A stretch of 64,000 nucleotides of DNA, taken from an uncultured Candidatus Saccharibacteria bacterium. Its GTDB lineage: Bacteria; Patescibacteriota; UBA1384; CAILIB01; JAUSJZ01. Shown here piece after piece: positions 1 to 64,000 of the stretch (within the stretch, counting starts at the first letter, position 1; each line of letters begins with the position of its first letter). The stretch spans positions 15,652 to 79,651 of the forward strand of contig CAYQWZ010000004.1 of the NCBI GenBank assembly GCA_964421635.1, in the 5' to 3' direction. The notes below the pieces were generated by a model. It ran no database searches, was not told the DNA's origin, and worked only from the letters and a program-made list of their open reading frames with translations. Both the position numbers and the translations under genes were made by a program.

Positions 1-654
1 TAGAGAATTTGCACCACTTCTCCTGCCCCTTCCACATTAGTCATAAAAACCTTTCTCTTTAAAAGAAGACCATCATTTGTTTTTTCATCTGAAGATTCTA
101 CTAATCCTCCTATAGATTCAGCGGGAATTTTTTCAATAGGACTAATGTATCCACTAGCATCTGCCGTCATAGTAAAGTTATAGGCGTTATCTGGCCCAAA
201 CTTCTGAGTACCAAAGTTCAACAGCTGTGCTCCGTCCTCATTACTAAATGAAAAGAACCATTTTTTTGGTACCTTTATTTTAAACCCAGCTGCCTGAACT
301 TCGGTACCTTCAAAATCAACTTTCTCTTCACTTGGCTGTTCTTCATCTGTCGGCTCTTCCTTCGGCTCTTCCTTTTTTTCAGCCTCTTTTACATCTCCCT
401 CCTCGGCTCTTTCATCTTTATTTTCTTGAGCTGGCGTTATCTCAGCAACTTTCTCTTCTTTCGGCATTACTTCACCCTCTTCATCTGTCGCCCTACCGAG
501 CGCTATTATGACCATAGCTGACACCACCACAATGAGTACTAAGTACCAAATGATTTTGAGCTGTTTTTTTCGTCGCCTAGGCATTAAAGTTAGCATCTAA
601 GCGCATTATAGAACAATTTTAGGACTATAACCAACTATTTGCTAAATTTAGATT

Positions 655-1035
655 ATGATCACTTTTGTTGAAAGCAAACCAGCGCGAGAAAATCACCTGC
701 AATTACTTAATCAATCTCACTCAAATTGGACTTTGGAGCGAAAAGAAGCCGCTCTGTTGGCATTTTTGAACAGTCAGTATGCAGCCTGCGCCTATGATGA
801 AGACAGGTTAATTGGTACTGTGCGAGTTTTGTCTGACAGGGTAGGATTCGGACTGATTGCCGATTTGTTGGTTCACCCAGATTACCGTCGACAGGGCATT
901 GCCAGCACATTATTAGATATGTGTGAAAAAAGGTTCTCCGGTTTTCATCTTTATGCAGAAGCCGGAAGCAAGGAAGCACAAAAGCTCTATAATAAGAGAA
1001 GCTACAAATCAATTGAAATATTTAAAAAAGAATAG
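655..1035 (+). CDS. GNAT-family N-acetyltransferase (small, 126 aa)
   Basis: ORF with an acetyl-CoA binding-like motif LVHPDYRRQGIASTLL, typical of the GNAT fold. No closer assignment is possible. Confidence 0.55.
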   Translation: MITFVESKPARENHLQLLNQSHSNWTLERKEAALLAFLNSQYAACAYDEDRLIGTVRVLSDRVGFGLIADLLVHPDYRRQGIASTLLDMCEKRFSGFHLYAEAGSKEAQKLYNKRSYKSIEIFKKE

Positions 1036-1089
1036 CCAAGCTATTAATCATTGAATTATCAGGTCTATTCTGGTAAAGTAGCCAAGTAA

Positions 1090-1163
1090 TCGGGGATCGT
1101 CTAATGGTAGGACACCAGGTTTTGGTCCTGGGAATCGGGGTTCGAGCCCCTGTCCCCGAACCA
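1090..1163 (+). tRNA. tRNA-Gln (anticodon TTG)
   Basis: Cloverleaf readable from the sequence: acceptor TCGGGGA/TCCCCGA with the U1:A72 pair typical of tRNA-Gln, anticodon stem CCAGG/CCTGG, loop TTTTGGT, T-arm GGGGTTCGAGCCCC, and a 3' CCA encoded. Confidence 0.8.
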
Positions 1164-1236
1164 AAGAAAAAAGCGAATACTTAATGTAGTCGCTTTTTTC
1201 TTTTGTCTTATAGGTAGTATTTCATTATATAAAAAA

Positions 1237-1583
1237 GCCTAGCATGCTAATTGATAAGCCGAGTTCTGTTTATGATGCCATCTATCTAGGCGTCAGGATC
1301 CAGCTAAACCGAAAGTCACCGTTATTTAGCCGTCCCAACCTGACTTGCTTCGCGTTAGGTTTACCACTTTTGTACGTCACCGTACAGAAGGATTTGTTTT
1401 TACCAAATCTTTTCACCCTTACCTTGGAGATCATTGCAGCCTCTCGGCTGTTTTGAACATAAGGCGGTTTATTTTCTGCGGCACTTGCTCGCACCTTGCG
1501 ATGGGTTGCATTTCGCAACAACGCTGACTTGGAAGCTCGGACTTTCCTCTGCAAAATAAATAAGCAGTAGCATCTTCAATTAG
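1237..1583 (-). ncRNA. rnpB: RNase P RNA (bacterial type A-like)
   Basis: The minus-strand sense carries the universally conserved P4-region motif AGGAAAGTCCGAGCTTCC (consensus AGGAAAGUCCGGGCUCC), GGTAAGGGTGAAA (P10-12 region), and the 3' motif ACAGAACTCGGCTTAT (consensus ACAGAACCCGGCUUA). The terminal P1 helix is CCTAGCAGGCTAATTGA...TCAATTAGCATGCTAGG. The overlapping 60-90 aa ORF-track calls here are spurious. Confidence 0.85.
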
Positions 1584-1644
1584 CCTGCTAGGCTGTGCTG
1601 AATATACCCTATTTTAGGGGTTTTGTCAACCAAAAAGTGCAACT

Positions 1645-4515
1645 TTACAATACTCTTTTCAGATAGTTTCCAGTATAGCTTTTGGCAACCGATGCCACCT
1701 GTTCAGGTGTGCCTTCAGCTACTACTTTTCCACCTTTGTCGCCCCCTTCAGGGCCTAAATCAATTACCCAGTCGGCGCTCTTAATAACATCAATATTATG
1801 CTCAATAATTAAAATAGTATTTCCTTTATCTACCAAGCGCTGCAGTACTCCCAGTAATTTGTTAATATCTTCAAAATGTAATCCGGTGGTGGGTTCGTCC
1901 AAAATGTAAATAGTACGGCCGGTTGAACGGCGTGAAAGTTCTGTAGCTAATTTAATTCTTTGCGCTTCTCCACCAGATAAGGTAGTGGCAGGTTGGCCTA
2001 AATGCATATATCCTAAACCAACATCTGACAACACCTTTAGTTTGCGCTTTATTGCCGGCACATTACCAAAGAAGATTAAAGCCTCGTCAACAGTCATATT
2101 TAATACTTCTGAAATATTCTTGCCTTTATACAAAATTTGCAGAGCTTCGTCGTTGTAGCGTTTACCCTTACAGACTTCACACTTAATATAAATATCGGGC
2201 AAGAAATTCATCTCAATTTTCTTAACGCCATCTCCGGCGCAAGATTCACAACGACCACCTTTAACATTAAATGAGAAACGACCAGACGAGTAGCCGCGCG
2301 ACTTAGCCTCTTTTGTTTTAGCAAACAGTTCGCGAACATAAGTAAAGACACCCGTATATGTAGCCGGATTAGAACGAGGAGTTCGTCCAATTGGCGACTG
2401 ATCAATATTAATAACCTTGTCTAGCTGGTCTAAACCGCAAATTTCTTTATGTTTACCAGCTATTGCCCGCGCCCGATGATAGTGAGCGCTCAATGCTTTG
2501 GCCAAAATATCATAAACTAATGTAGATTTACCTGAGCCCGAGACTCCCGAAACACAGACAAATAACCCAAGCGGAATTTTAACATCAATCTTTTTTAAAT
2601 TATTCTCTTCAGCTTTTATAATTTTCAACATCCTTCTTGAAGGATTACGCCGTACGGAAGGAACTTTAATTTCTTTTTCGTTTCTTAAGTATTTAGCAGT
2701 TAATCCATCTCCTTTCATAACTTCGGCGGGAGTTCCTTGAGCTACAATTTCTCCACCAAGCTTGCCAGCCCCAGGGCCAATGTCAATTAAGTGGTCAGCA
2801 GCTTTCATAGTGTCTTCATCGTGTTCAACCACAATTACTGTGTTTCCCAAATCTCTTAAATCTTTCAGGGTCTCAAGTAGTTTGTCGTTATCGCGTTGGT
2901 GCAAACCAATAGAAGGCTCATCTAATATATAAAGTACACCAGTCAAACCTGACCCAATTTGAGTTGCTAGACGGATTCGTTGCGCTTCCCCACCAGCTAA
3001 TGTATTAGCACTTCTATCGAGCGTTAAATAATCTAGCCCAACATTACGAAGAAACTCTAATCTTGTTTGAATCTCTTTCAATATTTGAGTAGCAATTTGT
3101 AACTGCACTTCGCTGATATTTTTTGGCAACTCCTTAAAAAATTTGGCTGCCTGTTCAATATTTAAATTGTTGATATCTACAATACTTTTTTCAGCAATCT
3201 TAACACATAAAATTTCATCTTTAAGTCTTCCACCCTCACAGACTGGGCAGATTTGAGATACCATGTACTTTTCAATTTCTGTTCGAATATATTCTGAGTC
3301 TGTCTCCTTATAACGACGGTGTAAATTAGGTATGACACCTTCATAAGTTGTAGTATATCCATCTATATCTATCTCATCATCTCCCATACCATAAAGAACA
3401 ACCTCTTTTTGCTTCTTTGTTAAATCTTTAAATGGAATATCTAAACTGAATCCTTTTTTAGCACTAACTGCATTTAAAATTCTCATCATCCAAGTCTCTG
3501 AATTGGTTGAACGACTCCAAGGTCTAATGGCTCCTTCGGCGATAGTCAATTTTTCGTTAGGTACAATGCGGTCTGGCTCTAACTGTTGCAAGGTTCCCAA
3601 TCCCTGACATTTGTGACAGGCCCCATGCGGACTATTGAATGAAAACATTCTTGGCTCCAACTCAGCTAAAGCAAAGTCACAATCGGGACAAGCGAAATGC
3701 TCCGAATATAAAACTGTCTTCTCTTTCTCCATATCCATTACCTCAACATAACCCTCAGACATTTTGAGAGCTTTTTCTACAGAATCTAAAATTCTTACCC
3801 TTTCATCTTCTGATACATCGGACTCGTCACCTTCGGTGCCGTCAACTATTAGTCGATCTATTACCGTTTCAATAGTGTGTTTTTTCTGTTTGTCCAGTTC
3901 TTGCTGCATAGCTTCCTCAATATCCATCAATTGTCCGTCAACTTTTACTCGGGCAAATCCTGATTTCAAAATTCTATTTAAAACAGCTTTGTGCTCCCCT
4001 TTTCGGTCTCTTATCATTGGCGAGAGAATCATAATACGGTTAACTTTGCCTTTCGCCTTGTGGATAATTTTATCCACAATTTGAGTCGCAGACTGTTTCT
4101 CAACCTTGCCATGACCGTTTGGACAAATAATTTCTCCGACGCGCGCCCAAAGTAATCTCATATAGTCATACACTTCGGTCACTGTACCCACTGTAGATCG
4201 TGGGTTTCTTGAGGAATTTTTCTGATCAATTGAGATAGCCGGTGACAATCCTTCTATATGATCAAGATCAGGTTTTTCCATTATTCCTAAAAATTGCCTA
4301 GCATAAGCAGAAAGACTTTCTACATAGCGTCTTTGACCTTCAGCATACAAAGTATCAAAGGCCAATGACGACTTACCCGAACCTGATAGACCAGTAATTA
4401 CTACCAGCTGGTTTCGGGGTATTTCGATATCAATGTTTTTGAGATTGTGCTCACGAGCACCAGTAACTTTTATATATGATTGTTGTGTATCCATAAACAA
4501 GTGCAACTCTATCAC
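1645..4515 (-). CDS. uvrA: excinuclease ABC subunit A (UvrA)
   Basis: 956 aa with two ABC ATPase modules ([14 protein letters not shown] and [11 protein letters not shown] Walker A; LSGGEAQR signature appears twice) and zinc-finger cysteine clusters. Length is typical for UvrA. Confidence 0.97.
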
Positions 4516-4603
4516 AAATCAATAATCTGTGCAACAAGTCAAAGCTAAATAGTATGTGCTAAACTAGTTATTAGAGTATCTATAATTAGTAATTTTTGAT
4601 CTT

Positions 4604-5059
4604 ATGGAGAACACTGAAGAATTTGACACAGTGGTCGGAGGAGATGTTGTTCTAGCTGGCAGCATTAAAAACTCCGGTTCAATATTAATTAATGGAACTG
4701 TTGAAGGAGATGTAATCTCTCAACAATCTGTTGTCATTGGGGCAGATGCAAAAGTAGTCGGGCCAGTCGAAGCCCAAACAGTACAAGTGTCAGGTACCGT
4801 CGAAGGCTCAATAAAGGCTTCTGACACATTAGAGATGATGCCTGATAGCAAAGTTAAAGGAGATATTCAAGCTGGTACTTTGCATATTCAACCAGGCGCT
4901 TCATTCATTGGCACATCATCTATGCCCGATGAAGTAGGTTCGACAAAATTGGAGAAAGTAGATGAGAGTGATAAAGAAAATGAAGCGGAAAAGGATGAAG
5001 ATAAGGGAGAAGAAAAGAAAACCAAAACTAAACCTAAGCTTGAATTAGAGAGTGAATAG
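4604..5059 (+). CDS. bactofilin-family cytoskeletal protein with acidic KE-rich tail
   Basis: Repetitive beta-helix-like pattern (GDVVLAGSIKNSGSILINGTVEGDVIS, VVIGADAKVVGPV, VQVSGTVEGSI) characteristic of the DUF583/bactofilin family. The C-terminus is a charged low-complexity tail. Confidence 0.7.
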   Translation: MENTEEFDTVVGGDVVLAGSIKNSGSILINGTVEGDVISQQSVVIGADAKVVGPVEAQTVQVSGTVEGSIKASDTLEMMPDSKVKGDIQAGTLHIQPGASFIGTSSMPDEVGSTKLEKVDESDKENEAEKDEDKGEEKKTKTKPKLELESE

Positions 5060-5064
5060 CATTT

Positions 5065-5805
5065 GTGTATTATTTTATTTTCGATTACCCCACAACCAAA
5101 CGGTTGGCAGATTTAGCAAAAAATATTGAAGATGCTGTAGTAGATAGCGGAATCGCCGGAGAAATAATTGAGCTTAATCCTACCAAGAATTTAGATAATT
5201 TGTTAGCCGATGCTAGTCAGAAAGGATACCAAACTCTAGTCATAGTTGGAGGGGCAAAACTTGTAAACAAAACAGCCGCCAAGCTTTTGAGGTACGATAT
5301 GGTGCTTGGCGTAATTCCGCTTGGTGAAATTCCAACCCTCTTTGAAAAAATCAAATGTGAAAATTGGCAGGAGGCAGTAGCCGCTCTCAAGCGTCGGCGC
5401 TGGGAGCACACGCCGCTTGGCCATATTAATAACACCAACATCTTTTTAACTAGAGCAAAACTTGATCTTGAATCAATTACTAAAATAAAAATTGCAGTGA
5501 AAGGATTCGAACTAGAAACAGAGGTAGAGAGCGCTATAGTAACTACTACTGCCAACAAAAGAGGTGAGAATTTAGTAACAGTAACAAGTTTCGGCCCTAA
5601 AGAGAAGAAAGGGTTTTTAAAAAATATCTTTGGCTCTAAGACAGCTGAAGATAATAAGTACTCCAAGTTTAGCTATCCTTCTATAACAATAGACTCAGAA
5701 GAACCAATCTCTATAGATGTTGACCACCTAACTATTGGTCGCACCCCAGCCACTTTTAGTGTCATTCCTAAGGCTCTAAGATTAATTGTGGGCAAAAAGG
5801 GCTAA
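5065..5805 (+). CDS. hypothetical protein, diacylglycerol/lipid-kinase (DAGK_cat)-like with degenerate GGDGT motif
   Basis: TLVIVGGAKLVNKTAAKL resembles the GGDGT nucleotide-binding motif of the DAGK/NAD-kinase fold but is degenerate (GGAKL). Assignment is weak. Confidence 0.3.
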   Translation: MYYFIFDYPTTKRLADLAKNIEDAVVDSGIAGEIIELNPTKNLDNLLADASQKGYQTLVIVGGAKLVNKTAAKLLRYDMVLGVIPLGEIPTLFEKIKCENWQEAVAALKRRRWEHTPLGHINNTNIFLTRAKLDLESITKIKIAVKGFELETEVESAIVTTTANKRGENLVTVTSFGPKEKKGFLKNIFGSKTAEDNKYSKFSYPSITIDSEEPISIDVDHLTIGRTPATFSVIPKALRLIVGKKG

Positions 5806-5849
5806 GGTGTTGTCAATAATAAATATATCTGGTAGAGTATTTGAAGTAG

Positions 5850-6407
5850 TTGAGTAAAAAAAGATTTAACAACAATTCGAAAAATAATTGGCTTCCAGTT
5901 AACGAGCATATTTATGCTAATGAGCTAATGGTTATTGACGAAAGTTCGGGAAAAACTGAACTAATGTCAAAATCAAAAGCCCTAGCAGTTGCAGCCGAGC
6001 AGGAGTTAGATTTAGTGCTTGTCTCACCAAAAGCAAGACCTCCGGTTGCTAAAATTTTAGACTACGGTAAATACAAATATGAACAGAGCCGTAAAGATAA
6101 GCAACAGAAGAAACAGTCAAAAGCCGGGGAGACAAAAGAGATTCGTCTGAGTGTCAGAATGGGAGAACATGATCGTGAACAGCGAATTAAAAAAGCTTCA
6201 AAATTTCTTAAACAAGGCTACGGTATATCTTTATCACTGCGCTTCCAAGGAAGAGAAAATATTTTTCGGGAAAAAGGTTTAGAGGTATTAGAAGATTTTG
6301 CCAAGCGGCTTAATATGAATTTTACTGCTAGACCAAGATTCGCGGGTAACATAGTAAACGTTCAACTGAAAAAAAATGAAAGCGAAAACACACAAGAGCA
6401 AAGCTAA
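5850..6407 (+). CDS. infC: translation initiation factor IF-3
   Basis: NELMVIDESSGKTELMSKSKALAVAAEQELDLVLVSP matches the IF-3 N-domain, and C-terminal conservation follows. The true start may be a non-ATG codon as in many infC genes. The gene leads the conserved infC-rpmI-rplT order. Confidence 0.9.
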   Translation: MSKKRFNNNSKNNWLPVNEHIYANELMVIDESSGKTELMSKSKALAVAAEQELDLVLVSPKARPPVAKILDYGKYKYEQSRKDKQQKKQSKAGETKEIRLSVRMGEHDREQRIKKASKFLKQGYGISLSLRFQGRENIFREKGLEVLEDFAKRLNMNFTARPRFAGNIVNVQLKKNESENTQEQS

Positions 6408-6558
6408 ACGAATTGCTAGAACAAAATCTGGTCTCGTTTCGCGTGCTAGAGTTAATCATCAGCATATTCGTTCAAGAAAAAGTAAGCGACAACTTAGAGC
6501 TGCTAAAACTCGTACAACCTCAATTCATAAAACCGACAAGAAATTAATGCTCAGCTAA
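6376..6558 (+). CDS. rpmI: 50S ribosomal protein L35
   Basis: Small, very basic 60-aa protein (KTHKSKAKRIARTKSG...) lying between infC and rplT. It overlaps the end of infC. Confidence 0.8.
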   Translation: MKAKTHKSKAKRIARTKSGLVSRARVNHQHIRSRKSKRQLRAAKTRTTSIHKTDKKLMLS

Positions 6559-6562
6559 CACT

Positions 6563-6910
6563 ATGTCTAAAGTAAAAAACAGCACAACTAAAAGAAAAAA
6601 ACATCGCGCTCTTTTGGCTCAAACAAAAGGCTTCAGACTAAAGCGCAAGAGTGTTTTTAAAAGAGCCAAAGAGGCCATCTTGAAAGCTGGTCCTTACGCT
6701 TACAAACATCGAAAGATGAAGAAGCGCATTAACCGCCGACTTTGGAATATTAAAATCAACGCCGCTGCCAGACTAAACGGCACCACTTATAGTAAGTTAA
6801 TTAAAAATTTAAAAGACCACAAGATTGAATTAAATCGCAAAGTACTTGCAGAAATTGCCGAGAAAGATGACAAGGCGTTCAGCGCTATTGTGAAGGCTGC
6901 CGCCAAATAG
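6563..6910 (+). CDS. rplT: 50S ribosomal protein L20
   Basis: 115-aa basic protein carrying the L20 motifs RAKEA..KAGPYAYKHRK..NRRLWNIKINAAAR, directly after rpmI. Confidence 0.9.
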   Translation: MSKVKNSTTKRKKHRALLAQTKGFRLKRKSVFKRAKEAILKAGPYAYKHRKMKKRINRRLWNIKINAAARLNGTTYSKLIKNLKDHKIELNRKVLAEIAEKDDKAFSAIVKAAAK

Positions 6911-7262
6911 AAACATAGGTTTGAACTAGCCACAATAGACCGACCCAAATGAAGACATCCGCCAAATTGGTGGATATTTTAATTTGCCCCAAAGTTATAT
7001 TTATATAATCTACTGCCCCACCGTAAATAAGTTTGTCTAAACAGTTCGAGAATAATCCTATAAAAGTTAATAATATAGGATTCAAAAAAAACTTTTTTTG
7101 CCTCAACAGAAATATTGCGGCAATTATGAAGATAACGCCAAACTGCCAACTAAATATAAAATGGCTATTCATATTTGATGAAAGAATAAATTTAAATAGC
7201 CTATCTGCAAAAAAACCTACTAATAAAAAATAGATTATAAACTTAGTCTGTTTCGGCTGCAC
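6885..7262 (-). CDS. lspA: lipoprotein signal peptidase (signal peptidase II), possibly N-terminally longer with non-ATG start
   Basis: Polytopic membrane ORF with LspA C-terminal motifs GGAVDYINI and NLADVFIWVG (consensus GGA..N..DR...VDF and FN.AD). It lies next to lgt. 125 aa is short for LspA. Confidence 0.55.
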   Translation of the reverse strand: MQPKQTKFIIYFLLVGFFADRLFKFILSSNMNSHFIFSWQFGVIFIIAAIFLLRQKKFFLNPILLTFIGLFSNCLDKLIYGGAVDYINITLGQIKISTNLADVFIWVGLLWLVQTYVSIWRQPSQ

Positions 7263-7584
7263 TTTGAGCTTCTGGCATTATTTCTAATCGACCTTGTTCA
7301 ATCGGCTCTTTTGTTTTAATATCAAGACCGTAAGTACCTTTCTCAATTCGCTTTAATGCTAACTTCACATTCCTAAGCAAATCGTCAACATTATGTTTGA
7401 TGTGCAAATTACCTTCAAACTCTGAAGCCTCTTGAGCAGTATCATCTGGAGAATTACCAATATCGGGAAACTCGGCCAGCTCTTCTTGCTTAAGTGTTAG
7501 CTCTTTTAATTTATCTTCTAAACGCTTTTTCTGTTTAGCGATAAATTTATCTGTAAGATGTATGTTTCTTCTTTCTTTTTCCAT
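7243..7584 (-). CDS. DksA/TraR-family protein lacking the zinc-finger cysteines
   Basis: The C-terminus GTYGLDIKTKEPIEQGRLEIMPEAQS fits the DksA/TraR pattern GxYGxCxxCGxxI..RL...P.A, with every Cys replaced. It is preceded by a coiled-coil region. The start is taken at the internal Met (MEKERRNI), because the longer ORF overlaps lgt. Confidence 0.45.
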   Translation of the reverse strand: MEKERRNIHLTDKFIAKQKKRLEDKLKELTLKQEELAEFPDIGNSPDDTAQEASEFEGNLHIKHNVDDLLRNVKLALKRIEKGTYGLDIKTKEPIEQGRLEIMPEAQSAAETD

Positions 7585-8230
7585 AACTAATAACAATAAT
7601 ACCACATATAGCAAATGATAAAGCAACCAGCTGACTTATATTCAGGGAAAGAAACATATCTGGTAGGCTGCGGTAAAAATCAATAACGAATCTAGCTAAT
7701 CCATAAAAAATTAATATAACCCATAGGAGCTGGCCTTGATAAGCTTTTCGTTGGTACATTTTCAACACAATAAAAAATATTACTAACAAAGCTAGGCTCT
7801 CCATTAACTGTATTGGTACCCTATTGTAGAAGGATAAAAACTGGTCATTGCCCACCCCATAAGCGTCACGGTTTAAATAGTTACCTACCCGCCCAATTGA
7901 CCAAGCCAATACCGCCGTCAAAGAAAAAGTATCTAAAAGAGTTGGTAAATTCTCAGCTCGCCGGCGCCGCCAATAAAATATTAATAGCCCAAATATTATT
8001 CCTCCAAAAGAAATTAATCCGGATTGCCAAAAAGAGATATAGTCTAAAATATTTTCCGCTCCATTAAATAAAACATAGGCGATTCGAGCGCCTATTAAGC
8101 CAACCAAAAAAGACCAGAAATAGTCAGCCACCAAAATAACCTTCGATTCTTTCCTGTTTAGAGACACATAAAGTATCAGCCCAACAATTGCCCCCAGCGT
8201 AAAGAAAAGACTATGGTAATTAACATACAT
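7547..8230 (-). CDS. lgt: prolipoprotein diacylglyceryl transferase
   Basis: Polytopic membrane protein with the Lgt signature region SIGRVGNYLNRDAYG and YGLARFVIDFYR. Confidence 0.85.
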   Translation of the reverse strand: MYVNYHSLFFTLGAIVGLILYVSLNRKESKVILVADYFWSFLVGLIGARIAYVLFNGAENILDYISFWQSGLISFGGIIFGLLIFYWRRRRAENLPTLLDTFSLTAVLAWSIGRVGNYLNRDAYGVGNDQFLSFYNRVPIQLMESLALLVIFFIVLKMYQRKAYQGQLLWVILIFYGLARFVIDFYRSLPDMFLSLNISQLVALSFAICGIIVISYGKRKKKHTSYR

Positions 8231-8286
8231 TGACGCTATATTAGCACAGTACTGCCCGCCGCTATCATTTTTGTTAATGTAAAACC

Positions 8287-8880
8287 ATGGATCAAATAGA
8301 GTCGGAAAATATTTCTTTCAAAACATTTATTTGGGAGACTGCTAAAACAGTTTTTTATGTTGCTGTTCTGGCTGTCATTATTCGTACTTTTCTTATTCAA
8401 CCCTTCATAGTAGAAGGCCGCAGCATGGAACCAAACTTCTCTAATAACGACTATTTGCTAATTGACAAGCTCACCTATCGAGTAAGAGGGCCAAAGCGTG
8501 GTGAAATAATTGTTTTTAAATATCCAAAAAACCCTAGAGAAAATTACATTAAAAGAATTATAGGATTACCTAACGAAACAGTAGTCATTGAAGATAATTC
8601 GGTAACCGTTATAAATCAAGCTAATCCTGAAGGATTCAAGCTGAACGAAGATTATCTATCTGCTGACGAAATTACTGAGGCCTTAGGTCAACAGAATAAA
8701 CTGAGTCTTTCCCTACAAGATGGCGAGTACTTTGTTTTAGGTGATAACCGTAACGCCTCTCAAGATTCCAGAGTGTTTGGCAAAGTCGATAAAAGTTACT
8801 TTATTGGGCGCAGCTTAATTAGGCTGTTACCACTGTCACAGATTCGGGTTTACGCTGCTCCAGCCTCTCTTTCACAATAA
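8287..8880 (+). CDS. lepB: signal peptidase I
   Basis: N-terminal TM anchor, catalytic Ser box GRSMEPNF, Lys box YIKRIIGLPNETV, and the C-terminal YFVLGDNRNASQDSR box. Confidence 0.85.
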   Translation: MDQIESENISFKTFIWETAKTVFYVAVLAVIIRTFLIQPFIVEGRSMEPNFSNNDYLLIDKLTYRVRGPKRGEIIVFKYPKNPRENYIKRIIGLPNETVVIEDNSVTVINQANPEGFKLNEDYLSADEITEALGQQNKLSLSLQDGEYFVLGDNRNASQDSRVFGKVDKSYFIGRSLIRLLPLSQIRVYAAPASLSQ

Positions 8881-10141
8881 GCTGAATTGGTGTGAGCTCA
8901 ATTTTTTCTTTCGTTCTTATCGTATTAATAATGTGTTTAAGGTGATGTCTAGCAATTCTTTTGTTAGTTTCTAAAACAAATTGCGGAGGATTAATATTGT
9001 CTTGAATGAGTGATTTAATGCCAATAAAAGATTGGTGCTCTCTTTGCAATTCAAATAAAAGATTTTTAGCAGTTTGGTCATCAATTCTCTTAGCTCGATT
9101 CTTTTTAACTTCTTTAATTTGTTGAATTAAGGGAGCAATATTCTTTTTCTCTTTAGCGGAAATAAAAACGACTGGAATGTAGGGTGCAAATGAGAACTTC
9201 TTTATTAACTTGTCTAACTGTTTATCTATGAAGCTGTCTTGATCTTCTTCAATTCGATCTAATTTATTCAAGACCAAGATTACTGATGCTCCATTAGTAA
9301 TAGCTGCGTTAGCTATTTTCAGATCTTGAACTGCTATGCCATCTACCAAATCGATAACCAACATAACGCAATCAACTTCGCCTAAGGTTTTCTCAATCCT
9401 TAAGGTTGAATATCTATTAACGCCTTTCATTGACTTGGCTCTGCGACCTAATCCGGCTGTATCAATTAGCTGTAGCTTGTTCTTTACACCAACATCAATT
9501 TTAACTAAATCTCTGGTGGTACCGGCAATGTCAGAAACAATTGAGATATCTGAATTGGAGATTGCATTAACCAAGGTTGATTTACCCGCATTTGGTCGTC
9601 CCAAAACTGCTACCGCGAATCTCTTTTCTTCAGCAAAAGGCTTGGCATAACCTTTCAGATATTCAATTAGATTAAATACTCCAATATTATGGATAGCCGA
9701 AACAAAGAACAGTTTATCTTTTTCAAATTTTATCTGTCGCAAAAGGTTCTCTTCAATAGCTGCATTATCTGCTTTATTGGCAACTATTAAAAAGGGTTTA
9801 TTGAGTTTTCTGACTTCTCTTAAAATCCTTTCGTCTTCAGCTGTAATTCCTTCTATTGCATCAATAATAAATAATATAAGAGTTATTCCTTGCATCACCT
9901 TCTTTTTTTGCAGTTGAGATAATTTTATAATTTCGTCTGTAGTCTTATTAACATCGCCAGCACTATCTACCAGCTCGACTGATTTTTTTCCAAAATGAAG
10001 TAATGATCTAACAAGATCTCTAGTGGTGTGAGCCTCGCCGTGTTCAATCGCTTCCCTTCTTCCGATAAGTCGGTTGAAAAGTGTTGATTTTCCCACATTT
10101 GGTCTGCCAACGAGTATTATAGAAGCAGGATGTTGGTTCAT
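8819..10141 (-). CDS. der: ribosome-associated GTPase Der (EngA)
   Basis: Two tandem GTPase domains (VGRPNVGKSTLFNRL and VLGRPNAGKSTLVNAI, each with DTAG) followed by a KH-like C-terminal domain. Confidence 0.9.
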   Translation of the reverse strand: MNQHPASIILVGRPNVGKSTLFNRLIGRREAIEHGEAHTTRDLVRSLLHFGKKSVELVDSAGDVNKTTDEIIKLSQLQKKKVMQGITLILFIIDAIEGITAEDERILREVRKLNKPFLIVANKADNAAIEENLLRQIKFEKDKLFFVSAIHNIGVFNLIEYLKGYAKPFAEEKRFAVAVLGRPNAGKSTLVNAISNSDISIVSDIAGTTRDLVKIDVGVKNKLQLIDTAGLGRRAKSMKGVNRYSTLRIEKTLGEVDCVMLVIDLVDGIAVQDLKIANAAITNGASVILVLNKLDRIEEDQDSFIDKQLDKLIKKFSFAPYIPVVFISAKEKKNIAPLIQQIKEVKKNRAKRIDDQTAKNLLFELQREHQSFIGIKSLIQDNINPPQFVLETNKRIARHHLKHIINTIRTKEKIELTPIQLIVKERLEQRKPESVTVVTA

Positions 10142-11563
10142 GTCGTAGTTAAATCACAGGTTAATAATATTGATGGGGTTTTGACTTATCACTCTCCTTC
10201 TAGTTTATCAGTTGGGCAATTAGTAACAGTCCCCCTACGCGGGCGTATACTACCGGGTTTTGTGGCAAAGATCAACACAGGGGCCAACTTTCGCGCCCAA
10301 ATTAAGCCAATCAAAAATAATTCTAATTTTGTTCTGCCCGAAAATTTCGTCAATTACTTTATGGCCGTAGCGCAATACTATTTAATTTCTCCCTCTACTT
10401 TACTCAAAATGACTTGGCCTTTCTTCAATCAAAAATATGTGAAGTATGAACAAAAAAATAATTTAGATAAGGATTCAAAAAGAGGGTCAACTCTATATTT
10501 CACTCCTAGTATTGAACAAGCTAACCGGCAAGTTTCTAAATTTATCACTATTGGTGCAGACGCTGCCAGCCGTCAACAAATTTTCTGGCAAAGCTTTTTT
10601 AATTCTGTAAATATTGCGGGCAGCCAAAATATTGCCTGGCTGCCTTACAAAAAAATAAATAGAATAATTTTTGACTCTCCTCTTTTAAGCCCTTTTGAAT
10701 CTGCTCGCTCACCAGGAATCCATTCATTATATTTAGCCTCAAAGCTGGCTTTTCACTACGGCTGCCCACTCATTGTGAGAACTGTAATTCCCAAAGAACT
10801 ACTTTGCAAGCGTTACCATATAAAAAATATTACTGTAAGACAACCCCCACTAAATAAAGTTGAAACCGTTCTGACGGCTGAGGGCTGGTTGAATAAAGAG
10901 ATGCAAAACATTATTTCGAATCTGTTGTCAAAGAATAAAAAAGTTGGCATCTATTACAATTCATTATCGAAAATTGACCAGTCGGGCAAAATTCAAGGAT
11001 TAGCAAACCTAGCCAATCAGCTATCAAAAATGTTTTCAATTCCTATTGGGGTAGTTAGCGATAAAGAGAACAGAAACCCGAATGCTCAACTGACCGTCTT
11101 TACTAACAAAATCCTCTATCAACAAATCAGTTTTGACCAAGTTATTGTGCTTGACCCTAAACTGCTTTTATCGCCCAATAGGCCACACAGCCACATTGAA
11201 GCGTTAGAGATTTTAGGATTACTAGCTTCCAGATATAATCTAACAGTTCAATCAAATGACTCAAAAAATGTCTTATTCAAAGCCTGTCAAGCCAATTTTA
11301 ATCCGCAAATTATAAATGCTCTCAACTGGCCCCACTTTAACAAAAGGATAATTCGACTAGTCGCTAAAAAACCAAATATCGAAAATGAGTTAGCTGAACT
11401 GAAAAAAATTAATCCTTCTTTACACCAAAACCTTGAAGGAGAAAGTACAGTTATTACCTTAATGACCAAACAAAAAGTTGATTCTGCCCTAGAGCAGTTC
11501 ATTTTGAAAAATCGAGCAAATTTTAGGATTTTTTCAGATGTATCAAGCCTACAACTTGAATAA
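10130..11563 (+). CDS. PriA-like protein: primosomal protein N' N-terminal 3'-DNA-binding domain without recognisable helicase motifs
   Basis: The N-terminus VHVVVKSQV..GVLTYHSPSSLSVGQLVTVPLRGRILPGFVAKIN matches the PriA N-terminal domain. I found no Walker A (GxGKT) or DEAD/H box in the remaining ~400 aa. Confidence 0.4.
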   Translation: MLVHVVVKSQVNNIDGVLTYHSPSSLSVGQLVTVPLRGRILPGFVAKINTGANFRAQIKPIKNNSNFVLPENFVNYFMAVAQYYLISPSTLLKMTWPFFNQKYVKYEQKNNLDKDSKRGSTLYFTPSIEQANRQVSKFITIGADAASRQQIFWQSFFNSVNIAGSQNIAWLPYKKINRIIFDSPLLSPFESARSPGIHSLYLASKLAFHYGCPLIVRTVIPKELLCKRYHIKNITVRQPPLNKVETVLTAEGWLNKEMQNIISNLLSKNKKVGIYYNSLSKIDQSGKIQGLANLANQLSKMFSIPIGVVSDKENRNPNAQLTVFTNKILYQQISFDQVIVLDPKLLLSPNRPHSHIEALEILGLLASRYNLTVQSNDSKNVLFKACQANFNPQIINALNWPHFNKRIIRLVAKKPNIENELAELKKINPSLHQNLEGESTVITLMTKQKVDSALEQFILKNRANFRIFSDVSSLQLE

Positions 11564-11590
11564 AGATGCTATTTAGACTAATATTCAATC

Positions 11591-12100
11591 GTGTTAAAAA
11601 TAATCACCGAACCCAATAAAGTTTTGCACCAAAAATGTGAGCCTATCACTGAGTTTTCTGATGACCTAAAAAAGTTAGCCTCAGATATGCGCGCTACTAT
11701 GCACAGTAACAAGGGTATGGGTTTGGCCGCACCACAAATAAATAAATCTATTAGATTAACTGTTATTGAATATCTACCCAAAGATAAAGACGGCAATTTA
11801 ATCAAAAGTGAGGTTATTCCCTTTATAGCGCTTGTTAATCCTGAAATTACTTGGACTAGTTCAAAAACAGTACAAATAGCAGAAGGATGTCTCTCTATTC
11901 CCGGATTTGAAGGAGAGGTAATTCGGCCAAAAAGGGTCAAAGTTAAAGCTCAAAATTTAAATGGAGAAAAAATTGTACTTAAGGCTTCGGGTCTTTTGGC
12001 TCGCATCGTTCAACACGAAATAGATCACTTAAACGGCATTTTGTACTCTGAGAAATTAGCGCCAAACAGCTCTTTGCAACCTGTAAAACCAGCTATCTAA
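11591..12100 (+). CDS. def: peptide deformylase
   Basis: Carries all three PDF motifs: GLAAPQI, EGCLSIPG and QHEIDHLNG. Confidence 0.92.
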   Translation: MLKIITEPNKVLHQKCEPITEFSDDLKKLASDMRATMHSNKGMGLAAPQINKSIRLTVIEYLPKDKDGNLIKSEVIPFIALVNPEITWTSSKTVQIAEGCLSIPGFEGEVIRPKRVKVKAQNLNGEKIVLKASGLLARIVQHEIDHLNGILYSEKLAPNSSLQPVKPAI

Positions 12101-12130
12101 ATTATGCGCATAAATATTTGGCTTTTGCAC

Positions 12131-12159
12131 TTGACAAATGGTCTTTTTTTTGATAATGT
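12131..12159 (+). promoter_or_regulatory. near-consensus sigma70 promoter (TTGACA-17 nt-TAATGT) driving the GC-rich unit
   Basis: TTGACA at 12131-12136 and TAATGT at 12154-12159 with an exact 17-nt spacer. The predicted start site is near 12166. Confidence 0.6.
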
Positions 12160-12165
12160 ATTTGC

Positions 12166-13112
12166 ACGCTCGCATGTAGGGCCGCCCCATGATGGGCAGG
12201 CCAACACCCGAGCGCATTAACAACACGGTCCTGACATGTCACCTTGTAGCTCATCTTGGGCTACGGTGGGTGAATGCCCGGATCTCTCAGCTACGAGGGA
12301 ACTCGTAGACGCTACCCTAGATTGGAGTACCGTGTGACGAAGCCCGCGTGCTTCGTAGCGAGGAGCCACACCGTGCGGGACGGTGGTTAGGCTTTCCGGC
12401 ACCAAGCGTTGGTGACCAGGGCTCACAGGGTGGGTGCACTTGCCAGAGAGAGCCAGACAGGACTCTAAGAAGTTAGTCCCTGGCTTAACTTGGTAGGGCG
12501 TCCGCCTTGGCACAAGTACATCGACAGCGCAGTCGGGCTCGGGTGGGTGGCTCGAACGCCACTTCCCTGAGCCCGCCATCATCACTCTGAACCGCTCCGC
12601 TACAAAAGCGGCGGCGACCCATCGCGAAGAAGACGAAGGAGAGACAGATCATGATGCTCCGCGGACCGACGATGGCGCTGCACCGCAGCGACCATAAGAC
12701 CACCTGATCGACGCGCGCCACGGCCGCCTACTCGGCCGGCCGGCAGTAGGCTCTAACGCCTCTAGCCGGCCGGCCCCACCAACACCCTAGTACAAGAAAG
12801 GGTATAGTCGTGAATCAGCTGAACATCTAGGGGGTGTCTGCAACGCCTCCCTAAGACCACCTAAATTCCCAGAGAGAGACTGAATTCACTACCAGTCACC
12901 TCTCAGGTCAAGCTCGAGAGAGTATGCAGCCGGCAGCCGGATAGCTGACAGTCTCGCAAAGCCTGCGAGCCGAGTGAACAAGGCAAAACAAAAGAAAGGA
13001 GTACCGCATGCAGCGGTACCCGACCGGATTTCGTTAACTCGTGGGCTTCGGCCCACGGACAACCAAAGACCCGCGCCATGATCCCTTCGGGGTGAGCGCG
13101 GGTCTTCGCTTT
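12166..13112 (+). ncRNA. candidate large (~950 nt) GC-rich structured ncRNA of unknown class between def and fmt
   Basis: This ~1 kb block is far GC-richer (roughly 60% by eye) than the flanking low-GC DNA. It has no sense-strand ORF of 60 aa or more. Strand-specific UUCG tetraloop hairpins are present (GTGGGCTTCGGCCCAC and CCCTTCGGGG), along with long perfect stems such as GGCCGGCCGGC...GCCGGCCGGCC. It runs from a consensus promoter to an intrinsic terminator. Confidence 0.5.
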
Positions 13113-13116
13113 GTCT
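13067..13116 (+). terminator. intrinsic terminator ending the GC-rich unit
   Basis: 10-bp GC stem AGACCCGCGC...GCGCGGGTCT around a CCCTTCGGGG hairpin, followed by the T-rich tract TCGCTTTGTCT. Confidence 0.55.
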
Positions 13117-13141
13117 AAAAATTTAAATCCTGCTACCCTTA

Positions 13142-14020
13142 ATGGCAATGAAACAAAAAATAATCTTTTTCGGCACTCCGGTAATAGCCGCCCACACCCT
13201 ACAAAAATTGAACTCTAAATTTGATATTGTTTTAATAATTACGGAACCCGACAAACCTTCAGGTCGTGGCTTAAAAACAGAACCTACACCTGTAAAAAAG
13301 CTCGCCAAAAAACTGAACCTGAAAATTGCTCAACCCAAAAATAAGCAAGAAATTACCAACATTTTAAAGAAGAAAAATGCAAACTTGGGAGTTATCATCG
13401 CTTACGGTCAAATATTGCCTCAAGAAGCCATTAAAAGCGTTTCTGGGGGCATTTTGAACATTCATGGCTCAATATTGCCTAAGTACAGAGGTTCGTCACC
13501 TATTCAGCAGGCAATTTTAAACGGAGATAAAACCACTGGCGTTACTATAATGAAAATTAATGAAGGAGTAGACACAGGCGATATTTTAGCTACTAAAAAG
13601 GTCAAAATTGCATTTAACGACACTACTGCCACACTGGCTCAAAAACTAGTTGAGGTCGGCACAAAACTACTAATAGAAGTAATTCCAAAATATCTCGACG
13701 GCCAAATAAAGCTTAAAGCTCAACCAAAAAAAGGCAGTTTGGCGCCAAAAATTACGAAAGATATGGGTCAAATCAATTGGTCAGATTCAGCCGAAAAAAT
13801 TGACAGACAGATTCGAGCCTTTCAGCCTTGGCCAAAATCCTTTACTACATACAATAATAAAAGATTAATCATTCACCAAGCAAAAATTGTAAATAAACAG
13901 TTAATTCCGCAAATTGTGCAAATTGCCAACAAAAAAAGTACCAGCTGGCAAGATTTTCTGAATGGTCAGCACCTAACGCAAGATCAAGCCTTGAGCGAAA
14001 TATTGCGCCAAAACACTTGA
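13142..14020 (+). CDS. fmt: methionyl-tRNA formyltransferase
   Basis: IIFFGTP N-terminus and the formyltransferase core (HGSILPKYRGSSPIQQAILNGD). It is the canonical partner of def. Confidence 0.9.
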   Translation: MAMKQKIIFFGTPVIAAHTLQKLNSKFDIVLIITEPDKPSGRGLKTEPTPVKKLAKKLNLKIAQPKNKQEITNILKKKNANLGVIIAYGQILPQEAIKSVSGGILNIHGSILPKYRGSSPIQQAILNGDKTTGVTIMKINEGVDTGDILATKKVKIAFNDTTATLAQKLVEVGTKLLIEVIPKYLDGQIKLKAQPKKGSLAPKITKDMGQINWSDSAEKIDRQIRAFQPWPKSFTTYNNKRLIIHQAKIVNKQLIPQIVQIANKKSTSWQDFLNGQHLTQDQALSEILRQNT

Positions 14021-14068
14021 CCAGATTGACTACTCCTGTTATTCTCTACTATGTACACAAAATAAAAT

Positions 14069-14452
14069 ATGGTAATTATAAGATTGCGTCGGGGCGGAAG
14101 ACGTCACGAACCACATTACAGAATTGTAGCTCAAGAGAAGCGTTCAAAATTGAACGGTGCTTTTATTGAGAGTATCGGTCATTATCATCCGGCTACAAAA
14201 GATAAGGAGCTGGTGATAGACGCTGACCGAGCTAAATATTGGCTTGCACAAGGTGCACAGCTTTCTGTAACCGTAAATAATCTTTTTGTAAAAGAAGAAA
14301 TATTACCTAAAAAAAATAAGATTAGCCGAGTGTATAATAAGAAAAAGAAGAAAGATGAAGAAGGTGAAGAAAAGAAGGAAGAGGTCAAAACAGAAGAGAA
14401 AGCAGAAGTGAAAGAAGAGAAAGAGAAGGAAGAGAAAACAGAAACCAAATAA
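14069..14452 (+). CDS. rpsP: 30S ribosomal protein S16 with KE-rich C-terminal extension
   Basis: MVIIRLRRGGRRHEPHYRIVAQEKRSKLNG...GHYHP is canonical S16. The C-terminal ~45 aa are a lysine/glutamate-rich low-complexity tail. Confidence 0.9.
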   Translation: MVIIRLRRGGRRHEPHYRIVAQEKRSKLNGAFIESIGHYHPATKDKELVIDADRAKYWLAQGAQLSVTVNNLFVKEEILPKKNKISRVYNKKKKKDEEGEEKKEEVKTEEKAEVKEEKEKEEKTETK

Positions 14453-14485
14453 ATTTATAGAAAAATCGAAAAGTAAAGAATAGAT

Positions 14486-14899
14486 ATGACAGAAGAAAAC
14501 AAGGATGTACAGTTCGTCGAAACTGTCACCAAAATGCTAGTAGAACAACCAGATATGGTTGAGGTTAACAGAACAGTTGATGACTTGGGTGTTTTAATCA
14601 CACTTAAAGTCGCAGCCGCTGACATGGCTACAATAATTGGTCGTGAAGGAAGAGCTGCTAAAGCTGTTAGAACATTGTTAAGAATTATCGGCGCTAAGAA
14701 AAATGAGCGCGTTAATCTAAAGATTGTTGAGCCTGAAGGTAGTGAGCATGAATCTGCTCCAGCCAGACAAGTATCAGAGGCTCCAGCTGAGGAAATTCCG
14801 GCAGAAGAGGCGCCAGTTGAAGAAGCCCCAATCGAAGAAGCGCCAGCTGAGCAACCTGAAGATGACATTTTGGGAGATATTCCAGAACCATTAGCTTAA
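14486..14899 (+). CDS. KH-domain RNA-binding protein (YlqC/UPF0109 family) with acidic proline/alanine-repeat tail
   Basis: KH motif VIGREGRAAKAVRTLLRI in the conserved rpsP-KH-trmD position. The C-terminus is EAPAEE/EEAPVEEAPIEEAPAE repeats. Confidence 0.7.
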   Translation: MTEENKDVQFVETVTKMLVEQPDMVEVNRTVDDLGVLITLKVAAADMATIIGREGRAAKAVRTLLRIIGAKKNERVNLKIVEPEGSEHESAPARQVSEAPAEEIPAEEAPVEEAPIEEAPAEQPEDDILGDIPEPLA

Positions 14900-14960
14900 A
14901 TTACAATGAACGAAGTAACCGCCTCTGCTTTGCATGCGGTTATTTTGTTTAAATGAAGAT

Positions 14961-15620
14961 ATGAAGTTTAATATAATCACCCTATTTCCGAAACAGACCA
15001 AGACAATGCTAGATTTTTCAATCCTTAAAAATGCCCAAGAGAAAGATCTTATCTCAATAGATTTTCATAATCTACGCGATTTCGGATTTGGTAAATTCAA
15101 ACAAGTCGACGACACACCTTACGGCGGTGGCTCAGGCATGGTTTTAAAGCCAGATGTGGTTTTGCCCGCCATTGAAAGTGTCAAAAAAAGTAATCCTCGA
15201 GCAAAGGTTATCGCTCTAACACCCAAAGGCATTCGGTTCAATCAAGCCAAAGCCGAGGAGTTAGCCAAAGAGAAGAACTTAATTTTAGTAGCCGGTCATT
15301 ACGAAGGATTCGACCAGCGCATTTTAGACGAAGTAGATGAACAAATCTCTATCGGCGATTTTGTGATAACGGGCGGAGAGTTAGCAGCGGCTGTCGTTGT
15401 CGATGCCGTAGCCAGACTACAAGCTGGCGTTTTGGCAGACAACTCAGCCCACGAAGAAAGTCATAGCCTAAAAAATGATAAGGGCGAGCGCTTGGTCGAG
15501 TATCCGCAGTACACTCGCCCCGAAGTTTACAAAGACAAAAAAGTGCCAGATGTCTTATTATCGGGCAATCACCAAAAGATCGCCGATTGGCGAGAACAGC
15601 AAAGCAAGAAAACTAAGTAG
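14961..15620 (+). CDS. trmD: tRNA (guanine37-N1)-methyltransferase
   Basis: SPOUT-fold motifs FNIITLFP, GGGSGMVLKPDV, GHYEGFDQR and ISIGDFVITGGELAA. The start is placed at the MKFNI Met, since the upstream extension is probably not translated. Confidence 0.9.
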   Translation: MKFNIITLFPKQTKTMLDFSILKNAQEKDLISIDFHNLRDFGFGKFKQVDDTPYGGGSGMVLKPDVVLPAIESVKKSNPRAKVIALTPKGIRFNQAKAEELAKEKNLILVAGHYEGFDQRILDEVDEQISIGDFVITGGELAAAVVVDAVARLQAGVLADNSAHEESHSLKNDKGERLVEYPQYTRPEVYKDKKVPDVLLSGNHQKIADWREQQSKKTK

Positions 15621-16212
15621 TTCTTTTTTTATTAACAATAGCGCGCTCGCTTTGTTTAATAATAGTAATACAGGTTCGCATTGCGAGATACCATATCCAT
15701 AAGAAAAAGAGTACCGTTAATACAAAAACTTCTGTACTATCATCTCCGCTAATCGAATTTACAGCCACAGTCATAACCCAGTTTAAAAAAATCACAATTG
15801 ATAACACTGGTATTAAAAAATAAGATAGATTCTTAGCCACTTTCCCATTACATCTACGCCATATTGACCGTCGATCTGTAAAAAAGAATACATAAAAAGA
15901 ACGCAATACTACCCACGCTGGTAAAACTAAAATTACCAAAGATGCTATCACTCCAAATATTGCCATAATAATATTAAAAATTAGTAGCTGGCTTTCATCT
16001 GTCAAAAAACTCCAAGTCATTTCAAGTACTATTACTAAAATAAAGAGCACCGGCACTCCTATTAACCAAGCGCGTTCTATTTTTGACCACAGACTAATTT
16101 CTTTCATACTAATATCATATCTTTTTTTTGAACAAATCACACCACAACCCCATACCGAACATAGACCGAACTTGGTATAAATGTTAAAGTTATTAAGATG
16201 TTTATTTTGCAA
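15613..16212 (-). CDS. hypothetical polytopic membrane protein
   Basis: 199-aa ORF with four or more hydrophobic helices and no recognisable motif. Confidence 0.4.
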   Translation of the reverse strand: MQNKHLNNFNIYTKFGLCSVWGCGVICSKKRYDISMKEISLWSKIERAWLIGVPVLFILVIVLEMTWSFLTDESQLLIFNIIMAIFGVIASLVILVLPAWVVLRSFYVFFFTDRRSIWRRCNGKVAKNLSYFLIPVLSIVIFLNWVMTVAVNSISGDDSTEVFVLTVLFFLWIWYLAMRTCITIIKQSERAIVNKKRTT

Positions 16213-18147
16213 TCCGATTATTCGCCAACGGGTGACCAGCCGGCGGCGATAGAAAAATTATTAAAAGGATTAAAAAACAAAGCTGCTATGCAGACTCTTT
16301 TAGGCGTGACTGGCTCTGGCAAAACTTTTACTGTGGCTAACATTATTGCCAAAATCCAAAAACCAACTTTAATTATTGCTCACAACAAAACCTTAGCCGC
16401 CCAACTTTGGGCCGAAATGAAAGAGTACTTCCCCGACAACGAGGTGCACTACTTTGTCAGCTACTACGATTACTATCAGCCAGAAGCGTACATTCCCGCC
16501 ACAGACACCTACATTGAAAAAGATTTAGCAATCAACGACGAAATAGACAAACTGCGCCACGCCGCCACTCACGCTCTACTGACCAAGGATGATGTAATAA
16601 TAGTGGCCACCGTCAGCTGCATTTACGGCTTAGGCTCTCCCGAAATATATTCCAAACACAGCCTAAAAATTAAAAAAGGCCAAACCATCAGCCAAAGCCA
16701 ACTGCTGCGCAAGCTGACTGATATGCATTACGAGCGCAATGATTTGGAATTAAAAAGAGGGCGGTTCAGAGTATCTGGCGAAAATATTGACATCTATCCT
16801 GTTTATGACGATGTCGTTTTGAGAATCAACCTCAACTTTGAATCAATCGACCAAATACGCCTGCTCCACCCTGTCACTTTCCAGCCTATCAGAGAGGTAG
16901 ATGACGAAATCATTTTCCCGGCTAAACATTACTTAACCGAAGAGAAACATATCAAGGCTACACTGAAGCAAATCGAACAAGATATGAAGCGCGAAGTTAA
17001 AGCATTGGAAGACAACGACAAACTGCTTGAGGCCCGCAGGTTAGGGCAGCGCACCAAGTACGACCTTGAAATGATTAAAGAGACTGGCCATGTTAAAGGC
17101 ATCGAAAACTACTCACGCTATTTTGACAATCGCCAAGCTGGTTCTCCCCCATCCGTCTTGCTAGATTATTTTCCAAAAAATTATTTGTTGTTTATAGATG
17201 AGTCACATATGACAATTCCGCAAATTGGCGGCATGTATTTTGGCGATCTTTCCCGTAAAAATAATTTGATAGAGCACGGATTCAGACTAAAAGCAGCCCG
17301 CGATAACCGACCGTTAAAATTTGATGAATTCAAAAAACGGATGGGCCAGACTATCGCCGTATCCGCTACACCAAACGACTACGAGCTTACAAACTCCGAC
17401 CAAATTGTTGAACAGCTAATTCGACCAACGGGTCTTATTGACCCAGTGGTTGAGGTGCGACCGATAACCAACCAAGTGCCCGACCTTATAAAAGAAATCA
17501 AAAAGCGCATCAAAAACAAACAACGCACCCTAGTCACCACCTTAACAAAAAGGATGTCGGAAGATTTGGCAGAATATTTAGCTGAGAAAGATATTAAAGT
17601 GCAGTATTTACATTCCGAAATTATCACTCAAGAGCGATCTGAAATTTTGAAGCAGCTGCGCGAAGGAAAGTTCGATGTCTTAGTCGGCATCAATTTACTG
17701 CGCGAAGGGCTTGACCTGCCTGAAGTCAGTTTAGTAGCCATCTTGGACGCCGATAAAGAAGGATTTCTCCGTTCAGCGACATCCTTAATTCAAACTATTG
17801 GACGAGCCGCCAGACACCTAGATGGTAAAGTAATTTTGTACGCCGACCGCGAAACTAAAAGCATTAAACGGGCGCTGCGCGAAACTAACCGTCGCCGAAA
17901 AATTCAGCAAGCCTATAATAAAAAACACCATATTACTCCAGCCAGCATTCAAAAAGCCATCAAAGAAAGCGGGCTTTTAGGTGCTGATCGACTCAAGAAT
18001 GTATCCAAAAAACATCTGACCCGTGAGCAGCGAGCCAACCTAATAGAAGATTTATTTGACGAAATGAAGGTTGCCGCCGAAAATCTCGATTTTGAAAGAG
18101 CTGGAATTATTCGCGATGAAATAAAGAAACTGAAAGCCAAGAGTTGA
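16198..18147 (+). CDS. uvrB: excinuclease ABC subunit B (UvrB)
   Basis: Helicase motif I GVTGSGKTFTVANIIA, the DESH box (FIDESHMT), and the C-terminal UvrC-interaction coil ENLDFERAGIIRDEIKKLK. Confidence 0.95.
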   Translation: MFILQSDYSPTGDQPAAIEKLLKGLKNKAAMQTLLGVTGSGKTFTVANIIAKIQKPTLIIAHNKTLAAQLWAEMKEYFPDNEVHYFVSYYDYYQPEAYIPATDTYIEKDLAINDEIDKLRHAATHALLTKDDVIIVATVSCIYGLGSPEIYSKHSLKIKKGQTISQSQLLRKLTDMHYERNDLELKRGRFRVSGENIDIYPVYDDVVLRINLNFESIDQIRLLHPVTFQPIREVDDEIIFPAKHYLTEEKHIKATLKQIEQDMKREVKALEDNDKLLEARRLGQRTKYDLEMIKETGHVKGIENYSRYFDNRQAGSPPSVLLDYFPKNYLLFIDESHMTIPQIGGMYFGDLSRKNNLIEHGFRLKAARDNRPLKFDEFKKRMGQTIAVSATPNDYELTNSDQIVEQLIRPTGLIDPVVEVRPITNQVPDLIKEIKKRIKNKQRTLVTTLTKRMSEDLAEYLAEKDIKVQYLHSEIITQERSEILKQLREGKFDVLVGINLLREGLDLPEVSLVAILDADKEGFLRSATSLIQTIGRAARHLDGKVILYADRETKSIKRALRETNRRRKIQQAYNKKHHITPASIQKAIKESGLLGADRLKNVSKKHLTREQRANLIEDLFDEMKVAAENLDFERAGIIRDEIKKLKAKS

Positions 18148-18379
18148 CAAATAGCTAAAAATGTTTAGAATAACTAGTGTCCTATGAATGAACAAGACAA
18201 CGAAATTCATCACATTCAATTTTTCGATAGCAATGGTGATTTGCCTACCAGCATAACTATATTGGTACGAAGAAAAAAAGGACGCGAGAAGAAAAATCGA
18301 AATCCTATCAGCTCAGATAATTTACTCGAAATTCACCAAGAGCTAAAAACAAAAAAATCAATTAAGCAAATATTAAGCC

Positions 18380-19135
18380 ATGGTAAGCCAAGCAAGCGAA
18401 AAGGTTGAGCTGCAAGCAGTCAGCCGAGATGACAAGAAAGCCAAGCATATTAGAAAAGAAGGATTCGTTCCGGCAGTTTTGTATGGCAAGAAAACAGACA
18501 ACAGAAATATTCAAATAAATACTTTAAAGTTGGCTGCCCTATTGCGAGAGCACGGCACCACCTCTTTGATTGATTTAAAGATAGATAAAGAGAAAGAGAT
18601 AAAAGTGCTAATTCGCGAGCCTCAATTTAATCCGGTGACTTATGATCTTGTACATACAGATTTTTATAAAGTAGATCTTACCCAAAAAATTACTTCTGCT
18701 ATTCCGGTAGTATTTAAAGGCCATAGCCCTGCGGTTGAAGATTTGGGTGGTTCATTAATTGAAACCAAATCAGAAGTTGAAGTTGAGTGTTTGCCACAAG
18801 ACTTGCCATCTGAGCTTGTGGTTAAAATTAGTGCTTTGAAAACTTTTGAAGATGTTATGCATGTTAGCGACATTGAAGTGCCAGCTGGCGTTGAAATTTT
18901 AGATGAACCAAATGAAGTACTAGCATCTGTCGCTGAGCCTCGCTCAGAAGAAGAATTGGCTGCCCTAGACGAAGATATTGAAGAGAATGTTGAAGATGTT
19001 GAAGTTGAAGGTGCCGAAGAAGGTGAAGAAGGCGCCGAGGAAGAAGGTGAGGGTGCAGAAGGTGATGTTGATTCTGAAGACAGCGAAAAACCAGCTGAAG
19101 ATAAATCCAATAGTGGTGAAGCCAAAGAGGCTTAA
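18380..19135 (+). CDS. rplY: 50S ribosomal protein L25/general stress protein Ctc with acidic tail
   Basis: VSRDDKKAKHIRKEGFVPAVLYGK...VHTDFYKVD matches the L25/Ctc N- and beta-barrel domains. The last ~60 aa are strongly acidic (EEGEEGAEEEGEGAEGD). Confidence 0.85.
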   Translation: MVSQASEKVELQAVSRDDKKAKHIRKEGFVPAVLYGKKTDNRNIQINTLKLAALLREHGTTSLIDLKIDKEKEIKVLIREPQFNPVTYDLVHTDFYKVDLTQKITSAIPVVFKGHSPAVEDLGGSLIETKSEVEVECLPQDLPSELVVKISALKTFEDVMHVSDIEVPAGVEILDEPNEVLASVAEPRSEEELAALDEDIEENVEDVEVEGAEEGEEGAEEEGEGAEGDVDSEDSEKPAEDKSNSGEAKEA

Positions 19136-20315
19136 AAGCTATTCAATCTTCGCTATTGGTTGTCAACAGAATTGGTATGACGCTGAGAAAATTGCGCACA
19201 CCCTAGATCTTTTGAAATTGTTCCCCGAAAATGTCGACACTGCCGACTTAGTTGTTGTTCTGGCTTGCGCCGTTAGACAAAAGTCTGTCGATAAACTTTA
19301 CGGATTCATTAATAAGTGGCGCAAAAGCAAAATTTCCCGCCATATAGTTTTGACCGCCTGCGTACTGCCCGAAGACAAACTGACTTTCAAAAGTAAAGTT
19401 GACGCCATTGTCGAAGATCAAAAAATCCATCAGTATTTAATTAACCTCATCTCCCCGCAGATTTCCCCGCAGAAAAAGTTCTCACCTGCTAATTTGCCAG
19501 CCAGCCACCACCCAGAAGGATTAAACCTAAAATTAAACGAAGACCACGCTTTCGTCCCTATTACTTTTGGCTGTAATAATTTCTGTACTTTCTGCGCGGT
19601 GCCCCACACGCGCGGTCGCGAGACAAGTCGGCCCAAGACTATAATTTTGGCCGAAATAAATAAGCAGTTAAAGCTAGGAATTAAAAAGATTACGCTGCTT
19701 GGCCAGAATGTGAACTCGTACAGATTGTCGGACTTCAACCCCCGCGACCTGCGCAAGAATAAAGATCGCAGCGGTGCCAAGTGGTCTAAGAGTAATCCTT
19801 CGCCATTCGTCGAACTGTTACGCGATATTGAAAAATTTGAAGAGCTCGAGAGTTTGTCATTTTTAAGTCCGAATCCTCAAGATATTGCCAGCGACTTAAT
19901 AGACTATATGGGCACCTCAAAAAAGTTTTCTCGCACGCTGAACCTGCCGTTGCAAAGTGGCAGCGATAAAGTTTTGAAGCAGATGAACCGCCGCTATACT
20001 ACCAAAGAATATTTGGCATTGGTCAAAAAGATTCGCGCTGCCGTACCCGACATCGCTATTTCCACCGATATTATTGTCGGCTTTCCGAATGAAACGAAGA
20101 AAGATTTTCAGGCCACAGTAGATATCTGCCAGAAAATTAAATTTAATAAAATTTTTATTGGCATATTTTCTGCGCGTCGTGGTACCACCGCCGCCAAAAT
20201 TTATAAAGACAATGTAGAGTTGAGAGAAAAGAAACGCCGCTTCAAAGTGCTGAATGAATTAGTGAATAATCAGAAGCTGATAGTCAACCCAGTTACAGGC
20301 GGACGGTTTGAATAA
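19113..20315 (+). CDS. radical-SAM methylthiotransferase (MiaB/RimO family)
   Basis: MTTase N-domain Cys triad (FAIGCQQNWYDAE, VVVLACAVRQ), radical-SAM CxxxCxxC (GCNNFCTFCAVPHTRGRE), and a TRAM-like C-terminus. The first ~45 codons of the ORF-track call overlap rplY in another frame and are not credible. A GTG near 19113-19116 is a plausible start. Confidence 0.75.
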   Translation: MVKPKRLKSYSIFAIGCQQNWYDAEKIAHTLDLLKLFPENVDTADLVVVLACAVRQKSVDKLYGFINKWRKSKISRHIVLTACVLPEDKLTFKSKVDAIVEDQKIHQYLINLISPQISPQKKFSPANLPASHHPEGLNLKLNEDHAFVPITFGCNNFCTFCAVPHTRGRETSRPKTIILAEINKQLKLGIKKITLLGQNVNSYRLSDFNPRDLRKNKDRSGAKWSKSNPSPFVELLRDIEKFEELESLSFLSPNPQDIASDLIDYMGTSKKFSRTLNLPLQSGSDKVLKQMNRRYTTKEYLALVKKIRAAVPDIAISTDIIVGFPNETKKDFQATVDICQKIKFNKIFIGIFSARRGTTAAKIYKDNVELREKKRRFKVLNELVNNQKLIVNPVTGGRFE

Positions 20316-20379
20316 ATAATAAATATATTACGACAAGATAATCTGTTTGTAATATACGATGATGTAGTTTTAAAGTACT

Positions 20380-20532
20380 ATGAAACTAATGACAAAACGC
20401 AAATCGCAAAAGAATTCTGATAATAAAGATGTGAAGCTTCCTAAGGTAGTGGAGTCTTTAATTATCCACGAAAAGCCAAAAAATGCTAAGAGTGTAGAAA
20501 AGATTCTTAACGAAATGCGTTACGGTTCTTAA
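20380..20532 (+). CDS. small ORF (50 aa) immediately upstream of the PIN gene, candidate antitoxin
   Basis: ATG at 20380, a basic N-terminus (MKLMTKRKSQK...), and a stop 5 nt before the PIN start codon. The position and size are typical of VapB-type antitoxins. No fold could be assigned. Confidence 0.3.
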   Translation: MKLMTKRKSQKNSDNKDVKLPKVVESLIIHEKPKNAKSVEKILNEMRYGS

Positions 20533-20537
20533 TTTGC

Positions 20538-20999
20538 ATGTCAAAATGCATTTTATTGGTAGACGCTAATGTTTTTTCTTCTTTGTTACACAAAGATGAC
20601 GCTTTGCATAGAAATGCCAAAGAAATCTTTGAAATAATATCAAAAAATAATAAGGTAAAAATTATTGTTCCACCCATAATACTATACGAAATTTGTACAG
20701 TAGCACTTAAAAAAGGAATCGATAAAAAGATAATCAAAGAAAAAACTCAGAGAATTATTGACTGGAATAAGGTTTCTATTGTTTCTTTATCTGAACTTTC
20801 TATATATAAACACATTAATAGAACTGCTAGGAATCATGTAAGAGAACCAGCTATTAAAACAAATGACCTAATTATTCTCAACACTGCACTAGAACTAGAT
20901 GCAGCTTTAGTGTCAACAGACAAAAAACTACTAAAAAGCGCTAAAAGACTAAAAGTGCCTTGTTGTAGAAATAGTGAAGATCTACTCGGTCTTCTTTGA
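20538..20999 (+). CDS. PIN-domain protein (VapC-like ribonuclease toxin)
   Basis: The N-terminal ILLVDANVFSSLL carries the first PIN acidic residue, with conserved acidic positions downstream. The ~150 aa size fits a standalone PIN toxin. Confidence 0.65.
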   Translation: MSKCILLVDANVFSSLLHKDDALHRNAKEIFEIISKNNKVKIIVPPIILYEICTVALKKGIDKKIIKEKTQRIIDWNKVSIVSLSELSIYKHINRTARNHVREPAIKTNDLIILNTALELDAALVSTDKKLLKSAKRLKVPCCRNSEDLLGLL

Positions 21000-21030
21000 A
21001 ACCGCATCACAATGCAAACAGTAATCACAT
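20996..21030. repeat. 35-bp imperfect direct repeat, copy A (degenerate copy of the 3' end of the Cas4-like nuclease gene)
   Basis: TTGAAACCGCATCACAATGCAAACAGTAATCACAT here versus TTGAAACCGCATCGCGATACAAACAGTAATCGCAC at 22064-22098. That is 30/35 identical, and all five differences are transitions. Confidence 0.7.
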
Positions 21031-21190
21031 AATCTTTTCTTAATCTAACATCCGCCACAATCACTACGGCGCTGGCAACGGCCCGAACAACAACGGTACC
21101 AGTCATGGTGCCTACACCGGTCGCGGCTCCAAGTAGAGTACCCAGTCTGCTCTTCGCGAGAAGGGCAGACTATACTAGAATAAAAATAAC

Positions 21191-21508
21191 ATGACAAAAA
21201 AAAGAAAAGAAGGAAACGCTTATCTAATTCCACCCCGTGGCACTCGTAAAACAGTCGCTCGAATATTAGTACAGTTAACTGATGAAGCAGTAGATGATCA
21301 AAAGAAGTTGCAGCAACTATATGTACTGGCTGACAGATTACGCTATTTTCTAAATACTGACCAAGAAGATATTCATAATGGTTTAGGTACAGAAATTGCC
21401 TGCTGGATAGGCCTACTAATCACCACACACGAAATGGGTCTTGAATATCGAAAAAACCTTATTGAGATATTTCCTGAAGAGCTCGATATATTTGCAGACT
21501 CCAAGTGA
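21191..21508 (+). CDS. hypothetical protein (105 aa), translationally coupled to the CYTH gene
   Basis: ORF with no recognisable motif. Its TGA stop overlaps the GTG start of the next gene (GTGA). Confidence 0.4.
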   Translation: MTKKRKEGNAYLIPPRGTRKTVARILVQLTDEAVDDQKKLQQLYVLADRLRYFLNTDQEDIHNGLGTEIACWIGLLITTHEMGLEYRKNLIEIFPEELDIFADSK

Positions 21509-22056
21509 ACAAAGAAATTGAAGTAAAAATTGAATTAACCAAGAAAGAATTTAATTCTTTAGTTAAAAATTTTACTAACCCTGACTTAGAAAAAACCTAC
21601 GGTTATTTTAAAGATGATTTTTCAAATATTAAAGAAGGCATTTTCCCACGCATAAAAACTATTACGGGTGAAAATAACAAAATATTATTTGCTGTTAAAA
21701 GAAAAGTAGAAGATAATGATAATTTTTTCGAAAGGGAAGAGTTAGAAGTGACAGTTCAAGAAGAGAAAGAAAGTGTCGAGATGTTACGATTAATGCTTAA
21801 ATCTTTGGGTTTTACCAAAGAAATCATTTTTGAAAAGAAACGAAAAAATATAGTTAAAAAAGATATCGTCATCTCATACGATCATCTTCCCTTTGGTTAT
21901 TTTGTTGAATTTGAAGGTGCACCTAAAATCATTGAACAATATTTAAAAGAATATAAGTTAACTAAAAAACCACGCATCACTAAAGCATATTTAGCTCTTT
22001 GGTACGACTACAAAGAAAAGAATAATATATCTAAAGATAACTGCGAATTTAACTAA
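21505..22056 (+). CDS. CYTH-domain protein (triphosphate tunnel metalloenzyme / class IV adenylate cyclase-like)
   Basis: The N-terminal EIEVKIEL matches the defining CYTH EXEXK motif, and the ~180 aa size matches CyaB/thiamine-triphosphatase-like enzymes. Confidence 0.65.
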   Translation: MNKEIEVKIELTKKEFNSLVKNFTNPDLEKTYGYFKDDFSNIKEGIFPRIKTITGENNKILFAVKRKVEDNDNFFEREELEVTVQEEKESVEMLRLMLKSLGFTKEIIFEKKRKNIVKKDIVISYDHLPFGYFVEFEGAPKIIEQYLKEYKLTKKPRITKAYLALWYDYKEKNNISKDNCEFN

Positions 22057-22058
22057 TA

Positions 22059-22817
22059 TTATTCGGTTTTTGAAACCGCATCGCGATACAAACAGTAATC
22101 GCACTCTTCGTTAGCTTTAGGCAGCTTCTTCGACTTCAAACATTTATGGGCAGCTATAATAGATTGCTCAACCCAAGCATCGTCACCCTTATGAGCTATC
22201 AAAGTGACATCGAACTCTAATTTAGCGTCAAAGGCCTTCTTATCAGTATTACCGTTGCAGTAAACAAAGTAGCCGGTATCTGAGACCGGCAAACCTTTCT
22301 GTCGCAACAGCCACTGATAAATCTCCATCTGCCGTTTGTATCCGTCATGCCAATCTTGGTCAAGGATAGTAATCTCATCGTTCTTACTCGTCGCTTTATA
22401 ATCTACGACTATGTACTCCCCCGCACTATTAATCCATAAATCATCAATGGCACCCGTAATGGTTAAGCCCGTCGGTTCGTGAACAATAGATACACCCTTG
22501 AAGTTCTCTCGCCATTCGTCTAGCTCTTCGTGGGCTACGGGCTTAGCGTCAATGCCATATTTTTCTTGTAGCGGATGCTGCTTGTCTTTCGCCCGATAAA
22601 GGTCAAACTCTTTTTTTAATAATGTGTCAACGGCTGTATTTAGGTTAAAAGGATATCCCTTTGGTCGCCCCAACCCCAAACGGTTGTCTAAATAAAAACA
22701 ACGCGGGCATTGTAAAAAGAGGTCGAGTTTAGATCGGCTAAGTTTAAACTGGTTCTTGGTAGTAGGATTAAAGTTCCAGTTGCTATTGCGCGGGATTTTG
22801 TAGTATTTAGACATCAC
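22059..22817 (-). CDS. Cas4-like PD-(D/E)xK nuclease with Fe-S cysteine cluster (RecB-family, DUF83-like), no CRISPR nearby
   Basis: N-terminal CPRC, motif II IDDLWI, motif III VVDYK, the QxxxY motif (RQMEIYQWL) and C-terminal C-x12-C-x2-C. Its start overlaps the stop of the tandem-HEPN gene by 4 nt. Confidence 0.6.
   Translation of the reverse strand: MMSKYYKIPRNSNWNFNPTTKNQFKLSRSKLDLFLQCPRCFYLDNRLGLGRPKGYPFNLNTAVDTLLKKEFDLYRAKDKQHPLQEKYGIDAKPVAHEELDEWRENFKGVSIVHEPTGLTITGAIDDLWINSAGEYIVVDYKATSKNDEITILDQDWHDGYKRQMEIYQWLLRQKGLPVSDTGYFVYCNGNTDKKAFDAKLEFDVTLIAHKGDDAWVEQSIIAAHKCLKSKKLPKANEECDYCLYRDAVSKTE
22064..22098. repeat. 35-bp imperfect direct repeat, copy B (inside the 3' coding end of the Cas4-like nuclease gene)
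   Basis: See copy A at 20996-21030. The two copies bracket the two-gene CYTH cassette. Confidence 0.7.
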
Positions 22818-23905
22818 AAATTATTTTTTATCAATTCAGGTAATTTAACGCGTAACAGATTTAAAAAGTCATCTGCTAATTTTTTACAATTAATATGCCA
22901 TCTGTCAGCTTCGTAAATGTAACTAATAGCCTTGCCTTCTGAATCAATACTTAAATCGTATGGTCCATCTGACTTTTTTCCAAAATTATGTACTAGATTG
23001 TGCCTAAATATTTTTACAATATCGTCTCTGATATTACCTTCGTCATCAACAATCTCATTGTAATTTTGATTTTTTTTGTTACGCTTACAATCTATTACAT
23101 CTTTGTCATATAGTTCCTTTAATGTTCTCTTTACGTTAAGGTTTGTATTACCATCGATACCAAACTTATCATTAAAGATTGATCCCCAAACATCAAATAA
23201 TGCTGCCAATAAAACAGCGTAAGAATTAGATGGTCCTTCGAAATTGCTCGTTGAATAATTGTACGAAAAAGTTTTGCTATAGATATTCTCGATATCTCTT
23301 ATTGTCCATGTATACAGCCTAACTAGTAAATCAATTTTTATTGTTTTTATTCTTTCAGGTTTTGGTTCCATTATTGAATTATAAACATGAATAAAATTAT
23401 CTTGAAGATCACTATTGTTTTCAAGCATTTTAACATAACCAGTGTTGTCATTGATCACTGAGTCTTCAATGTCTTGTGCCAGAGTAAAAATACTCACCCA
23501 TAGCTTCTTAATGCCATCGAACTCCTCAATAATTAAATGTTTTGATCTATCATTGTGAATATATGCCCAAGTATATTTTTGATGTCCACAGTATACTGTT
23601 GGCTGCATCATAGCCTGATGTACTAAGGGATGACGGAATATATTCTGTACTAAAAAGGCTACATTTTCTTTTTTATAACTCATTCTGTCTTCCATATATT
23701 TTCTGGCATTATATGAAACACTGTATTTACTGGTAGAACCCTTATATAAAGCGCCCAATAAGTCTATTGTGGAGAAACAGTATAATAAACCAGGAAAAGG
23801 AGCTATGCCATCATCTTTTAAGACACAGTGCCTAACGTCCTCAATTAATGAATTTATTCTGTCGTTAAGAAATATTCGGGCTTCGTTTGAATTAAATTCC
23901 TTCAT
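22814..23905 (-). CDS. protein with two Rx4H (HEPN-like) motifs, candidate RNase/abortive-infection-type effector
   Basis: Two copies of IFRH-LVH (FRHPLVHQAMMQ and FRHNLVHNFGKK) each match the HEPN R-x4-6-H motif, suggesting an internally duplicated HEPN protein. It lies between hsdR and the Cas4-like nuclease with overlapping junctions. Confidence 0.45.
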   Translation of the reverse strand: MKEFNSNEARIFLNDRINSLIEDVRHCVLKDDGIAPFPGLLYCFSTIDLLGALYKGSTSKYSVSYNARKYMEDRMSYKKENVAFLVQNIFRHPLVHQAMMQPTVYCGHQKYTWAYIHNDRSKHLIIEEFDGIKKLWVSIFTLAQDIEDSVINDNTGYVKMLENNSDLQDNFIHVYNSIMEPKPERIKTIKIDLLVRLYTWTIRDIENIYSKTFSYNYSTSNFEGPSNSYAVLLAALFDVWGSIFNDKFGIDGNTNLNVKRTLKELYDKDVIDCKRNKKNQNYNEIVDDEGNIRDDIVKIFRHNLVHNFGKKSDGPYDLSIDSEGKAISYIYEADRWHINCKKLADDFLNLLRVKLPELIKNNL

Positions 23906-23915
23906 TTATTCAAGC

Positions 23916-26867
23916 CTACTCCTCGTTAGTTTTATCTAATTTTTCATACACCTCTTCAAACATTTTTTCTTTCACAAACTTACCAAATTCCGCATTTTCT
24001 ACAATCTTTTTGTATATATCAAAATTAGACTCAACCATAGTGTGCAATTGATCCTGAAAGATATGGGCAAAAACAAGCTTGAGAGCGTCTTTGTTATTTG
24101 TTTTGGCGCTTTGACTCAAGGTTTCGTTTCCTGTCAATCTCGTTTGTAGTTCGGCAAAGAATACTTTGTCACCTTCGGTGAAGTCAGTACCAAATCGTTC
24201 GTTCACTTCGTCAATTATGCGCGACAAAAATTCTTTTTCTTCGCCCATACCTTTACCTGTTCCCAGTCCCTCAATCGGCTTCAATTCACCGGTCTTTTTC
24301 TCCAGTTCAATATTGCCGCTGGATATTTGCTGGATGCGGTAAGTGTCCATATTCACATTGTCGGTAATTTCCACCGGCAATCTTTCTTTTTCGGCAGGTA
24401 ATTTACGCCCAAACATTCGCAAAAAGGCATAAAGTTTTTCTAAGTTCACATCCTTAAACGAGACAATCTGCGATAAGAAGGCATACATACGGACATAGTT
24501 TATTAATTGATCACGGAAATCAATTTTTTCTTTTTTTTCGCGCTTTAAATATTCTTCGACAATCGGGTCCAAAAGCGGATGTAGTTTTTCTTGCGTTGCT
24601 CCACGCTTGAAAAATACTTTGGCAAAGCTCTCCACATCATCTTTGGTAAAAATATCAAAATCAAGCAAGTTGCGCTCCAAATCATAAAGCTTGTTCGGGT
24701 CGGTTGCTTTGGTCAAAATCGCTTTGTCGTAATACGGCTGAAATGCTTTTTTTATTTCTTCTTCATAGTTGGCAAAATCCAAAACCAGCGTGTCCTCTTT
24801 ACCTTTGGTAGTGCGATTGAGCCGGCTCAAGGTCTGCACGGCCATCACACCACCTAATTTTTTATCAACATACATCGTATGAAGCAAAGGCTGATCGAAT
24901 CCGGTCTGGAATTTATTTGCTACTATCAAAATCTTAAATTCAGGTAATTTAAAGGTGTCGGCGGTGAGTTTATCGCTTCGCAAACCATTCATTCCGGCTT
25001 CGGTATATTCTTTTCCGCCGTCAGTTACCGTGCCGGAAAATGCCACCAAAGTTTTGATAGAATACTTGTGTTCTTTGATGAACTTGTCAAAAGCAAGTTT
25101 GTAGCGCACTGCGTGCAAACGCGAACGGGAGATAATCATCGCTTTGGCGTAGCCATCAATTTTGTGCGTAGTGTGCGACAGATAGTGTTCAATAATTAAT
25201 TCTGTTTTTTTACCAATAGCATGGTCATGCAACTCCACATATCCTTTTAAGAGCGCGATGCCCTTTTTCTTTTCATACTGCGGATCTTCTTCGGTTTTTT
25301 TGATCAAATTAAAGTAGGTCTGGAAGGTGGTGTAATTTTTTAAGACATCCAAAATAAAACCTTCTTCGATAGCTTGTCGCATTGAATACAAGTGAAAAGG
25401 TTCAAAAGTGCCATCGGCTTTTTTGGTACCGAAAAGTTGCATAGTTTTATCTTTCGGCGTAGCAGTAAAAGCAAAGAAGCTGATATTTTTTTGTCTGCCT
25501 CGGCTTGATAATTCCGCCAAAATCGCGTCTTCGCTCGTTAACTCTTCTTCGTTCTCATTCTCTGTTTCCGCTTCTTCCAGTGACCCAAGTGCTTTTTTTA
25601 AACTCTTGGTGCTCTCCCCAGATTGCGAAGAATGCGCCTCGTCAATAATCACGGCGAATTTTTTGCCTTCTTGTTTGATAAGTTCCTCCACGATGTAAGG
25701 AAATTTTTGCAAAGTGGAAACAATAATTCTTTTGCCAGATTCCAGCGCTTCTTTAAGTTGTTTTGAATGTTCGTCAATCGCCGCCACTACACCCTCCACT
25801 TGCGCGAATTGCCTGACTTCATCGCGAAGCTGTTTATCAATCACGCGTCGATCGGAAATAACAATCGCGGTATCAAAAATTTTCTGATCATTAGCATCGT
25901 GTAAACTGGAAAGTTTGTGAGCAAGCCATGAAATTGTTTTTGTCTTTCCACTTCCGGCGCTGTGCTGAATGAGATATTGCTGTCCGGCTCCGTGCTCTCG
26001 CGCGTGAGCCACCATTTTTCGCAGTGCATCCAACTGATGATAGCGCGGAAAAATAAGCGTCTCTTTTTCTTTTTGATTACCTTCCTCGTCCGTTGTCTTT
26101 TCAATAGATACGAGCATAAATTCGGCAATAATCTGAAGCAGGCTGTTTTTTTGCAAAACTTCTTCCCATAAATACGCGCTCTTGAACCCGCTCGGATTCA
26201 CCGGATTGCCAGCGCCGTTTTCAAAACCTTTGTTAAACGGCAAAAAGAATGTGGATTTGCCAGCCAAACGCGTGGTCATATACACGAGATCATTATCTAT
26301 GGCGAAATGCACCAAACAGCGCTTAAAGGCAAAAAGATCTTCGCGCGGGTCGCGGTCATAGCGATATTGTTTGATGGCGTCCTGTACATTTTGTCCGGTC
26401 AAATAGTTTTTGAGCTCCAGCGTAGAAATCGGCAAACCATTCAAGAAAATGACAGTATCAAGCGACTTGCCGTCTTTTTGGCTAAACTTCACCTGTCGCA
26501 TTATGGAAAAAATATTGTTCTGGTGGAGTTGGGCGTGTTCCGGATTCAAGGTGCTTTCGGGCGCAAAATACACCAATTGAAAACGCGAACCATAATCGGC
26601 AAAACCTTTGCGAAATACATCTAAAATCCCACGCGATTCAATTTCTGTTTTGAGACGATAAACAAATTTTGATTTTACTTCTTCGCCGTGCTGTTCTTTG
26701 AGTTTCTCCCATTCTTTTGGCTGGGTGGCGTAGATAAATTCAAAAAGCATTTCCTCGTCCATGCAGGATTCGGCATTGTAATTTTTTGGCTCACGTGCAC
26801 GATAGCCGGAAGCGGTCAAAACCGTTTCAATGTGCGCTTCAAATGACTTTTCTGATGTATCAATCAT
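23916..26867 (-). CDS. hsdR: Type I restriction enzyme R subunit (HsdR)
   Basis: 983 aa with an N-terminal PD-(D/E)xK region, SF2 helicase motifs (QHSAGSGKT, VIIDEAHSSQSG, and TGFD within the motif-VI region) and a C-terminal helical domain. Confidence 0.9.
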   Translation of the reverse strand: MIDTSEKSFEAHIETVLTASGYRAREPKNYNAESCMDEEMLFEFIYATQPKEWEKLKEQHGEEVKSKFVYRLKTEIESRGILDVFRKGFADYGSRFQLVYFAPESTLNPEHAQLHQNNIFSIMRQVKFSQKDGKSLDTVIFLNGLPISTLELKNYLTGQNVQDAIKQYRYDRDPREDLFAFKRCLVHFAIDNDLVYMTTRLAGKSTFFLPFNKGFENGAGNPVNPSGFKSAYLWEEVLQKNSLLQIIAEFMLVSIEKTTDEEGNQKEKETLIFPRYHQLDALRKMVAHAREHGAGQQYLIQHSAGSGKTKTISWLAHKLSSLHDANDQKIFDTAIVISDRRVIDKQLRDEVRQFAQVEGVVAAIDEHSKQLKEALESGKRIIVSTLQKFPYIVEELIKQEGKKFAVIIDEAHSSQSGESTKSLKKALGSLEEAETENENEEELTSEDAILAELSSRGRQKNISFFAFTATPKDKTMQLFGTKKADGTFEPFHLYSMRQAIEEGFILDVLKNYTTFQTYFNLIKKTEEDPQYEKKKGIALLKGYVELHDHAIGKKTELIIEHYLSHTTHKIDGYAKAMIISRSRLHAVRYKLAFDKFIKEHKYSIKTLVAFSGTVTDGGKEYTEAGMNGLRSDKLTADTFKLPEFKILIVANKFQTGFDQPLLHTMYVDKKLGGVMAVQTLSRLNRTTKGKEDTLVLDFANYEEEIKKAFQPYYDKAILTKATDPNKLYDLERNLLDFDIFTKDDVESFAKVFFKRGATQEKLHPLLDPIVEEYLKREKKEKIDFRDQLINYVRMYAFLSQIVSFKDVNLEKLYAFLRMFGRKLPAEKERLPVEITDNVNMDTYRIQQISSGNIELEKKTGELKPIEGLGTGKGMGEEKEFLSRIIDEVNERFGTDFTEGDKVFFAELQTRLTGNETLSQSAKTNNKDALKLVFAHIFQDQLHTMVESNFDIYKKIVENAEFGKFVKEKMFEEVYEKLDKTNEE

Positions 26868-26868
26868 A

Positions 26869-27216
26869 TTATTTTTTCGTTAAATATAGACAAACAATAT
26901 AAATTATTAAAGATGGTATCCCAACCGATAAAGCTAATGTCCAATTTTGTGTAGGGATAACTCCGACTGCAAAACCAAAACCCGCGGATGATATAAATTC
27001 AAAAAAAGTGATTAGCCAATAATTTTTTAGCTTTTCTTCCAAAATAACATTTCTTTTTTCAATTTCATATTTTTCCGTGCGTATCTTTTCTGCTTCATCC
27101 TGCGTCTTCTTCAAAGATGCTTCCAAATTATTTATTTTTTCGGACATCAATTTATATGCCGTCGTGGTTGACTGCTCTTTCTTTGTCAGCGTGTTTTGTG
27201 ATTTATTCTTCGCCAT
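26869..27216 (-). CDS. small coiled-coil protein with C-terminal double transmembrane hairpin, embedded in the R-M operon
   Basis: N-terminal heptad-rich region (LEASLKKTQDEAEKIRTEKYEIEKRNVILEEKLK), then two hydrophobic helices. Its stop abuts the hsdR start. Confidence 0.4.
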   Translation of the reverse strand: MAKNKSQNTLTKKEQSTTTAYKLMSEKINNLEASLKKTQDEAEKIRTEKYEIEKRNVILEEKLKNYWLITFFEFISSAGFGFAVGVIPTQNWTLALSVGIPSLIIYIVCLYLTKK

Positions 27217-27217
27217 A

Positions 27218-27586
27218 TCAGTTAAAAAGTTCAGTTAATGATATTGGCGACCAACCAAATGATTTTATTGGTTTAATGTTCGGTATTTGTGGAATAGCTG
27301 GAATTGGCGGTATTTGTGGAATAGCTGGAATTGGCGGTATTTGTGGAATAGGAAAAATCGGTGAAGGAAAATCGTTTGAATGCTGTGAGAAACCCGCAGT
27401 ATTGCCGTACAAATCCCTAATCACATATCCTTCAATCCAACCGCAATGCCTACCTCTATAATTGTAAATATATTGGTTGTCTTTTACATATCCAAGATTG
27501 TGTCCGTGGCGATTAAAAAATCTGCCTTGCCCATCAAGGATTATTTGCGCTGTTCCGTATCGATCAAAAAACCAAATGTTATTCAT
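27218..27586 (-). CDS. small beta-rich protein with proline/isoleucine nonapeptide tandem repeat, embedded in the R-M operon
   Basis: The N-terminus is Gly/Tyr/aromatic-rich (YIYNYRGRHCGWIEGYVIRDLYGN). The C-terminus is 2.6 copies of IPQIPPIPA, encoded by a perfect 27-bp tandem DNA repeat at ~27290-27360. Its start overlaps the hsdS stop by 8 nt. Confidence 0.4.
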   Translation of the reverse strand: MNNIWFFDRYGTAQIILDGQGRFFNRHGHNLGYVKDNQYIYNYRGRHCGWIEGYVIRDLYGNTAGFSQHSNDFPSPIFPIPQIPPIPAIPQIPPIPAIPQIPNIKPIKSFGWSPISLTELFN

Positions 27587-28934
27587 AATTTTTTATCATA
27601 ATTTTACCCGTTACGGCGCTGGTAATAAGCGCCTGTCGGTATTCTCGCAGTTTTTCAATCTGCATTTCTACTTTTTTCATCATCCCATCAATCTTTGCAC
27701 TTTCGTGGTCAATATAGTCAGCAATCTCTTTTTGCAGTGAATAAGGTGGCAATGTGATAATCAAATTTTCAATGACACCCATGCCAATATTTTGTTGCGT
27801 TCCATATGACCATGAAAACTCTACTTGATCATGAAATAATTTACTCAACAAAGAGTAAAATAAAAATATATATTGTGATTTCTTCTCATCCGCTCTAATC
27901 AGTGCCAAAGGTGACCAAATACTAAATTCAAAATCCACCTCAACTATTGCTATATTGCCGGTAGTAGCTCCGGATTTGATAAGAAAAATATCATTTTTTT
28001 GCGGTTTACATTTTTTTGAGTATAGTTTGTGAAGTTCCTCGGAAATAAAACCTCGTCTTAAATCAAAATTAATTTTTTCATTTTTTACAGCTTCGGCAGA
28101 AATAAAATTGACACCTTCGTCCAAAATTTCCGGGGTTTCGTGCGGGCCATCTGTGATTTTTATTCCTACAACTCGTTTAAGTGGTAAAGCCTGCCACCTT
28201 TCCGGAATATCACCCAGCCAGTCAATGCCGGAGGGTTTCATTTTTGCCTTCGGATCAAGGCCTTTGGTGACGGCGTGGGTGATGAGCGCTTGGCGTTTTT
28301 CTTTGAGAAGCGCCATCATCTTTTGCTTTTTCGCCACCATCTCATCAATTTTTGCCGTCTCACGGTCGAGAAAATCTGTGATCTGTTTCTGTTCATCCTT
28401 CGGAGGAGCAAATAAAAATGACTTACTTATAAATCCAGAATTCAATCCAGGTTGTGCCGAACCCCTCATTTCTAAAAATATTTGTTCTTGCCCAATCTTC
28501 GAGATTATAAAATAATATAAATATTTTGGAGTATTTTTATTGTTTGCTCTGATAATAAAAACATGTTCATTGACCGCAGCATCTTCCAAAAACGATTTAC
28601 CAATCAAAGCTGTTTTCCCAATAGTTGCGCCATCTTTAACTAATAAAACATCATTTTCTTTTATTTTACCTTGATTCATTTGGAGATAGTATTCTCGAGA
28701 AATGTATCTTGGATTCTCCAATAGTATTTCTCCATTCCATCCAACATGCTCACCGCCAATACTTAACACGCCACCGTCAAGATTGATGGATTCTGATTCA
28801 CGACCACCGCTTTGTAGTGGCTCTATAATATTTTTCAGCCGTTTCACTTCCCACCCAGTCGGAATATCGCCCAACCAGTCAATGCCGGAGGGTTTGTACT
28901 TGGAATATGTTTTGTATTTTGTCGCGGTTGTCAT
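27579..28934 (-). CDS. hsdS: Type I restriction-modification specificity subunit (HsdS)
   Basis: Two target-recognition domains separated by duplicated conserved regions (KPSGIDWLGDIPTGW and KPSGIDWLGDIPERW), plus coiled-coil spacers. Confidence 0.85.
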   Translation of the reverse strand: MTTATKYKTYSKYKPSGIDWLGDIPTGWEVKRLKNIIEPLQSGGRESESINLDGGVLSIGGEHVGWNGEILLENPRYISREYYLQMNQGKIKENDVLLVKDGATIGKTALIGKSFLEDAAVNEHVFIIRANNKNTPKYLYYFIISKIGQEQIFLEMRGSAQPGLNSGFISKSFLFAPPKDEQKQITDFLDRETAKIDEMVAKKQKMMALLKEKRQALITHAVTKGLDPKAKMKPSGIDWLGDIPERWQALPLKRVVGIKITDGPHETPEILDEGVNFISAEAVKNEKINFDLRRGFISEELHKLYSKKCKPQKNDIFLIKSGATTGNIAIVEVDFEFSIWSPLALIRADEKKSQYIFLFYSLLSKLFHDQVEFSWSYGTQQNIGMGVIENLIITLPPYSLQKEIADYIDHESAKIDGMMKKVEMQIEKLREYRQALITSAVTGKIMIKNYE

Positions 28935-28936
28935 AA

Positions 28937-29443
28937 TTAAATATCCATTAGCATTTTGGCGATTTCATCTTCCAGTTTTTTAATATCCCCGCCAATTTCA
29001 TCAAGCGGTCGCAAGGGTTTGTATTCATAAAAATAGCGCGTAAAACTAATCTCGTAGCCTACCTTGCCGATCTTGCCGTCTTTGTGATCGCAGTATTTCT
29101 TATCTTCGCTAATCCATGCGTCCGGCACATGTGGCAGGACTTCTCGCTTGAAATATTCGGTAATATCTTCGCCAAGCGAGACATTTTCATAATCGCGTAA
29201 ATCAACATCCGATTCAGGATTGCCTTTTTTGTCGGTAATGACATCGGCTGTTTCGTCGCGTTCGGAAAGACCTTTGAGAATGGCTTTTTTGACGGGAGCG
29301 TCTAGCTTAAGATTCGCTTTTTTGAAAGCTTGCTCTAATACTTCAATAAATTTTTCTTGATTTTTATAAAGTGTGTCGCCGATAGTGGCGAGTGTTTTCT
29401 GAATAGAAATTTGCAGAGCAAAACCGGCTTTTTCTTCTTCCAA
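28937..29443 (-). CDS. HsdM C-terminal-domain-like ORF (TTG start), in frame with hsdM across a single TAA: split hsdM or pseudogene candidate
   Basis: Same reading frame as the hsdM ORF at 29483-30967, separated from it only by TAA at 29483-29485 plus 13 sense codons. It has no ATG start. The content (VGYEISFTRYFYEYKPLRPLDEIGGDI) resembles the C-terminal region of long HsdM proteins, from memory. Confidence 0.45.
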   Translation of the reverse strand: MEEEKAGFALQISIQKTLATIGDTLYKNQEKFIEVLEQAFKKANLKLDAPVKKAILKGLSERDETADVITDKKGNPESDVDLRDYENVSLGEDITEYFKREVLPHVPDAWISEDKKYCDHKDGKIGKVGYEISFTRYFYEYKPLRPLDEIGGDIKKLEDEIAKMLMDI

Positions 29444-29482
29444 TTTTTTAAGCGGATCGCGCTTCTTGCTTTTAGCAAGATT

Positions 29483-30967
29483 TTAGAAAGTGGATTCGGC
29501 TTTCAGTCTTTCTAAACGCTCGGCGCTGGCTTGAAAATTAAGTTTGAGCGGGCGCTCAACGGTAATTTTGCGATAGCCAAAAAATTCATTCGGAAAGACT
29601 TTGACGATTTTACTTTTTTCGCCGTCCAAAGTAAGTTCGGTAATTTTTTGGATTTGTTCGTCAGAAATGACATTGCGTTTGTCGCCCAAGCTCTTGCGCA
29701 TTTTTTCGTAGAGATCAACTGCATTGATGAGTTTTACTTTACCCTTGTGATGATCTTTTTTGCGATTGGTCAGGACCCAAATATAGGTATGAATACCGGT
29801 ATTATAAAAAAGCTGGTTTGGTAGAGCAATGATTGTTTCCAGCCAGTCATTTTCAATAATCCAACGGCGAATTTCGCTTTCACCGCTTCCGGCATCTCCT
29901 GTAAAGAGTGGCGAACCATTCATAACAATCGCAATACGGCTTCCGCCGTTAGATGGTTTGATTTTAGTAAGCATTGTTTGCAGGAATAGCAATTGGCCGT
30001 CGCTAATTCGCGGAAGGCCGGCGCCGAATCGACCTTGAAAGCCGAACTCCGCTTCTTTTTCAATTTCTTTTTGATCTTTTTTCCATTCCTTGCCGTAAGG
30101 CGGATTGGAAAGCATATAATCAAAGGTTTCGCCAAAGAGATGATCGTGTGAAAGAGTGGAGCCAAATTTTATATTGTCAGCATTTTCGCCTTTGATCAGT
30201 AAGTCAGATTTAGCAACGGCGAAAGTTTCCGGATTTACTTCTTGACCAAACATTTCTACTTGAGCAGTATCATTTACGCTTTCCAAAATCCATTTTTTGG
30301 CTTCGGTAAGCATGCCACCGCTTCCGCAGGCCGGATCGTAAATTGTTTTAATAATGCGTTGTTTTTTCAAAATTTCCATGTCCGGCGAAAACAACAGATT
30401 GACCATCAGGCGGATAATTTCGCGCGGAGTAAAATGTTCTCCGGGATTTTCATTTGACGCTTCGTTAAACTTGCGAATCAATTCCTCAAAAACATAACCC
30501 ATTGCCAGATTGCTCACGCAATCTGGGTGCATTTCAACTTCGCTGAATTTTTCTATGACTTGATAGGTAAGATTGGCTTCTTCGAGTTTTTTTATTTGAC
30601 TTGAAAAATCAAATTTATCAAAAATTTCTCGCATTAGAGGGCTATATGCATTAAGGTACAAATTTAGATTTTTACCAATATTTTTTGGATCGTCTAAAAG
30701 TTTTTTGAAATCGTATTGTGAAGTATTATAAAAATTGTATCCGCTGGCTTTTTTTAAAATTCCGTCCATAGCTTCCAACCTACCTTTGTATTTTTCATAC
30801 TTTACCAACACATCAGCTTTAGTGTCTTCAAGCGCGGCATCAAGACGGCGCAGGACAGTAAGTGGTAAAATAACATCCGGATATTTCGCACGCTTAAAGT
30901 CATCACGTAAAAGGTTGGCGATGCTCCAGATGAAATTGACGATTTGTTGGTGATTAATTTCATTCAT
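29483..30967 (-). CDS. hsdM: Type I restriction-modification DNA methyltransferase subunit (HsdM), N-terminal and catalytic part
   Basis: HsdM_N helical domain, AdoMet motif I (IYDPACGSGGML), catalytic motif IV NPPYG, and the downstream helical region FGYRKITVERPLKLNF. Confidence 0.9.
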   Translation of the reverse strand: MNEINHQQIVNFIWSIANLLRDDFKRAKYPDVILPLTVLRRLDAALEDTKADVLVKYEKYKGRLEAMDGILKKASGYNFYNTSQYDFKKLLDDPKNIGKNLNLYLNAYSPLMREIFDKFDFSSQIKKLEEANLTYQVIEKFSEVEMHPDCVSNLAMGYVFEELIRKFNEASNENPGEHFTPREIIRLMVNLLFSPDMEILKKQRIIKTIYDPACGSGGMLTEAKKWILESVNDTAQVEMFGQEVNPETFAVAKSDLLIKGENADNIKFGSTLSHDHLFGETFDYMLSNPPYGKEWKKDQKEIEKEAEFGFQGRFGAGLPRISDGQLLFLQTMLTKIKPSNGGSRIAIVMNGSPLFTGDAGSGESEIRRWIIENDWLETIIALPNQLFYNTGIHTYIWVLTNRKKDHHKGKVKLINAVDLYEKMRKSLGDKRNVISDEQIQKITELTLDGEKSKIVKVFPNEFFGYRKITVERPLKLNFQASAERLERLKAESTF

Positions 30968-31072
30968 ACAACAAACTACTTAAGGTTTTAATAATTTCAT
31001 AATTTCTCCATACTTGCATGTGTTAATGAATCTGCTCTACTATACCCGTTATTAACCTGTGAATCAACCTTT

Positions 31073-32860
31073 CTACCCAACAATCTCCAACAACTTCTCA
31101 ACCTCAATAACATTCTCTGTCTGGTTTCTCTTAATCTCTTCGGCGAAGTCTTTGAGGTCTTCTCGAACATTTGGTGAAGCTATTAGTTTATTGCTGGCGG
31201 CTTCTTTGTCACCCACTACTAGCACTAGCGGAACTTTGGCTAGCTTGGCCGCGCGAATCTTCTTACCAATGGTTTCGCTACTGTCATCTATCTCGACATA
31301 CAGGTTAGCTTCGTTTAATTTAGCAGCTACTTTCATAGCATAGTCTGCTACTTTATCTGAAACAGTAATAATTCTAATTTGCTCAGGCGATAGCCAGAAC
31401 GGAAACTTGCCCCCATAATGCTCAATTAGAATACTCATAAACCGCTCCACTGAACCTAAAATAGCGCGATGAATCATTATTGGTCGTTTGGCTTCCCCAT
31501 CTTTATCTATGTACTCTAGCTCAAACCGAGCTGGCATATTGGTATCGTACTGGATTGTCGCTAACTGCCACTTACGACCTAGTGCATCTGTACTGACAAA
31601 ATCTATCTTTGGCCCGTAAAAGGCTGCTTCTCCTTCGTCTTTGACAAAACTGCCTTTGGCTCGCTCTTGCAGCACTTCTTCTAATACTGCTTCTGCTTCT
31701 GCCCATTCTTCTTTATTGCCTAAATATTTGTCAGGTTCATTAGGGTCAGATAAAGATAAATGAGGATCAATCTTAATATCGAACTGTTTATAGAAAGCTT
31801 CAATAATATCGTACAAAGACATTACCTCTGCTTTCACCTGATCAGCGGTACAAAAAACATGACCATCGTCTTGGGTGAGGGCTCGCACTCTAGATAATCC
31901 TTGCAGCTCGCCGGGTTGCTCGTCACGGTAAACCGTCGTTACTTCAGAATATCTAATTGGTAAATCTTTATAGCTGCGCGGCTGGGAAGCATAAATTTGG
32001 GTGTGGTGCGGACAGTTCATTGGCTTCATTACAAACTCTGCCTTAGATTTGCCTTTGACATGAAAAAGATCGTCTTTAAATTTATCCCAATGGCCCGAAA
32101 CTTTGTACAAATCTGCTTTAGCAATGTGCGGAATAAAAACTTTATCGAACGGTCGTTTACATTTCTTGTTCTGTAATTCGTCAATAAAATTTACCAGCGC
32201 TTCACGAATGCGCGTGCCTTTAGGGGTGAACATAGGTAATCCTGACCCTACTAATTTCGAGAAAGTGAATAAGTCTAACTCTTTACCAAGCTTTCGATGA
32301 TCTCGCTTTAACGCCTCTTCTTGGCGGTTTAAATAAACTTTCAACTCTTTTTTGGTACCGAAAGCTACCCCATAAATTCTCTGCAACATCTGATTATCTT
32401 CATCGCCCCGCCAGTAAGCACCCGAAATATCTGTTAGTTTAAACGCATCTACTGGAATCTCTGAAGTATTCTGCACATGACTGCCTTTGCATAAATCTGT
32501 AAATAATTCTTTATCACCCTGTTTCGTCACATAGAAGGATAACTCTTTTTCGCCAATATGGGCGAGCTCTTCAATTAATTCCTTTTTGAAAATCTTATCG
32601 CCGCTCTTCGCCCAATCTAGCGCCTCGTTAATAGGCACATTTTTCTTTATAAACTCTAGTTTCTGGCTCACTAACTGCCGCATCTTATTTTGTATATTCT
32701 CAAGGTCCTCCGGCACTAAGGTACGCGGCAAATCGAAATCATAGTAAAAGCCATCTTCAATAGTTGGGCCAATGGCTAATTTGGCTTCTGGAAACATATC
32801 TAAAACTGCCATGGCTAAAATATGCGCAAGTGAGTGTCGAATATTCTCTATTTGTTTCAT
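31073..32860 (-). CDS. thrS: threonyl-tRNA synthetase (lacking N-terminal TGS domain)
   Basis: Editing-domain start (HSLAHILAMAV), class II motifs, the zinc ligand region and a C-terminal anticodon-binding domain. 595 aa. Confidence 0.95.
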   Translation of the reverse strand: MKQIENIRHSLAHILAMAVLDMFPEAKLAIGPTIEDGFYYDFDLPRTLVPEDLENIQNKMRQLVSQKLEFIKKNVPINEALDWAKSGDKIFKKELIEELAHIGEKELSFYVTKQGDKELFTDLCKGSHVQNTSEIPVDAFKLTDISGAYWRGDEDNQMLQRIYGVAFGTKKELKVYLNRQEEALKRDHRKLGKELDLFTFSKLVGSGLPMFTPKGTRIREALVNFIDELQNKKCKRPFDKVFIPHIAKADLYKVSGHWDKFKDDLFHVKGKSKAEFVMKPMNCPHHTQIYASQPRSYKDLPIRYSEVTTVYRDEQPGELQGLSRVRALTQDDGHVFCTADQVKAEVMSLYDIIEAFYKQFDIKIDPHLSLSDPNEPDKYLGNKEEWAEAEAVLEEVLQERAKGSFVKDEGEAAFYGPKIDFVSTDALGRKWQLATIQYDTNMPARFELEYIDKDGEAKRPIMIHRAILGSVERFMSILIEHYGGKFPFWLSPEQIRIITVSDKVADYAMKVAAKLNEANLYVEIDDSSETIGKKIRAAKLAKVPLVLVVGDKEAASNKLIASPNVREDLKDFAEEIKRNQTENVIEVEKLLEIVG

Positions 32861-33036
32861 GATATATCTTTACTTATAAAAAAATGCCCATTATTTGCAG
32901 GACCCTTTTGGGCGGTTCCACCTGCATTCCAATGTGGCACTCTCTCGTTATTTCAGGCAACGATTCCTGTGATGCTCAGAAGTTGGTGAGTCTTCTTCAG
33001 CGCATCTTAAATTGTAATCCTATAATAACCCAAGGA
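32861..33036 (-). promoter_or_regulatory. putative T-box leader of thrS
   Basis: The minus-sense leader contains AATGCAGGTGGAACCGCCC, matching the T-box core GGTGGNACCGC of consensus AAUUAGGGUGGNACCGCG. A G+C hairpin and U-run (GCCCA...TGGGCATTTTTTT) lie 5' of the ATG. AGAGAG/GTG elements resembling stem I boxes are upstream. The 176-nt length is short for a T-box. Confidence 0.4.
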
Positions 33037-34263
33037 CTAAACCTTATCAAGTCTTGCTCGTAATTTGGTTACTTGTTTGGCTGTTTCTTTGTCGGTCACT
33101 TCGTTGGCCAAAAACTGAATCATTAACTGCGCCAGCTCTCGAGTCCAGTGCTCGTCTGCTCCTAGTGTAGTGATAGCTGCTGTTCCCAATCTTATGCCAG
33201 AAGGATTCATAGGACTATTTGTATCGTACGGAATCAAATTGGCGTTAATAATAATGCCAACCCCTTCAAGCTTCTCTTGAACTTCTTTACCATTGAGTTT
33301 TTTATGACTGACATCGATTAAAACTAAATGCGTGTCTGTACCGCCAGAAATTACAATGTATCCAGCAGTGCTAAATTCAAAAGCCATTACTTCTGCATTC
33401 TTTTTGACCTGCTTAATATATTTTTTGAACGCTGGCTTAGCTGCTTCATAAAAAGCTACTGCTTTTGCAGCTATCTGATTACCGTGCGGCCCACCCTGAA
33501 TACCGGGGAACACTGCCTTGTTAATAACTTGGGCGATATCTTTTTTAGCTAAAATTATTGCTCCGCGTGGACCCCGTAATGTTTTATGAGTTGTAGTCAT
33601 TACTACATCGGCAAACGGAATGGCATTCTGATGCTCCCCTGCCACTATTAAACCTGCAATATGAGAAATATCGGCCAGCAATTTTGCGCCAACACTTTTG
33701 GCAATTTGGCCGAAGCGTTCAAAATCAATTTCACGCGGATAAGCAGAAGCGCCCGCAATAATTAGCTTTGGCTTCTCTTTTTTAGCAATCTCTTCAACTT
33801 CACGATAATTAATTTTATCGGAGTATTTGTTCACTTCGTAATAGCAGATATTGTACAGCTGCCCAGCTAATGACATTTTGTGCCCGTGCGACAAATGCCC
33901 GCCGGAATCTAGCTTCATAGCCAATATCTTGTCATTTGGTTTTAGTAGCGCCGAGTAGATTGCCAAGTTGGCTGGAGAGCCCGAAAGAGGTTGAACATTC
34001 ACTTCCCAATTAGACTGATATTTTTTAGGAACAAATAAATTAAGAGCTCTGCTCTGCGCCAAAGCTTCAATTTCGTCAAAGTTCTTGTTTCCCGCATAGT
34101 AACGCTTGCCAACTGAGCCTTCTGCATATTTATTAATTAAGCTCGACGCCTGCGCCGAAATGACATCTTGCGAAACAATATTTTCGGATGCAATTAAAGG
34201 AATCTGCGCATTAATACGCGCGTCTTCATTTTTAATAATCTGTTCGACTTTTTTATCTTTCAT
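33037..34263 (-). CDS. glyA: serine hydroxymethyltransferase
   Basis: PLP-lysine region VVMTTTHKTLRGPRGA plus N-terminal folate-binding motifs. 408 aa. Confidence 0.95.
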   Translation of the reverse strand: MKDKKVEQIIKNEDARINAQIPLIASENIVSQDVISAQASSLINKYAEGSVGKRYYAGNKNFDEIEALAQSRALNLFVPKKYQSNWEVNVQPLSGSPANLAIYSALLKPNDKILAMKLDSGGHLSHGHKMSLAGQLYNICYYEVNKYSDKINYREVEEIAKKEKPKLIIAGASAYPREIDFERFGQIAKSVGAKLLADISHIAGLIVAGEHQNAIPFADVVMTTTHKTLRGPRGAIILAKKDIAQVINKAVFPGIQGGPHGNQIAAKAVAFYEAAKPAFKKYIKQVKKNAEVMAFEFSTAGYIVISGGTDTHLVLIDVSHKKLNGKEVQEKLEGVGIIINANLIPYDTNSPMNPSGIRLGTAAITTLGADEHWTRELAQLMIQFLANEVTDKETAKQVTKLRARLDKV

Positions 34264-35054
34264 TTTTTGACGGCCTCTACCACATTCCGCATCAGCAAAC
34301 TGATTGTTAACGGCCCAACCCCACCTTTTTGGGGAGTCATTGCTTCAGCGTATCCTTCGAGTTTTTTATGATTTATCTCATTACCGGCTGCAATTATTGT
34401 CGCACCTTCTTGTACAAATTTGTCATCTAAAAAAGGATTGGCGCAATTTGTTCCACAGATAATCACCTGACTGTTGAAAATCTTTTTGTTTAAATTTTTG
34501 TCCTTGTCGTCTGTGACAGCAATTTTGATTTTTTCTTTTTGCGCTAATTTTTTTATTGGTTGGCCGACTAGTAGCCCTTTGCCGATTACGGTTGCCCCAT
34601 TAATTTGTACTTTGTGCTCATGACAAAGCTGCATAATAGCATCGGCTGTGGTAGGTAGAAATCCTTTTTTGCCGTCGTATCCAAACCCATCAACATCCTT
34701 TTTGATATCTATTTTAGCAGCTAATTTCTTTACTTCTGCAAGGCTCCACTTTTTGGGCAACGGCAGCTGCATAATTATTCCGTGGATTTCGTCATCCTTA
34801 TTTAAAAACTCAATTGCTGTCTCAATCTCTTTTTTGTCGGCAATGGCGGGAATGTTGTAGACGCTAAAAATTATGCCTAACTCCTTGGCTCTTTTTTTCT
34901 TCAGCTTTATGAATAGAGAATCAATTTTTGAGCCAACCACAATTACTGCCAAATGCGGATTAATCCCTTTCTTCAGCAATCCTAAAACAGTTTTCATTGT
35001 CTGGTCGTCAATCTGTCTAACCAAATTGTCAGATCTAATTTCAGTTGTTTTCAC
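34260..35054 (-). CDS. folD: bifunctional methylenetetrahydrofolate dehydrogenase/cyclohydrolase
   Basis: Motifs LAVIVVGSKIDS, HGIIMQLPLP and GATVIGKGLLVGQP. It overlaps glyA by 4 nt. Confidence 0.9.
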   Translation of the reverse strand: MKTTEIRSDNLVRQIDDQTMKTVLGLLKKGINPHLAVIVVGSKIDSLFIKLKKKRAKELGIIFSVYNIPAIADKKEIETAIEFLNKDDEIHGIIMQLPLPKKWSLAEVKKLAAKIDIKKDVDGFGYDGKKGFLPTTADAIMQLCHEHKVQINGATVIGKGLLVGQPIKKLAQKEKIKIAVTDDKDKNLNKKIFNSQVIICGTNCANPFLDDKFVQEGATIIAAGNEINHKKLEGYAEAMTPQKGGVGPLTISLLMRNVVEAVKK

Positions 35055-35205
35055 CTGTCTATATATATCATCTTTTTGTCCTTCTGTTAACCCCCTATTG
35101 CTAAAAACACCCCAGATTGGTACTGTTTAATTGATTGAAGGTAGGTTTTTGTTTATTTTGGGTCATAGAAACCTTATTGTTTAGAAGACAATCTATGATT
35201 GGCTT

Positions 35206-35225
35206 CCTGCCTGCCGGCAGGCAGG
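35206..35225. repeat. perfect 20-bp GC palindrome CCTGCCTGCCGGCAGGCAGG, copy 1 of 3
   Basis: Self-complementary 20-mer in the folD / tRNA-Val intergenic region. Near-identical copies occur at 47095-47114 and 47169-47189. Confidence 0.7.
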
Positions 35226-35304
35226 CGTAAGGAGGAGACTCACGAAGTGAGGCTCTGGGAATTTGTGCCCGACGCAAAATGAACAAAAATCTACTTTTAA
35301 CAAT

Positions 35305-35381
35305 GGGTGCGTAGCTCAGCTGGTTAGAGCGTCTGCTTGACATGCAGGAGGTCAGAGGTTCAAGTCCTCTCGTACCCACCA
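35305..35381 (+). tRNA. tRNA-Val (anticodon GAC)
   Basis: Acceptor GGGTGCG/CGTACCC, D-arm GCTCAGCTGGTTAGAGC, anticodon loop TTGACAT, T-arm GAGGTTCAAGTCCTC, and CCA encoded. Confidence 0.85.
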
Positions 35382-37600
35382 AAATCAAACTGTAATTTAT
35401 CTCCTTTGTCTTTGGTTACACTAACCGTCATTTTCTGGTTTTCTTCCTCCTCCGTTTTTTGCTCTATTAATTTCGAGGCTAACTGATCTAAAATTTTCTC
35501 TTGAATAACGCGCTTTATTGGTCGTGCACCGAATAACGGGTCAAAGCCAATTTTTACAATCCAGTCGATAACTTTGTCGTCTACGCTTAATTTTATTTTC
35601 TTTGGCTTTAAGCGCTGCTGCACTTCTTTTATTTGCAACTTAGTAATCTCTTTTATTTCTGCTTTTGATAAAGGATTAAAAACAATTATGTGATCAACTC
35701 GATTAATAAACTCTGGCTTAAACTCTTTCTTTAATTGGTCTAATACTTTCTTTTTTGTGTCATTAAACTCTTTCTTCTCTTTACTATCGGCGCCGTCTGA
35801 AAATCCTATCGCTTGAGCGTTCAGCGCTTCTGTACCAATATTTGAAGTCATAATAATAATGGTATTTTTGAAGTTAACCACTCGCCCTTTTGCATCTGTT
35901 AGCCGGCCATCGTCAAGCACTTGTAGTAACACATTGAAAACATCTGGAGATGCTTTCTCAATCTCATCGAACAGAACTACACTGTATGGCTTTCGGCGAA
36001 CCTTCTCTGTTAACTGCCCACCCTCTTCGTAACCAATGTAGCCCGGAGGAGCACCGACTAACTTGGCTGCTGAATGCCGCTCCATATATTCGCTCATATC
36101 TACTCGAATAATTGCTTCCTCGTCATCGAACAGCTGTCTGGCAATAGTCTTGGCTAATTCAGTTTTACCAACTCCCGTTGGTCCTAAAAAGATAAATGAA
36201 CCAATTGGTCTTTGCTCTTCGTTTACACCTGCTCGCGACCGACGGATGGCGTTGGCTACCGCCGCTATAGCATCAGCCTGCCCAACAACATCTGCCGATA
36301 ATTCGTCTTCAAGATTAATTAATTTCTCAGCTTCTGAGGCCAACATGCGTTTAACGGGCACTCCCGTCCATTTAGAAACAACGGATGCAATATCTTCTTC
36401 TGTAATTTCTTCTTTCAGCAGTTTTGAGTCTTGAGGAATTTTTCGCAAAAATTTGCTCTGCTCTTCGAGCTGATCTTTCAAACTTGGAATCTTCTGATAT
36501 TTCAGCTGAGCCACTTTGGCTAAATCTCCTTCACGCTCTAATCGCTCAATGCTAGCCCGCGCTTGGTCAAGCTCAGATTTGAACTCCCGAATTTTACTGA
36601 TCACTTCTCGCTCTGCTTTCCACTGCGTTTCAATTGGCTCAATCTCTTCTTTTAACACAGCCACTTCTTTTACTAATTCCGCTCGTCGTTCTCGGCTTTC
36701 CGCATCCTTCTCTTTAGATAGGGCCTCTTGCTCAATTTCTAACTGCAATAATTTTCTTTTTAAGTTATATAAATTTTCAGGCTCGCTCTCGATGTCAATT
36801 CTCAAACCAGATGTTGCCTCGTCAATTAAATCGACTGCTTTGTCAGGTAAAAATCGGTCTGAAATATATCTGTTGGAAAGTTCCGCGGCAGCTACAATGG
36901 CTGAATCTGAAATACGAACTCCTTGGTGAAGCTCATACTTTTCTTTTAATCCACGAAGGATGGCAATAGTGTCGTCAACCGTTGGCTCTAAAACCTTGAC
37001 CGGCTGAAAGCGGCGCTCAAGGGCGGTATCTTTCTCAATGTGTTTCTGATATTCCTTAAGCGTGGTGGCGCCAATCATTCTTAACTGCCCTCTAGCCAAA
37101 AATGGCTTTAACATGTTAGCGGCATCTAAACTGCCTTCTTGAGCGCCCGCCCCAATTAAGGTGTGTAGTTCATCTAAAAACATTATGTAGCGCTCCGGCT
37201 CCGCCGTAATCTCTTTCAAAATAGCTTTAATGCGAGCTTCAAATTCGCCGCGAAAAGCACTGCCCGCCATAATTGAGCCCAAATCTAGGGCGACAATTGA
37301 TTTATTCTTTAGCATATCTGGTACATCTCCAGCCACAATTCTCTGGGCCAATCCTTCTACTATGGCTGTTTTTCCAACCCCCGGCTCCCCTATTAGCACC
37401 GGATTATTTTTTGTACGACGCGAAATTACTTGCATTACTCGACGGATTTCTTCATCTCGCCCAATAACTGGGTCGAGCTCGCCATTCTTTGCTTTTTCAG
37501 TTAAATCAATGGTGAAAACATCTAGTGCGGTTTTTTGATCAACCTGAATTCCAGGTGGAAATACTCCTCCTGGTCCCATAGGTGCCCCTGGTATGTTCAT
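35360..37600 (-). CDS. clpB: ATP-dependent chaperone ClpB lacking the N-terminal domain
   Basis: Two AAA+ modules ([15 protein letters not shown] and [13 protein letters not shown]) separated by a long coiled-coil middle domain characteristic of ClpB. 746 aa, starting directly at NBD1. Confidence 0.88.
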
Positions 37601-37605
37601 AAAGT

Positions 37606-38196
37606 TTAGTTTACTTTTAGCTTCCTGACTTTGTGTTTTAAGATAGGCATTTTAACAGTCAATATACCGTTTTCAAAATTGGCAGTAGATCTACTAGGGA
37701 TAACGGTTAGAGGCAGATTAACTACCCTGTCAAAACTAGCGGCGGTAATCTCTCTCAAGTAGTATGTCGGCAAATCTACATCTGGTTTAATTTTACCCTT
37801 TATTTGCACCTTATAGTTGCCAACCTCAACATCTATCTCTTTCTCATTATATCCAGCCAGATTAGCCTGCATAACTAAAACATTCTCAACCTTTTTCAAA
37901 TTGACTCTAGGCCAAGATATACAATCACTTATCGCATGCTGGTCTTGCTCAATATTTTGGCTGGAATTTTCCGCAATTTGGCTAGAATCTTCCGCAATTA
38001 GTTCAGAAATTGTGAGCGAAAAAACCTCCGCCATCTGCATAGCTAGTGGTAAGGATGGCAGATATTTGCCACTTTCAAGTGCAATAATGGATTGTCGAGA
38101 AATACCCAAAGTATCTGCTAGTGCTTCTTGGGTCAATAGTTGGTCTTTTCGTAAATCCTTAATTCTTAAATGGATAGTTATCGGTTTTAAATTCAT
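37606..38196 (-). CDS. XRE-family HTH fused to an Hsp20/alpha-crystallin domain
   Basis: The N-terminal 65 aa are a Cro/C1-type HTH (LTQEALADTLGISRQSIIALESGK). The C-terminal ~100 aa match the small-Hsp alpha-crystallin fold (NVLVMQANLAGYNEKEIDVEV...NFENGILTVKMP). It lies immediately upstream of and co-directional with clpB. Confidence 0.65.
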   Translation of the reverse strand: MNLKPITIHLRIKDLRKDQLLTQEALADTLGISRQSIIALESGKYLPSLPLAMQMAEVFSLTISELIAEDSSQIAENSSQNIEQDQHAISDCISWPRVNLKKVENVLVMQANLAGYNEKEIDVEVGNYKVQIKGKIKPDVDLPTYYLREITAASFDRVVNLPLTVIPSRSTANFENGILTVKMPILKHKVRKLKVN

Positions 38197-38280
38197 ATCT
38201 GTAATGTAAAGTCTACTTTACATTTTGTCAAGTTTATGGTATGATATTTAAGGTGGATTGATCCACTAACTGAACAACAT

Positions 38281-38665
38281 GGGGCCGAATAAATTAGACG
38301 TTAAATTACGTTTCGCAAATTGCATGTCGCAGCAATGAGTTTATCTGCGTTATTAAATGAACTTCCTTTAAAGACACGGAAATAGTCTTATTAGCAAGAT
38401 CAAGCAGGCTTTTAGTCCGCTAGCTCTTGCGCCAGTAGTCGCCTAATTGACTACCGTTCCCTTACCAATATCACACTTGGTGAGACCAGAGCGTCATATT
38501 GTGTGATCATCAATTTGCTCGCACCGTCACTTTGATGATTTTTGGTGCAACAGTCTATAGTGTTTAGCTGTCCTTATACCTATAGACTTAAAAAAGGGCA
38601 GAGAGCATGGTCAGTTTAGGAATGTTATTTATCGGACGCGGGTGAGACCCCCGCCGGCTCCACCA
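38281..38665 (+). ncRNA. ssrA: tmRNA (SsrA)
   Basis: tRNA-like ends: the 5' GGGGCCGAATAAATTAGACG resembles E. coli GGGGCUGAUUCUGGAUUCGACG, and the 3' GGACGCGGGTGAGACCCCCGCCGGCTCCACCA resembles GGACGGGGGUUCAAAUCCCCCCGGCUCCACCA. The acceptor helix GGGGCCG/CGGCTCC pairs. A possible tag frame ends ...SPLALAPVVA-TAA at 38444-38446, which is tentative. smpB lies 2 kb away. Confidence 0.8.
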
Positions 38666-38686
38666 AAAAAGAATGTAAAAAAAATA

Positions 38687-38709
38687 GAATCCCTGTGGGT
38701 TCTTTTTTT
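38687..38709 (+). terminator. intrinsic terminator after tmRNA
   Basis: Hairpin GAATCC-CTGT-GGGTTC followed by TTTTTTT. Confidence 0.55.
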
Positions 38710-38710
38710 G

Positions 38711-38739
38711 TTGACTAATTCTTAATCATTATGTAATGT
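38711..38739 (+). promoter_or_regulatory. near-consensus sigma70 promoter (TTGACT-17 nt-TAATGT) driving the second GC-rich unit
   Basis: TTGACT at 38711-38716 and TAATGT at 38734-38739 with an exact 17-nt spacer. This is the same -10 hexamer and spacing as the promoter at 12131. Confidence 0.55.
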
Positions 38740-38745
38740 AATCGT

Positions 38746-39200
38746 ATAGACGCGCTTACCCTCAAGGCCTTACTAGGTCGAGATACCACTCTGCTAACCT
38801 GTCCACAGGCTTGCAAAGCTCTCTGGACAACCAATCATCGGCACGATGAAACAAAAGCAAGAGACCGTCTCCAACCAGTAATCGTCGAGAGGCAACTAAC
38901 CAGCTGCGTGAGGAATCACAGATCATGAGGAGCCTCCTTCAGCTCGGCCATCCGATGGGCTTGTAGCCACTACATGTGCCCTATGCCAAAAGTGCATCTG
39001 AGGTGGTAACAAGGCCGTTTCGCCAGTCCAAAGGCGCAATTCTGTTTGATCGACTCCGGTCGACAACAGGGAAGTTCGCTCGCAAGAGTATGCCACCCGC
39101 GCTGCGGGTCTGGACACGCGATTCCGCCGCACCATCAAAGGTGTAGGCTACAACTAGCGACAACTTGTTGGCCCCGCCGTCAGGCGGGGTCTTTTCTTTT
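38746..39200 (+). ncRNA. candidate ~455-nt GC-rich structured ncRNA of unknown class
   Basis: GC-rich relative to the flanks with no sense ORF of 60 aa or more. It contains a palindromic hairpin (GTCGACTCCGGTCGAC). It runs from a consensus promoter to the terminator CCCCGCC-GTCA-GGCGGGG-TCTTTTCTTTT at 39172-39200. Confidence 0.45.
39172..39200 (+). terminator. intrinsic terminator ending the second GC-rich unit
   Basis: 7-bp GC stem CCCCGCC/GGCGGGG with loop GTCA, followed by TCTTTTCTTTT. Confidence 0.6.
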
Positions 39201-39208
39201 ACATACAT

Positions 39209-40159
39209 TTATTGCACAAAATTCCAAACAAGCTTTTCAATGGCCCAAGAATATTCACACTTGCCCGACTTGATTTGCTCATCTAGAAAATTGCTCAACT
39301 GTAAATTCTCTAACAAAAAACTTTCCGAAAAATTATTTACATAAGGAGTCATCTTTCTCACTACATAAGGATTTACCCCGCTCGTTTGATTGTATTTTAT
39401 TTGAATCAAAGTTCTAATTAGCCAATTCAGCGCTCCCATAAAGCTAGCCGCCTCTTCATAATTAACATTGCGAGCTAGAAGCATTGGCATTAGTCTTCTT
39501 AAAGCAGTTTTGGAATTTTTCGCTAACAGACTGTCAGTGACTGCAAAGTTATCCATCTCAAACCTTTTTGGAATATAGGTTAAAACATCTTCTGGTTGAA
39601 CTTCGTTTTCACAAACGCAAGCCAAAATATTTAAATAATTAGCCACTGACCACATTGATAATCCGTTAACTCTTTCAAATATTAAATCGACTGTTGAATC
39701 GTCAATGTTAAGTTCTTCTTTTTGTAAGAAATTTTTAATCCAATCTTTTAATTCAAAATTCTGCACCGCACGAGACTCGTGATATTTGATTAACTTATCT
39801 TTATATTTATTGAGCAGCTTATATATTTTCATTCTTTTATCTGGTTTCTCCCGATTCCAAAATAGAATAAAGGTACCCTCGGCCGAAACATCTTCAATAG
39901 CAGTTTTTATAAGATCAATTACTGGCTCATCAACAATACTAAAAACATGCTTAATGATAATTAACTTCTCTTCTGAGAATAAATTGCGCACTGTAATTGC
40001 TTCTTCAAGCTCTTTTTTTATACTATCTTTTTGCTGTTCACAATCTATTACCACCACCGACGAGCTAGAATATTTTTTAATAAAACGCGCCTTCACGGCC
40101 TCAAGACTTTTTAAGGATGTATAATTGTCTTCACCAAAAAATAAATGATTTTTATACAT
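39209..40159 (-). CDS. holA: DNA polymerase III delta subunit-like (HolA)
   Basis: 316-aa alpha-helical protein whose size and helical clamp-loader-like character fit HolA. Motif-level support is weak. Confidence 0.4.
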   Translation of the reverse strand: MYKNHLFFGEDNYTSLKSLEAVKARFIKKYSSSSVVVIDCEQQKDSIKKELEEAITVRNLFSEEKLIIIKHVFSIVDEPVIDLIKTAIEDVSAEGTFILFWNREKPDKRMKIYKLLNKYKDKLIKYHESRAVQNFELKDWIKNFLQKEELNIDDSTVDLIFERVNGLSMWSVANYLNILACVCENEVQPEDVLTYIPKRFEMDNFAVTDSLLAKNSKTALRRLMPMLLARNVNYEEAASFMGALNWLIRTLIQIKYNQTSGVNPYVVRKMTPYVNNFSESFLLENLQLSNFLDEQIKSGKCEYSWAIEKLVWNFVQ

Positions 40160-40793
40160 GATTTTTCTTGTTATGAAAACAAAGCTCGTTAGATTTAATT
40201 TTAACTCTGCTGCCCGGAATAAAAGCGTTTGAGTCTGACATAATTTTTTTGGTCTGCCAGTTTTTTAAAATTGATTCTAGCTTGTCTCCTAAAAATCCGG
40301 CCATCATTAATTCGCCAAAACCTCTTAGTATGGTTGTTAATCCTTTAGTCGTTCGCTTATTTTGAAAGTGTTTTAATTTATATTTTGTTTTATTCATCCA
40401 GCGGTTTTGCTGCAGATATTTTTCATAAGTATTGTTTATTGACACTAGTGGCAACAAACACGAAAACACCCGAGCATGATAATTGTTGTTAGGAGTAATT
40501 TGTAAAGCATCAACGGTGGCGAATCTATTTAGACAAACTCTTCCCCGAATTTTTTGGCCATAGCGACGCCAACCACTCAGATGAACAATAATTGTGGCAA
40601 TAGTGCGTGTAATGTACAGTCTGTTTGCATCCGTCACAATGTAAAAGTCTATATCTGAATTTTTGTTCATTCTGTTTGTCATCATTGATCCGTTCAAACC
40701 AACCATTCTAATAAACGGAGTAAATTTGAGCCAATGCGAAATTGTCACTGCCCTTTTAAATCTGGTCTGCCAAAGCTTATTTGATTGCCCCAT
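40152..40793 (-). CDS. nucleotidyltransferase-domain protein (Pol-beta superfamily)
   Basis: GS...DhD signature: LNGSMMTNRMNKNSDIDFYIV. Confidence 0.5.
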   Translation of the reverse strand: MGQSNKLWQTRFKRAVTISHWLKFTPFIRMVGLNGSMMTNRMNKNSDIDFYIVTDANRLYITRTIATIIVHLSGWRRYGQKIRGRVCLNRFATVDALQITPNNNYHARVFSCLLPLVSINNTYEKYLQQNRWMNKTKYKLKHFQNKRTTKGLTTILRGFGELMMAGFLGDKLESILKNWQTKKIMSDSNAFIPGSRVKIKSNELCFHNKKNHV

Positions 40794-40816
40794 TGCTATA
40801 TTAGTATAGCTAAAAT

Positions 40817-41260
40817 CTAGCTTCGGTTTTTGATAGCTCGCTCTGCCTGTCTTTTTCTATCCTTATCTTTTAGGCTTTGTCGTTTGTCTTTTTTATTCTT
40901 TCTCTGCCCCAGCCCCAGCACCAGTTTGACATAACCGCCCTTGAAAATTGTTTTTTTAGGAATTAAGGTAGCTTTCTTTTGTTCAAATTTACCAGCCAAA
41001 TTTTTTAGCTGAGATTTTGTAACTAATAGTTTTATACTGCGTTGGTTTGATCCTTCAATGTGCATTCCCAACAACCAAAGCTCCAACTTCTTTGTTTTTC
41101 TATCAACCAATGGCTTAACATGTGAGCCTGTTAAATTCGCCTTGCCTATTCTTATCGCTTTTATTTCAGCCCCTTTTAAAACCAAACCGGCAATTATCTC
41201 ATCAGAAAATTCATAATCCATAAAAGCAACTCGGTTTTTAAGTCCTGTATTCTTTTTCAA
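40817..41260 (-). CDS. smpB: SsrA-binding protein
   Basis: FMDYEFSDEIIAGLVLKGAEIKAIR plus a basic C-terminal tail (KKDKRQSLKDKDRKRQ), typical of SmpB. It is close to ssrA. Confidence 0.88.
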   Translation of the reverse strand: MKKNTGLKNRVAFMDYEFSDEIIAGLVLKGAEIKAIRIGKANLTGSHVKPLVDRKTKKLELWLLGMHIEGSNQRSIKLLVTKSQLKNLAGKFEQKKATLIPKKTIFKGGYVKLVLGLGQRKNKKDKRQSLKDKDRKRQAERAIKNRS

Positions 41261-41263
41261 AAT

Positions 41264-42298
41264 CTACGAGTTAAGAGTCTTTTCAATTTGTGGCCACTGC
41301 TTCACTAATACTGCCACAATGGCCGCTATTGGAATAGCCAGCAGCGCTCCAATAACACCAAGAAGTTTTCCACCAATTAATAAAGCTACAATTACGATGA
41401 CAGGAGATAAGCCGACTGCTTTTTGCATCACTTTCGGCACCAAGAACTGCCCTTCTACTTGCTGAATAACAATCATTATCACCACTACTAGGGCTGCTTG
41501 CAACGGAGAGCCCGTCAGTAAAGCCACCAAGATTGCGGGCACGCCACCCAAAATTGGACCAATAAATGGCACCACTTCGGTTAACCCGCCCCAAACTGCT
41601 AGCGCCAAAGGAGACTCGACTTTCAAAATTACTAAACCAATATAATAAAGGATTCCGATAATAATCATTAAAAGAAGCTGTCCGCGAACCCAAGAACCCA
41701 TCTTGCTTGATATCTGATTTAATACTCGCACCAGCTCGTCCTTATATTTTGGAGGAATAACATTATCTACAAAGTCCTTTAATGCTTTCTCTTCTAAAAG
41801 TAAATAAAAAGTTAGAACCATAATTGTGAAAGCTGTGAACAGTGAACCTAAAACTCCGAGCGTAGTAGTGACAACATTAGTAGAGAAGCTAGTAATGCTG
41901 CCTGAGAACTGTTGTAATCCTGTTGATATCGCTCCAAAGAAATCTGTTCCTTGTAAGAAGTTCTCAATTGCTGGCACCGCTTTACCAACATGGTCTGGAA
42001 TGGCTTTAGCTAAATCATTGATCTGATTAACTAGCGGCTGAAACATTAAAGTTGAGGAAACTCCCAATATTAACATGATGGCAATAAATACCAGTGTTAC
42101 AGCAGCAATTCTAGGTAATCCTTTCTTTTGCATTTTTGACACTATTGGGTTTAGTGCCGCCACGAAAATAAAGACCATAAACAGAATGGCGATGATGTCT
42201 CGAATTAAGAAAAGTAAATAAAAACCAAAAAGAATGGCCAATATTCGTACAATTGACCACCAAGTTATATCTATTCTGGTTTTTTGTGTTTCGCTCAT
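41264..42298 (-). CDS. AI-2E family (PerM/UPF0118) membrane transporter
   Basis: 344 aa with eight predicted TM helices and the family motif region FYLLLEEKALKDFV. Confidence 0.75.
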   Translation of the reverse strand: MSETQKTRIDITWWSIVRILAILFGFYLLFLIRDIIAILFMVFIFVAALNPIVSKMQKKGLPRIAAVTLVFIAIMLILGVSSTLMFQPLVNQINDLAKAIPDHVGKAVPAIENFLQGTDFFGAISTGLQQFSGSITSFSTNVVTTTLGVLGSLFTAFTIMVLTFYLLLEEKALKDFVDNVIPPKYKDELVRVLNQISSKMGSWVRGQLLLMIIIGILYYIGLVILKVESPLALAVWGGLTEVVPFIGPILGGVPAILVALLTGSPLQAALVVVIMIVIQQVEGQFLVPKVMQKAVGLSPVIVIVALLIGGKLLGVIGALLAIPIAAIVAVLVKQWPQIEKTLNS

Positions 42299-42314
42299 CT
42301 ATCTAAATATAGCC

Positions 42315-42974
42315 TTACTGTTGAATACTCTCAACTGTTTTTGCATATTTGAAGTTTTTCACTGGTCCGGCAGGAAGTAATAACTGCTCTTGTTCACTTA
42401 ATTCAAAATCTAGCGCTCCTGACGATGCTTCGACTTGATCAATAACCCCTCCCCGTCTAGTTAAAGATGTCGATAAAGCAGCCGGACCACCAATAGCCTC
42501 AATAATATAAGGACCTTGTAATTCGGCTCCCCAAACAGAATACTGATTAGTAATTCTAATATTATTTAGCGAAATTGCTTCAGCTCCAATATTCTTTAGA
42601 GCGTTAAGCACATCTATTAATTGCGGAATGCTCATCTCATTATTAATTGTTAGCTTAATGCCCGGACCTTCAACCGCTTTATTACCAGCTAATATTTCAG
42701 CCTTCTCTTGCTTACTTTGAATAGACTCCTCCGCCTTCGATTTATTATTTAAAACTTGAGCCAAGTTGTATTCTTCATTAGATAAATCGGCCAACTCTTT
42801 TCGCAGCTCCGAATTAGCATTAGTCAATCTGGCAACTTCAACCGCAATTACCTCCTGTACTTCAGGATTTTGTGCTCGCTCTAAACTTGATTTTGTATTC
42901 ATCTGCCAAACGGTCAAAATACCCAACACCAAAGTCAGTAAAAAGAACTCCCATTTAATTTCTTTGTTATTCAT
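42315..42974 (-). CDS. DUF881-family protein (paralogue 1)
   Basis: N-terminal TM segment, then a coiled coil, then a C-terminal domain NALKNIGAEAISLNNIRI..IEAIG homologous to the adjacent ORF (SLLKRAGAEAISINGERV..IQAIG). Confidence 0.55.
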   Translation of the reverse strand: MNNKEIKWEFFLLTLVLGILTVWQMNTKSSLERAQNPEVQEVIAVEVARLTNANSELRKELADLSNEEYNLAQVLNNKSKAEESIQSKQEKAEILAGNKAVEGPGIKLTINNEMSIPQLIDVLNALKNIGAEAISLNNIRITNQYSVWGAELQGPYIIEAIGGPAALSTSLTRRGGVIDQVEASSGALDFELSEQEQLLLPAGPVKNFKYAKTVESIQQ

Positions 42975-43708
42975 ATGGCAACTCGAGCATTAATTCCTGG
43001 CAACCGACCAGAATATGCGTCGATAAACAATTCGTTTTCTTTATTGACTTCAAATATTATGCCGTCTCCGACTACGCGACGATGCAAATCTTGCAAGATA
43101 GCAGGGTCAGTTAAAACTCGATATAAATGATTTTTGTCACCAATAGCTTGTATTTCATAAGGATTCGAAACTCTAGTCTCATTAATTAAAATAGTGTTCA
43201 CAATACAGTCTATAGCAGTCATAGAGACAACTCTCTCTCCATTTATAGAGATCGCTTCTGCCCCTGCTCTTTTGAGCAGGCTGACTATGTCTCGAATATC
43301 AGCCGCATGAGCAATTGATTGCTCCTTTAATAAGTATGATGAGCTATCATCTAAAGTCACAGCCACTCCCTCGCCCGAAACATCAGTTAGGCCAGCCAGC
43401 TCAACAACCTTGCTAGATTCACTGACAATAACTTGGTCAACTTGATTAGCAATGGCTAAATCTTTCGTTCTTAAATCTATGCTTTTTGTTATATTATTGA
43501 TTTCTGATTTCAATCTAGTCTGCTCTTCGGTCAGAGCATCACGAGTTACTGTCAATGAAGTATAAGGCTGTATAGGATTAATTACTCGCACTATTCTTGT
43601 TCTCCATTGTGAAGAAAATAAAATTCCACCAGCCACACTGACTATTACAAGCAATATTTTGGCTGGTCTTATATGAACACTAGTCAGATCAACTTTAATT
43701 TTCTTCAC
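42971..43708 (-). CDS. DUF881-family protein (paralogue 2)
   Basis: Same architecture as 42315-42974, with a 4-nt overlap. Confidence 0.55.
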   Translation of the reverse strand: MKKIKVDLTSVHIRPAKILLVIVSVAGGILFSSQWRTRIVRVINPIQPYTSLTVTRDALTEEQTRLKSEINNITKSIDLRTKDLAIANQVDQVIVSESSKVVELAGLTDVSGEGVAVTLDDSSSYLLKEQSIAHAADIRDIVSLLKRAGAEAISINGERVVSMTAIDCIVNTILINETRVSNPYEIQAIGDKNHLYRVLTDPAILQDLHRRVVGDGIIFEVNKENELFIDAYSGRLPGINARVAI

Positions 43709-43750
43709 CTACTATTAGGCTATCATTTTTCCTTAAACTTCACTATTATC

Positions 43751-43827
43751 ATAAATGCATGCCCTCGTAGCTCAATTGGATAGAGCAGATCCGTCCTAAG
43801 GATAAGGTTGTAGGTTCAACTCCTGCC
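43751..43827 (+). tRNA. tRNA-Arg (anticodon CCT, assignment tentative)
   Basis: Acceptor GCCCTCG/CGGGGGC, D-arm GCTCAATTGGATAGAGC, anticodon stem GATCC/GGATA with one mismatch, loop GTCCTAA, and a T-arm with TTCAACT loop. CCA is encoded. Confidence 0.65.
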
Positions 43828-43850
43828 GGGGGCACCAAAAAAATTCATTT

Positions 43851-44822
43851 ATGAAAAAAGCAGCAGTGATTGGTGGAGGTTCTGGAACATCGGTGGTTGT
43901 TAGTGGTCTTAAAAATTATCCTTATGAAATTTCATCAATTATTTCGGTAGCCGATTCGGGCGGCTCTACGGGCAGGCTACGAGATGAGTTCGGGTTTCAA
44001 CCAGTTGGCGACTTGCGCCAATCTATGGCTTCTATGGCTAAAGAGAACGGCGAGCACTATATTCGCGACCTGTTATTGTACAGATTTGAAAACAACAACA
44101 GTGATCTTGTCGGCCATAATTTAGGTAATCTTATTCTGACTGCCTTGCAAGATTTATCTAGCAACACAGCCGAAGCTCTTGAAGTTGCCAAACATATTTT
44201 TCGCATTGAGGGCAATATTTATCCTGTTACTAATAAGAATGTCGAGCTAGTAGTCGAATATTCTGATGGCACAGTAAAAGTCGGCGAACACACCTTGGAC
44301 CAAAAAGCTGATCAGTATAAAAAAATAAAGATTGTTCGCCTCTCTCCACGGGCTAAAATCTATTCCAAAGCAGCCGAAGCCATTAAAGATGCCGACTTAA
44401 TTGTTATTGGACCAGGAGACTATTACGCCTCATTACATGCTGCTCTCTGCGTCGATGGGCTTAAAGGAGCCTTCAGAGAATCAAAAGCGAAAGTAGTCTA
44501 TATTATGAACCTGATGACGCGCTTCAGTCAAACTCATCAAATGAAAGCTTCTGAACACCTTGCAGGGGTAGTAAAAAGGATTGGTAAAGACTGTGACTTA
44601 ACAATTGTCAATAATGGGAAAATTCCTCAATCTATTTTAAAAGCTTACGCTAAAGATAAAGAATATCCTGTAGTAGATGATTTACCTCACAACAACACTA
44701 TTATTAGAAGAAATATCATTAGCCAAGTACCTTATAAAAAATCTAAATCAGATAAGGCTAATAGATCTTTGCTCAGGCATGACCAAAAAAAATTGGCAAA
44801 ACTGCTTGCGTCGCTAGTGTAA
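43851..44822 (+). CDS. YvcK/CofD-like gluconeogenesis factor (UPF0052)
   Basis: N-terminal MKKAAVIGGGSGTSVVVSGLK and ADSGGSTGRLRDEFG motifs. Confidence 0.85.
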   Translation: MKKAAVIGGGSGTSVVVSGLKNYPYEISSIISVADSGGSTGRLRDEFGFQPVGDLRQSMASMAKENGEHYIRDLLLYRFENNNSDLVGHNLGNLILTALQDLSSNTAEALEVAKHIFRIEGNIYPVTNKNVELVVEYSDGTVKVGEHTLDQKADQYKKIKIVRLSPRAKIYSKAAEAIKDADLIVIGPGDYYASLHAALCVDGLKGAFRESKAKVVYIMNLMTRFSQTHQMKASEHLAGVVKRIGKDCDLTIVNNGKIPQSILKAYAKDKEYPVVDDLPHNNTIIRRNIISQVPYKKSKSDKANRSLLRHDQKKLAKLLASLV

Positions 44823-44847
44823 AACAAAAAAATAATAAGATAAAAAA

Positions 44848-44878
44848 AGACCCCCAGATGGAGGTCTATTTTTTTTCA
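44848..44878. terminator. hairpin plus T-run (on + strand) and A-run (on - strand) between convergent yvcK and hup
   Basis: AAGACCCCCAGATGGAGGTCT followed by ATTTTTTTT on the + strand, flanked by poly-A upstream. It may terminate yvcK and perhaps hup as well. Confidence 0.45.
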
Positions 44879-44883
44879 AATTG

Positions 44884-45156
44884 TTATTTCACACGGGCTC
44901 GCAATGCCTTACCTGCGCGGAAGCGAGGTAGTTTCATTTGAGGGATCTGAATCTTAGCACCTGTTCGTGGGTTTACACCAGCACGAGCTTTGCGGTGTGA
45001 AAGCTCAAATGTTCCGAAGCCTGTTAGGGTAACTCTCTCACCCTTTACCAAAGCGTCTGAGATTACTTCTATTAACGAATTAGTAGCAGCAGCTACTTCA
45101 TTTCTCGATAGACCGGTATTTTTAGATACGGCCTGAATTAGAACTTGTTTGTTCAT
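44884..45156 (-). CDS. hup: DNA-binding protein HU
   Basis: 90 aa with GFGTFE and a beta-arm RNPRTG-like region (ARAGVNPRTGAKIQIP). Confidence 0.9.
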   Translation of the reverse strand: MNKQVLIQAVSKNTGLSRNEVAAATNSLIEVISDALVKGERVTLTGFGTFELSHRKARAGVNPRTGAKIQIPQMKLPRFRAGKALRARVK

Positions 45157-45324
45157 TTCCTCTCCTTTTACTTATTTAGTATTACTACGGCTTAATATAT
45201 CGCTCCTAGAGTAATTGGGTCAATGTATATCCTATTGGTCAGCTACTATTGTCTGTCCTATAGCAATTATACAATCTTAATTAAAAACTATATTACAGCA
45301 ATCGTCTGTCTGACTGTGGAAAAG

Positions 45325-46842
45325 TTACTCCGCAATTGCCTGAGCCTTCGTTTCTCTTATTACATTTACCTGTACTTGCCCCGGATACTGCATCTCATCT
45401 TCAATTTTTCGAGCAATCCTCTTAGCCAATTTAGCTATACCCAAGTCATCTATTTCTTTAGGATTAACTAATATGCGCACTTCCCTACCAGCAGAAATTG
45501 CATAAGCTTTATCTACTCCATCAAAACCATTGCAGATATTTTCAATCTCTTGTAGACGCTCTACATACTCTTCGTACGAACCACGGCGAGCACCGGGTCT
45601 GGCACTAGAAATTGCATCTGCTGCTCTGACAATCCAAGCCTCAATGGTTTCTGGTTCAATATCATCATGGTGAGCTAAAATTGCATGTACCACTGCATCG
45701 CTCATGCCGTATTTCTTGGCAATATCACCCGATATATGATGATGGGGAGCTTGTACATCTTTATCAATAGCTTTTCCAATATCGTGTAATAGTCCGGCTT
45801 GGCGAGCTACATTAGAGTCTGCTTTTAGTTCATCTGCTAACATGCCTGAAATTTTTGCTACTTCAACTGAATGGGCTAAAACATTCTGCCCATAAGATGT
45901 ACGAAACTTTAATTGTCCTAAAACCTTTAAGACTTCTTTTGGTAATGCTCTAACTCGCGCGTCCATGGAAGCTTGTTCCCCCGCTTTCTGTACTACCCGA
46001 CTAACTTCGTCTTGCGCCTTTTTAATAGTCTCTTCAATTCTGCCCGGATTAATGCGGCCATCCTTAATTAAATTAATTAAAGCAACTCTAGCAACTTCGC
46101 GGCGCATAGGAGAGAATGAACTAATAATTACTGCTCCTGGAGTGTCATCAATTAATAGGTCTACTCCTGAGTTCTTTTCAAAGGCCTGAACATTTCTTCC
46201 TTCTTTACCAATTAATCTGCCTTTCATCTCTTCATTAGGAATCTCCACTGTATAGACGGTTGATTCCGCTATTACATCTGATGCTAGACGCCCAATAACG
46301 GTAGCTATATGCATTTTTGCTACCTGCTCTAACTCTTCTTCTGTTTGATTATCAACAGCCTTCATTTTTCTTAGAACTTCTTCCTTGGCGTCTTTTTCTA
46401 CTGCTCCCAAAAGAACCTCTTTAGCTTCTTCCTTATTCATCTTCGAAATTTTCTGCAGCGCTTCTTCCTGCCTAACTCTCATATCTTTTAGGCTATCTTT
46501 AAGTCGTATGATTTCTTCATACTTCTTCTCAACTTCTTTTCTGGCGCCGTCTTGCTCGAGGCTGCGATCATCAAGGCTTTTTTCTCTATCTCTTAGCTTT
46601 TTCTCTAAATCTAAAACATAAGCCTGTTTTTCAGTGTATTCCTTTTTTGCTTCTTCTTTAGCCTCGGTAACTTCAGTTTCTGCAGATTTCAAAATGGCTC
46701 TTTGTCTATCTTCTGCCTGCAAAATTAGTTCTTTGGCTTTCTGTTCAGCTTTAGATTCAACATTTCTTTTGCTCTGTTTGCTTAATATAAACCCGACAAC
46801 AGCACCTACAATAAGGGCTGCCAGTACATAAATATAAATCAT
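45325..46842 (-). CDS. rny: ribonuclease Y
   Basis: N-terminal TM anchor, long coiled coil, KH domain (LIGKEGRNVQAFE) and HD domain (HSVEVA...LLHDIGKA). Confidence 0.9.
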   Translation of the reverse strand: MIYIYVLAALIVGAVVGFILSKQSKRNVESKAEQKAKELILQAEDRQRAILKSAETEVTEAKEEAKKEYTEKQAYVLDLEKKLRDREKSLDDRSLEQDGARKEVEKKYEEIIRLKDSLKDMRVRQEEALQKISKMNKEEAKEVLLGAVEKDAKEEVLRKMKAVDNQTEEELEQVAKMHIATVIGRLASDVIAESTVYTVEIPNEEMKGRLIGKEGRNVQAFEKNSGVDLLIDDTPGAVIISSFSPMRREVARVALINLIKDGRINPGRIEETIKKAQDEVSRVVQKAGEQASMDARVRALPKEVLKVLGQLKFRTSYGQNVLAHSVEVAKISGMLADELKADSNVARQAGLLHDIGKAIDKDVQAPHHHISGDIAKKYGMSDAVVHAILAHHDDIEPETIEAWIVRAADAISSARPGARRGSYEEYVERLQEIENICNGFDGVDKAYAISAGREVRILVNPKEIDDLGIAKLAKRIARKIEDEMQYPGQVQVNVIRETKAQAIAE

Positions 46843-46965
46843 AATAATTGTGTTTTTTCATAAGTATTATCTTAGTTATCATACGCTCACATTATTAGAT
46901 AGTCAATTTTGTAAAGACTTGCACAAAGAGGCATTTTCGGGTAAAGTCTGATAGTATTTGATAGA

Positions 46966-47042
46966 CGGGGAATGGCGCAGTTGGCTAGCGCGCCTGCTTT
47001 GGGAGCAGGAGGCCCCGGGTTCGAGTCCCGGTTCCCCGACCA
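46966..47042 (+). tRNA. tRNA-Pro (anticodon TGG)
   Basis: Acceptor CGGGGAA/TTCCCCG, anticodon stem CCTGC/GCAGG with loop TTTGGGA, T-arm CCGGGTTCGAGTCCCGG, and CCA encoded. Confidence 0.85.
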
Positions 47043-47094
47043 TAATAGAAGCAAATTATCCTGTTCGGGAAACGGTCGTCGTTTTACTCCAGCG

Positions 47095-47189
47095 CCTGCC
47101 TGCCGGTAGGCAGGGTAAAACGCGATCTGCTCTCTCACCTCATCAATTCTGAACTAACGTTCAGAAACCCCTGCCTGGCGGCAGGCAGG
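47095..47189. repeat. two further copies of the 20-bp GC palindrome embedded in nested inverted repeats
   Basis: CCTGCCTGCCGGTAGGCAGG at 47095-47114 is flanked by GTTTTAC/GTAAAAC arms. CCTGCCTGGCGGCAGGCAGG at 47169-47189 is flanked by CCTCATCAA/TTGATGAGG arms and contains the inner hairpin CTGAACTAACGTTCAG. Confidence 0.65.
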
Positions 47190-47309
47190 ATGTTTGATGA
47201 GGTTCCGAGGGCTTCCCTCACAGAATAATTTACTCCTTTAAATAGTCAACGAAGAATTAACTTAAAACAAAAACCCCTATTTCAAAGGGGCTTTTGTTTT
47301 TTTTATCCT

Positions 47310-49217
47310 CTAATAGTCGAGTCTCTTCCACGCCGAGCCATCACAGCCGTAGAATTCATTGCTTGAGTCAATTACTATTGCACCTCTGACAGCGCAAGCA
47401 TCTGTGGCTGAAATGTCTGAAACATCTTCAGGAACTTTAGTCGCAGTATCAGCCGTAAAAGCTAAGGCCGCTTTACCATCAATTGGTAAATATAACCCAT
47501 TGTGATCACCCCAACCCCAAGCTGTATTCCAATTGCCAATATCAGCAGTTGTTACTCCAGCAACAGCAGAACCTAAGAATATTGGATCATCTTCTGAAGT
47601 TAAATACGTCTGTAAATCACTAACCTGACTCTCCGTTATTGAAATACCTGTACTTTTATTCCAACCGCTAAATATTGGATCAATTTCAGTGAATCCCGAG
47701 AAATACTTATTGGTTGCACCTTCACTAAGATTGTCTGTGTTTAAACCGGACAGATCAGTTAAATACGTCTGTAAATCACTAACCTGACTCTCCGTTATTG
47801 AAATACCTGTACTTTTATTCCAACCGCTAAATATTGGATCTGATTCACTCTGCAAGGCGGTGGCAATTAAGCCGTGATTATAAGTTGATTCATGAGCACC
47901 AACTAAACCTGAAGCTGTCCCCACTAAATCATACAACCCCGCGTGATCACCCCAACCCCAAGCTGTATTCCAATTGCCAATATCAGCAGTTGTTACTCCA
48001 GCAACAGCAGAACCTAAGAATATTGGATCTGATTCACTCTGTAAGGCAGTAGCAATTAAACTATGATCGTAAGTTGCCTCGTGTGTAATCATCAAACCAG
48101 AAGCCGTCCCTGCTACCTCAAAATACAACGAATCATGTCCATCTAATAAATCCGAATCGGTTGCTTTACCGTTAAAACTATTGGCCGTAATAATATTAAC
48201 TCCGGTAATATCGTTGCCGCCCAAATCGATATTCCCTGTCATCGTACCACCTGCTAAAGCCAACTTACTATCTAAAGCCGCTTGCAATCCGGCTGTTTTA
48301 GCAATTGTCAAATCACCATCTGCAATGTTTAATTTACTGTAAACAATACCGGCAGCTGCATTGATATCACCATTCAGAATGCTACCATCTGCTATCTTCC
48401 CCGAAGTAACGGCATCTGGGGAAATAGTTATAACTCCTGTGGTCGCAATAGTAGTATCACCACTCATAGGTACATAAGTTGGCACACCAGAACCGTTGGC
48501 CACAATAATATAACCAGAGGTGGTGGAAGCTAGCTTTGATAAACCGATCCCTGCCAAACTACTAATATCTTCGTTTACTATGCTACCGTTAACAACTTTG
48601 ATTGAATTAACTGAATCATCAGCTAACTTAGCTGTTGTTACCGCTCCGTCAGCTAATTTAGCGGTAGTTATACTCCCATCGGTAATTGAGTCACCGACAA
48701 CACTTCCACTCGGTAGTTCGACAACACCGTTGACTTGTAACCCACCGTGAAATAAAGCGTCTGATTGAATCTCAACTTTTTTCTTACTATTTAGCTTGAC
48801 TGTATCGTTAGAAAAGATTACCAAATCACCATTATCATAAATAGTACTGCCATTATCTTGATCGCCTTGGGTTAACTGTAATTGTCCCTTGACTCGCAAA
48901 TCATTCTTAACATTTACCCGACTGCTCGCGTTTAGAAACAGGTAATTATCAGTAGCCAATGTCAAATCACCATTGTCTTCAATTTTGGAGCCACCTTGGC
49001 CAAAGTCAAGACTATTACCACTAAGATTGACCCTCCCAAAAATGTTAGTTTGTCCAAATAACGTACTGCCATTATTAACCAAAATACCGCTATTAAAAGC
49101 GGTTGGTGGTGCAACATTTCTTCTTATAATTGCTGCTTTTGTTTGTCCGCTACCAATCAGCAACATGATCAACGCTCCTGATATGATCCCTAAATATTTA
49201 CAAAATTCTTTTTTCAT
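47310..49217 (-). CDS. large secreted repeat-containing surface protein (tail-fibre/adhesin-like)
   Basis: Signal peptide, Gly/Asn/Thr-rich beta-strand repeats (DGSITTAKLADGAVTTAKLADDSVNS), duplicated modules ESTYNHGLIATALQSESDPIF and SGWNKSTGISITESQVSDLQTYLT, and a C-terminal Cys pair (ACAVRG..YGCDGSAWKRL). Confidence 0.55.
   Translation of the reverse strand: MKKEFCKYLGIISGALIMLLIGSGQTKAAIIRRNVAPPTAFNSGILVNNGSTLFGQTNIFGRVNLSGNSLDFGQGGSKIEDNGDLTLATDNYLFLNASSRVNVKNDLRVKGQLQLTQGDQDNGSTIYDNGDLVIFSNDTVKLNSKKKVEIQSDALFHGGLQVNGVVELPSGSVVGDSITDGSITTAKLADGAVTTAKLADDSVNSIKVVNGSIVNEDISSLAGIGLSKLASTTSGYIIVANGSGVPTYVPMSGDTTIATTGVITISPDAVTSGKIADGSILNGDINAAAGIVYSKLNIADGDLTIAKTAGLQAALDSKLALAGGTMTGNIDLGGNDITGVNIITANSFNGKATDSDLLDGHDSLYFEVAGTASGLMITHEATYDHSLIATALQSESDPIFLGSAVAGVTTADIGNWNTAWGWGDHAGLYDLVGTASGLVGAHESTYNHGLIATALQSESDPIFSGWNKSTGISITESQVSDLQTYLTDLSGLNTDNLSEGATNKYFSGFTEIDPIFSGWNKSTGISITESQVSDLQTYLTSEDDPIFLGSAVAGVTTADIGNWNTAWGWGDHNGLYLPIDGKAALAFTADTATKVPEDVSDISATDACAVRGAIVIDSSNEFYGCDGSAWKRLDY
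47599..47840. repeat. identical 83-nt intragenic tandem repeat units (47599-47681 and 47758-47840), plus a second ~86-nt pair at 47503-47588 and 47943-48029
   Basis: Direct sequence identity: GTTAAATACGTCTGTAAATCACTAACCTGACTCTCCGTTATTGAAATACC...GGATC appears twice, and GTGATCACCCCAACCCCAAGCTGTATTCC...GGATC appears twice. Confidence 0.8.
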
Positions 49218-49432
49218 AAGATCTTTTTCATAACTTTAGTATGAATGTCATACAATTTATGATTTTATTACTTAATAGATATATATATACTACCATACTG
49301 ACTATTGGTACTGTGGATAACTAGAGTCCATTCTCATTATGCTAAAATACAAGCGTTTTGACTTTTCGTAGTACAACTTTCTTTCCAAACAACAGTAATT
49401 ATGCTATAGTTTTTTTTGCATTGTTATATTTA

Positions 49433-49509
49433 GCGCCCGTAGCTCAGTTGGATAGAGCGTCTGGCTTCGGACCAGAAGGTCGGGAGTTCAAATCTCTCCG
49501 GGCGTACCA
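49433..49509 (+). tRNA. tRNA-Arg (anticodon TCG)
   Basis: Acceptor GCGCCCG/CGGGCGT, anticodon stem TCTGG/CCAGA with loop CTTCGGA, and T-arm GGGAGTTCAAATCTCTC. CCA is encoded. Confidence 0.8.
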
Positions 49510-49527
49510 AAGATACCGCCATTAGCA

Positions 49528-50031
49528 TTAAGAGATAGCAGTCGGCGGTTTTTTGTTATTCGCTTTAAATGTTTTATTTACAGCAATCGTTAAACCAATT
49601 AAACGACCAACTGCTACTCCAATAAGTAGAGAGAAAGAGAAAGCTAAAACATGAGCAACATTATGATGATATATTTCTTCTGCATAAAAGTATAAAGCTC
49701 GTCTTAATAAGATATATAAAATAAGGATTATGATTCCATTTCTATCATATCTTTTTGCCATCATGAATTCTTTTTCCGGATCCCAATCTAATTTATATAT
49801 TTTAGATAATCCTATACCAATAAAAAGTCCAATGACTATTAGGGTAAAAACCAAACCCAGAGAGGTAGTGCCCATGAATACATCCCAGACGACCACGACC
49901 GTAGCAATTCCTAAAATAATCATTGTGAACCACAGCCTGATTACAATACGACGGTGTAATTTATCTTGAGTATGCAGCTCGTGCGTTTTTTTAATGCTAT
50001 CTGTGATATTTTGAATGCTTCGTTTTAACAT
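49528..50031 (-). CDS. hypothetical membrane protein
   Basis: 167 aa with four hydrophobic helices and no motif. Confidence 0.4.
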   Translation of the reverse strand: MLKRSIQNITDSIKKTHELHTQDKLHRRIVIRLWFTMIILGIATVVVVWDVFMGTTSLGLVFTLIVIGLFIGIGLSKIYKLDWDPEKEFMMAKRYDRNGIIILILYILLRRALYFYAEEIYHHNVAHVLAFSFSLLIGVAVGRLIGLTIAVNKTFKANNKKPPTAIS

Positions 50032-50153
50032 ACTTTTTATAATACATCCATTCTGTACAATCAGATATACTTAATTTGTGAAACTGCATAAGTTTTTGTA
50101 GCCTTTACCCTTGAAAAACAGGTATATTAGTGATAGGTTTGTTAAGTGTAAAT

Positions 50154-50228
50154 GCGGGTGTAGCACAATGGCTAGTGCACGAGCCTTCCAAGCTTGTGAT
50201 GGCGGTTCGATTCCGCTCACCCGCTCCA
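50154..50228 (+). tRNA. tRNA-Gly (anticodon TCC)
   Basis: Acceptor GCGGGTG/CACCCGC, anticodon loop CTTCCAA, T-arm GGTTCGATTCC, and CCA encoded. It is the first of a five-tRNA cluster. Confidence 0.85.
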
Positions 50229-50231
50229 TGT

Positions 50232-50309
50232 GGTGGTTGTAGCTCAACTGGTTAGAGCGCCGGGTTGTGGTCCCGGAGGTTGTGGGTTCAAGTCCCATCA
50301 TCCACCCCA
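50232..50309 (+). tRNA. tRNA-His (anticodon GTG) with encoded G-1
   Basis: An extra 5' G precedes acceptor GTGGTTG/CATCCAC. Anticodon stem CCGGG/CCCGG with loop TTGTGGT, T-arm GTGGGTTCAAGTCCCAT, and CCA encoded. Confidence 0.8.
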
Positions 50310-50317
50310 GAAAATTT

Positions 50318-50394
50318 GCTCTCGTAGCTCAACAGGATAGAGCAACTCCCTTCTAAGGAGTAGGTTGCAAGTTCGAGTCTTGCCGAGAGTACCA
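50318..50394 (+). tRNA. tRNA-Arg (anticodon TCT)
   Basis: Acceptor GCTCTCG/CGAGAGT, anticodon stem ACTCC/GGAGT with loop CTTCTAA, T-arm GCAAGTTCGAGTCTTGC, and CCA encoded. Confidence 0.8.
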
Positions 50395-50406
50395 ATTAAT
50401 AGTTTA

Positions 50407-50482
50407 GGATCGCTAGCTCAATTGGTAGAGCAGAGGCCTCTTAAGCCTAAGGTTCCGGGTTCAAGTCCCGGGCGGTCCACCA
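50407..50482 (+). tRNA. tRNA-Lys (anticodon CTT)
   Basis: Acceptor GGATCGC/GCGGTCC, anticodon loop CTCTTAA, T-arm CCGGGTTCAAGTCCCGG, and CCA encoded. Confidence 0.8.
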
Positions 50483-50493
50483 AAAGCCACCGT

Positions 50494-50568
50494 GGCCCTA
50501 TCGTCTAATGGTTAGGACGCCAGATTTTCAATCTGGTAATCGGGGTTCAATTCCCCGTAGGGCTACCA
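50494..50568 (+). tRNA. tRNA-Glu (anticodon TTC)
   Basis: Acceptor GGCCCTA/TAGGGCT, anticodon stem CCAGA/TCTGG with loop TTTTCAA, T-arm CGGGGTTCAATTCCCCG, and CCA encoded. Confidence 0.8.
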
Positions 50569-50577
50569 AAAGAATAA

Positions 50578-51333
50578 TTAGTTTGATCGGGCAATGTTTT
50601 GTTGAGTAAGAAAGGCTTCAAAATCATCAATCTGACTATTCATATCATCTAAAACTTGATTTGCTCGCTGGATGCTTGCTTCACTTCCATAACGAATATA
50701 GCTGAGAATATTTTCAAAATCACTATTAGTCCGACTATCTTCTGTTTCGCCGACCGCTTGTTCTAGCTGTGTGAATTGATCCTTCATACTTGAAAATTGT
50801 TCCCGAAATACTCCCGTTCTCTTTTCAACTGATTCCAACAATCTCTCAAATTGTTGTAGAAGTTTAGGGCTACTAATTATTAATAAGGATTTTCTGATTC
50901 CTTTTAATCTTTCAGATAGTGCTTCTGCTCTCTCTTGAATTGCTTCCCATTTATCTAATATTTTTCTAAATTCAACTTCAAAAACATGCCTTATTTTTTC
51001 TGGAGTTACATCTTCTTCTCCTAAATCTTCTTCCAATACAGCATTGACCTTTCCTATAACTAAAGGAGCAATTGTAGCTTGTGATCTATCTGGCTCTTGA
51101 TCGATAAAATATTGGTAATACTTCAGCTCTTGGTTTAACCAAATTCGTAGATCATTATTAAGCACATTCTCTGAAGATGAATAAACTGTTTTTCCCTCTA
51201 ATATATTAATCAAAGCTACAGCATCGGATCGCCAATCTCCGGTAACTTCAAACATCTCGAGTTGTTCTTTTATGTTTTCATATGAATCTTCCAGCGAGGA
51301 CTCTTGCTCATTGAGTTTTTCTTGATCGGTCAT
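50578..51333 (-). CDS. hypothetical acidic coiled-coil protein
   Basis: 251 aa, glutamate-rich with heptad character and no motif. Confidence 0.4.
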   Translation of the reverse strand: MTDQEKLNEQESSLEDSYENIKEQLEMFEVTGDWRSDAVALINILEGKTVYSSSENVLNNDLRIWLNQELKYYQYFIDQEPDRSQATIAPLVIGKVNAVLEEDLGEEDVTPEKIRHVFEVEFRKILDKWEAIQERAEALSERLKGIRKSLLIISSPKLLQQFERLLESVEKRTGVFREQFSSMKDQFTQLEQAVGETEDSRTNSDFENILSYIRYGSEASIQRANQVLDDMNSQIDDFEAFLTQQNIARSN

Positions 51334-51412
51334 AATAAAAATTATTTATCTAAAAACAGTATATCACCTGCAACAGTAGTTAATTGCTCACTTTTGGTTT
51401 AATATTAATTTA

Positions 51413-53635
51413 GTGGGGCGAAAAATTCACAAGATGATTAGAAAGAGTATCTACCAACTGTTTAGCGGCAGTCTGGCATTAATACTCTTTTTTTCTTTAT
51501 CCTTCTTAATATTATGGATTGATGCCAGCTCTTCCGAATCTTTAATTGATACTTTTAGAAATAGACACATACCCCAAACAACTTTATACACAGACTCGCA
51601 AGGTAATATTTTATATGAAAGTTATTTAGAAGAACGGCGCACCATTGTGCCACTAACAAAAATTGACACAGATTTACAGCAAGCCATTATTGCCGCCGAA
51701 GATAAAAACTTTTATAAACATGTCGGGGTTGATCCTTCGGCAATTTTACGAGCAGCGCTTAGCAACACGCGCAATTGGCTAGACATAGATAGTAAGGATT
51801 CAATTCAAGGCGGCTCAACTATCACTCAACAATTAGTCAAAAACACTTTACTTGATTCACAAAAAACTATTCAGCGAAAAATTAAAGAAGCAATTTTGGC
51901 TTTTCAGCTAGAGCTGAACTACTCTAAAAAAATGATTTTAGAAAGTTACCTAAACCAAGTAGGATTCGGAAATCAAGCCTTCGGCGCTCAAGAAGCGGCT
52001 AAAACATATTTTAACAAAGATGCTAGCAATTTAACCCTCTCTGAAAGTGCTCTGTTAGCAGCCCTGCCTCAATTGCCTAGTTATTATTCTCCCTTCGGTA
52101 ATCACCAAGAAAAGCTCTTCGCTCGCAAAGATTACATTTTAGATCAAATGGTAGAGCTGAAATATATTAGTGCCAAAGAAGCACAAATAGCAAAAGCCGA
52201 AGCGCCTACACATGAAAATCCTTCTTTTTATAACAGAAGCATAGATATTCGAGCACCGCATGTAGTGTGGTCAGCTAAAGACGAACTACTAAAAAGACTG
52301 GGCGGAGACATAGAAGCAGAAGAGAGTTTAGCGCAAAGTGGCTATGTTGTTAAAACCACCATAGATGCGGAAGCTCAGAAACTAGCCGAAACGATTTTGA
52401 AAGATCATCAGCGACGACTAGCTAGCTATGGCGCTACAAACGCTTCGCTCATTGCTATTGATGTAGCTACGGGAAATGTAATAGCACTGGTCGGTAGCAT
52501 TGATTATTTTAATACTGCTTGGGGAAATGTAAATGTTGCAGCTAGACCCAGACAGCCGGGCTCCGCTTTTAAACCAATTATTTATACCACCGCTTTTATG
52601 AACGGATATAATCCTAACTCAATAATTTCTGACTCCCCCGTTCGCTACATCTTGTCTAAAAAAGATGTTTATGAACCTAAGAACTACGATGGCACTTTTC
52701 GCGGCAATGTCACTATTGCTCAAGCCCTTAATCAATCACTTAATATTCCGGCGGTGAAAATTTTAGCTGATATTGGCACAGACAGCGTAGCTGAAACTGC
52801 TAATTATTTAGGAATAACTTTGCCAGAAAATGATGAGTACGGATTAAGCATGGCTCTGGGCGCCTATGAAGTAAGACTCGACGAGCTGACCAATGCTTTC
52901 GCAATTTTAGGCAATGGTGGGTTATGGCACGAAATAAATTATGTTCAAGAAGTGATTAGTAAAGATAACCATGAAATTACTGACCTCATACAAAAAGATT
53001 TACCTGATGTTTTTTCGGTTGATCCGGAGATTGCATTTACCCTGTCGAAAACCTTGGCTAATACAAAACTTGAAACTGCTGTTTTTGGCACCAGCCTAAT
53101 GGTCTCTAATCGCGAGGTAGCAGTAAAAACAGGAACATCGCAAGATTTTAAAGACGCTTGGACGGTCGGCTACTCCCCGCAAATTGCAGTCGGAGTTTGG
53201 GTCGGCAATAACAGCGGTCGACCAATGAGATACGGTTCTCCAGGTGCAACAGTGGCTGCTCCAATTTGGCGAGAGTTTATGCAAAAATATTTAGTCGATA
53301 AGCCTGTTTTAACCTTTCTACCACCAACTGCTGAAACTAAATTCTTAGCTCATAACTCAACCACCAAACAAAAGATTGAAGAAGAGAAATGTCAATACTC
53401 TATTAAAAATATTATTAACACTCTTTTAGATAATTCCGAAGAGTGTGAGAGTAAAACAAATGCTAACAAAGTAATTGCCGGAAACATTGAAGATAATGAA
53501 TTAAATCAAACAGATGTTCCAGCAGAGCCAATCGACAATCAACAAGCGGTTATTAAACCATTTTTAATACAAGAGTTTGAACCTTTTTGGCAACCACCAA
53601 ATAAAACCAATGAGACTGGTTTTCATCTGTTATAA
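51413..53635 (+). CDS. class A penicillin-binding protein (PBP1A; glycosyltransferase + transpeptidase)
   Basis: N-terminal TM anchor, GT51 motifs (AAEDKNFYKHVG, GGSTITQQLVKN), and transpeptidase SxxK (GSAFKP), SxN and KTGT (VKTGTSQD). Confidence 0.9.
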   Translation: MGRKIHKMIRKSIYQLFSGSLALILFFSLSFLILWIDASSSESLIDTFRNRHIPQTTLYTDSQGNILYESYLEERRTIVPLTKIDTDLQQAIIAAEDKNFYKHVGVDPSAILRAALSNTRNWLDIDSKDSIQGGSTITQQLVKNTLLDSQKTIQRKIKEAILAFQLELNYSKKMILESYLNQVGFGNQAFGAQEAAKTYFNKDASNLTLSESALLAALPQLPSYYSPFGNHQEKLFARKDYILDQMVELKYISAKEAQIAKAEAPTHENPSFYNRSIDIRAPHVVWSAKDELLKRLGGDIEAEESLAQSGYVVKTTIDAEAQKLAETILKDHQRRLASYGATNASLIAIDVATGNVIALVGSIDYFNTAWGNVNVAARPRQPGSAFKPIIYTTAFMNGYNPNSIISDSPVRYILSKKDVYEPKNYDGTFRGNVTIAQALNQSLNIPAVKILADIGTDSVAETANYLGITLPENDEYGLSMALGAYEVRLDELTNAFAILGNGGLWHEINYVQEVISKDNHEITDLIQKDLPDVFSVDPEIAFTLSKTLANTKLETAVFGTSLMVSNREVAVKTGTSQDFKDAWTVGYSPQIAVGVWVGNNSGRPMRYGSPGATVAAPIWREFMQKYLVDKPVLTFLPPTAETKFLAHNSTTKQKIEEEKCQYSIKNIINTLLDNSEECESKTNANKVIAGNIEDNELNQTDVPAEPIDNQQAVIKPFLIQEFEPFWQPPNKTNETGFHLL

Positions 53636-53643
53636 TAATTGAG

Positions 53644-54375
53644 ATGGATAAAGGAGGAGATCTACCAAATAAGCAGGATTTTAATTTTGCCCACGATACT
53701 AACTGGCGGATTTTTCGTATTATGGCAGAATTCGTTGACGGATTTACTTTTCTTTCTCAATACAAACGCACAGTAACAGTTTTCGGTTCATCTCGCTTTG
53801 ATGAAAATAATAATTACTACCAAAAAGCAACAACTCTATCAAATATGTTAGCCAAAGATGGTTACACTATTGTTACAGGTGGTGGGCCAGGAATTATGGA
53901 AGCAGCCAATAAAGGTGCCAAGGAAGGCAAAGGCCAGTCAGTAGGATTGAACATTCAATTACCTAATGAGCAAAGGACTAATGCCTATGTTACAAATTCA
54001 GAAGCTTTTAATTATTTTTACACCAGAAAGGTAATGCTCTCTTTTGCTGCCGAAGCTTATATATATTTTCCAGGAGGCTTCGGCACCTTAGACGAACTTT
54101 TTGAAATCCTTAATTTAGAGGCAACTGGAAAAATTGAGCAGCATATTCCTATTATTTTATTTGGCAAAGATTTTTGGCATCCATTAGTAGAATGGATAAA
54201 AAGATCTTTAGTTGAGCAACACGAAACAGTCAGTCAGAAAGATTTCGAAGCCATGCAAATTGTTGACACAATTGAAGACGCTTACCATATTATTAAAACC
54301 TGCAAACCTCGCAACATTCATCCGGCTGAGAGTGAATATAAATCATTAGACGAAAAAACTGGCGGAGAACAGTAA
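53644..54375 (+). CDS. LOG-family protein (TIGR00730 Rossmann-fold nucleotide-binding/phosphoribohydrolase)
   Basis: Motifs VFGSSRF, TGGGPGIMEAANKGA and PGGFGTLDELFE. Confidence 0.85.
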   Translation: MDKGGDLPNKQDFNFAHDTNWRIFRIMAEFVDGFTFLSQYKRTVTVFGSSRFDENNNYYQKATTLSNMLAKDGYTIVTGGGPGIMEAANKGAKEGKGQSVGLNIQLPNEQRTNAYVTNSEAFNYFYTRKVMLSFAAEAYIYFPGGFGTLDELFEILNLEATGKIEQHIPIILFGKDFWHPLVEWIKRSLVEQHETVSQKDFEAMQIVDTIEDAYHIIKTCKPRNIHPAESEYKSLDEKTGGEQ

Positions 54376-54376
54376 T

Positions 54377-55504
54377 ATGCAATCCTTCTGGCCTTCACGA
54401 GAAGAGTTCTTAAGCCGACCAAAAAGGGTCTCTCGTTTTTTTGTAATCCTTTTTATTTTTTCAGCCACGCTCAATGCGCTACTAGGATTCACTTATTTAT
54501 ATCGGGAGACAGCTTGGCAAACGCAAAAATCGAAGTATGAACAATTAGTACAGTCAAACTTAGATTTAGCTAATGAATACAAGGCCGAGAGAGATGATTT
54601 ACAGGTTTCGGTAGCTGAAAAGAATGTTCAGTTAACAAAGCTTAACCAAGAGTTGAAAACAGCACGGAATGAATTGGCCAAAGCTGAACAGAGTCTAGCA
54701 ACCCTGAACGATCGGATTAAGCTGCAAGAAGCTCAGCTAGCTTCAAACAGTGATGAGCTAGAATCTCTTCGCGGTCGCCCACCTTTATTTAAAGTTGAAT
54801 CGCTAACCTCGCGTGATGTTACTGCCGATAAAGCTGAGGTTCGGTCAATAGTTGAAAGCGCCTACGATGTGATTGATTCTGTTTATGGAAATCCTTATTT
54901 ACTAAACCAAATTACTATTAACTTCGTTGATAGTTTTAATATTGCTGGCGCAGTCGGTGAAATTAGTATCGCTAACTCCGAAGCTGGCATAGAAATTACT
55001 ATCAAGCTTCGAAATTTTGATAAAGATTCTAGTAATGATGTGAACACAATTGTGCACGAGATAATTCACGGATTTCACGGTATCGCCGCTTTGAACGCGC
55101 CCGTACTTGAAGAAGGCATCACGGTTGCAGCCACCGATGTGGTCATGCGCAAGATGTATGAACAGGGAATAATAAACTTTAATGACCCCTATATTACCAT
55201 TAGCGATGAAATAGCTAGTCAAATTAATTCGTCATATAGCACGCCTAGTGGCAACAGCAGTTTTTATTCTAGTTCCAATGTCGGTGTTTATTATCAATTA
55301 GCCGGATGGTCTTGGTATCAACTCTACGAAGAAGACGCTAACTTCTTTAAGAATTTCAACAACTCACTTTATAATCTTGTGCAAAATGGTACTAGAGTTT
55401 CTGCTAGCGGTGTACGCAACTTAATAAAAAACACTGTTAATTCAGCCAACTCTCAAAGCATCTCTGATTTCGTTAGCTCGCAAATTTCTTTTAATCCTTC
55501 TTAA
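54377..55504 (+). CDS. membrane-anchored coiled-coil protein with HExxH motif (putative zinc metallopeptidase-like)
   Basis: N-terminal TM helix, ~120-aa coiled coil, then VHEIIHGFHG (HExxH with a downstream His). Confidence 0.4.
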   Translation: MQSFWPSREEFLSRPKRVSRFFVILFIFSATLNALLGFTYLYRETAWQTQKSKYEQLVQSNLDLANEYKAERDDLQVSVAEKNVQLTKLNQELKTARNELAKAEQSLATLNDRIKLQEAQLASNSDELESLRGRPPLFKVESLTSRDVTADKAEVRSIVESAYDVIDSVYGNPYLLNQITINFVDSFNIAGAVGEISIANSEAGIEITIKLRNFDKDSSNDVNTIVHEIIHGFHGIAALNAPVLEEGITVAATDVVMRKMYEQGIINFNDPYITISDEIASQINSSYSTPSGNSSFYSSSNVGVYYQLAGWSWYQLYEEDANFFKNFNNSLYNLVQNGTRVSASGVRNLIKNTVNSANSQSISDFVSSQISFNPS

Positions 55505-55518
55505 GATCTTTTTTTAGT

Positions 55519-57099
55519 CTAGCTGTCCAAAAGCTCAGTCTTGGTACTGACTGCTTTTTTGGTTACTCTAAAGCCCATCTCTTTGCCTAGCATTAATCTG
55601 GTGTGTGCATCTAGCGACGGCACCGAAGCGGCCAAGATAACAGACAGTGGAATTTGAATTGGCACCAAAATATAATCCCAAAGCACATAGAGCTTTGACC
55701 ATTTCTTATTCTCTTTCTTTGGTGGAATTATTATAATTGATAAAACTGCACTTAAAAATAATCCTATTAAGGCAAAACGCAACGCATAGCTATAATAGAG
55801 CTGAAAGTTTAGGCCAACCACAGTTTGTGTAACATTGGTCATTAAAATTGGTACCCAGCCAATAATACCAAGCAATATTGAGCTCGTTGCCAAAGAGAAA
55901 TGGCCGTCAAGATGGCGTAAAATATCTACCAGTACTCGGAAATTTCTATTCTTTTTTTCGGTTAAGAAATGGGTCATAGCATAAGGAAAGTCGGAAACAC
56001 CGTAGTGCCAGCGGCGGCGTTGCAGATACTGCTCTTTTAGCGTATCCCAGAAGCTATCAGTCAGCACTGCGTCTGAATAAACAGGCATTAAAACCATTTT
56101 TACTGTGTAGTCGGGCCCAAATTCGAATAAACTCCGCCAGTACTGCTGCCCATCTTCTACAATGCTGCTAGGAGAATAAAAGTCTGTTTTTACTAAAGCG
56201 CTTAAGGTTTGAGTTTGGGTCATCACATTATGCAGCCTTGATGTCCATACAGATGTGGTCATCATCCAAAATGAACTTGAAAAGTGAATGAACCTAACCG
56301 GTGAGGGAACATCCCAAATATTATTGAAGAACAAAGCCACCGAAACATAGCAAGATTTTTCAGCATCAGGGTCTTGCACAAATTTATATGTCAGAGCCGA
56401 TAAGTATTCAGGATGCAGCCTATGGTCAGCATCAATTGATGTAACTAAAGTCTTTTTAAAATCGATCTTGTTTTTCTTTATATAGTCACGCACTATGCGA
56501 CCAGCCCAAGAGATGTTTGTTCCCTTTCCTTTGACCTCCCCTTCTATTCCATCTGGATGTTCCGTAATAATGAAATCCTTAAAATGTGAACCGTATTTTT
56601 TCTTTAACTGATTGGCGATTTGATTGGCATTATCATGATCTCTACCCTCAGTGGCTAAAACAAAAATAATTTGTTCTTTAGGAAATGTGGTCTTCGATAA
56701 CATGTCTAGGGCACGAGCCAGAGTTTCATACTCTTCTTTATAGGTAGCTGCCAAAATAACATGATAAACTTCTTTCGATTTTTCAAAGGCTTGTTTGTCC
56801 GCCTGTAATACTGCTTGCCATTTAGTGTTCATACTTCTCACGAAAGGAAGGTAAGCGCGCAATAAATAAAATGAGAAACGGATAGCCCTAAGTAGCCAAG
56901 AAGTAACATATATTAACATGAATATGGCTACCCACACTGGTTTTACAAAAGCCAATAAAATTAGACCAAGAATTGAACCCCAAACTAATAACCCTGGAAT
57001 TATTTCAAGCACTCGATACAAAACAAAATACTGACGCTTAAATTGCTCATCGCGTTTAACAGATTGTTGGGCTTCTTTTAAATAAATACTAGACTGCAT
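55519..57099 (-). CDS. processive family-2 glycosyltransferase (cellulose/PNAG synthase-like), polytopic
   Basis: GT2 motifs VLATEGRD and TSIDADHRL (DxD region), plus QRRRWHYG (QxxRW), flanked by N- and C-terminal TM bundles. Confidence 0.8.
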   Translation of the reverse strand: MQSSIYLKEAQQSVKRDEQFKRQYFVLYRVLEIIPGLLVWGSILGLILLAFVKPVWVAIFMLIYVTSWLLRAIRFSFYLLRAYLPFVRSMNTKWQAVLQADKQAFEKSKEVYHVILAATYKEEYETLARALDMLSKTTFPKEQIIFVLATEGRDHDNANQIANQLKKKYGSHFKDFIITEHPDGIEGEVKGKGTNISWAGRIVRDYIKKNKIDFKKTLVTSIDADHRLHPEYLSALTYKFVQDPDAEKSCYVSVALFFNNIWDVPSPVRFIHFSSSFWMMTTSVWTSRLHNVMTQTQTLSALVKTDFYSPSSIVEDGQQYWRSLFEFGPDYTVKMVLMPVYSDAVLTDSFWDTLKEQYLQRRRWHYGVSDFPYAMTHFLTEKKNRNFRVLVDILRHLDGHFSLATSSILLGIIGWVPILMTNVTQTVVGLNFQLYYSYALRFALIGLFLSAVLSIIIIPPKKENKKWSKLYVLWDYILVPIQIPLSVILAASVPSLDAHTRLMLGKEMGFRVTKKAVSTKTELLDS

Positions 57100-57496
57100 A
57101 GTTCACTTCCCCTAATCTACTCACAATCAAAGATAATACAAGAGATGAGTAAATTAATGAGAAATAAATAATAATAGATAATCTTGGTGAGGTTCTACCT
57201 ACAGTATAAGCGATAATATGACCAAAAATTACTAAAACTAAGTATAGGTTAGAAGGATTAAAGCTTCGAGCAGTAATTGCTAAAATTTCAGCCGAAAGGT
57301 TTGATTCAAGGCTTTTTATATAAATATAAATGCCGAAATGTAGCAAGGCGCTAATTGGTAAAATATATAAATTTTTTTCTGTAAGCTTCATCTTGGCCAT
57401 CATAGCAAAAATTTGCCTCTCGAAGAGGAATTTTGTCTTGACATAATTGTATTGATCTGCTATTCTTGGCACGCACTTGAACAACCTGCGGCCCAA
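57089..57496 (-). CDS. hypothetical small membrane protein
   Basis: 135 aa with three hydrophobic helices. It overlaps the GT2 gene start. Confidence 0.35.
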   Translation of the reverse strand: MGRRLFKCVPRIADQYNYVKTKFLFERQIFAMMAKMKLTEKNLYILPISALLHFGIYIYIKSLESNLSAEILAITARSFNPSNLYLVLVIFGHIIAYTVGRTSPRLSIIIYFSLIYSSLVLSLIVSRLGEVNYAV

Positions 57497-57516
57497 CTAG
57501 GGCAAGGAGAGTCGTC

Positions 57517-58974
57517 GTGATTGCATACATCAGTAGAGTCGAGGAACGCGACCCCGCAAAGTGGCTCATTGTTACTCATCATGCACCAGATTGGGACGCA
57601 ATCGCTGCTGTCACCATGTTAAATTTCTTAGGTGATAGGCAGTGGCCAGGCATTTTTGATGCCGAAGTCACCTTTAATGGTGATGGCGGCCAGAACATGT
57701 CGGGAGTAACGGAAGAAGAGCTTCTAGCCGATAAGATTCTGCATGTTGATTTCGGTGGTGGCCGCTACGATCACCATGCACATGGCGGAAGCGAAGAGAA
57801 AGTCGGCCAGTGTGCGACCTCTTTAGTTGTCGGACACTTGAACAGCACGGTTCATGTGGCCTGTCCTCACCTGCACGATTTGGTTGAGTACACGCTAGCA
57901 GTCGACAGCAACGGCTGTAGCGAAGATGAGATGCCCTTTTTCATTGATCGTCTGTTCAGACAGGCTGGCAACAGCGAGCTCATTCAGGCAGCCTTTGATA
58001 TCGCCCTCTGGGCAATCAGCTGCTTTGTTTGTTCGACCCCAATATCTGTTGAGTTCGAATGGCAGCCTTTCGTCGAAGAGTTCAGCGGTGACGACACCGA
58101 CATGATTAACTTCCTTCAGCAAGTAACACCGGAAAATCCGGGAACGCATTCTTTGGTCATGTATTTGGCCAGAATGTGGAAAATGTCAAGAGAAGAAGGA
58201 AGTCGCGAAAGAGTATACGCTATCGCTCAAACCTTCATGACATCCTATAACCAAGAGCAGATAGAGCTGCTGGAAACCGCCAAAGCGGATTTCGCTCGAG
58301 CGAAGATCTGGACACATGGCTCAGGGAAGAAGCAGATCACCGTCGCCTTCGTGCGAAGCGATTGTCCGATGCTTGGCAGACACGCCAAGAGTCGGCAAGG
58401 TGGTGACTGTACCGTCTTTGTCCAAGAGTTCACAACCGGTAGAGTCATTGTTTTCATTAACAGGCGACATCAGAATCGAATCAATGTTGCTGATGTGGTC
58501 AAGGCAGTCCGTTGGAATGAACTAGTGGCTAAAGCTGAGCAACTTGGTGAGCCAATGCCCGAGCTCATACCAGCGAAAAAGCTGGGTGGCCCCGGACGAC
58601 TTGAAGGCGAAGTGTGTTGGTGGTTCGACCAGAACACCCTCACTCTTCTCAATGGTGGCATCAAACACCCCGAAACCCCTCTGACTCGCTTAGGAGGTGA
58701 AAGAGTGTTTGAGATTGTAGTTCAGGCACTTGACCATGACTACTTTCCACCCGACTTCGCTACTTCCTGTCGTAAGGGTGAATGCCGTCATAGCAGAAGG
58801 GAAAATTGTCCCCTCTTCAACTGGCAGCTTAACCACTGCATTTCTGTCCGCCATAACGACCCCAATTGGAATAAGTCAGCTCAAACTCCAACGCCTCCAC
58901 CGCAAGATCAAGCGACACAACAGTCAACCCCAACGCAAATTCCTACTACCGTCATCAGAAAAGGTAGATGGTAA
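57517..58974 (+). CDS. DHH-family phosphoesterase-like protein (GC-elevated gene)
   Basis: DHH motifs I and II (VTHHAPDWDAIAAV) and motif III (RYDHHAHGG). The codon composition is visibly GC-richer than its neighbours. Confidence 0.55.
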   Translation: MIAYISRVEERDPAKWLIVTHHAPDWDAIAAVTMLNFLGDRQWPGIFDAEVTFNGDGGQNMSGVTEEELLADKILHVDFGGGRYDHHAHGGSEEKVGQCATSLVVGHLNSTVHVACPHLHDLVEYTLAVDSNGCSEDEMPFFIDRLFRQAGNSELIQAAFDIALWAISCFVCSTPISVEFEWQPFVEEFSGDDTDMINFLQQVTPENPGTHSLVMYLARMWKMSREEGSRERVYAIAQTFMTSYNQEQIELLETAKADFARAKIWTHGSGKKQITVAFVRSDCPMLGRHAKSRQGGDCTVFVQEFTTGRVIVFINRRHQNRINVADVVKAVRWNELVAKAEQLGEPMPELIPAKKLGGPGRLEGEVCWWFDQNTLTLLNGGIKHPETPLTRLGGERVFEIVVQALDHDYFPPDFATSCRKGECRHSRRENCPLFNWQLNHCISVRHNDPNWNKSAQTPTPPPQDQATQQSTPTQIPTTVIRKGRW

Positions 58975-58980
58975 ACCATC

Positions 58981-59020
58981 GAAGCCCCGGCCTCCGGCCG
59001 GGGCTTCCTCATATATATTT
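58981..59020 (+). terminator. GC hairpin after the DHH gene
   Basis: GAAGCCCCGGCC-TCC-GGCCGGGGCTTC, a 12-bp stem. The downstream tract (CTCATATATATTT) is only weakly T-rich. Confidence 0.45.
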
Positions 59021-59037
59021 GATATTGTATAAAAGAT

Positions 59038-59113
59038 GCCACCGTAGCTCAGTTGATAGAGCAACACATTCGTAACGTGTAGGTCGGCGGTTTGAATCCG
59101 CCCGGTGGCTCCA
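59038..59113 (+). tRNA. tRNA-Thr (anticodon CGT)
   Basis: Acceptor GCCACCG/CGGTGGC, anticodon loop TTCGTAA, T-arm GGCGGTTTGAATCCGCC, and CCA encoded. Confidence 0.8.
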
Positions 59114-59170
59114 AAAAAACAAAAAAACCGCCCTTTCGAGCGGATTTTTTGTACTCTTACGAGTGAAAAC

Positions 59171-60556
59171 TTACCAACGCTTATCTTTGTCGTCGTCTTT
59201 ATCAGACTTAACAGTGGTAGTTACTTCTTCAGGTCCTGAGAACCAGTAGAAATACCCGCCAGTGGCAATACCTGCCAAGATAATTAGAATTGCTAGGATT
59301 ACCCAAGGAGTTGCACTTGCTTCTTCTTCGGTAGCTGCTTGATCAGCTTCATCTACTACTACTTCAGCGGTAGTATCTTCGTCACCGATAACAGTTGAGC
59401 TAGAAGGAGTATCAACAATTGCATTATCTGTTGTACCAGCTTCTGCATCAACGCTTTCTGTAGTTTCACCATTTACAACTGCTTCACCGTTTGTAACTGT
59501 TTCACCAGCAACGGCTGTTTCACCGTCTACTTTGCCTGTTACAGGATTAATAACATCTCCTCCGACATTTGCAGGAATCGGAACAGCAACTTTGGTCTCT
59601 GGACCTGGGCCAACTTTAGTTCCAAGTGTTCGAATAGTTGTTCCCACCCATACTCCGACATTTCCATATTCATCTACAGGAGCCACTCTAATGTCGTACG
59701 CCCTACCAGCTTCAAGATTAAACAGCTCTGGTGTAGTTGAAGATGTAACAATCTTGGCACTCCAGATTGAACCGTTAGCATGCTTGTACTCTACGCGGTA
59801 CCAACGGGCAGACGCTGGGCCAGCATAATCTAAGCTAATTCTGTCTGAAGCATAAGCAGTAGCGTGAAAAGCGGTAACTGCATTAGCTAAATCAATGCTA
59901 TTTTCAACCCGCGCTGCAATACTTCTATTGCCGTGAGCATCGATAGCTACTACCCAAATGGCAGCGTTCTCATTATCACCAACTTGAATTGGTCCCCATT
60001 CTCCAGTATCTGTAGCATTAGTGGAAGCCACTAATGTTTTAAGCGCAGCATCTGAGAAGACTTCTACTCTAGCATAGGCTTCTACTGAATCTATTAAACC
60101 TTGCACTTCATCAAAATCTGGTGTTTGGGCCTCGTTAACATAAATCTTGTCTGTTTTAGGAGCAGCAGGGGCATTACCGTCATATTCTACGGCAGCTTCT
60201 GTAATATTGGTACTTGGCTCAACTTGGCCATCACGAGTAGTAGCTACTGCGTAGAATGAATATCGACCGTCACCGAAAGGTTCTAGGTCAATGGTCAATT
60301 CTGCATTAAGATTGTAGGTCCGCTTCTGTTTGACAAAAGGACCGTCATCTTTCCTCATATATAGGTCGATATAATCTACCTCTGACCCGTTCACACTACT
60401 TCCTAAATAATCAAATGTAATTACTACATTTGGATCAGTTGTCATTGCTGGCAACTTGTTTACGTTCGAATAAGGGGCAGCACTAGCAGTTGAACCAACC
60501 ATTAAGATGGCAGCCGCTAAAACAGCACCTTGAAACATTTTTTTGAATAGTTTCAT
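59171..60556 (-). CDS. cell-surface protein with fibronectin-III-like domain and C-terminal transmembrane anchor (GC-elevated gene)
   Basis: Signal peptide, FN3-like segment (RWYRVEYKHANGSIWSAKIV..AYDIRVAPVDEYGNVG), Thr/Val/Glu-rich linker, and a C-terminal hydrophobic helix (WVILAILIILAGIATGGYFYWF) with a charged tail. Confidence 0.5.
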   Translation of the reverse strand: MKLFKKMFQGAVLAAAILMVGSTASAAPYSNVNKLPAMTTDPNVVITFDYLGSSVNGSEVDYIDLYMRKDDGPFVKQKRTYNLNAELTIDLEPFGDGRYSFYAVATTRDGQVEPSTNITEAAVEYDGNAPAAPKTDKIYVNEAQTPDFDEVQGLIDSVEAYARVEVFSDAALKTLVASTNATDTGEWGPIQVGDNENAAIWVVAIDAHGNRSIAARVENSIDLANAVTAFHATAYASDRISLDYAGPASARWYRVEYKHANGSIWSAKIVTSSTTPELFNLEAGRAYDIRVAPVDEYGNVGVWVGTTIRTLGTKVGPGPETKVAVPIPANVGGDVINPVTGKVDGETAVAGETVTNGEAVVNGETTESVDAEAGTTDNAIVDTPSSSTVIGDEDTTAEVVVDEADQAATEEEASATPWVILAILIILAGIATGGYFYWFSGPEEVTTTVKSDKDDDKDKRW

Positions 60557-60806
60557 AATTTATTTCCTCCGTTATTAATTGTTAAGTTACTATTGCGGGA
60601 TTCTATCAACTAGCTAAACCCATAGCTGGTTTTAGTAACCATAGGCTAGTAATTCAAGTCTGTAAGCTGTGTTGCATATCTTCCCTGTCCTCAACGATAC
60701 CTTGAGAGCGGATATTGTCAAATGTGGAAAATTATTGTAAAAAGTATGAAAGTTTATGAACTTATTGAATTGAAGGCGGAACTATTGATAATGGTATACT
60801 AAATTC

Positions 60807-61808
60807 ATGAGCAAAGTGGTATTAACTAATCCTCAATATATAGATTCTAAAGAGAAAATTGAGGATAAATCGTTGCGTCCAGATAAACTCCAATCTTATA
60901 TTGGTCAAGAAATTATAAAAGAGAATGTTCAAATTTTAATTGAAGCTGCCAAAGTCCGCCAGCAAAGCATGGATCACATCCTATTCTACGGCCCTCCAGG
61001 ACTTGGCAAAACCACCTTAGCCTACATTATTGCTAACGAGTTAGGGGTACCTTTAAAAATCACTTCCGGCCCTGCCTTAGAGCGCACCGGAGATCTAGTA
61101 GCCCTACTAACAAATCTCAAACCAAAAAGCATTCTTTTTATTGACGAGACTCATCGCATCAAGAGACCCCTAGAGGAAATTTTATACCCAGCTATGGAAG
61201 ATGGCAAAGTTGATGTCGTTTTAGGTAAGGGGCCAGGCGCAAAATCTGTGCAACTCAAATTACCACCTTTTACTTTAATAGGAGCCACCACCCGCTTGGG
61301 TTCTATCTCTAGCCCCCTGCGCGACAGATTCGGCTCTCATCTTCATTTAGAGTTTTACAATCAAGAAGAAATTATTCAGGTATTAGCCAACTCTGCAGCC
61401 AGAATGAAGTTATCTATTGGGCCTAGTGAGCTTGAATATATCGCTAAAAGAAGCCGTCAAACTCCCCGCATAGCCAATCGCCTACTGCGCCGAGTCAGCG
61501 ATTACTGCTTAGCCAAAAATCGATCTTTAAATATAAAAGTGGAAGATGTCAAAAAAACCCTGAGGTTGCTTAAAATAAATGAAGAAGGATTAAACAGCTT
61601 AGACTCAAAATACCTAGCTGCTTTGGCTCTTTACAGCGAAACTCATCCGGCTGGCTTAACAACACTAGCGGCCACCCTAAACGAAGAGAAAGAGACCTTG
61701 CAAGATGTAGTTGAGCCTTATCTGTTACAAAAAGGATTAATTCAAAAAACCCCTCGCGGTCGCTTAATCACCCCAAGAGGTCTAATTATCAATCAACAAG
61801 CAAATTGA
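60807..61808 (+). CDS. ruvB: Holliday junction branch-migration ATPase RuvB
   Basis: LRPDKLQSYIGQE, Walker A GPPGLGKTTLA, Walker B LFIDETHR, sensor and winged-helix regions. Confidence 0.95.
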   Translation: MSKVVLTNPQYIDSKEKIEDKSLRPDKLQSYIGQEIIKENVQILIEAAKVRQQSMDHILFYGPPGLGKTTLAYIIANELGVPLKITSGPALERTGDLVALLTNLKPKSILFIDETHRIKRPLEEILYPAMEDGKVDVVLGKGPGAKSVQLKLPPFTLIGATTRLGSISSPLRDRFGSHLHLEFYNQEEIIQVLANSAARMKLSIGPSELEYIAKRSRQTPRIANRLLRRVSDYCLAKNRSLNIKVEDVKKTLRLLKINEEGLNSLDSKYLAALALYSETHPAGLTTLAATLNEEKETLQDVVEPYLLQKGLIQKTPRGRLITPRGLIINQQAN

Positions 61809-61835
61809 CTTATTATCTGGTAAGCTGAATGAAAT

Positions 61836-62081
61836 ATGATCTGGCCAATAGTTGTTTTTACTGTTATGTTTTTGGTGCTTTCCGCTTTTTTGGTAGCCGT
61901 TTCTTTTCATGTCTTTCGTTATCGCTATAACAACGATGCTTCTGTGTTTATCTTTGTCACTCTAACCATTATCTATTTATTAACCGCCATTTTAATTTTC
62001 GTGGTCTTTAAATACAGCAATCCTACAGTTTCTAACCAAAGCACCTTCTCTAATTTCAAAACTATAAATAAAAACCTATGA
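61836..62081 (+). CDS. hypothetical small membrane protein
   Basis: 81 aa with two hydrophobic helices. Confidence 0.3.
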   Translation: MIWPIVVFTVMFLVLSAFLVAVSFHVFRYRYNNDASVFIFVTLTIIYLLTAILIFVVFKYSNPTVSNQSTFSNFKTINKNL

Positions 62082-62767
62082 ACGAAATAAGATCTGCTTT
62101 CCAAGGCCAAGACGAAGATGAGCCAGTTTTTATCTTCTTACGCAGATTCTATTTAGCCTTTCTGCCGTTCTTTTTAATTATTTTAGTAATGATTGTTATA
62201 GGATTAGTAATGATTTATTTGACTTTATTTAATCTCAGACATAATCCTTCTATATCTGCGACTGTCTATAACTGGGCTGTGGCAGCGTCGGGAACTTTTG
62301 TCTTATTCTCACTTATATTCGCTATTGTCGCTTGGTTCGATTTTTACTTTGACATTCATGTCGTCACAGACAGACGAGTGGTAGATATTAACCAAAACAG
62401 ATTATTCTATCGAGATATTAGTGAATTGAACCTTGAAGATATTGAGGATGTCTCTGTTAGTTACGCCGGTATTTTAAAAACGCTGTTTAATTACGGGGAT
62501 ATTGAGATACAAACGGCTGGTGCGAGAAATAACTTTCACTTTCCAGATATTGCTAATCCGCGAGAAGTAGCCGGTGTTATTTCAGATTTAGCGGAGCAAG
62601 CTAAAAGAGGTGTCACTGAAAATTACCGTTTTCCACAATCTGATATTAAAGGAGTTATTAACAACAAGGTTATTCGTTCCCGTAAAGGATTAGTAAGCAT
62701 CGGCGCTTTGCGACCAGATGAAAAAGTGGACGCCGAAGAGCAAGTAAAAGACAGGTCTCATGTCTAA
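62078..62767 (+). CDS. membrane protein with bacterial PH (bPH_2/YdbT-like) domain
   Basis: Two TM helices followed by DRRVVDINQNRLFYRDISELNLEDIEDVSVSYAGILKTLFNYGDIEIQTAG, which is typical of bPH_2. Confidence 0.5.
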   Translation: MNEIRSAFQGQDEDEPVFIFLRRFYLAFLPFFLIILVMIVIGLVMIYLTLFNLRHNPSISATVYNWAVAASGTFVLFSLIFAIVAWFDFYFDIHVVTDRRVVDINQNRLFYRDISELNLEDIEDVSVSYAGILKTLFNYGDIEIQTAGARNNFHFPDIANPREVAGVISDLAEQAKRGVTENYRFPQSDIKGVINNKVIRSRKGLVSIGALRPDEKVDAEEQVKDRSHV

Positions 62768-63188
62768 TATTTATACAGAGAAAGCATTGTCGGGTTTAGC
62801 TTCAGACATTGCCGCCAAACTAAAGGGACACGAGAATATTTATTTATCAGGAGAATTAGGAGCTGGAAAAACTACTTTCACTAAAAAGCTGTTAGCTCAT
62901 TTAGGAGTCAAGAGTAGTGTTAAATCTCCTAGTTATCAGATAATTGATATCCATAATATTGATGACACAAAAAAAGTTGCTCACATAGATTTATATCGTC
63001 TAGACGACATCAACGATATTGCCATCTTAGGCTTAGAAGATATTTTAGATGACCAAAATACCATTGCAGTCATTGAATGGCCAGAAAGAGCAGAGCATTT
63101 ATTACCAGAACCAAATCATCATTTACATTTTACTCACCGCAGTCCCGACACCAGAACTATTGAGATTAATAATATAGATGATGAGTAA
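62760..63188 (+). CDS. tsaE: tRNA threonylcarbamoyladenosine biosynthesis protein TsaE
   Basis: P-loop LSGELGAGKTTFTKKL, the IDLYRL motif and the C-terminal EWPE motif. Confidence 0.85.
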   Translation: MSNIYTEKALSGLASDIAAKLKGHENIYLSGELGAGKTTFTKKLLAHLGVKSSVKSPSYQIIDIHNIDDTKKVAHIDLYRLDDINDIAILGLEDILDDQNTIAVIEWPERAEHLLPEPNHHLHFTHRSPDTRTIEINNIDDE

Positions 63189-63474
63189 ACCAATAAAAAT
63201 AATTTCGAATGAATCCATCTCTTTAGATGAATGGCGGGACAAATTATTAGGGACTATTGAGCCTAACTCTAAAATTGAACTTCAAATGCCTAAAGCCAGT
63301 TTTACCTTTACAAGAGCATTTTTAACTATTTTTAATATCATTGCTTCTGAAAGAAACTGCCAAATAAAGTTTTTCAACGAAAAAGAATTTAAGCCAGACT
63401 TCTTACTTCCCCACTACTCCCAAGATCCGAGTATCACTAAACCTAAAGGGTTTGCTGTAAATAAAACAAAATGA
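63178..63474 (+). CDS. hypothetical protein
   Basis: 98-aa ORF overlapping the tsaE end, with no motif. Confidence 0.3.
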   Translation: MMSKPIKIISNESISLDEWRDKLLGTIEPNSKIELQMPKASFTFTRAFLTIFNIIASERNCQIKFFNEKEFKPDFLLPHYSQDPSITKPKGFAVNKTK

Positions 63475-63565
63475 TAACTTAGCTTTATTGGACAAAATTA
63501 AAACCACCAAAATTCACCATTACGAAAAAGAGAAGGAGACTGGAGATAAGACAGTTGATGCCAAG

Positions 63566-64000
63566 ATGAAATTTAAGAACATTTTAAAAATTAATAAATG
63601 GAGTTTAACAACCAAAATTATTGCGGTTGTTATTTTAGTCTTTGGCCTATCTTCAATTACCTATTTCTTTGACTTAAAAAACAGTATTATTATTGCTCAC
63701 GAAGGAGAATCTGCACTCGCCTTATTAGCAGAAAGTTCCGACCAAATTGCTCAAAGCGGATTAGCCAGAGATGGTGATGCTCGAGTAAACATTTTAATTC
63801 TCGGTAAGGGCGGTGACTCTCACGCCGGCGGTAATCTAACTGATACAATTCAGGTTTTATCGTTAGATATTTTTAATAACACCGCATCAATGCTTAGTAT
63901 TCCTCGAGATTTTTATGTTGACAATGTTTATGGTACTAGCAAAATTAATGCTGTTTATGCCAATGCTAATGGTCAAAAGAAGGATTCCGGAGGCGCCGCC
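63566..64000 (+). CDS. LytR-CpsA-Psr (LCP) family protein, 3'-truncated by window end
   Basis: ATG at 63566, then an N-terminal TM helix and the LCP core ARVNILILGKGGDSHAGGNLTDTIQVLSLD...SIPRDFYV. The ORF runs off the window, so it is absent from the complete-ORF track. Confidence 0.7.
   Translation, partial: MKFKNILKINKWSLTTKIIAVVILVFGLSSITYFFDLKNSIIIAHEGESALALLAESSDQIAQSGLARDGDARVNILILGKGGDSHAGGNLTDTIQVLSLDIFNNTASMLSIPRDFYVDNVYGTSKINAVYANANGQKKDSGGAA

Follow-up and report, generated by a model that had tools for sequence, protein, structure and literature searches.

The window analysed here, 64,000 nucleotides of ordinary Patescibacteria chromosome with a G+C content of 39.5%, carries a Type I restriction-modification operon in the order hsdM, hsdS, two small accessory genes and hsdR. 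All of these genes are read from the - strand, and thrS and glyA lie upstream of hsdM, with thrS adjoining the operon. The partners of hsdM are those of a Type I system, namely an hsdS with two target-recognition domains and an hsdR that encodes a helicase-nuclease. The same gene order is found at a related locus, L008, with which the individual genes were compared.

The hsdS gene (27579..28934, - strand) begins with an ATG 2 nt past the terminal hsdM stop and encodes 451 amino acids, with two stretches matching Pfam PF01420 and PADLOC Specificity_I matches that span about 5-449. It is full length relative to its 453-aa counterpart in L008, from which its sequence has diverged, the two being only 40% identical. 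Of the two short genes that follow, the first (27218..27586, - strand; 122 aa) belongs to the 4-fold beta-flower family (PF21784), contains an in-frame 27-nt tandem repeat and keeps the same position in L008. The second (26869..27216, - strand) encodes a 115-aa protein with a hydrophobic C-terminus that is 96% identical to the product of the L008 gene in the equivalent position, and searches of Pfam, NCBIfam and PADLOC returned zero matches to it. Finally, hsdR (23916..26867, - strand; 983 aa) has HSDR_N, SWI2_SNF2/ResIII and T1R_D3-like domains in Pfam and is 95.6% identical to the 978-aa L008 protein over residues 1-978. By their Pfam domains and by the L008 comparison, hsdR and hsdS are thus full length, as an earlier note on this DNA had supposed in calling them intact.

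The interrupted gene is hsdM. Its ancestral full-length frame (28937..30967, - strand) comprises 676 codons and a stop, and is broken at codon 495. Translated in a single frame from 30967 to 28937, it reads as 494 sense codons (30967..29486), a premature TAA (29485..29483), 181 further sense codons and a terminal TAA (28939..28937), and this translation revealed neither a frameshift nor a second internal stop over the whole interval. The 5′ ORF (29483..30967, - strand) has an ATG start and encodes 494 aa. Between its stop and the first possible start lie 13 codons (29444..29482, - strand; NLAKSKKRDPLKK), none of which is ATG, GTG or TTG. A TTG at 29443..29441, 39 nt past the new stop, then opens a 168-aa ORF (28937..29443, - strand) within the 181 post-stop codons, and in this 3′ remnant lie both the C-terminal block conserved in the long HsdM family and its terminal helix. 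The arrangement agrees exactly with that given in the earlier note.

Within the upstream ORF, an HsdM_N domain (PF12161, E = 3.7e-26) is followed by an N6-adenine methylase domain, N6_Mtase (PF02384, E = 1.2e-62). Its translation contains motif I as DPACGSGGML, with the xGxGG AdoMet motif, and motif IV as NPPYG, with the catalytic NPPY. The C-terminal part of the protein is also encoded, but is cut off by the TAA at codon 495 of 676. The 661-position PADLOC MTase_I HMM, PDLC03029, is matched end to end by two consecutive, non-overlapping hits, with positions 1-495 falling in the upstream ORF (E = 1.3e-231) and positions 496-659 in the downstream ORF (E = 6.3e-47). Because the two ORFs fill consecutive positions of this profile, they are adjoining segments of a single protein family. 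At the protein level, the 181 downstream codons show 93% identity to the matching stretch of a continuous 676-aa homologue, which together with the profile match shows that the downstream frame is not a chance continuation and confirms the earlier suggestion that it is the C-terminal region of longer HsdM homologues. The upstream ORF scores 93.6 bits against the NCBIfam hsdM equivalog TIGR00497, under the cut-off of 242.75, and the hsdM of the window represents a different HsdM lineage.

Aligned with full-length HsdM homologues of about 676 aa, the junction between the two ORFs is spanned continuously. When used as the query, the fused sequence yielded thousands of matches, and more than 100 proteins examined are continuous, ~660-730 aa long and up to 94% identical to it. 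The 33 best matches are all uninterrupted proteins that align to this query over 100% of its length, with 28 of them exactly 676 aa in length, and the named proteins among the best matches come from MAGs of the Patescibacteria group. Across a multiple alignment of the query and its 120 best matches, the column occupied by the stop holds Gln in 47 of the 120 homologues, including nearly all close relatives, and each homologue that extends over column 495 has a sense residue there.

We also surveyed 80 species-representative genomes of Bacteria and Archaea, including Leptolinea, Nocardia, Streptomyces, Haloferax and other haloarchaea. In about 70 of the 80, a single match extends in one frame from the N-terminal end as far as a stop at about 656-731 codons, and the best match among the 80 loci is a 92%-identical Patescibacteria MAG. 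Three have longer C-terminal extensions, two have an hsdM that runs off the contig and one (L045) ends at ~510 codons, close to a contig end. Four others (L037, L060, L068 and L077) have 587-598 codons and lack residues about 475-570, with residues 571-676 kept in frame. Homologues of ~490 aa accompanied by an independent downstream gene, which the earlier note had set against an interruption, are clearly not the pattern found.

The hsdM of the window is a member of a widespread family whose M subunits are long, at about 676 aa. It resembles the long-form Type I methyltransferases described by PDLC03029 in being colinear over 676 codons with proteins, 46-94% identical, from Patescibacteria, Chloroflexota, Actinomycetota, cyanobacteria, Methanosarcina, haloarchaea and others, and it shares with them the order of domains and the operon partners hsdS and hsdR. 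In databases these proteins are labelled ‘type I restriction-modification system subunit M’ or ‘class I SAM-dependent DNA methyltransferase’. What sets the copy in the window apart is codon 495, which is TAA and not CAA.

L003, which encodes P0001, is the closest full-length relative for which DNA is available, and its alignment with the window is gap-free across the 2031 nt. Around codons 494-496 L003 reads TTT CAA AAT, compared to TTC TAA AAT in the window, and CAA is present at the aligned codon in all three of the closest relatives with DNA (L003, L008 and L009). The stop therefore stands where close full-length relatives have a sense codon for Gln, and the lesion is a single C>T transition on the coding strand, Q495*. 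The changed base is + strand position 29485, which is A here and G in the ancestor.

Constraint is equal on the two sides of the lesion. Relative to L003, codons 1-494 have a dN/dS of 0.030 and codons 496-676 one of 0.031, at a dS of about 1, and the downstream part was therefore just as strongly constrained through essentially the whole divergence. Given a dN/dS of 0.03 on both sides, and an hsdS and an hsdR of full length, the lesion is recent.

We therefore favor, with a probability of roughly three in four, the reading that a recent nonsense mutation has made a pseudogene of this long-form hsdM, within a Type I system that is otherwise intact and is most likely r- m-. A pseudogenised M subunit was one of several options raised in the earlier note, and the continuous ~676-aa homologues and the CAA of relatives make it the best supported of them. 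The change of Gln495 from CAA to TAA would leave a product of 494 residues with the N-terminal and catalytic domains, minus the last 182 residues. Deprived of the terminal helix and of the C-terminal block that the family conserves, this truncated HsdM would not assemble with HsdS, and without M2S there would be neither methylation nor restriction, a state that the cell would tolerate. Termination of hsdM 546 nt early may also lower translation of hsdS through lost coupling, given how closely the hsdS start follows the normal stop.

[quoted passage not shown] The C-terminal ~200 residues of the long-form family would probably have a corresponding role, and because HsdR is inactive without M2S, no restriction is expected here. 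For EcoKI, a passage of PMC2647291, citing Cooper & Dryden 1994 and Powell et al. 2003, states that HsdM lacking about 43 C-terminal residues is folded and that its binding to M1S1 is lost. Like the EcoKI truncations described in that passage, the product predicted here keeps the N-terminal and catalytic domains and loses the C-terminal part. However, EcoKI is a member of another Type I family, and its C-terminal region is about 60 aa long, compared to the 182 aa lost here. Loss of methylation would follow by analogy with EcoKI, to whose C-terminal region that of the window has no detectable similarity in sequence or fold. We infer loss of function of the truncated product from the EcoKI truncation data together with the conservation of the region that is lost.

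This conservation is considerable, since the 182 lost residues include the most conserved C-terminal block of the family. The region after residue 570 is rich in invariant residues, and because the shortest members (587-598 aa) drop about 475-570 yet keep 571-676, the last ~105 residues are taken to be indispensable. An AlphaFold2 model built for a 94%-identical full-length protein (pLDDT 87, pTM 0.80) places residue 495 inside a confidently folded helix, 492-498, and not in a disordered linker. Past this point the model is helical at 505-566 and beta-rich at 568-638 and closes with a long terminal helix at 655-675, with pLDDT around 90. When the C-terminal region was modelled alone, from a shallower alignment, the helices were still confident and pLDDT was below 50 at full-length residues about 590-596 and 617-650, in the beta-rich part. 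The model suggests that this part packs against the remainder of HsdM.

The downstream piece alone had no match in Pfam, NCBIfam or a PDB sequence-profile search, and Foldseek with the isolated C-terminal model gave nothing below E = 0.8. Solved HsdM structures (PacII, EcoR124I, EcoKI and others) match by sequence no further than about the first 440-450 residues, and align by fold over about 470-520 columns. In the PDB, the C-terminal ~200 residues have no relative that a sequence profile detects, and none with a significant match in fold.

Readings in which an M subunit that is split or truncated stays active have, when combined, a low though not negligible probability. Among them, a functional split HsdM is unlikely. 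Here the 168-aa piece, translated from the TTG by reinitiation or independently, would join HsdM(1-494) and HsdS non-covalently to give an enzyme that is at least partly active. An argument for this arrangement, and against simple inactivation, is the perfectly preserved downstream frame with its dN/dS of 0.03, but a recent mutation explains this preservation just as well as continued function of the fragment does. The break also falls within about 475-570, a segment that is absent from some members, which indicates that the neighbourhood tolerates large changes. However, the stop lies inside a predicted helix and not at a linker, a protein started at the TTG would omit residues 495-508, and the beta-rich C-terminal part is not confidently folded alone.

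Most genes in the window have no obvious Shine-Dalgarno sequence, and with such sequences generally missing in this genome the rules of initiation may be relaxed. None precedes the TTG, and this is hence uninformative on whether the TTG is used. Candidate sites for an internal promoter upstream of the 168-aa ORF did not exceed the shuffled expectation, and none was close to the TTG, which counts against separate expression of the fragment.

Comparative evidence also counts against a working split, because no homologue with a conserved split at position 495 was found. A search with the 181-aa fragment gave, as stand-alone ORFs, only those of 106-317 aa, with starts scattered over residues 338-563 of the full-length protein. 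They are mostly truncated by the end of a contig, most are on contigs of 1-3 kb, and many begin at the first internal Met after the contig end. Four cases on long contigs were examined, of which three are degraded or fragmented loci: a C-terminal remnant beside a recombinase (L004), an hsdM in three pieces (L006) and a degraded locus at a contig end (L090). The fourth, L007, has two hsdM pieces in different frames in an operon that is otherwise intact. With neither a conserved split nor a consistent downstream start, a conserved separate C-terminal gene was rejected, and the natural two-polypeptide arrangement proposed in the earlier note is refuted as a conserved state. A gene fission in progress, in which a 168-aa piece reinitiated at the TTG reassembles with HsdM(1-494) and HsdS into a working split M subunit, seems quite improbable.

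It is very unlikely that HsdM(1-494) alone binds HsdS through the target-recognition domains, so that methylation would persist, possibly without restriction. The truncated product would have complete HsdM_N and N6_Mtase domains with their catalytic motifs, and solved HsdM subunits of 495-530 aa align with its residues 1-494. But these shorter HsdMs carry C-terminal HsdS-docking helices of their own, the removal of which in EcoKI abolishes assembly according to the passage cited above. Moreover, the last ~105 residues of the long-form proteins are kept even in the shortest variants, with many invariant residues.

An artefact or a minority allele, with the T being a consensus or assembly error, or with assemblies built from shared reads while most cells carry CAA, is highly improbable. 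Two MEGAHIT contigs in ENA, ERZ27248922 (21 kb) and ERZ27248936 (1.8 kb), encode a product identical to the 494-aa protein, and their DNA equals that of the window except that ERZ27248922 is short of one 27-nt repeat unit in the beta-flower gene. Contig Ga0077109_1030355 of JGI metagenome 3300005645 is 100% identical over 2055 nt, TAA included. Because the TAA stands on 100% identical DNA in three other assemblies, a random consensus error is unlikely, and so is the sequencing or assembly error that the earlier note had considered. Substitution errors are generally rare in short-read consensus sequences, and the same base has been obtained by at least two pipelines (ENA MEGAHIT k141, JGI and that of the window’s source).

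The four assemblies may nonetheless share reads. Those from ENA may have been assembled again from overlapping data, and the exact sequence is found in only a few assemblies. Against this, the difference of one 27-nt repeat unit elsewhere means that the assemblies are not copies of one another, and a database of 5.8 billion protein clusters contains no full-length protein that is more than 94% identical. The mutation is real in a natural population and very young, and the rest of the operon is undecayed.

Least credible of all is a TAA that is decoded, by programmed readthrough or recoding, or reversibly switched by phase variation, to regulate M-subunit dosage; nothing specific favors this beyond the location of the stop in a 9-bp inverted repeat, a possible weak hairpin, and the stop is not conserved, relatives having the sense codon CAA. 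TAA is also the main terminator here (29 of 45 long ORFs in the window, with 8 each for TAG and TGA), and the hsdM frame itself ends with TAA where its homologues end. An alternative genetic code was rejected, as all three stops are in use and TAA is the commonest, and none of the 11 tRNA genes within the window is suppressor-like or has a stop-reading anticodon. No homopolymer longer than 4 nt and no short tandem repeat occurs at the stop, where a tandem repeat finder gave only weak matches of fewer than two copies. Readthrough, as raised earlier, is thus unsupported, and phase variation at this site, which has no repeat tract, is refuted as a mechanism.

In phase-variable hsdM, hsdS and mod genes, mutable simple sequence repeats shift the frame reversibly (PMC7383803; MmyCI, PMC3498834). 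The hsdM of the window resembles them in that a methylase frame is closed by a premature stop while the rest is intact. It differs in that the cause is a point substitution in non-repetitive sequence, which leaves the frame unchanged.

Under the favored reading of a recent nonsense pseudogene, the proper annotation for the two ORFs is a single hsdM pseudogene (Q495*), and not a methylase followed by a hypothetical protein. Likewise, the Type I system in this window should not be counted as active when the defence repertoire or the methylome of this Patescibacteria population is inferred. The locus is a clean example of how young the lesions of restriction-modification systems can be, and an undecayed operon around a young lesion fits the general picture of rapid turnover of such systems. 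A young pseudogene is an ordinary kind of event, and this one opens no new biological question.

The inverted repeat at the stop is perfect over 9 bp (29482..29516, - strand) and consists of the arms TTTAGAAAG (29516..29508) and CTTTCTAAA (29490..29482), separated by 17 nt, with a predicted hairpin energy of -9.0 kcal/mol. Inverted-repeat arms of this kind occupy only 0.5% of the bases in the window. The nonsense T is required for the perfect match, a feature that was spotted after the fact. As a side possibility, the change may have arisen by quasi-palindrome template switching, which would have perfected the repeat.

Four species-representative genomes carrying members of the long HsdM family (loci L037, L060, L068 and L077) encode HsdM proteins of only 587-598 codons, in which residues ~475-570 are missing and residues 571-676 are retained in frame. 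Database proteins of 571-581 amino acids (P0034, P0035, P0039 and P0041-P0044) diverge from the long form there too, at the ERPL boundary. The helical segment of HsdM in which the stop lies has the appearance of an optional insert. The C-terminal 200 amino acids, taken as a whole, matched neither a Pfam family nor a solved structure in sequence-profile and fold searches.

The nonsense T completes the perfect match of a 9-bp inverted repeat within hsdM, whose arms occupy window positions 29482..29490 and 29508..29516 (coding strand TTTAGAAAG, 17 nt, CTTTCTAAA). The hairpin predicted at the stop has a free energy of -9.0 kcal/mol with the T and of -5.5 kcal/mol after T-to-C reversion. Such repeat arms take up only 0.5% of the bases of the window; the hsdM repeat was spotted post hoc. 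Completion of the repeat could be a coincidence, or the mutation could have been born by a quasi-palindrome template switch.

Two small accessory genes lie between hsdS and hsdR (window 26869..27586), and both are also present in L008, a relative with an intact operon, at 92% and 96% identity (L008 11816..12533). Apart from L008, the pair was found in none of the searched related loci with the same HsdM family. The product of the first gene is a 4-fold beta-flower protein (PF21784), and the 115-amino-acid accessory protein has a hydrophobic C-terminus and gave no match in family searches.

In the beta-flower gene (27218..27586, minus strand), a 27-nt unit is repeated perfectly in tandem, 2.6 copies in all (27281..27351), and encodes a proline-rich stretch, IPPIPAIPQ. 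An ENA contig that is otherwise identical to the window (L001) has one 27-nt unit fewer, lacking positions 27325..27351, such that the protein is 113 amino acids long in the contig versus 122 in the window. Within a single population, this difference represents either an in-frame polymorphism in the number of copies or a collapse of the repeat during assembly.

The intact operon of L008 includes two additional genes without counterparts in the window: upstream of hsdM, a nuclease-like gene of the DUF8426/YhcG_C type (L008 7068..7997), and, between hsdM and hsdS, an ORF of 137 amino acids (L008 10034..10447). In the window, hsdR is followed on its 3′ side by a gene for a 363-amino-acid protein, for which a search of PADLOC defence families gave no match, and then by a gene for a 252-amino-acid protein (22059..22817, minus strand) with weak PADLOC matches to Cas4/PD-(D/E)xK-type nucleases (E 1e-11).

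Follow-up and report, generated by a model that had tools for sequence, protein, structure and literature searches.

[quoted passage not shown] It encodes a protein of 196 aa and lies in the window, the whole 64,000-nucleotide stretch of DNA that was analyzed. The initial annotation had read the N-terminus as a Cro/C1 helix-turn-helix (HTH) and the C-terminus as an Hsp20/alpha-crystallin domain, and both assignments hold: Pfam places HTH_3 at aa 12–66 (E 3.8e-13, 49.7 bits; cutoff 23) and HSP20 at aa 103–190 (E 1e-10, 42.1 bits; cutoff 20.8). The AlphaFold2 model (mean pLDDT 84.9) comprises a five-helix HTH and a beta-sandwich spanning aa 98–185, and a Foldseek comparison with the PDB ranks the sHSPs Hsp14.0, Hsp16.5, and HspA highest, with target TM-scores of 0.7–0.8. 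Between the two domains lies an acidic, polar linker (aa 67–97; 37906–37998, minus strand) that is mostly disordered, as judged by pLDDT, which falls below 50 at aa 76–91. The linker is flexible, and the placement of the HTH relative to the alpha-crystallin domain (ACD) is uncertain in the model (pTM 0.50).

The HTH (aa 12–66; 37999–38163, minus strand) is of the XRE type and the CylR2-like subtype, an assignment drawn from Pfam, invariant columns, and PDB profile matches. A profile of the fusion family retrieved 9k3w (PbsX family; E 6e-22) and CylR2 (1utx; E 4e-16), and CylR2, the cytolysin repressor of Enterococcus faecalis, and PbsX are the closest HTHs by sequence among solved structures. 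In a 50-sequence alignment R34, Q35, and S36 are invariant, as is the motif GISRQS across the fusion family, which we take, by analogy with Cro/C1-type HTH domains, to be part of the DNA-recognition helix. The ACD (aa 98–190; 37627–37905, minus strand) shares with sHSPs such as Hsp20, IbpA, and Hsp16.5 the beta-sandwich, the conserved beta7 arginine, and the GxL and I-x-I motifs. At the sHSP motif A-x-x-x-n-G-v-L the window protein reads ANFENGILTV; residues R157, A172, G177, and L179 are invariant in the same alignment; and the C-terminal I/V-x-I/V motif of sHSPs is represented by the I-x-I-like L193-K-V195 (37612–37620, minus strand, read from the sequence), whose counterpart in family members is KIKI or KIKV. 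Unlike sHSPs, the fusion carries an N-terminal sequence-specific DNA-binding domain. In the window protein the N-terminal region of sHSPs, as a rule their principal site of client binding, has been lost. The alignment shows no WxPFRE..DRLFED block in the window protein or its subclade, which have the HTH and polar linker there instead; most other members of the family retain the WxPF region.

Immediately downstream, clpB (35360–37600, minus strand) encodes a 746-aa protein with AAA, AAA_lid_9, AAA_2, and ClpB_D2-small domains, comprising two AAA+ modules and a long middle domain. Its match to TIGR03346 is contiguous over model positions 151–847 only, which indicates that the N-terminal domain is lacking, and no Clp_N match was found in it with Pfam or NCBIfam. 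The same truncation occurs in four related loci (L001, L092, L219, and L222). The fusion gene is co-oriented with clpB and immediately upstream of it, as first described; the gap is 5 nt (37601–37605), not the 6 nt originally given. No terminator-like site was found between 35200 and 38400, and the two genes are probably co-transcribed. On the other side, divergent from the fusion gene, lies the tmRNA gene ssrA (38281–38665, plus strand; Rfam RF00023, 59.7 bits), which is kept in L001.

An XRE-type HTH might also belong to an antitoxin or to a mobile-element repressor in which the sHSP fusion is incidental. NCBIfam does return matches to RstR and to a HipB/Y4mF-like antitoxin (couple_hipB), all far below their cutoffs, and the fusion protein scores below cutoff against every NCBIfam model. 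Against such an identity, a toxin partner is absent; the nearby genes, clpB, tmRNA, smpB, and holA, are housekeeping genes in conserved order; and the family and its operator, described below, are conserved across many species, with the operator also found at chaperone genes. We therefore reject an antitoxin or phage-repressor identity on gene context and regard it as exceedingly improbable.

The fusion gene has its own sigma-70-type promoter (38203–38231, minus strand; promoter scan, 10 of 12 matches), with a consensus −35 box TTGACA (38231–38226), an optimal 17-nt spacer, and a −10 box TACATT (38208–38203). The ATG lies 6 nt past the −10 box, which makes a leaderless mRNA probable. The region 38197–38280 had been proposed as the place to look for an inverted-repeat operator, and it contains a perfect palindrome, AATGTAAAGT-CT-ACTTTACATT (10+2+10), at 38203–38224, with the core TGTAAAG-N4-CTTTACA at 38205–38222. 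Allowing up to three mismatches, this is the sole match in the window, where 0.03 would be expected by chance. The palindrome occupies the −35/−10 spacer and overlaps the −10 box; its presence and conservation are what would be expected of a CylR2-like operator overlapping its own promoter. The right operator arm also contains the −35 element (TTTACA) of a putative tmRNA promoter (38217–38245, plus strand; −10 TG-TATGAT; promoter scan), a divergent arrangement conserved in L001, so that the operator may also control ssrA.

No further operator copy was found in the window or within 10 kb on either side of about 50 family loci, each of which has its own site only. Proteins encoded close to the two ends of the window served to extend the sequence of the window organism by about 20 kb; the resulting ~84 kb contains one operator and no dnaK, groEL, or grpE, and a regulon beyond clpB is thus not directly observed in this genome. 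The scarcity and placement of the site bear on the idea that the fusion is mainly a DNA-tethered chaperone, protecting nucleoid proteins or acting as a local holdase, with the HTH serving localization instead of gene control. Most family members do have all the parts of an sHSP (N-terminal region, ACD, and I-x-I motif), as such a role would favor. However, the HTH is of the sequence-specific repressor type, and one copy of a palindrome in ~84 kb, precisely placed within core promoters, fits a regulator and not a general DNA tether. We consider the tether very unlikely.

Searches for the fusion in other genomes, as the initial annotation had proposed, revealed a real and taxonomically restricted family. 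The HTH plus HSP20 architecture is present in 62 database clusters at 90% identity, and about 85–90 full-length representatives remain at 50% identity among 1.84 billion proteins; database labels are limited to "Hsp20 family protein", "Spore protein SP21", or hypothetical protein. A degenerate-peptide scan of GTDB species genomes returned 48 loci, all 48 of them full-length fusions in Patescibacteria-type MAGs (labeled Berkelbacteria, 17; Saccharibacteria, 15; Patescibacteria group, 12; and "bacterium", 4), and no HTH-only version. This distribution suggests that the window organism is itself Patescibacteria-like. The exact 14-base core TGTAAAG-N4-CTTTACA lies within 200 nt upstream of the gene in 43 of these 48 loci, and four more have it with at most two mismatches. 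A TTGACA-like −35 box precedes the core by 3 nt in 40 of 47 family loci, and the 26-nt distance from operator to ATG is common to 16 of 47. The family proteins are just ~30% identical, while the operator keeps the same promoter position.

The linkage to chaperone genes that had been expected elsewhere proved to be local. The fusion–clpB pair occurs in five lineages, all in the short-form subclade of the window, and is absent in P0166; at 46 more distant fusion loci, no clpB lies within 10 kb. A tblastn search with the window ClpB against 86 loci placed clpB only beside the closest relative. General physical linkage of the fusion gene to clpB is accordingly rejected. Outside the window subclade, the connection between fusion and chaperones is a shared operator, not adjacency.

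This shared operator emerged from a metagenome scan with an exact 20-base promoter–operator pattern, which returned at least 119 loci; the pattern requires the TTGACA −35 box, and the scan is thus biased to promoters of this exact design. The first gene downstream of the module is dnaK in at least 18 loci, groES (of groES–groEL) in at least 12, grpE in at least 3, and a Clp ATPase gene in at least 1. At no fewer than about 26 loci it is the fusion gene itself. Pfam confirmed representatives of each downstream gene class, and the named DnaK and GroES proteins behind the module come from Berkelbacteria and Patescibacteria MAGs. The original guess of a chaperone-gene regulator is thereby supported: on contigs from Berkelbacteria and Patescibacteria, the module lies in front of dnaK, groESL, grpE, and a clp gene. 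The occurrence of the operator at chaperone promoters, like its conservation and position and the architecture of the protein, is a computational observation. A test independent of the pattern agrees: the GroEL homolog P0268, chosen solely by protein similarity, has cTTGACAAAATGTAAAGCCAACTTTACATT upstream of groES. P0268 had been picked as a possible GroEL of the window organism and belongs to another MAG; the operator is present there all the same.

No HTH gene was found near any of 34 chaperone loci with the operator, so that whatever binds there must be encoded at another locus. Given that the operator lies at groES–groEL, dnaK, grpE, and a Clp ATPase gene in relatives, the fusion is probably the master repressor over a small set of chaperone genes in Berkelbacteria-like Patescibacteria. 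Alternatively, the fusion might repress only its own gene, together with clpB in the subclade, while another CylR2-like HTH, encoded at a separate locus, serves the dnaK, groESL, and grpE sites and counts the fusion gene as one more member of its regulon. HTH-only proteins with the same operator are indeed widespread. In at least 39 loci of other taxa the module precedes gene pairs resembling CylR1/CylR2, one gene encoding a membrane protein and the other an HTH-only protein, with either gene first; at 22 of 32 operator loci that start with a small membrane protein, an HTH-only protein is encoded directly downstream; and the operons of HTH-only homologs from other phyla are preceded by the same site or one like it. 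Across these loci HTH type and operator travel together, which counts in favor of the fusion as the binding protein. One DUF2178 module with an HTH-only protein and the same operator comes from a Shapirobacteria MAG, also within Patescibacteria, and a different HTH could serve the chaperone sites in some genomes.

Protein cluster look-ups, moreover, did not place the fusion gene in one assembled genome with a chaperone gene that carries the operator; the two are associated by common samples, similar composition, and the same taxon labels. A relative that is 66% identical (fusion plus clpB; L001 and L002) shares both its samples with an operator–groESL contig, with a tetranucleotide correlation of 0.93. 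Likewise, L092 (fusion plus clpB; GC 0.535) and L190 (operator–groESL; GC 0.553) come from the same sample with a correlation of 0.84; L190 correlates near zero with every other locus tested, and L092 at most 0.30 with others. Against a separate HTH stand the absence of any HTH-only form among the GTDB species hits, the invariance of GISRQS, and the failure to find a second CylR2-like HTH in the window; two proteins on one operator would also be less economical than one. We judge the division of labor between two HTH proteins unlikely.

The chaperone loci were also searched for the operators of known heat-shock regulators. CIRCE (TTAGCACTC-N9-GAGTGCTAA, up to three mismatches) was absent from 216 loci and from the window, HAIR (CTTGAGT-N7-ACTCAAG, up to two mismatches) from 38 chaperone loci and the window, and no CtsR box was found at chaperone loci. 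A CtsR-box-like match at window position 11925 (one mismatch) is not near any chaperone gene and is attributed to chance. Neither Pfam nor NCBIfam detected an HrcA or CtsR domain in the fusion protein. Together with the lack of a published description in PMC open-access papers or bioRxiv, where we found neither the fusion nor its operator, these results uphold the earlier view that the protein falls outside the HrcA, HspR, CtsR, and sigma-32 families.

The closest model for DNA binding is CylR2, which is described in a bioRxiv preprint (10.64898/2026.09.04.749385) as a homodimer that represses transcription from an inverted repeat in the promoter. CylR2-type HTH-only relatives have a TGTAAAG-N4-CTTTACA-type site upstream of their own DUF2178–HTH operons, as at the fusion. 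Proteins of the CylR2/PbsX-XRE type are, however, single domains of ~65–80 aa with a separate membrane partner (CylR1 or DUF2178), whereas the fusion has 196 aa and a cytosolic sHSP attached; its operon lacks a membrane-protein gene, with clpB following and tmRNA preceding; and its operator targets are chaperones in place of bacteriocin or membrane-protein operons. In regulatory logic, the proposed system resembles HrcA/CIRCE and HspR/HAIR, in which a repressor acts on an inverted repeat at dnaK, groESL, and clpB promoters and chaperones feed back on the repressor, GroEL on HrcA and DnaK on HspR. It differs in the DNA-binding fold (an XRE HTH as opposed to the winged helix of HrcA and the MerR type of HspR), in its operator, and in carrying within the repressor polypeptide the chaperone module that in the HrcA and HspR systems is a separate protein. 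Two further regulators are partial parallels: RheA of Streptomyces, an autoregulated repressor and direct temperature sensor that controls the sHSP gene hsp18 and is itself no sHSP, and ClgR of Actinobacteria, an activator with an XRE-type HTH that controls clp and chaperone genes from a different binding site. Unlike the fusion protein, neither contains a chaperone domain.

Taken together, we propose, at a probability of about 0.7, that the fusion is an autoregulated single-polypeptide repressor of a chaperone regulon with the sHSP as its sensor. Attachment of this protein to the palindrome, the resulting repression, and the manner of its release under stress are inferences. In the proposed mechanism, a dimer of the CylR2-like XRE HTH would bind the palindrome TGTAAAG-N4-CTTTACA and block RNA polymerase, the site occupying the spacer of a near-consensus sigma-70 promoter and overlapping its −10 box. 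Targets in the window would be its own leaderless gene and the co-transcribed clpB, perhaps with the divergent tmRNA promoter. The candidate sensor is the fused ACD with its C-terminal I-x-I motif, to which most family members add the N-terminal region of sHSPs. When heat or proteotoxic stress sets in, the ACD would engage unfolding proteins or shift its oligomeric state, and the repressor would leave the DNA; induced DnaK, GrpE, and ClpB could then clear the sHSP–client assemblies and free the repressor, closing a feedback loop. The chaperone-titration step is plausible but hypothetical, and for the window protein it is weakened by the loss of the sHSP N-terminal region.

With the same regulon and repressor, the ACD could instead be an intrinsic thermometer, in which a temperature-driven change in the ACD/I-x-I oligomer lowers operator affinity. 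Direct temperature sensing has precedents in RheA, CtsR, and TlpA, and among sHSPs the balance between oligomer and dimer depends strongly on temperature. In the window protein and its subclade the ACD and I-x-I motif are kept, yet the client-binding N-terminal region is lacking, and the flexible linker and uncertain domain placement in the AlphaFold2 model point the same way. On the other hand, the full sHSP N-terminal region with WxPF in most family members suggests that client binding matters. The two mechanisms are compatible, and the computed results fit both; we treat a purely thermal sensor as a serious, if less probable, possibility.

A more ambitious form of the titration model can be stated tentatively, at somewhat less than even odds. 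The sHSP-fused repressor would be the master heat-shock regulator of one entire lineage within the Patescibacteria (CPR) and would read the unfolded load directly, with client sequestration freeing the operator and DnaK–GrpE–ClpB resetting it. It would be a fifth kind of bacterial control beside sigma-32, HrcA, HspR, and CtsR, and would have arisen by an sHSP replacing the membrane sensor partner of a CylR1/CylR2 system.

We found nothing on heat-shock regulation in Patescibacteria in PMC open-access papers or bioRxiv, and the fusion seems to be a master heat-shock regulator that has gone undescribed, in a group that makes up a large share of bacterial diversity and is mostly uncultured, with tiny genomes. 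The new components are a candidate regulator, an 18-bp operator core, and a predicted regulon of dnaK, grpE, groESL, clp genes, and the regulator gene, which match none of the known heat-shock control systems. The operator can be used to predict stress regulons in metagenomes, and the annotation of entries labeled "Hsp20 family protein" or "hypothetical" can be improved. With sensor chaperone and repressor in one polypeptide, the fusion would be a natural, minimal case of chaperone feedback, and one purified protein together with a 22-bp DNA would suffice to test the long-debated titration model directly. In evolutionary terms, the family would represent a CylR1/CylR2-type signaling module rewired through a sensor swap.

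The minus-strand ORF at 37606–38196 encodes a 196-residue protein that matches HTH_3 (residues 12–66, Pfam E = 3.8e-13) and HSP20 (residues 103–190, E = 1e-10), both above the curated cutoffs, bearing out the fusion of these domains proposed in the initial annotation. An AlphaFold2 model computed from a 50-sequence family alignment (mean pLDDT 84.9) comprises an N-terminal five-helix HTH, a disordered linker at residues 76–91 (pLDDT <50), and a beta-sandwich at residues 98–185; the best PDB matches to the model are small heat-shock proteins (sHSPs), with target TM-scores of 0.7–0.8. None of the curated NCBIfam models covers an HTH–sHSP fusion. The architecture recurs in other genomes: both domains are present in 62 clusters at 90% identity in the protein database (185–305 aa), whose best existing labels are 'Hsp20 family protein', 'Spore protein SP21', or hypothetical, and an exhaustive profile search of 1.84 billion proteins yielded approximately 85–90 full-length fusion representatives at 50% identity. 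GTDB species-representative genomes encode the fusion at 48 loci, with MAG labels of Berkelbacteria (17), Saccharibacteria (15), Patescibacteria group (12), and 'bacterium' (4). Family members are usually 220–260 aa in length, and their HTH is followed by a complete sHSP made up of an N-terminal WxPFRE..DRLFED region, the alpha-crystallin domain (ACD), and an I-x-I motif at the C terminus. In the short subclade that includes the window protein (185–200 aa), the sHSP N-terminal region has been lost; the ACD and an L-K-V tail are kept. Within the HTH, the motif GISRQS is invariant throughout the fusion family.

The interval 38197–38280, where an inverted-repeat operator had been anticipated, contains a perfect 10+2+10 palindrome, AATGTAAAGT-CT-ACTTTACATT, at 38203–38224, directly upstream of the fusion gene. 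This palindrome is unique in the window at up to three mismatches (0.03 matches expected by chance). On the minus strand, the fusion-gene promoter consists of a consensus –35 box, TTGACA (38231–38226), and a –10 box, TACATT (38208–38203), 17 nt apart, with the palindrome's left arm filling the spacer and its right arm overlapping the –10 box. The fusion mRNA is most likely leaderless, because the ATG lies only 6 nt past the –10 box. The fusion protein is unlikely to be an activator, given that consensus elements at optimal spacing are already in place and that the operator site occludes the promoter. The right arm also supplies, on the plus strand, the –35 box (TTTACA) for a putative promoter of the TG-extended type (38217–38245) that faces the tmRNA gene ssrA (38281–38665, plus strand), an arrangement also kept in L001, a related fusion locus; thus, ssrA may be co-regulated with the heat-shock operon. 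The tmRNA was detected by Rfam only and was missed by ARAGORN. Between ssrA and holA lies a GC-rich stretch of approximately 460 nt without a long ORF (38745–39205, plus strand; GC 0.52–0.58 versus 0.395 across the window). A promoter-like TTGACT-17-TAATGT lies ahead of it, and it ends in a GC-rich hairpin and T-run. The stretch folds with a z-score of –4.1 relative to shuffled sequences, gives no Rfam match at E ≤ 1, and aligns poorly with its counterpart in L001. We regard it as a candidate structured RNA that has not been annotated.

Conservation of the operator was assessed across loci collected by protein homology and not by DNA pattern, so the sample is free of DNA-pattern bias. The exact core TGTAAAG-N4-CTTTACA occurs in the 200 nt preceding the start codon at 43 of the 48 fusion loci, with up to two mismatches at four more, and is missing from one; the family consensus is cTTGACAaAATGTAAAGttTnCTTTACAtT. 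A TTGACA-like –35 box lies 3 nt upstream of the core in 40/47 loci, and in 16 loci the operator-to-ATG distance is 26 nt, as in the leaderless arrangement of the window. Since this 14-base site is constant at approximately 30% protein identity and always lies inside the core promoter, we interpret it as an autoregulatory-operator signature. The MAG CAZVMH01 harbors two paralogous fusions (L017 and L045; 246 and 251 aa), and each of them has a separate operator.

A metagenome scan for the exact module TTGACA-N3-TGTAAAG-N4-CTTTACA (20 specified bases, with the –35 box required) recovered at least 119 loci, which were sorted by their first downstream gene. This was the fusion gene in at least about 26 loci, dnaK in at least 18, groES (with groEL behind it where the contig extends far enough) in at least 12, grpE in at least three, a Clp_N-containing Hsp100 ATPase in at least one, a small membrane protein (DUF2178-like where Pfam-tested) in at least about 32, and an HTH-only gene in at least seven, the remainder being miscellaneous or truncated. 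Pfam searches on representatives confirmed HSP70, Cpn10, GrpE, Clp, and DUF2178. The operator-bearing chaperone loci have 5' leaders of 40–314 nt, many with a recognizable Shine–Dalgarno sequence, and the DnaK and GroES proteins with a named source belong to MAGs labelled Candidatus Berkelbacteria or 'Patescibacteria group bacterium', taxa in which the fusion is also found. CIRCE was absent from 216 loci and from the window, and 38 chaperone loci searched for HAIR and the CtsR box had neither; the window contains a single CtsR-like chance match, not near any chaperone gene. In some lineages an HTH-only paralogue could instead read the chaperone sites, and a DUF2178 module is present in a Shapirobacteria MAG; among the matches listed, a CylR2-like HTH gene was near operator-bearing chaperone genes in 0/34 loci. 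Other genes seen at or near operator-bearing promoters include a DUF3467 protein (95 aa) approximately 300 nt downstream in L094 (Ga0209542_10102217), a possible further regulon member, and a 430-aa ORF of unknown family in L145. A Hainich groundwater Patescibacteria contig (L218) encodes an unrelated 121-aa HTH_3 protein (6028–6393, minus strand) approximately 2 kb from grpE and 3.6 kb from an operator-bearing dnaK.

The closest HTH sequences are the 65-aa PbsX-family regulator 9k3w (E = 6e-22) and CylR2, 1utx (E = 4e-16), the latter described in a preprint as a homodimer that binds a promoter inverted repeat and represses transcription (bioRxiv 10.64898/2026.09.04.749385). HTH-only homologues from Sphingomonadales, Alkaliphilus, and others have this palindrome, or one closely similar to it, ahead of their own two-gene operons, the first gene of which encodes a small DUF2178-type membrane protein; this argues that HTH subtype and operator travel together. 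At the membrane-protein-first metagenome loci, the HTH-only gene is directly downstream in 22/32 among the matches listed, and most of the other ten contigs stop within approximately 1 kb of the operator. Operons pairing a membrane protein with a 70–80-aa HTH are spread over phyla (L058–L086, from Sphingobium, Blastomonas, Alkaliphilus, and others; metagenome examples among at least about 32 loci include L101, L112, and L161, with DUF2178-like membrane proteins where Pfam-tested). These CylR1/CylR2-like operons share the operator of the TGTAAAG-N4-CTTTACA type. The DNA-binding half of the fusion is a member of the CylR2-like XRE subfamily, although the protein lacks the stand-alone, membrane-partner architecture of that subfamily; the C-terminal half is a member of the sHSP family, from which the window protein departs in its N-terminal region. 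It appears that a cytosolic sHSP, by fusion, took the place of the membrane partner in a CylR1/CylR2-like module.

As initially annotated, clpB (35360–37600) is adjacent, downstream, and co-oriented; the gap is 5 nt (37601–37605) and not the 6 nt reported. No terminator-like site was found between the two genes, and co-transcription is probable in the window's subclade. The window ClpB lacks the N-terminal domain, since its alignment covers model positions 151–847 only. A tRNA-Val gene on the opposite (plus) strand (35305–35381) extends approximately 22 nt into the 3' end of the clpB ORF. The expectation that clpB linkage would extend to other genomes held in part: an N-domain-less clpB directly follows the fusion gene in five lineages, namely the window, P0002 (66% identity; L001, L002), P0004 (L222), P0119 (L092), and P0006 (L219), but not in the related P0166, nor does clpB lie within 10 kb at any of 46 other fusion loci (two more metagenome-derived relatives and the GTDB set). 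ClpB truncation (no Clp_N) and loss of the sHSP N-terminal region coincide in the same five short-form lineages (window, L001, L092, L219, L222), which hints that the losses are linked.

In approximately 84 kb of sequence from the window organism, the operator occurs once, and dnaK, groEL, and grpE are absent. Its relatives L001 and L002 were recovered from two samples that also yielded an operator–groESL contig (L206, L207; tetranucleotide correlation 0.93). Likewise, L092 (GC 0.535) and the operator–groESL locus L190 (GC 0.553) derive from one metagenome and correlate at 0.84; the correlation of L190 with each of the other loci tested is close to zero, and that of L092 with others is at most 0.30. 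Independently of any DNA pattern, protein similarity was the sole basis for picking the closest GroEL homologue (P0268, 80% identity, GCA_030647115.1), and the groES of its locus has cTTGACAAAATGTAAAGCCAACTTTACATT upstream. From these shared samples, compositions, and groES site we infer a wider regulon for the window organism.

The computed observations are a two-domain architecture, a conserved palindrome within a near-consensus core promoter, and the same promoter–operator module at chaperone promoters of the same taxa. We propose that a fusion protein dimer would bind the palindrome and repress, and that stress would lift repression through the ACD. Release could occur by client titration, whereby unfolding proteins sequester the repressor and induced DnaK–GrpE–ClpB then frees it, which agrees with the make-up of the regulon and with the complete sHSP of most members; or by intrinsic thermosensing, whereby the quaternary structure of the ACD and I-x-I motif responds directly to temperature, which fits the short subclade without the N-terminal client-binding region. 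Both may apply. As proposed here, the system would resemble HrcA/CIRCE and HspR/HAIR in its logic, in which a repressor acts through an inverted repeat in chaperone promoters and chaperones feed back on it, but it has neither their protein fold nor their operators. We found no description of the fusion, its operator, or Patescibacteria heat-shock regulation in the open-access PMC and bioRxiv literature; judged from sequence, the regulator family, the operator, and the fused-sensor design would be new among heat-shock repressor–operator systems.

Follow-up and report, generated by a model that had tools for sequence, protein, structure and literature searches.

What does the G+C-rich segment that directly follows the tmRNA gene encode? 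The segment lies in a 64-kb stretch of DNA (hereafter the window, which means the whole sequence that was analyzed). An earlier note made from the letters alone had read it as an RNA unit, with a diverged known RNA or a remnant of a mobile element as alternatives. The segment is referred to here as unit 2, and a further G+C-rich segment, located at 12131, as unit 1.

Layout of the locus

The locus reads as follows from 5' to 3':

38281..38665, + strand: tmRNA gene (ssrA), matching the full RF00023 model at 59.7 bits (Rfam); context, outside unit 2
38711..38739, + strand: unit 2 promoter, with -35 TTGACT at 38711-38716, a 17-nt spacer and -10 TAATGT at 38734-38739
38746..39199, + strand: putative primary transcript of unit 2, about 454 nt
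39170..39200, + strand: intrinsic terminator of unit 2, a GGCCCCGCC-GTCA-GGCGGGGTC hairpin at 39170-39191 followed by TTTTCTTTT

The tmRNA gene was overlooked by ARAGORN; its T-loop is UGAGACC, and the T-loop of tmRNA is usually UUCGAAU-like. A terminator-like hairpin (38686-38703) is present 3' of the tmRNA. On its other side, between the tmRNA and the divergent XRE-HSP20 gene, lies a perfect 10-bp inverted repeat (38203-38224, AATGTAAAGT-CT-ACTTTACATT), which overlaps the tmRNA -35 box, is conserved in the sister-species contig L086, and probably serves the XRE-HSP20 fusion regulator as its operator.

As the earlier note had proposed, a TTGACT-17-TAATGT promoter is present right after the tmRNA terminator, with TGTAAT (38732-38737) as an alternative -10 element. 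The same note had pointed to a common -10 hexamer and spacer length at 12131, and the promoter there is TTGACA-17-TAATGT (12131-12159); nowhere else in the 64 kb is TTGAC-N18-TAATNT matched exactly. The unit 2 promoter was absent from the list of a generic promoter scan, because TAATGT has only three of six matches to TATAAT. As judged from its letters, it is weak by consensus alone, and the case for its being real comes from conservation in the sister species. The predicted transcript start was placed from the position of the -10 element and the predicted end from the terminator, whose hairpin has nine pairs, eight of them G-C, in the terminator scan. Next comes holA (39209-40159), a convergent gene on the minus strand whose stop codon (39209) adjoins the unit 2 terminator; therefore, unit 2 is not the leader of a downstream gene.

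Composition and coding potential

The earlier description of a G+C-enriched, ORF-less segment of about 455 nt with a clean terminator agrees with the 454 nt found here, which have a G+C content of 0.55 and end in a strong terminator. The G+C content is 0.39 for the window, 0.44 for the tmRNA and 0.45 for RNase P RNA, while unit 2 has 0.51 over its first 150 nt and 0.57 over the remainder. The MFE of the whole unit gave a z of -4.1 against dinucleotide shuffles, and most of this folding signal is due to the 5' domain (z = -4.3), with the remainder at a z of about -2.

The longest sense ORFs are one of 56 aa that begins with GTG and one of 75 aa that begins with TTG and extends beyond the terminator; the longest antisense ORF is also of 75 aa. 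Six ORF translations of unit 2 have no Pfam match at E <= 1, and in tblastn no stop-free segment of unit 2 in the window matched the L086 counterpart below E 0.02. For the antisense 75-aa ORF, a search of 1.84 billion representative proteins returned no relatives, only the ORF's own sequence and, at E 8e-7 to 2e-4, three weak multi-stretch matches to very long proteins. Reading TGA, TAG or TAA as sense gave no long frame common to unit 2 of both species. The note had named a match to a protein family as a finding that would count against its RNA reading, and neither Pfam, tblastn nor the protein search returned one. As far as can be read from the sequence, unit 2 contains no credible ORF and carries no coding signal.

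Conservation in a sister species

Among 5.8 billion proteins, HolA has a single relative above 30% identity (P0002, 54%), indicating that the lineage is thinly sampled. P0002 is encoded on contig L086, which belongs to a sister species whose proteins are 54–66% identical to those of the window. Five contigs (L081-L085) carry an identical HolA and, as they match the window at 100% identity throughout the region, add no information. L087/L098, L097, L099 and L100 belong to the same species as L086 and are identical to it where they cover it. The best relatives of ClpB (35360-37600), at 56–63% identity, are mostly from Patescibacteria MAGs, including Buchananbacteria, Falkowbacteria, Magasanikbacteria and Moraniibacteriota; the window itself is part of a Patescibacteria genome.

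The gene order SmpB, small nucleotidyltransferase-like (NTase) gene, holA, unit 2, tmRNA, XRE-HSP20 and ClpB is common to the window and the sister species. In L086, the stretch from holA to XRE-HSP20 is a 1.1-kb ORF-less gap, which holds a tmRNA about 90% identical to that of the window, and unit 2. The unit 2 promoter of L086 reads TTGACAAATTCTTCATCAATATGTAATCT and is identical to that of the window at 25 of 29 nt, spacer included. Some 410 nt of G+C-rich sequence come after this promoter, and the unit ends at the equivalent place in a different hairpin (GGGGTCTCGCC-TTCG-GGCGAGCCCCC) and a T-run. The spacer between tmRNA and promoter in L086 is AT-rich, about 200 nt long and unalignable with the window. 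A tandem 34-nt direct repeat is located between the tmRNA and the unit 2 promoter (L086 6625-6708), and a 39-nt copy, 90% identical, is found near a tRNA gene in the same species (L098 6338-6375); it looks like a small dispersed repeat.

Outside these two species, ClpB-anchored loci from 80 Patescibacteria genomes gave no unit 2 homologue by blastn, nhmmer or covariance model. The three of these loci that have a nearby tmRNA carry no such unit after it; in these more distant Patescibacteria, a protein gene adjoins the tmRNA. A HolA-based metagenome scan found no further unit 2 locus, and a DNA-pattern metagenome scan returned the sister species and nothing else. Distant HolA relatives are not syntenic, and the contigs of XRE-HSP20 relatives end before reaching the unit 2 position. 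The earlier note would have doubted its own reading had relatives shown no conservation, and the promoter and the 5' domain are kept in one sister species. From these comparisons, unit 2 presents itself as a real and narrowly distributed RNA gene, seen in two species only.

A conserved 5' domain

Directly 3' of the unit 2 promoter, about 130 nt are alignable between the species, at 57% identity, and they contain one domain:

38757..38895, + strand: conserved 5' domain D1, from covariance model R1, the two-species alignment and folding z

D1 is predicted to fold into a long irregular closing stem that leads to a three-way junction with two hairpins (38800-38829 and 38835-38849), and the junction linkers are A-rich. 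The same predicted shape is obtained for L086. In both species, one of the predicted hairpins has 9–12 bp and the other has a 3-nt loop and exactly 6 bp. Both species also keep the sequence AGGUCRAGAKAYCACUCUGC ... ACCAGU.

Covariance model R1, which was built from the window copy of D1 alone (139 positions, 45 pairs), matches L086 at 6400-6523(-) with 40.4 bits and an E of 1.8e-7. R1 returned nothing else credible in the window or in 1.06 Mb of DNA from Patescibacteria; its sole other match (E 0.089) lies within the span of an AI-2E transporter gene. In the two-species alignment, 96.4% of cells pair, and 14 of the 45 pairs have changed on both sides and still pair while none has a one-sided change, figures that are inflated since the alignment was fitted to the structure of one of the two sequences. 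In controls with the partners slid by 1–3 columns, 1–3 such pairs and 35–44% pairing were found. The 6-bp hairpin stays perfect with five of its six pairs changed. Against dinucleotide shuffles, D1 folds with a z of -4.3 (window) and -4.6 (L086); on its antisense strand, the window copy reaches -2.6. The G-U pairs in the D1 helices are compatible with the + strand only. The covariation, a check that had been proposed for unit 2, amounts to one pairwise comparison because there are two species only and the contigs within each are identical; it is as strong as two sequences allow.

A fast-evolving 3' body

The remainder of the unit behaves differently from D1:

38896..39165, + strand: G+C-rich 3' body of unit 2, about 270 nt, with predicted hairpins and a multi-branched domain

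Against L086, the 3' body shows chance-level similarity only in MAFFT and blastn and is not alignable. Two further single-sequence covariance models, R2 (38895-39025) and R3 (39020-39160), were built as R1 was, and neither matched the L086 unit, even with filters off. The predicted architecture also differs between the window and L086. The z values of the 3' body are -2.1 and -2.3, those of the antisense strands being -1.8 and -1.6. The G+C content of the 3' body is 0.57 in both species, compared with 0.39–0.41 for the genomes. Unselected DNA at such divergence would be expected to drift to the genomic G+C, and some selection on the 3' body is therefore inferred; it is likely selected for G+C or structure rather than for sequence. 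As far as the two sequences tell, demonstrable conservation and structure are limited to the 5' third of unit 2.

Is unit 2 a remnant of mobile DNA?

The 3' end of tmRNA is a classical integration site, and the earlier note had considered that the segment might be a remnant of a mobile element at this hotspot. [quoted passage not shown] Its place immediately 3' of ssrA, a G+C content well above that of the genome and the 3' two thirds that are not conserved between species would fit this history. Moreover, G+C-rich, horizontally acquired protein genes do occur in these genomes (e.g., L016 and L087), and the unit lies between the arms of a weak, AT-rich inverted repeat (38667-38684 / 39193-39210, 15 of 18 complementary). 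That repeat, however, is at about chance level. No integrase or other mobile gene was found and the tmRNA 3' end is not duplicated, while position, orientation, promoter and the covarying D1 are common to two species with 54–66% protein identity. Decaying foreign DNA in a genome of 39% G+C should also lose its G+C, whereas both species hold 0.57. Blastn against phages and plasmids gave no similarity, and a viral-contig pattern scan gave three matches, all to unrelated sequences. With no integrase, no repeat of the tmRNA 3' end and synteny in the sister species, the mobile-element proposal loses its ground, and we give it a very low probability.

Other repeats around the unit were also inspected. 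A 16-nt imperfect direct repeat that flanks D1 is at about chance level, and so are the 10-mers TGTAATGTAA and TAATTCTTAA, which are common to the unit 2 promoter and the XRE-tmRNA intergenic region. Further G+C-rich islands (L016 and L087) were considered as the same phenomenon as unit 2 and rejected, the inspected ones being protein genes: a 297-aa purine nucleoside phosphorylase-like ORF (L016 8629-9522) and a 188-aa ORF (L087 5577-6143). Therefore, not all G+C-rich islands here are RNA genes; these two were presumably horizontally acquired.

Comparison with known RNA families

Across the whole window, Rfam 15 at the gathering threshold gave no match in unit 2. At E <= 10 for unit 2 and E <= 1 for L086, only sRNA models that match the terminator hairpin were returned. 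Hence, 6S, SRP, group I/II introns, ROOL, GOLLD, OLE and raiA are not supported. This result bears out the view of the earlier note that unit 2 fits no recognized RNA family, and speaks against its other suggestion, a 6S, SRP-like or other diverged RNA. A very divergent 6S RNA, SRP RNA, group I intron or large ncRNA (ROOL, GOLLD, OLE) seems to us scarcely probable.

Generally, 6S RNA is about 180–200 nt long and forms a single long hairpin with a central bubble. The 6S models (RF00013 and related) gave no match at the gathering threshold or at E <= 10, and unit 2 is multi-domain and has about 454 nt, far too long for 6S or 4.5S RNA. Bacterial SRP RNA is characterized by a domain IV hairpin with a GNAR tetraloop and by conserved loops, and its models (RF00169 / RF01854) match neither the window unit 2 nor the L086 unit. 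L086 contains two short strings, ACCAGGUCA and GCAGCCAAGG, which we take to resemble E. coli 4.5S RNA and which would favor an SRP relationship, but they are 140 nt apart and are missing from the window copy. ROOL, GOLLD, OLE, raiA and HEARO were rejected as well, with no covariance-model match in the window or L086.

Group I introns are self-splicing and have a pseudoknotted P3-P8 / P7 core with a G-binding site. In the predicted topology of D1, a stem encloses two hairpins with A-rich linkers only, which would leave no strand for P7. RF00028 gave no match at E <= 10; this is not decisive for group I introns, since tRNA genes of Patescibacteria often carry such introns that are missed by RF00028 and ARAGORN (2026 paper, PMC13011429). 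The size and G+C enrichment of unit 2 are also compatible with an intron or a large ncRNA. Because these introns escape the standard models, a split tRNA or tmRNA was looked for with the intron mode of ARAGORN; in both units and their surroundings, no tRNA or tmRNA and no exon halves were found. In addition, the neighboring tmRNA is complete, with a full-length RF00023 match, and the conserved promoter and terminator that unit 2 has of its own argue against an intron. Duplex prediction between unit 2 and the tmRNA gave energies within the range of shuffled sequences.

A candidate micro-ORF downstream of D1

A possible translation start is located just 3' of D1:

38910..38966, + strand: SD-like GAGGA (38910-38914) and a 13-codon ORF from ATG 38925 to TAG 38966, MRSLLQLGHPMGL, read from the sequence

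In each species, a single sense ORF of at least 8 aa is accompanied by an SD-like motif, and both are just 3' of D1; the L086 counterpart is AAGGAG-N6-TTG with MKGPLKLPRTEGRNRGV. The significance of this SD-like site and putative micro-ORF is uncertain. Unit 2 might be a small-ORF transcript or a dual-function RNA, in which D1 would serve as a cis-acting leader (aptamer-like or structural) for the micro-ORF about 30 nt downstream, or in which the RNA would act as both peptide message and regulator. The motifs lie at the same distance 3' of D1 (GAGGA-N10-ATG in the window), and the two start codons share one column of the MAFFT alignment. Moreover, two Leu codons of the micro-ORFs have third-position differences only, and the MFE fold of the window copy is predicted to pair the SD with a downstream CCUC. 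Sequestering of the SD by pairing is typical of regulated initiation sites, and the placement of motif and start codon is explained no less well by a coding or cis-regulatory role. The peptides, however, have 13 and 17 aa, are hydrophilic and have four residues in common; their common pattern, M-[RK]-x-x-L-[QK]-L, is too weak a likeness in peptides too short for a call. In addition, tblastn gave no match between the two unit 2 orthologues, and the micro-ORF stop is followed by about 230 nt of G+C-rich RNA and, holA being convergent, by no other gene on the same strand. A chance SD with a start codon is not rare in a purine-containing sequence of 450 nt, and a rough estimate puts the positional coincidence at p ~0.07. 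Taken together, a coding or dual-function role is unlikely but retains some appreciable probability.

Two related candidates were rejected. A riboswitch or cis-regulatory leader does not fit a unit that ends in a terminator with holA convergent and has only the 13-codon ORF after D1. The mRNA of a type I toxin carries an ORF for a small, hydrophobic, membrane-active peptide together with an antisense or overlapping sRNA, while the sole SD-preceded ORFs here encode hydrophilic peptides of 13 and 17 aa.

Unit 1 and other structured elements

The segment at 12131 was compared with unit 2:

12131 to about 13110, + strand: unit 1, between def and fmt; G+C-rich, ORF-less, with a terminator

The 3' part of unit 1, about 470 nt, aligns with L092 2317-2913 and L093 1-506, L092 being from the same sample as a sister-species contig. 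In this core, 23 of 98 predicted pairs have compensatory changes across three species (RNAalifold), and unit 1 has no Rfam match. In the window, unit 1 has an additional G+C-rich segment at its 5' side (12160-12640, about 480 nt). The conservation of the core with compensatory changes in its predicted pairs argues that unit 1 is a real conserved structured RNA, separate from unit 2. In relatives at 44% identity, Def and Fmt are fused in one protein (P0011, P0012).

The earlier note had suggested a set of structured RNAs, perhaps with a shared regulator, and had advised that the two units be compared. Both are structured, which upholds the first part of the suggestion, but they are not of one kind: there is no sequence similarity between them, and R1 matches neither unit 1 nor its homologues. 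Two strings, AAGGAGAGAC and ACAGATCATGA, link unit 1 with both unit 2 orthologues near the SD-like site, each at an estimated chance level. A shared regulator is not borne out either. The promoters of RNase P RNA and of unit 1 in the sister species are both TTGACA-17-TATATT, and that of the tmRNA is TTTACA-17-TATGAT; as judged from these sequences, TTGACA-17-TAnnnT is the ordinary sigma-70-type form for stable-RNA promoters here. A form so general for stable RNAs does not indicate a common dedicated regulator, and the spacer sequence that is conserved between the unit 2 orthologues is not common to unit 1.

A further ORF-less element is located at 47043-47305 (+), immediately after tRNA-Pro (46966-47042). 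It is G+C-rich, measures about 190 nt and has a terminator-like hairpin behind it. The element folds extremely well, with an MFE of -108.6 kcal/mol (z = -10.2), contains two copies of the palindrome CCTGCCTG(C/G)CGG(C/T)AGGCAGG and matches no Rfam family. The 20-nt G+C-rich palindrome CCTGCCTGNCGGNAGGCAGG occurs at 35206-35225, 47095-47114 and 47170-47189 (3 observed versus 0.03 expected); each copy adjoins a tRNA gene, and the palindrome may be a REP-like repeated hairpin.

What unit 2 may be

We regard it as probable, if only modestly so, that unit 2 is a stand-alone ncRNA gene of about 420–455 nt that is restricted to a narrow lineage of Patescibacteria. The promoter, the terminator and the conserved D1 speak for the independent, structured and ORF-less RNA unit that the earlier note had put forward, while the mobile-element and known-family readings are both unlikely. 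The layout, the lack of a coding signal, the conserved and covarying D1, the synteny and the absence from Rfam were all observed directly, and they suggest the following picture. Unit 2 would be transcribed from its own sigma-70-type promoter, starting right after the tmRNA terminator, and transcription would stop at the strong intrinsic terminator before the convergent holA. The part under selection would be the promoter and the 5' domain of about 130 nt with its predicted three-way junction, while in the other 300 nt or so, G+C and moderate folding would be kept as sequence and predicted architecture change freely. The product would most likely be a stable, trans-acting RNA, in which the 5' domain might be a binding module for a protein or another partner, and the G+C-rich tail and terminator hairpin might mainly provide bulk structure and nuclease resistance. 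Unit 2 would then be an orphan ncRNA of a familiar general kind that belongs to no described family.

A bolder reading is that this lineage holds several undescribed structured RNAs, namely unit 2, unit 1 and the tRNA-Pro element. Here, the three-way-junction core of unit 2 would be the active portion of an RNA of a new functional class, such as a ribonucleoprotein component or a ribozyme, and the hypervariable module would be under diversifying selection, for example in host/phage interaction. Units 1 and 2 do appear to have an unusual build in common, a small conserved core with a rapidly replaced G+C-rich module, but to this reading as a whole we assign only a low probability.

The genomes of Patescibacteria are tiny, and well over 1.5 kb of the 64 kb is given here to RNAs outside known families. 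If expressed and functional, these would be additions to the short list of bacterial structured RNAs without an assigned function, and unit 2 would offer a compact domain of about 130 nt that is amenable to laboratory testing. At present, only two uncultivated species are known to carry the unit 2 family, which limits its general importance.

Comparison with known systems

Like tmRNA-adjacent genomic islands, unit 2 lies immediately 3' of ssrA; unlike them, it has no integrase, att repeat or cargo genes and is syntenic, with a conserved promoter and RNA domain. Unit 1 resembles it in the sigma-70-type form of the promoter, the high G+C, the lack of an ORF, the terminator and the compensatory changes in sister species, and each appears to combine a conserved core with a lineage-specific G+C-rich part. 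The arrangement is reversed, however, as the core of unit 1 is its 3' part of about 470 nt and its variable part is 5', whereas the core of unit 2 is 5'.

RNAIII of S. aureus is a dual-function RNA, which encodes a peptide and acts as a regulator. It has no sequence or family relation to unit 2, in which the peptide is not conserved and both translation of the ORF and targets are only candidates. The likeness is in the build, as unit 2 is also a highly structured RNA, measures about 0.5 kb, has a promoter and a terminator of its own and contains a very small ORF close to its 5' part. The orphan RNAs raiA, OLE, ROOL and GOLLD are large or medium structured ncRNAs of bacteria that came to light as G+C-rich intergenic regions of AT-rich genomes. 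Compared with these, which are conserved over most of their length, unit 2 is conserved in its 5' third only, has been seen in two species and matches none of their Rfam models. It shares with all four a stand-alone and ORF-less organization, a G+C content above that of an AT-rich genome and a predicted structure partly supported by covariation, and, as with ROOL and GOLLD, its gene is located near tRNA-like genes.
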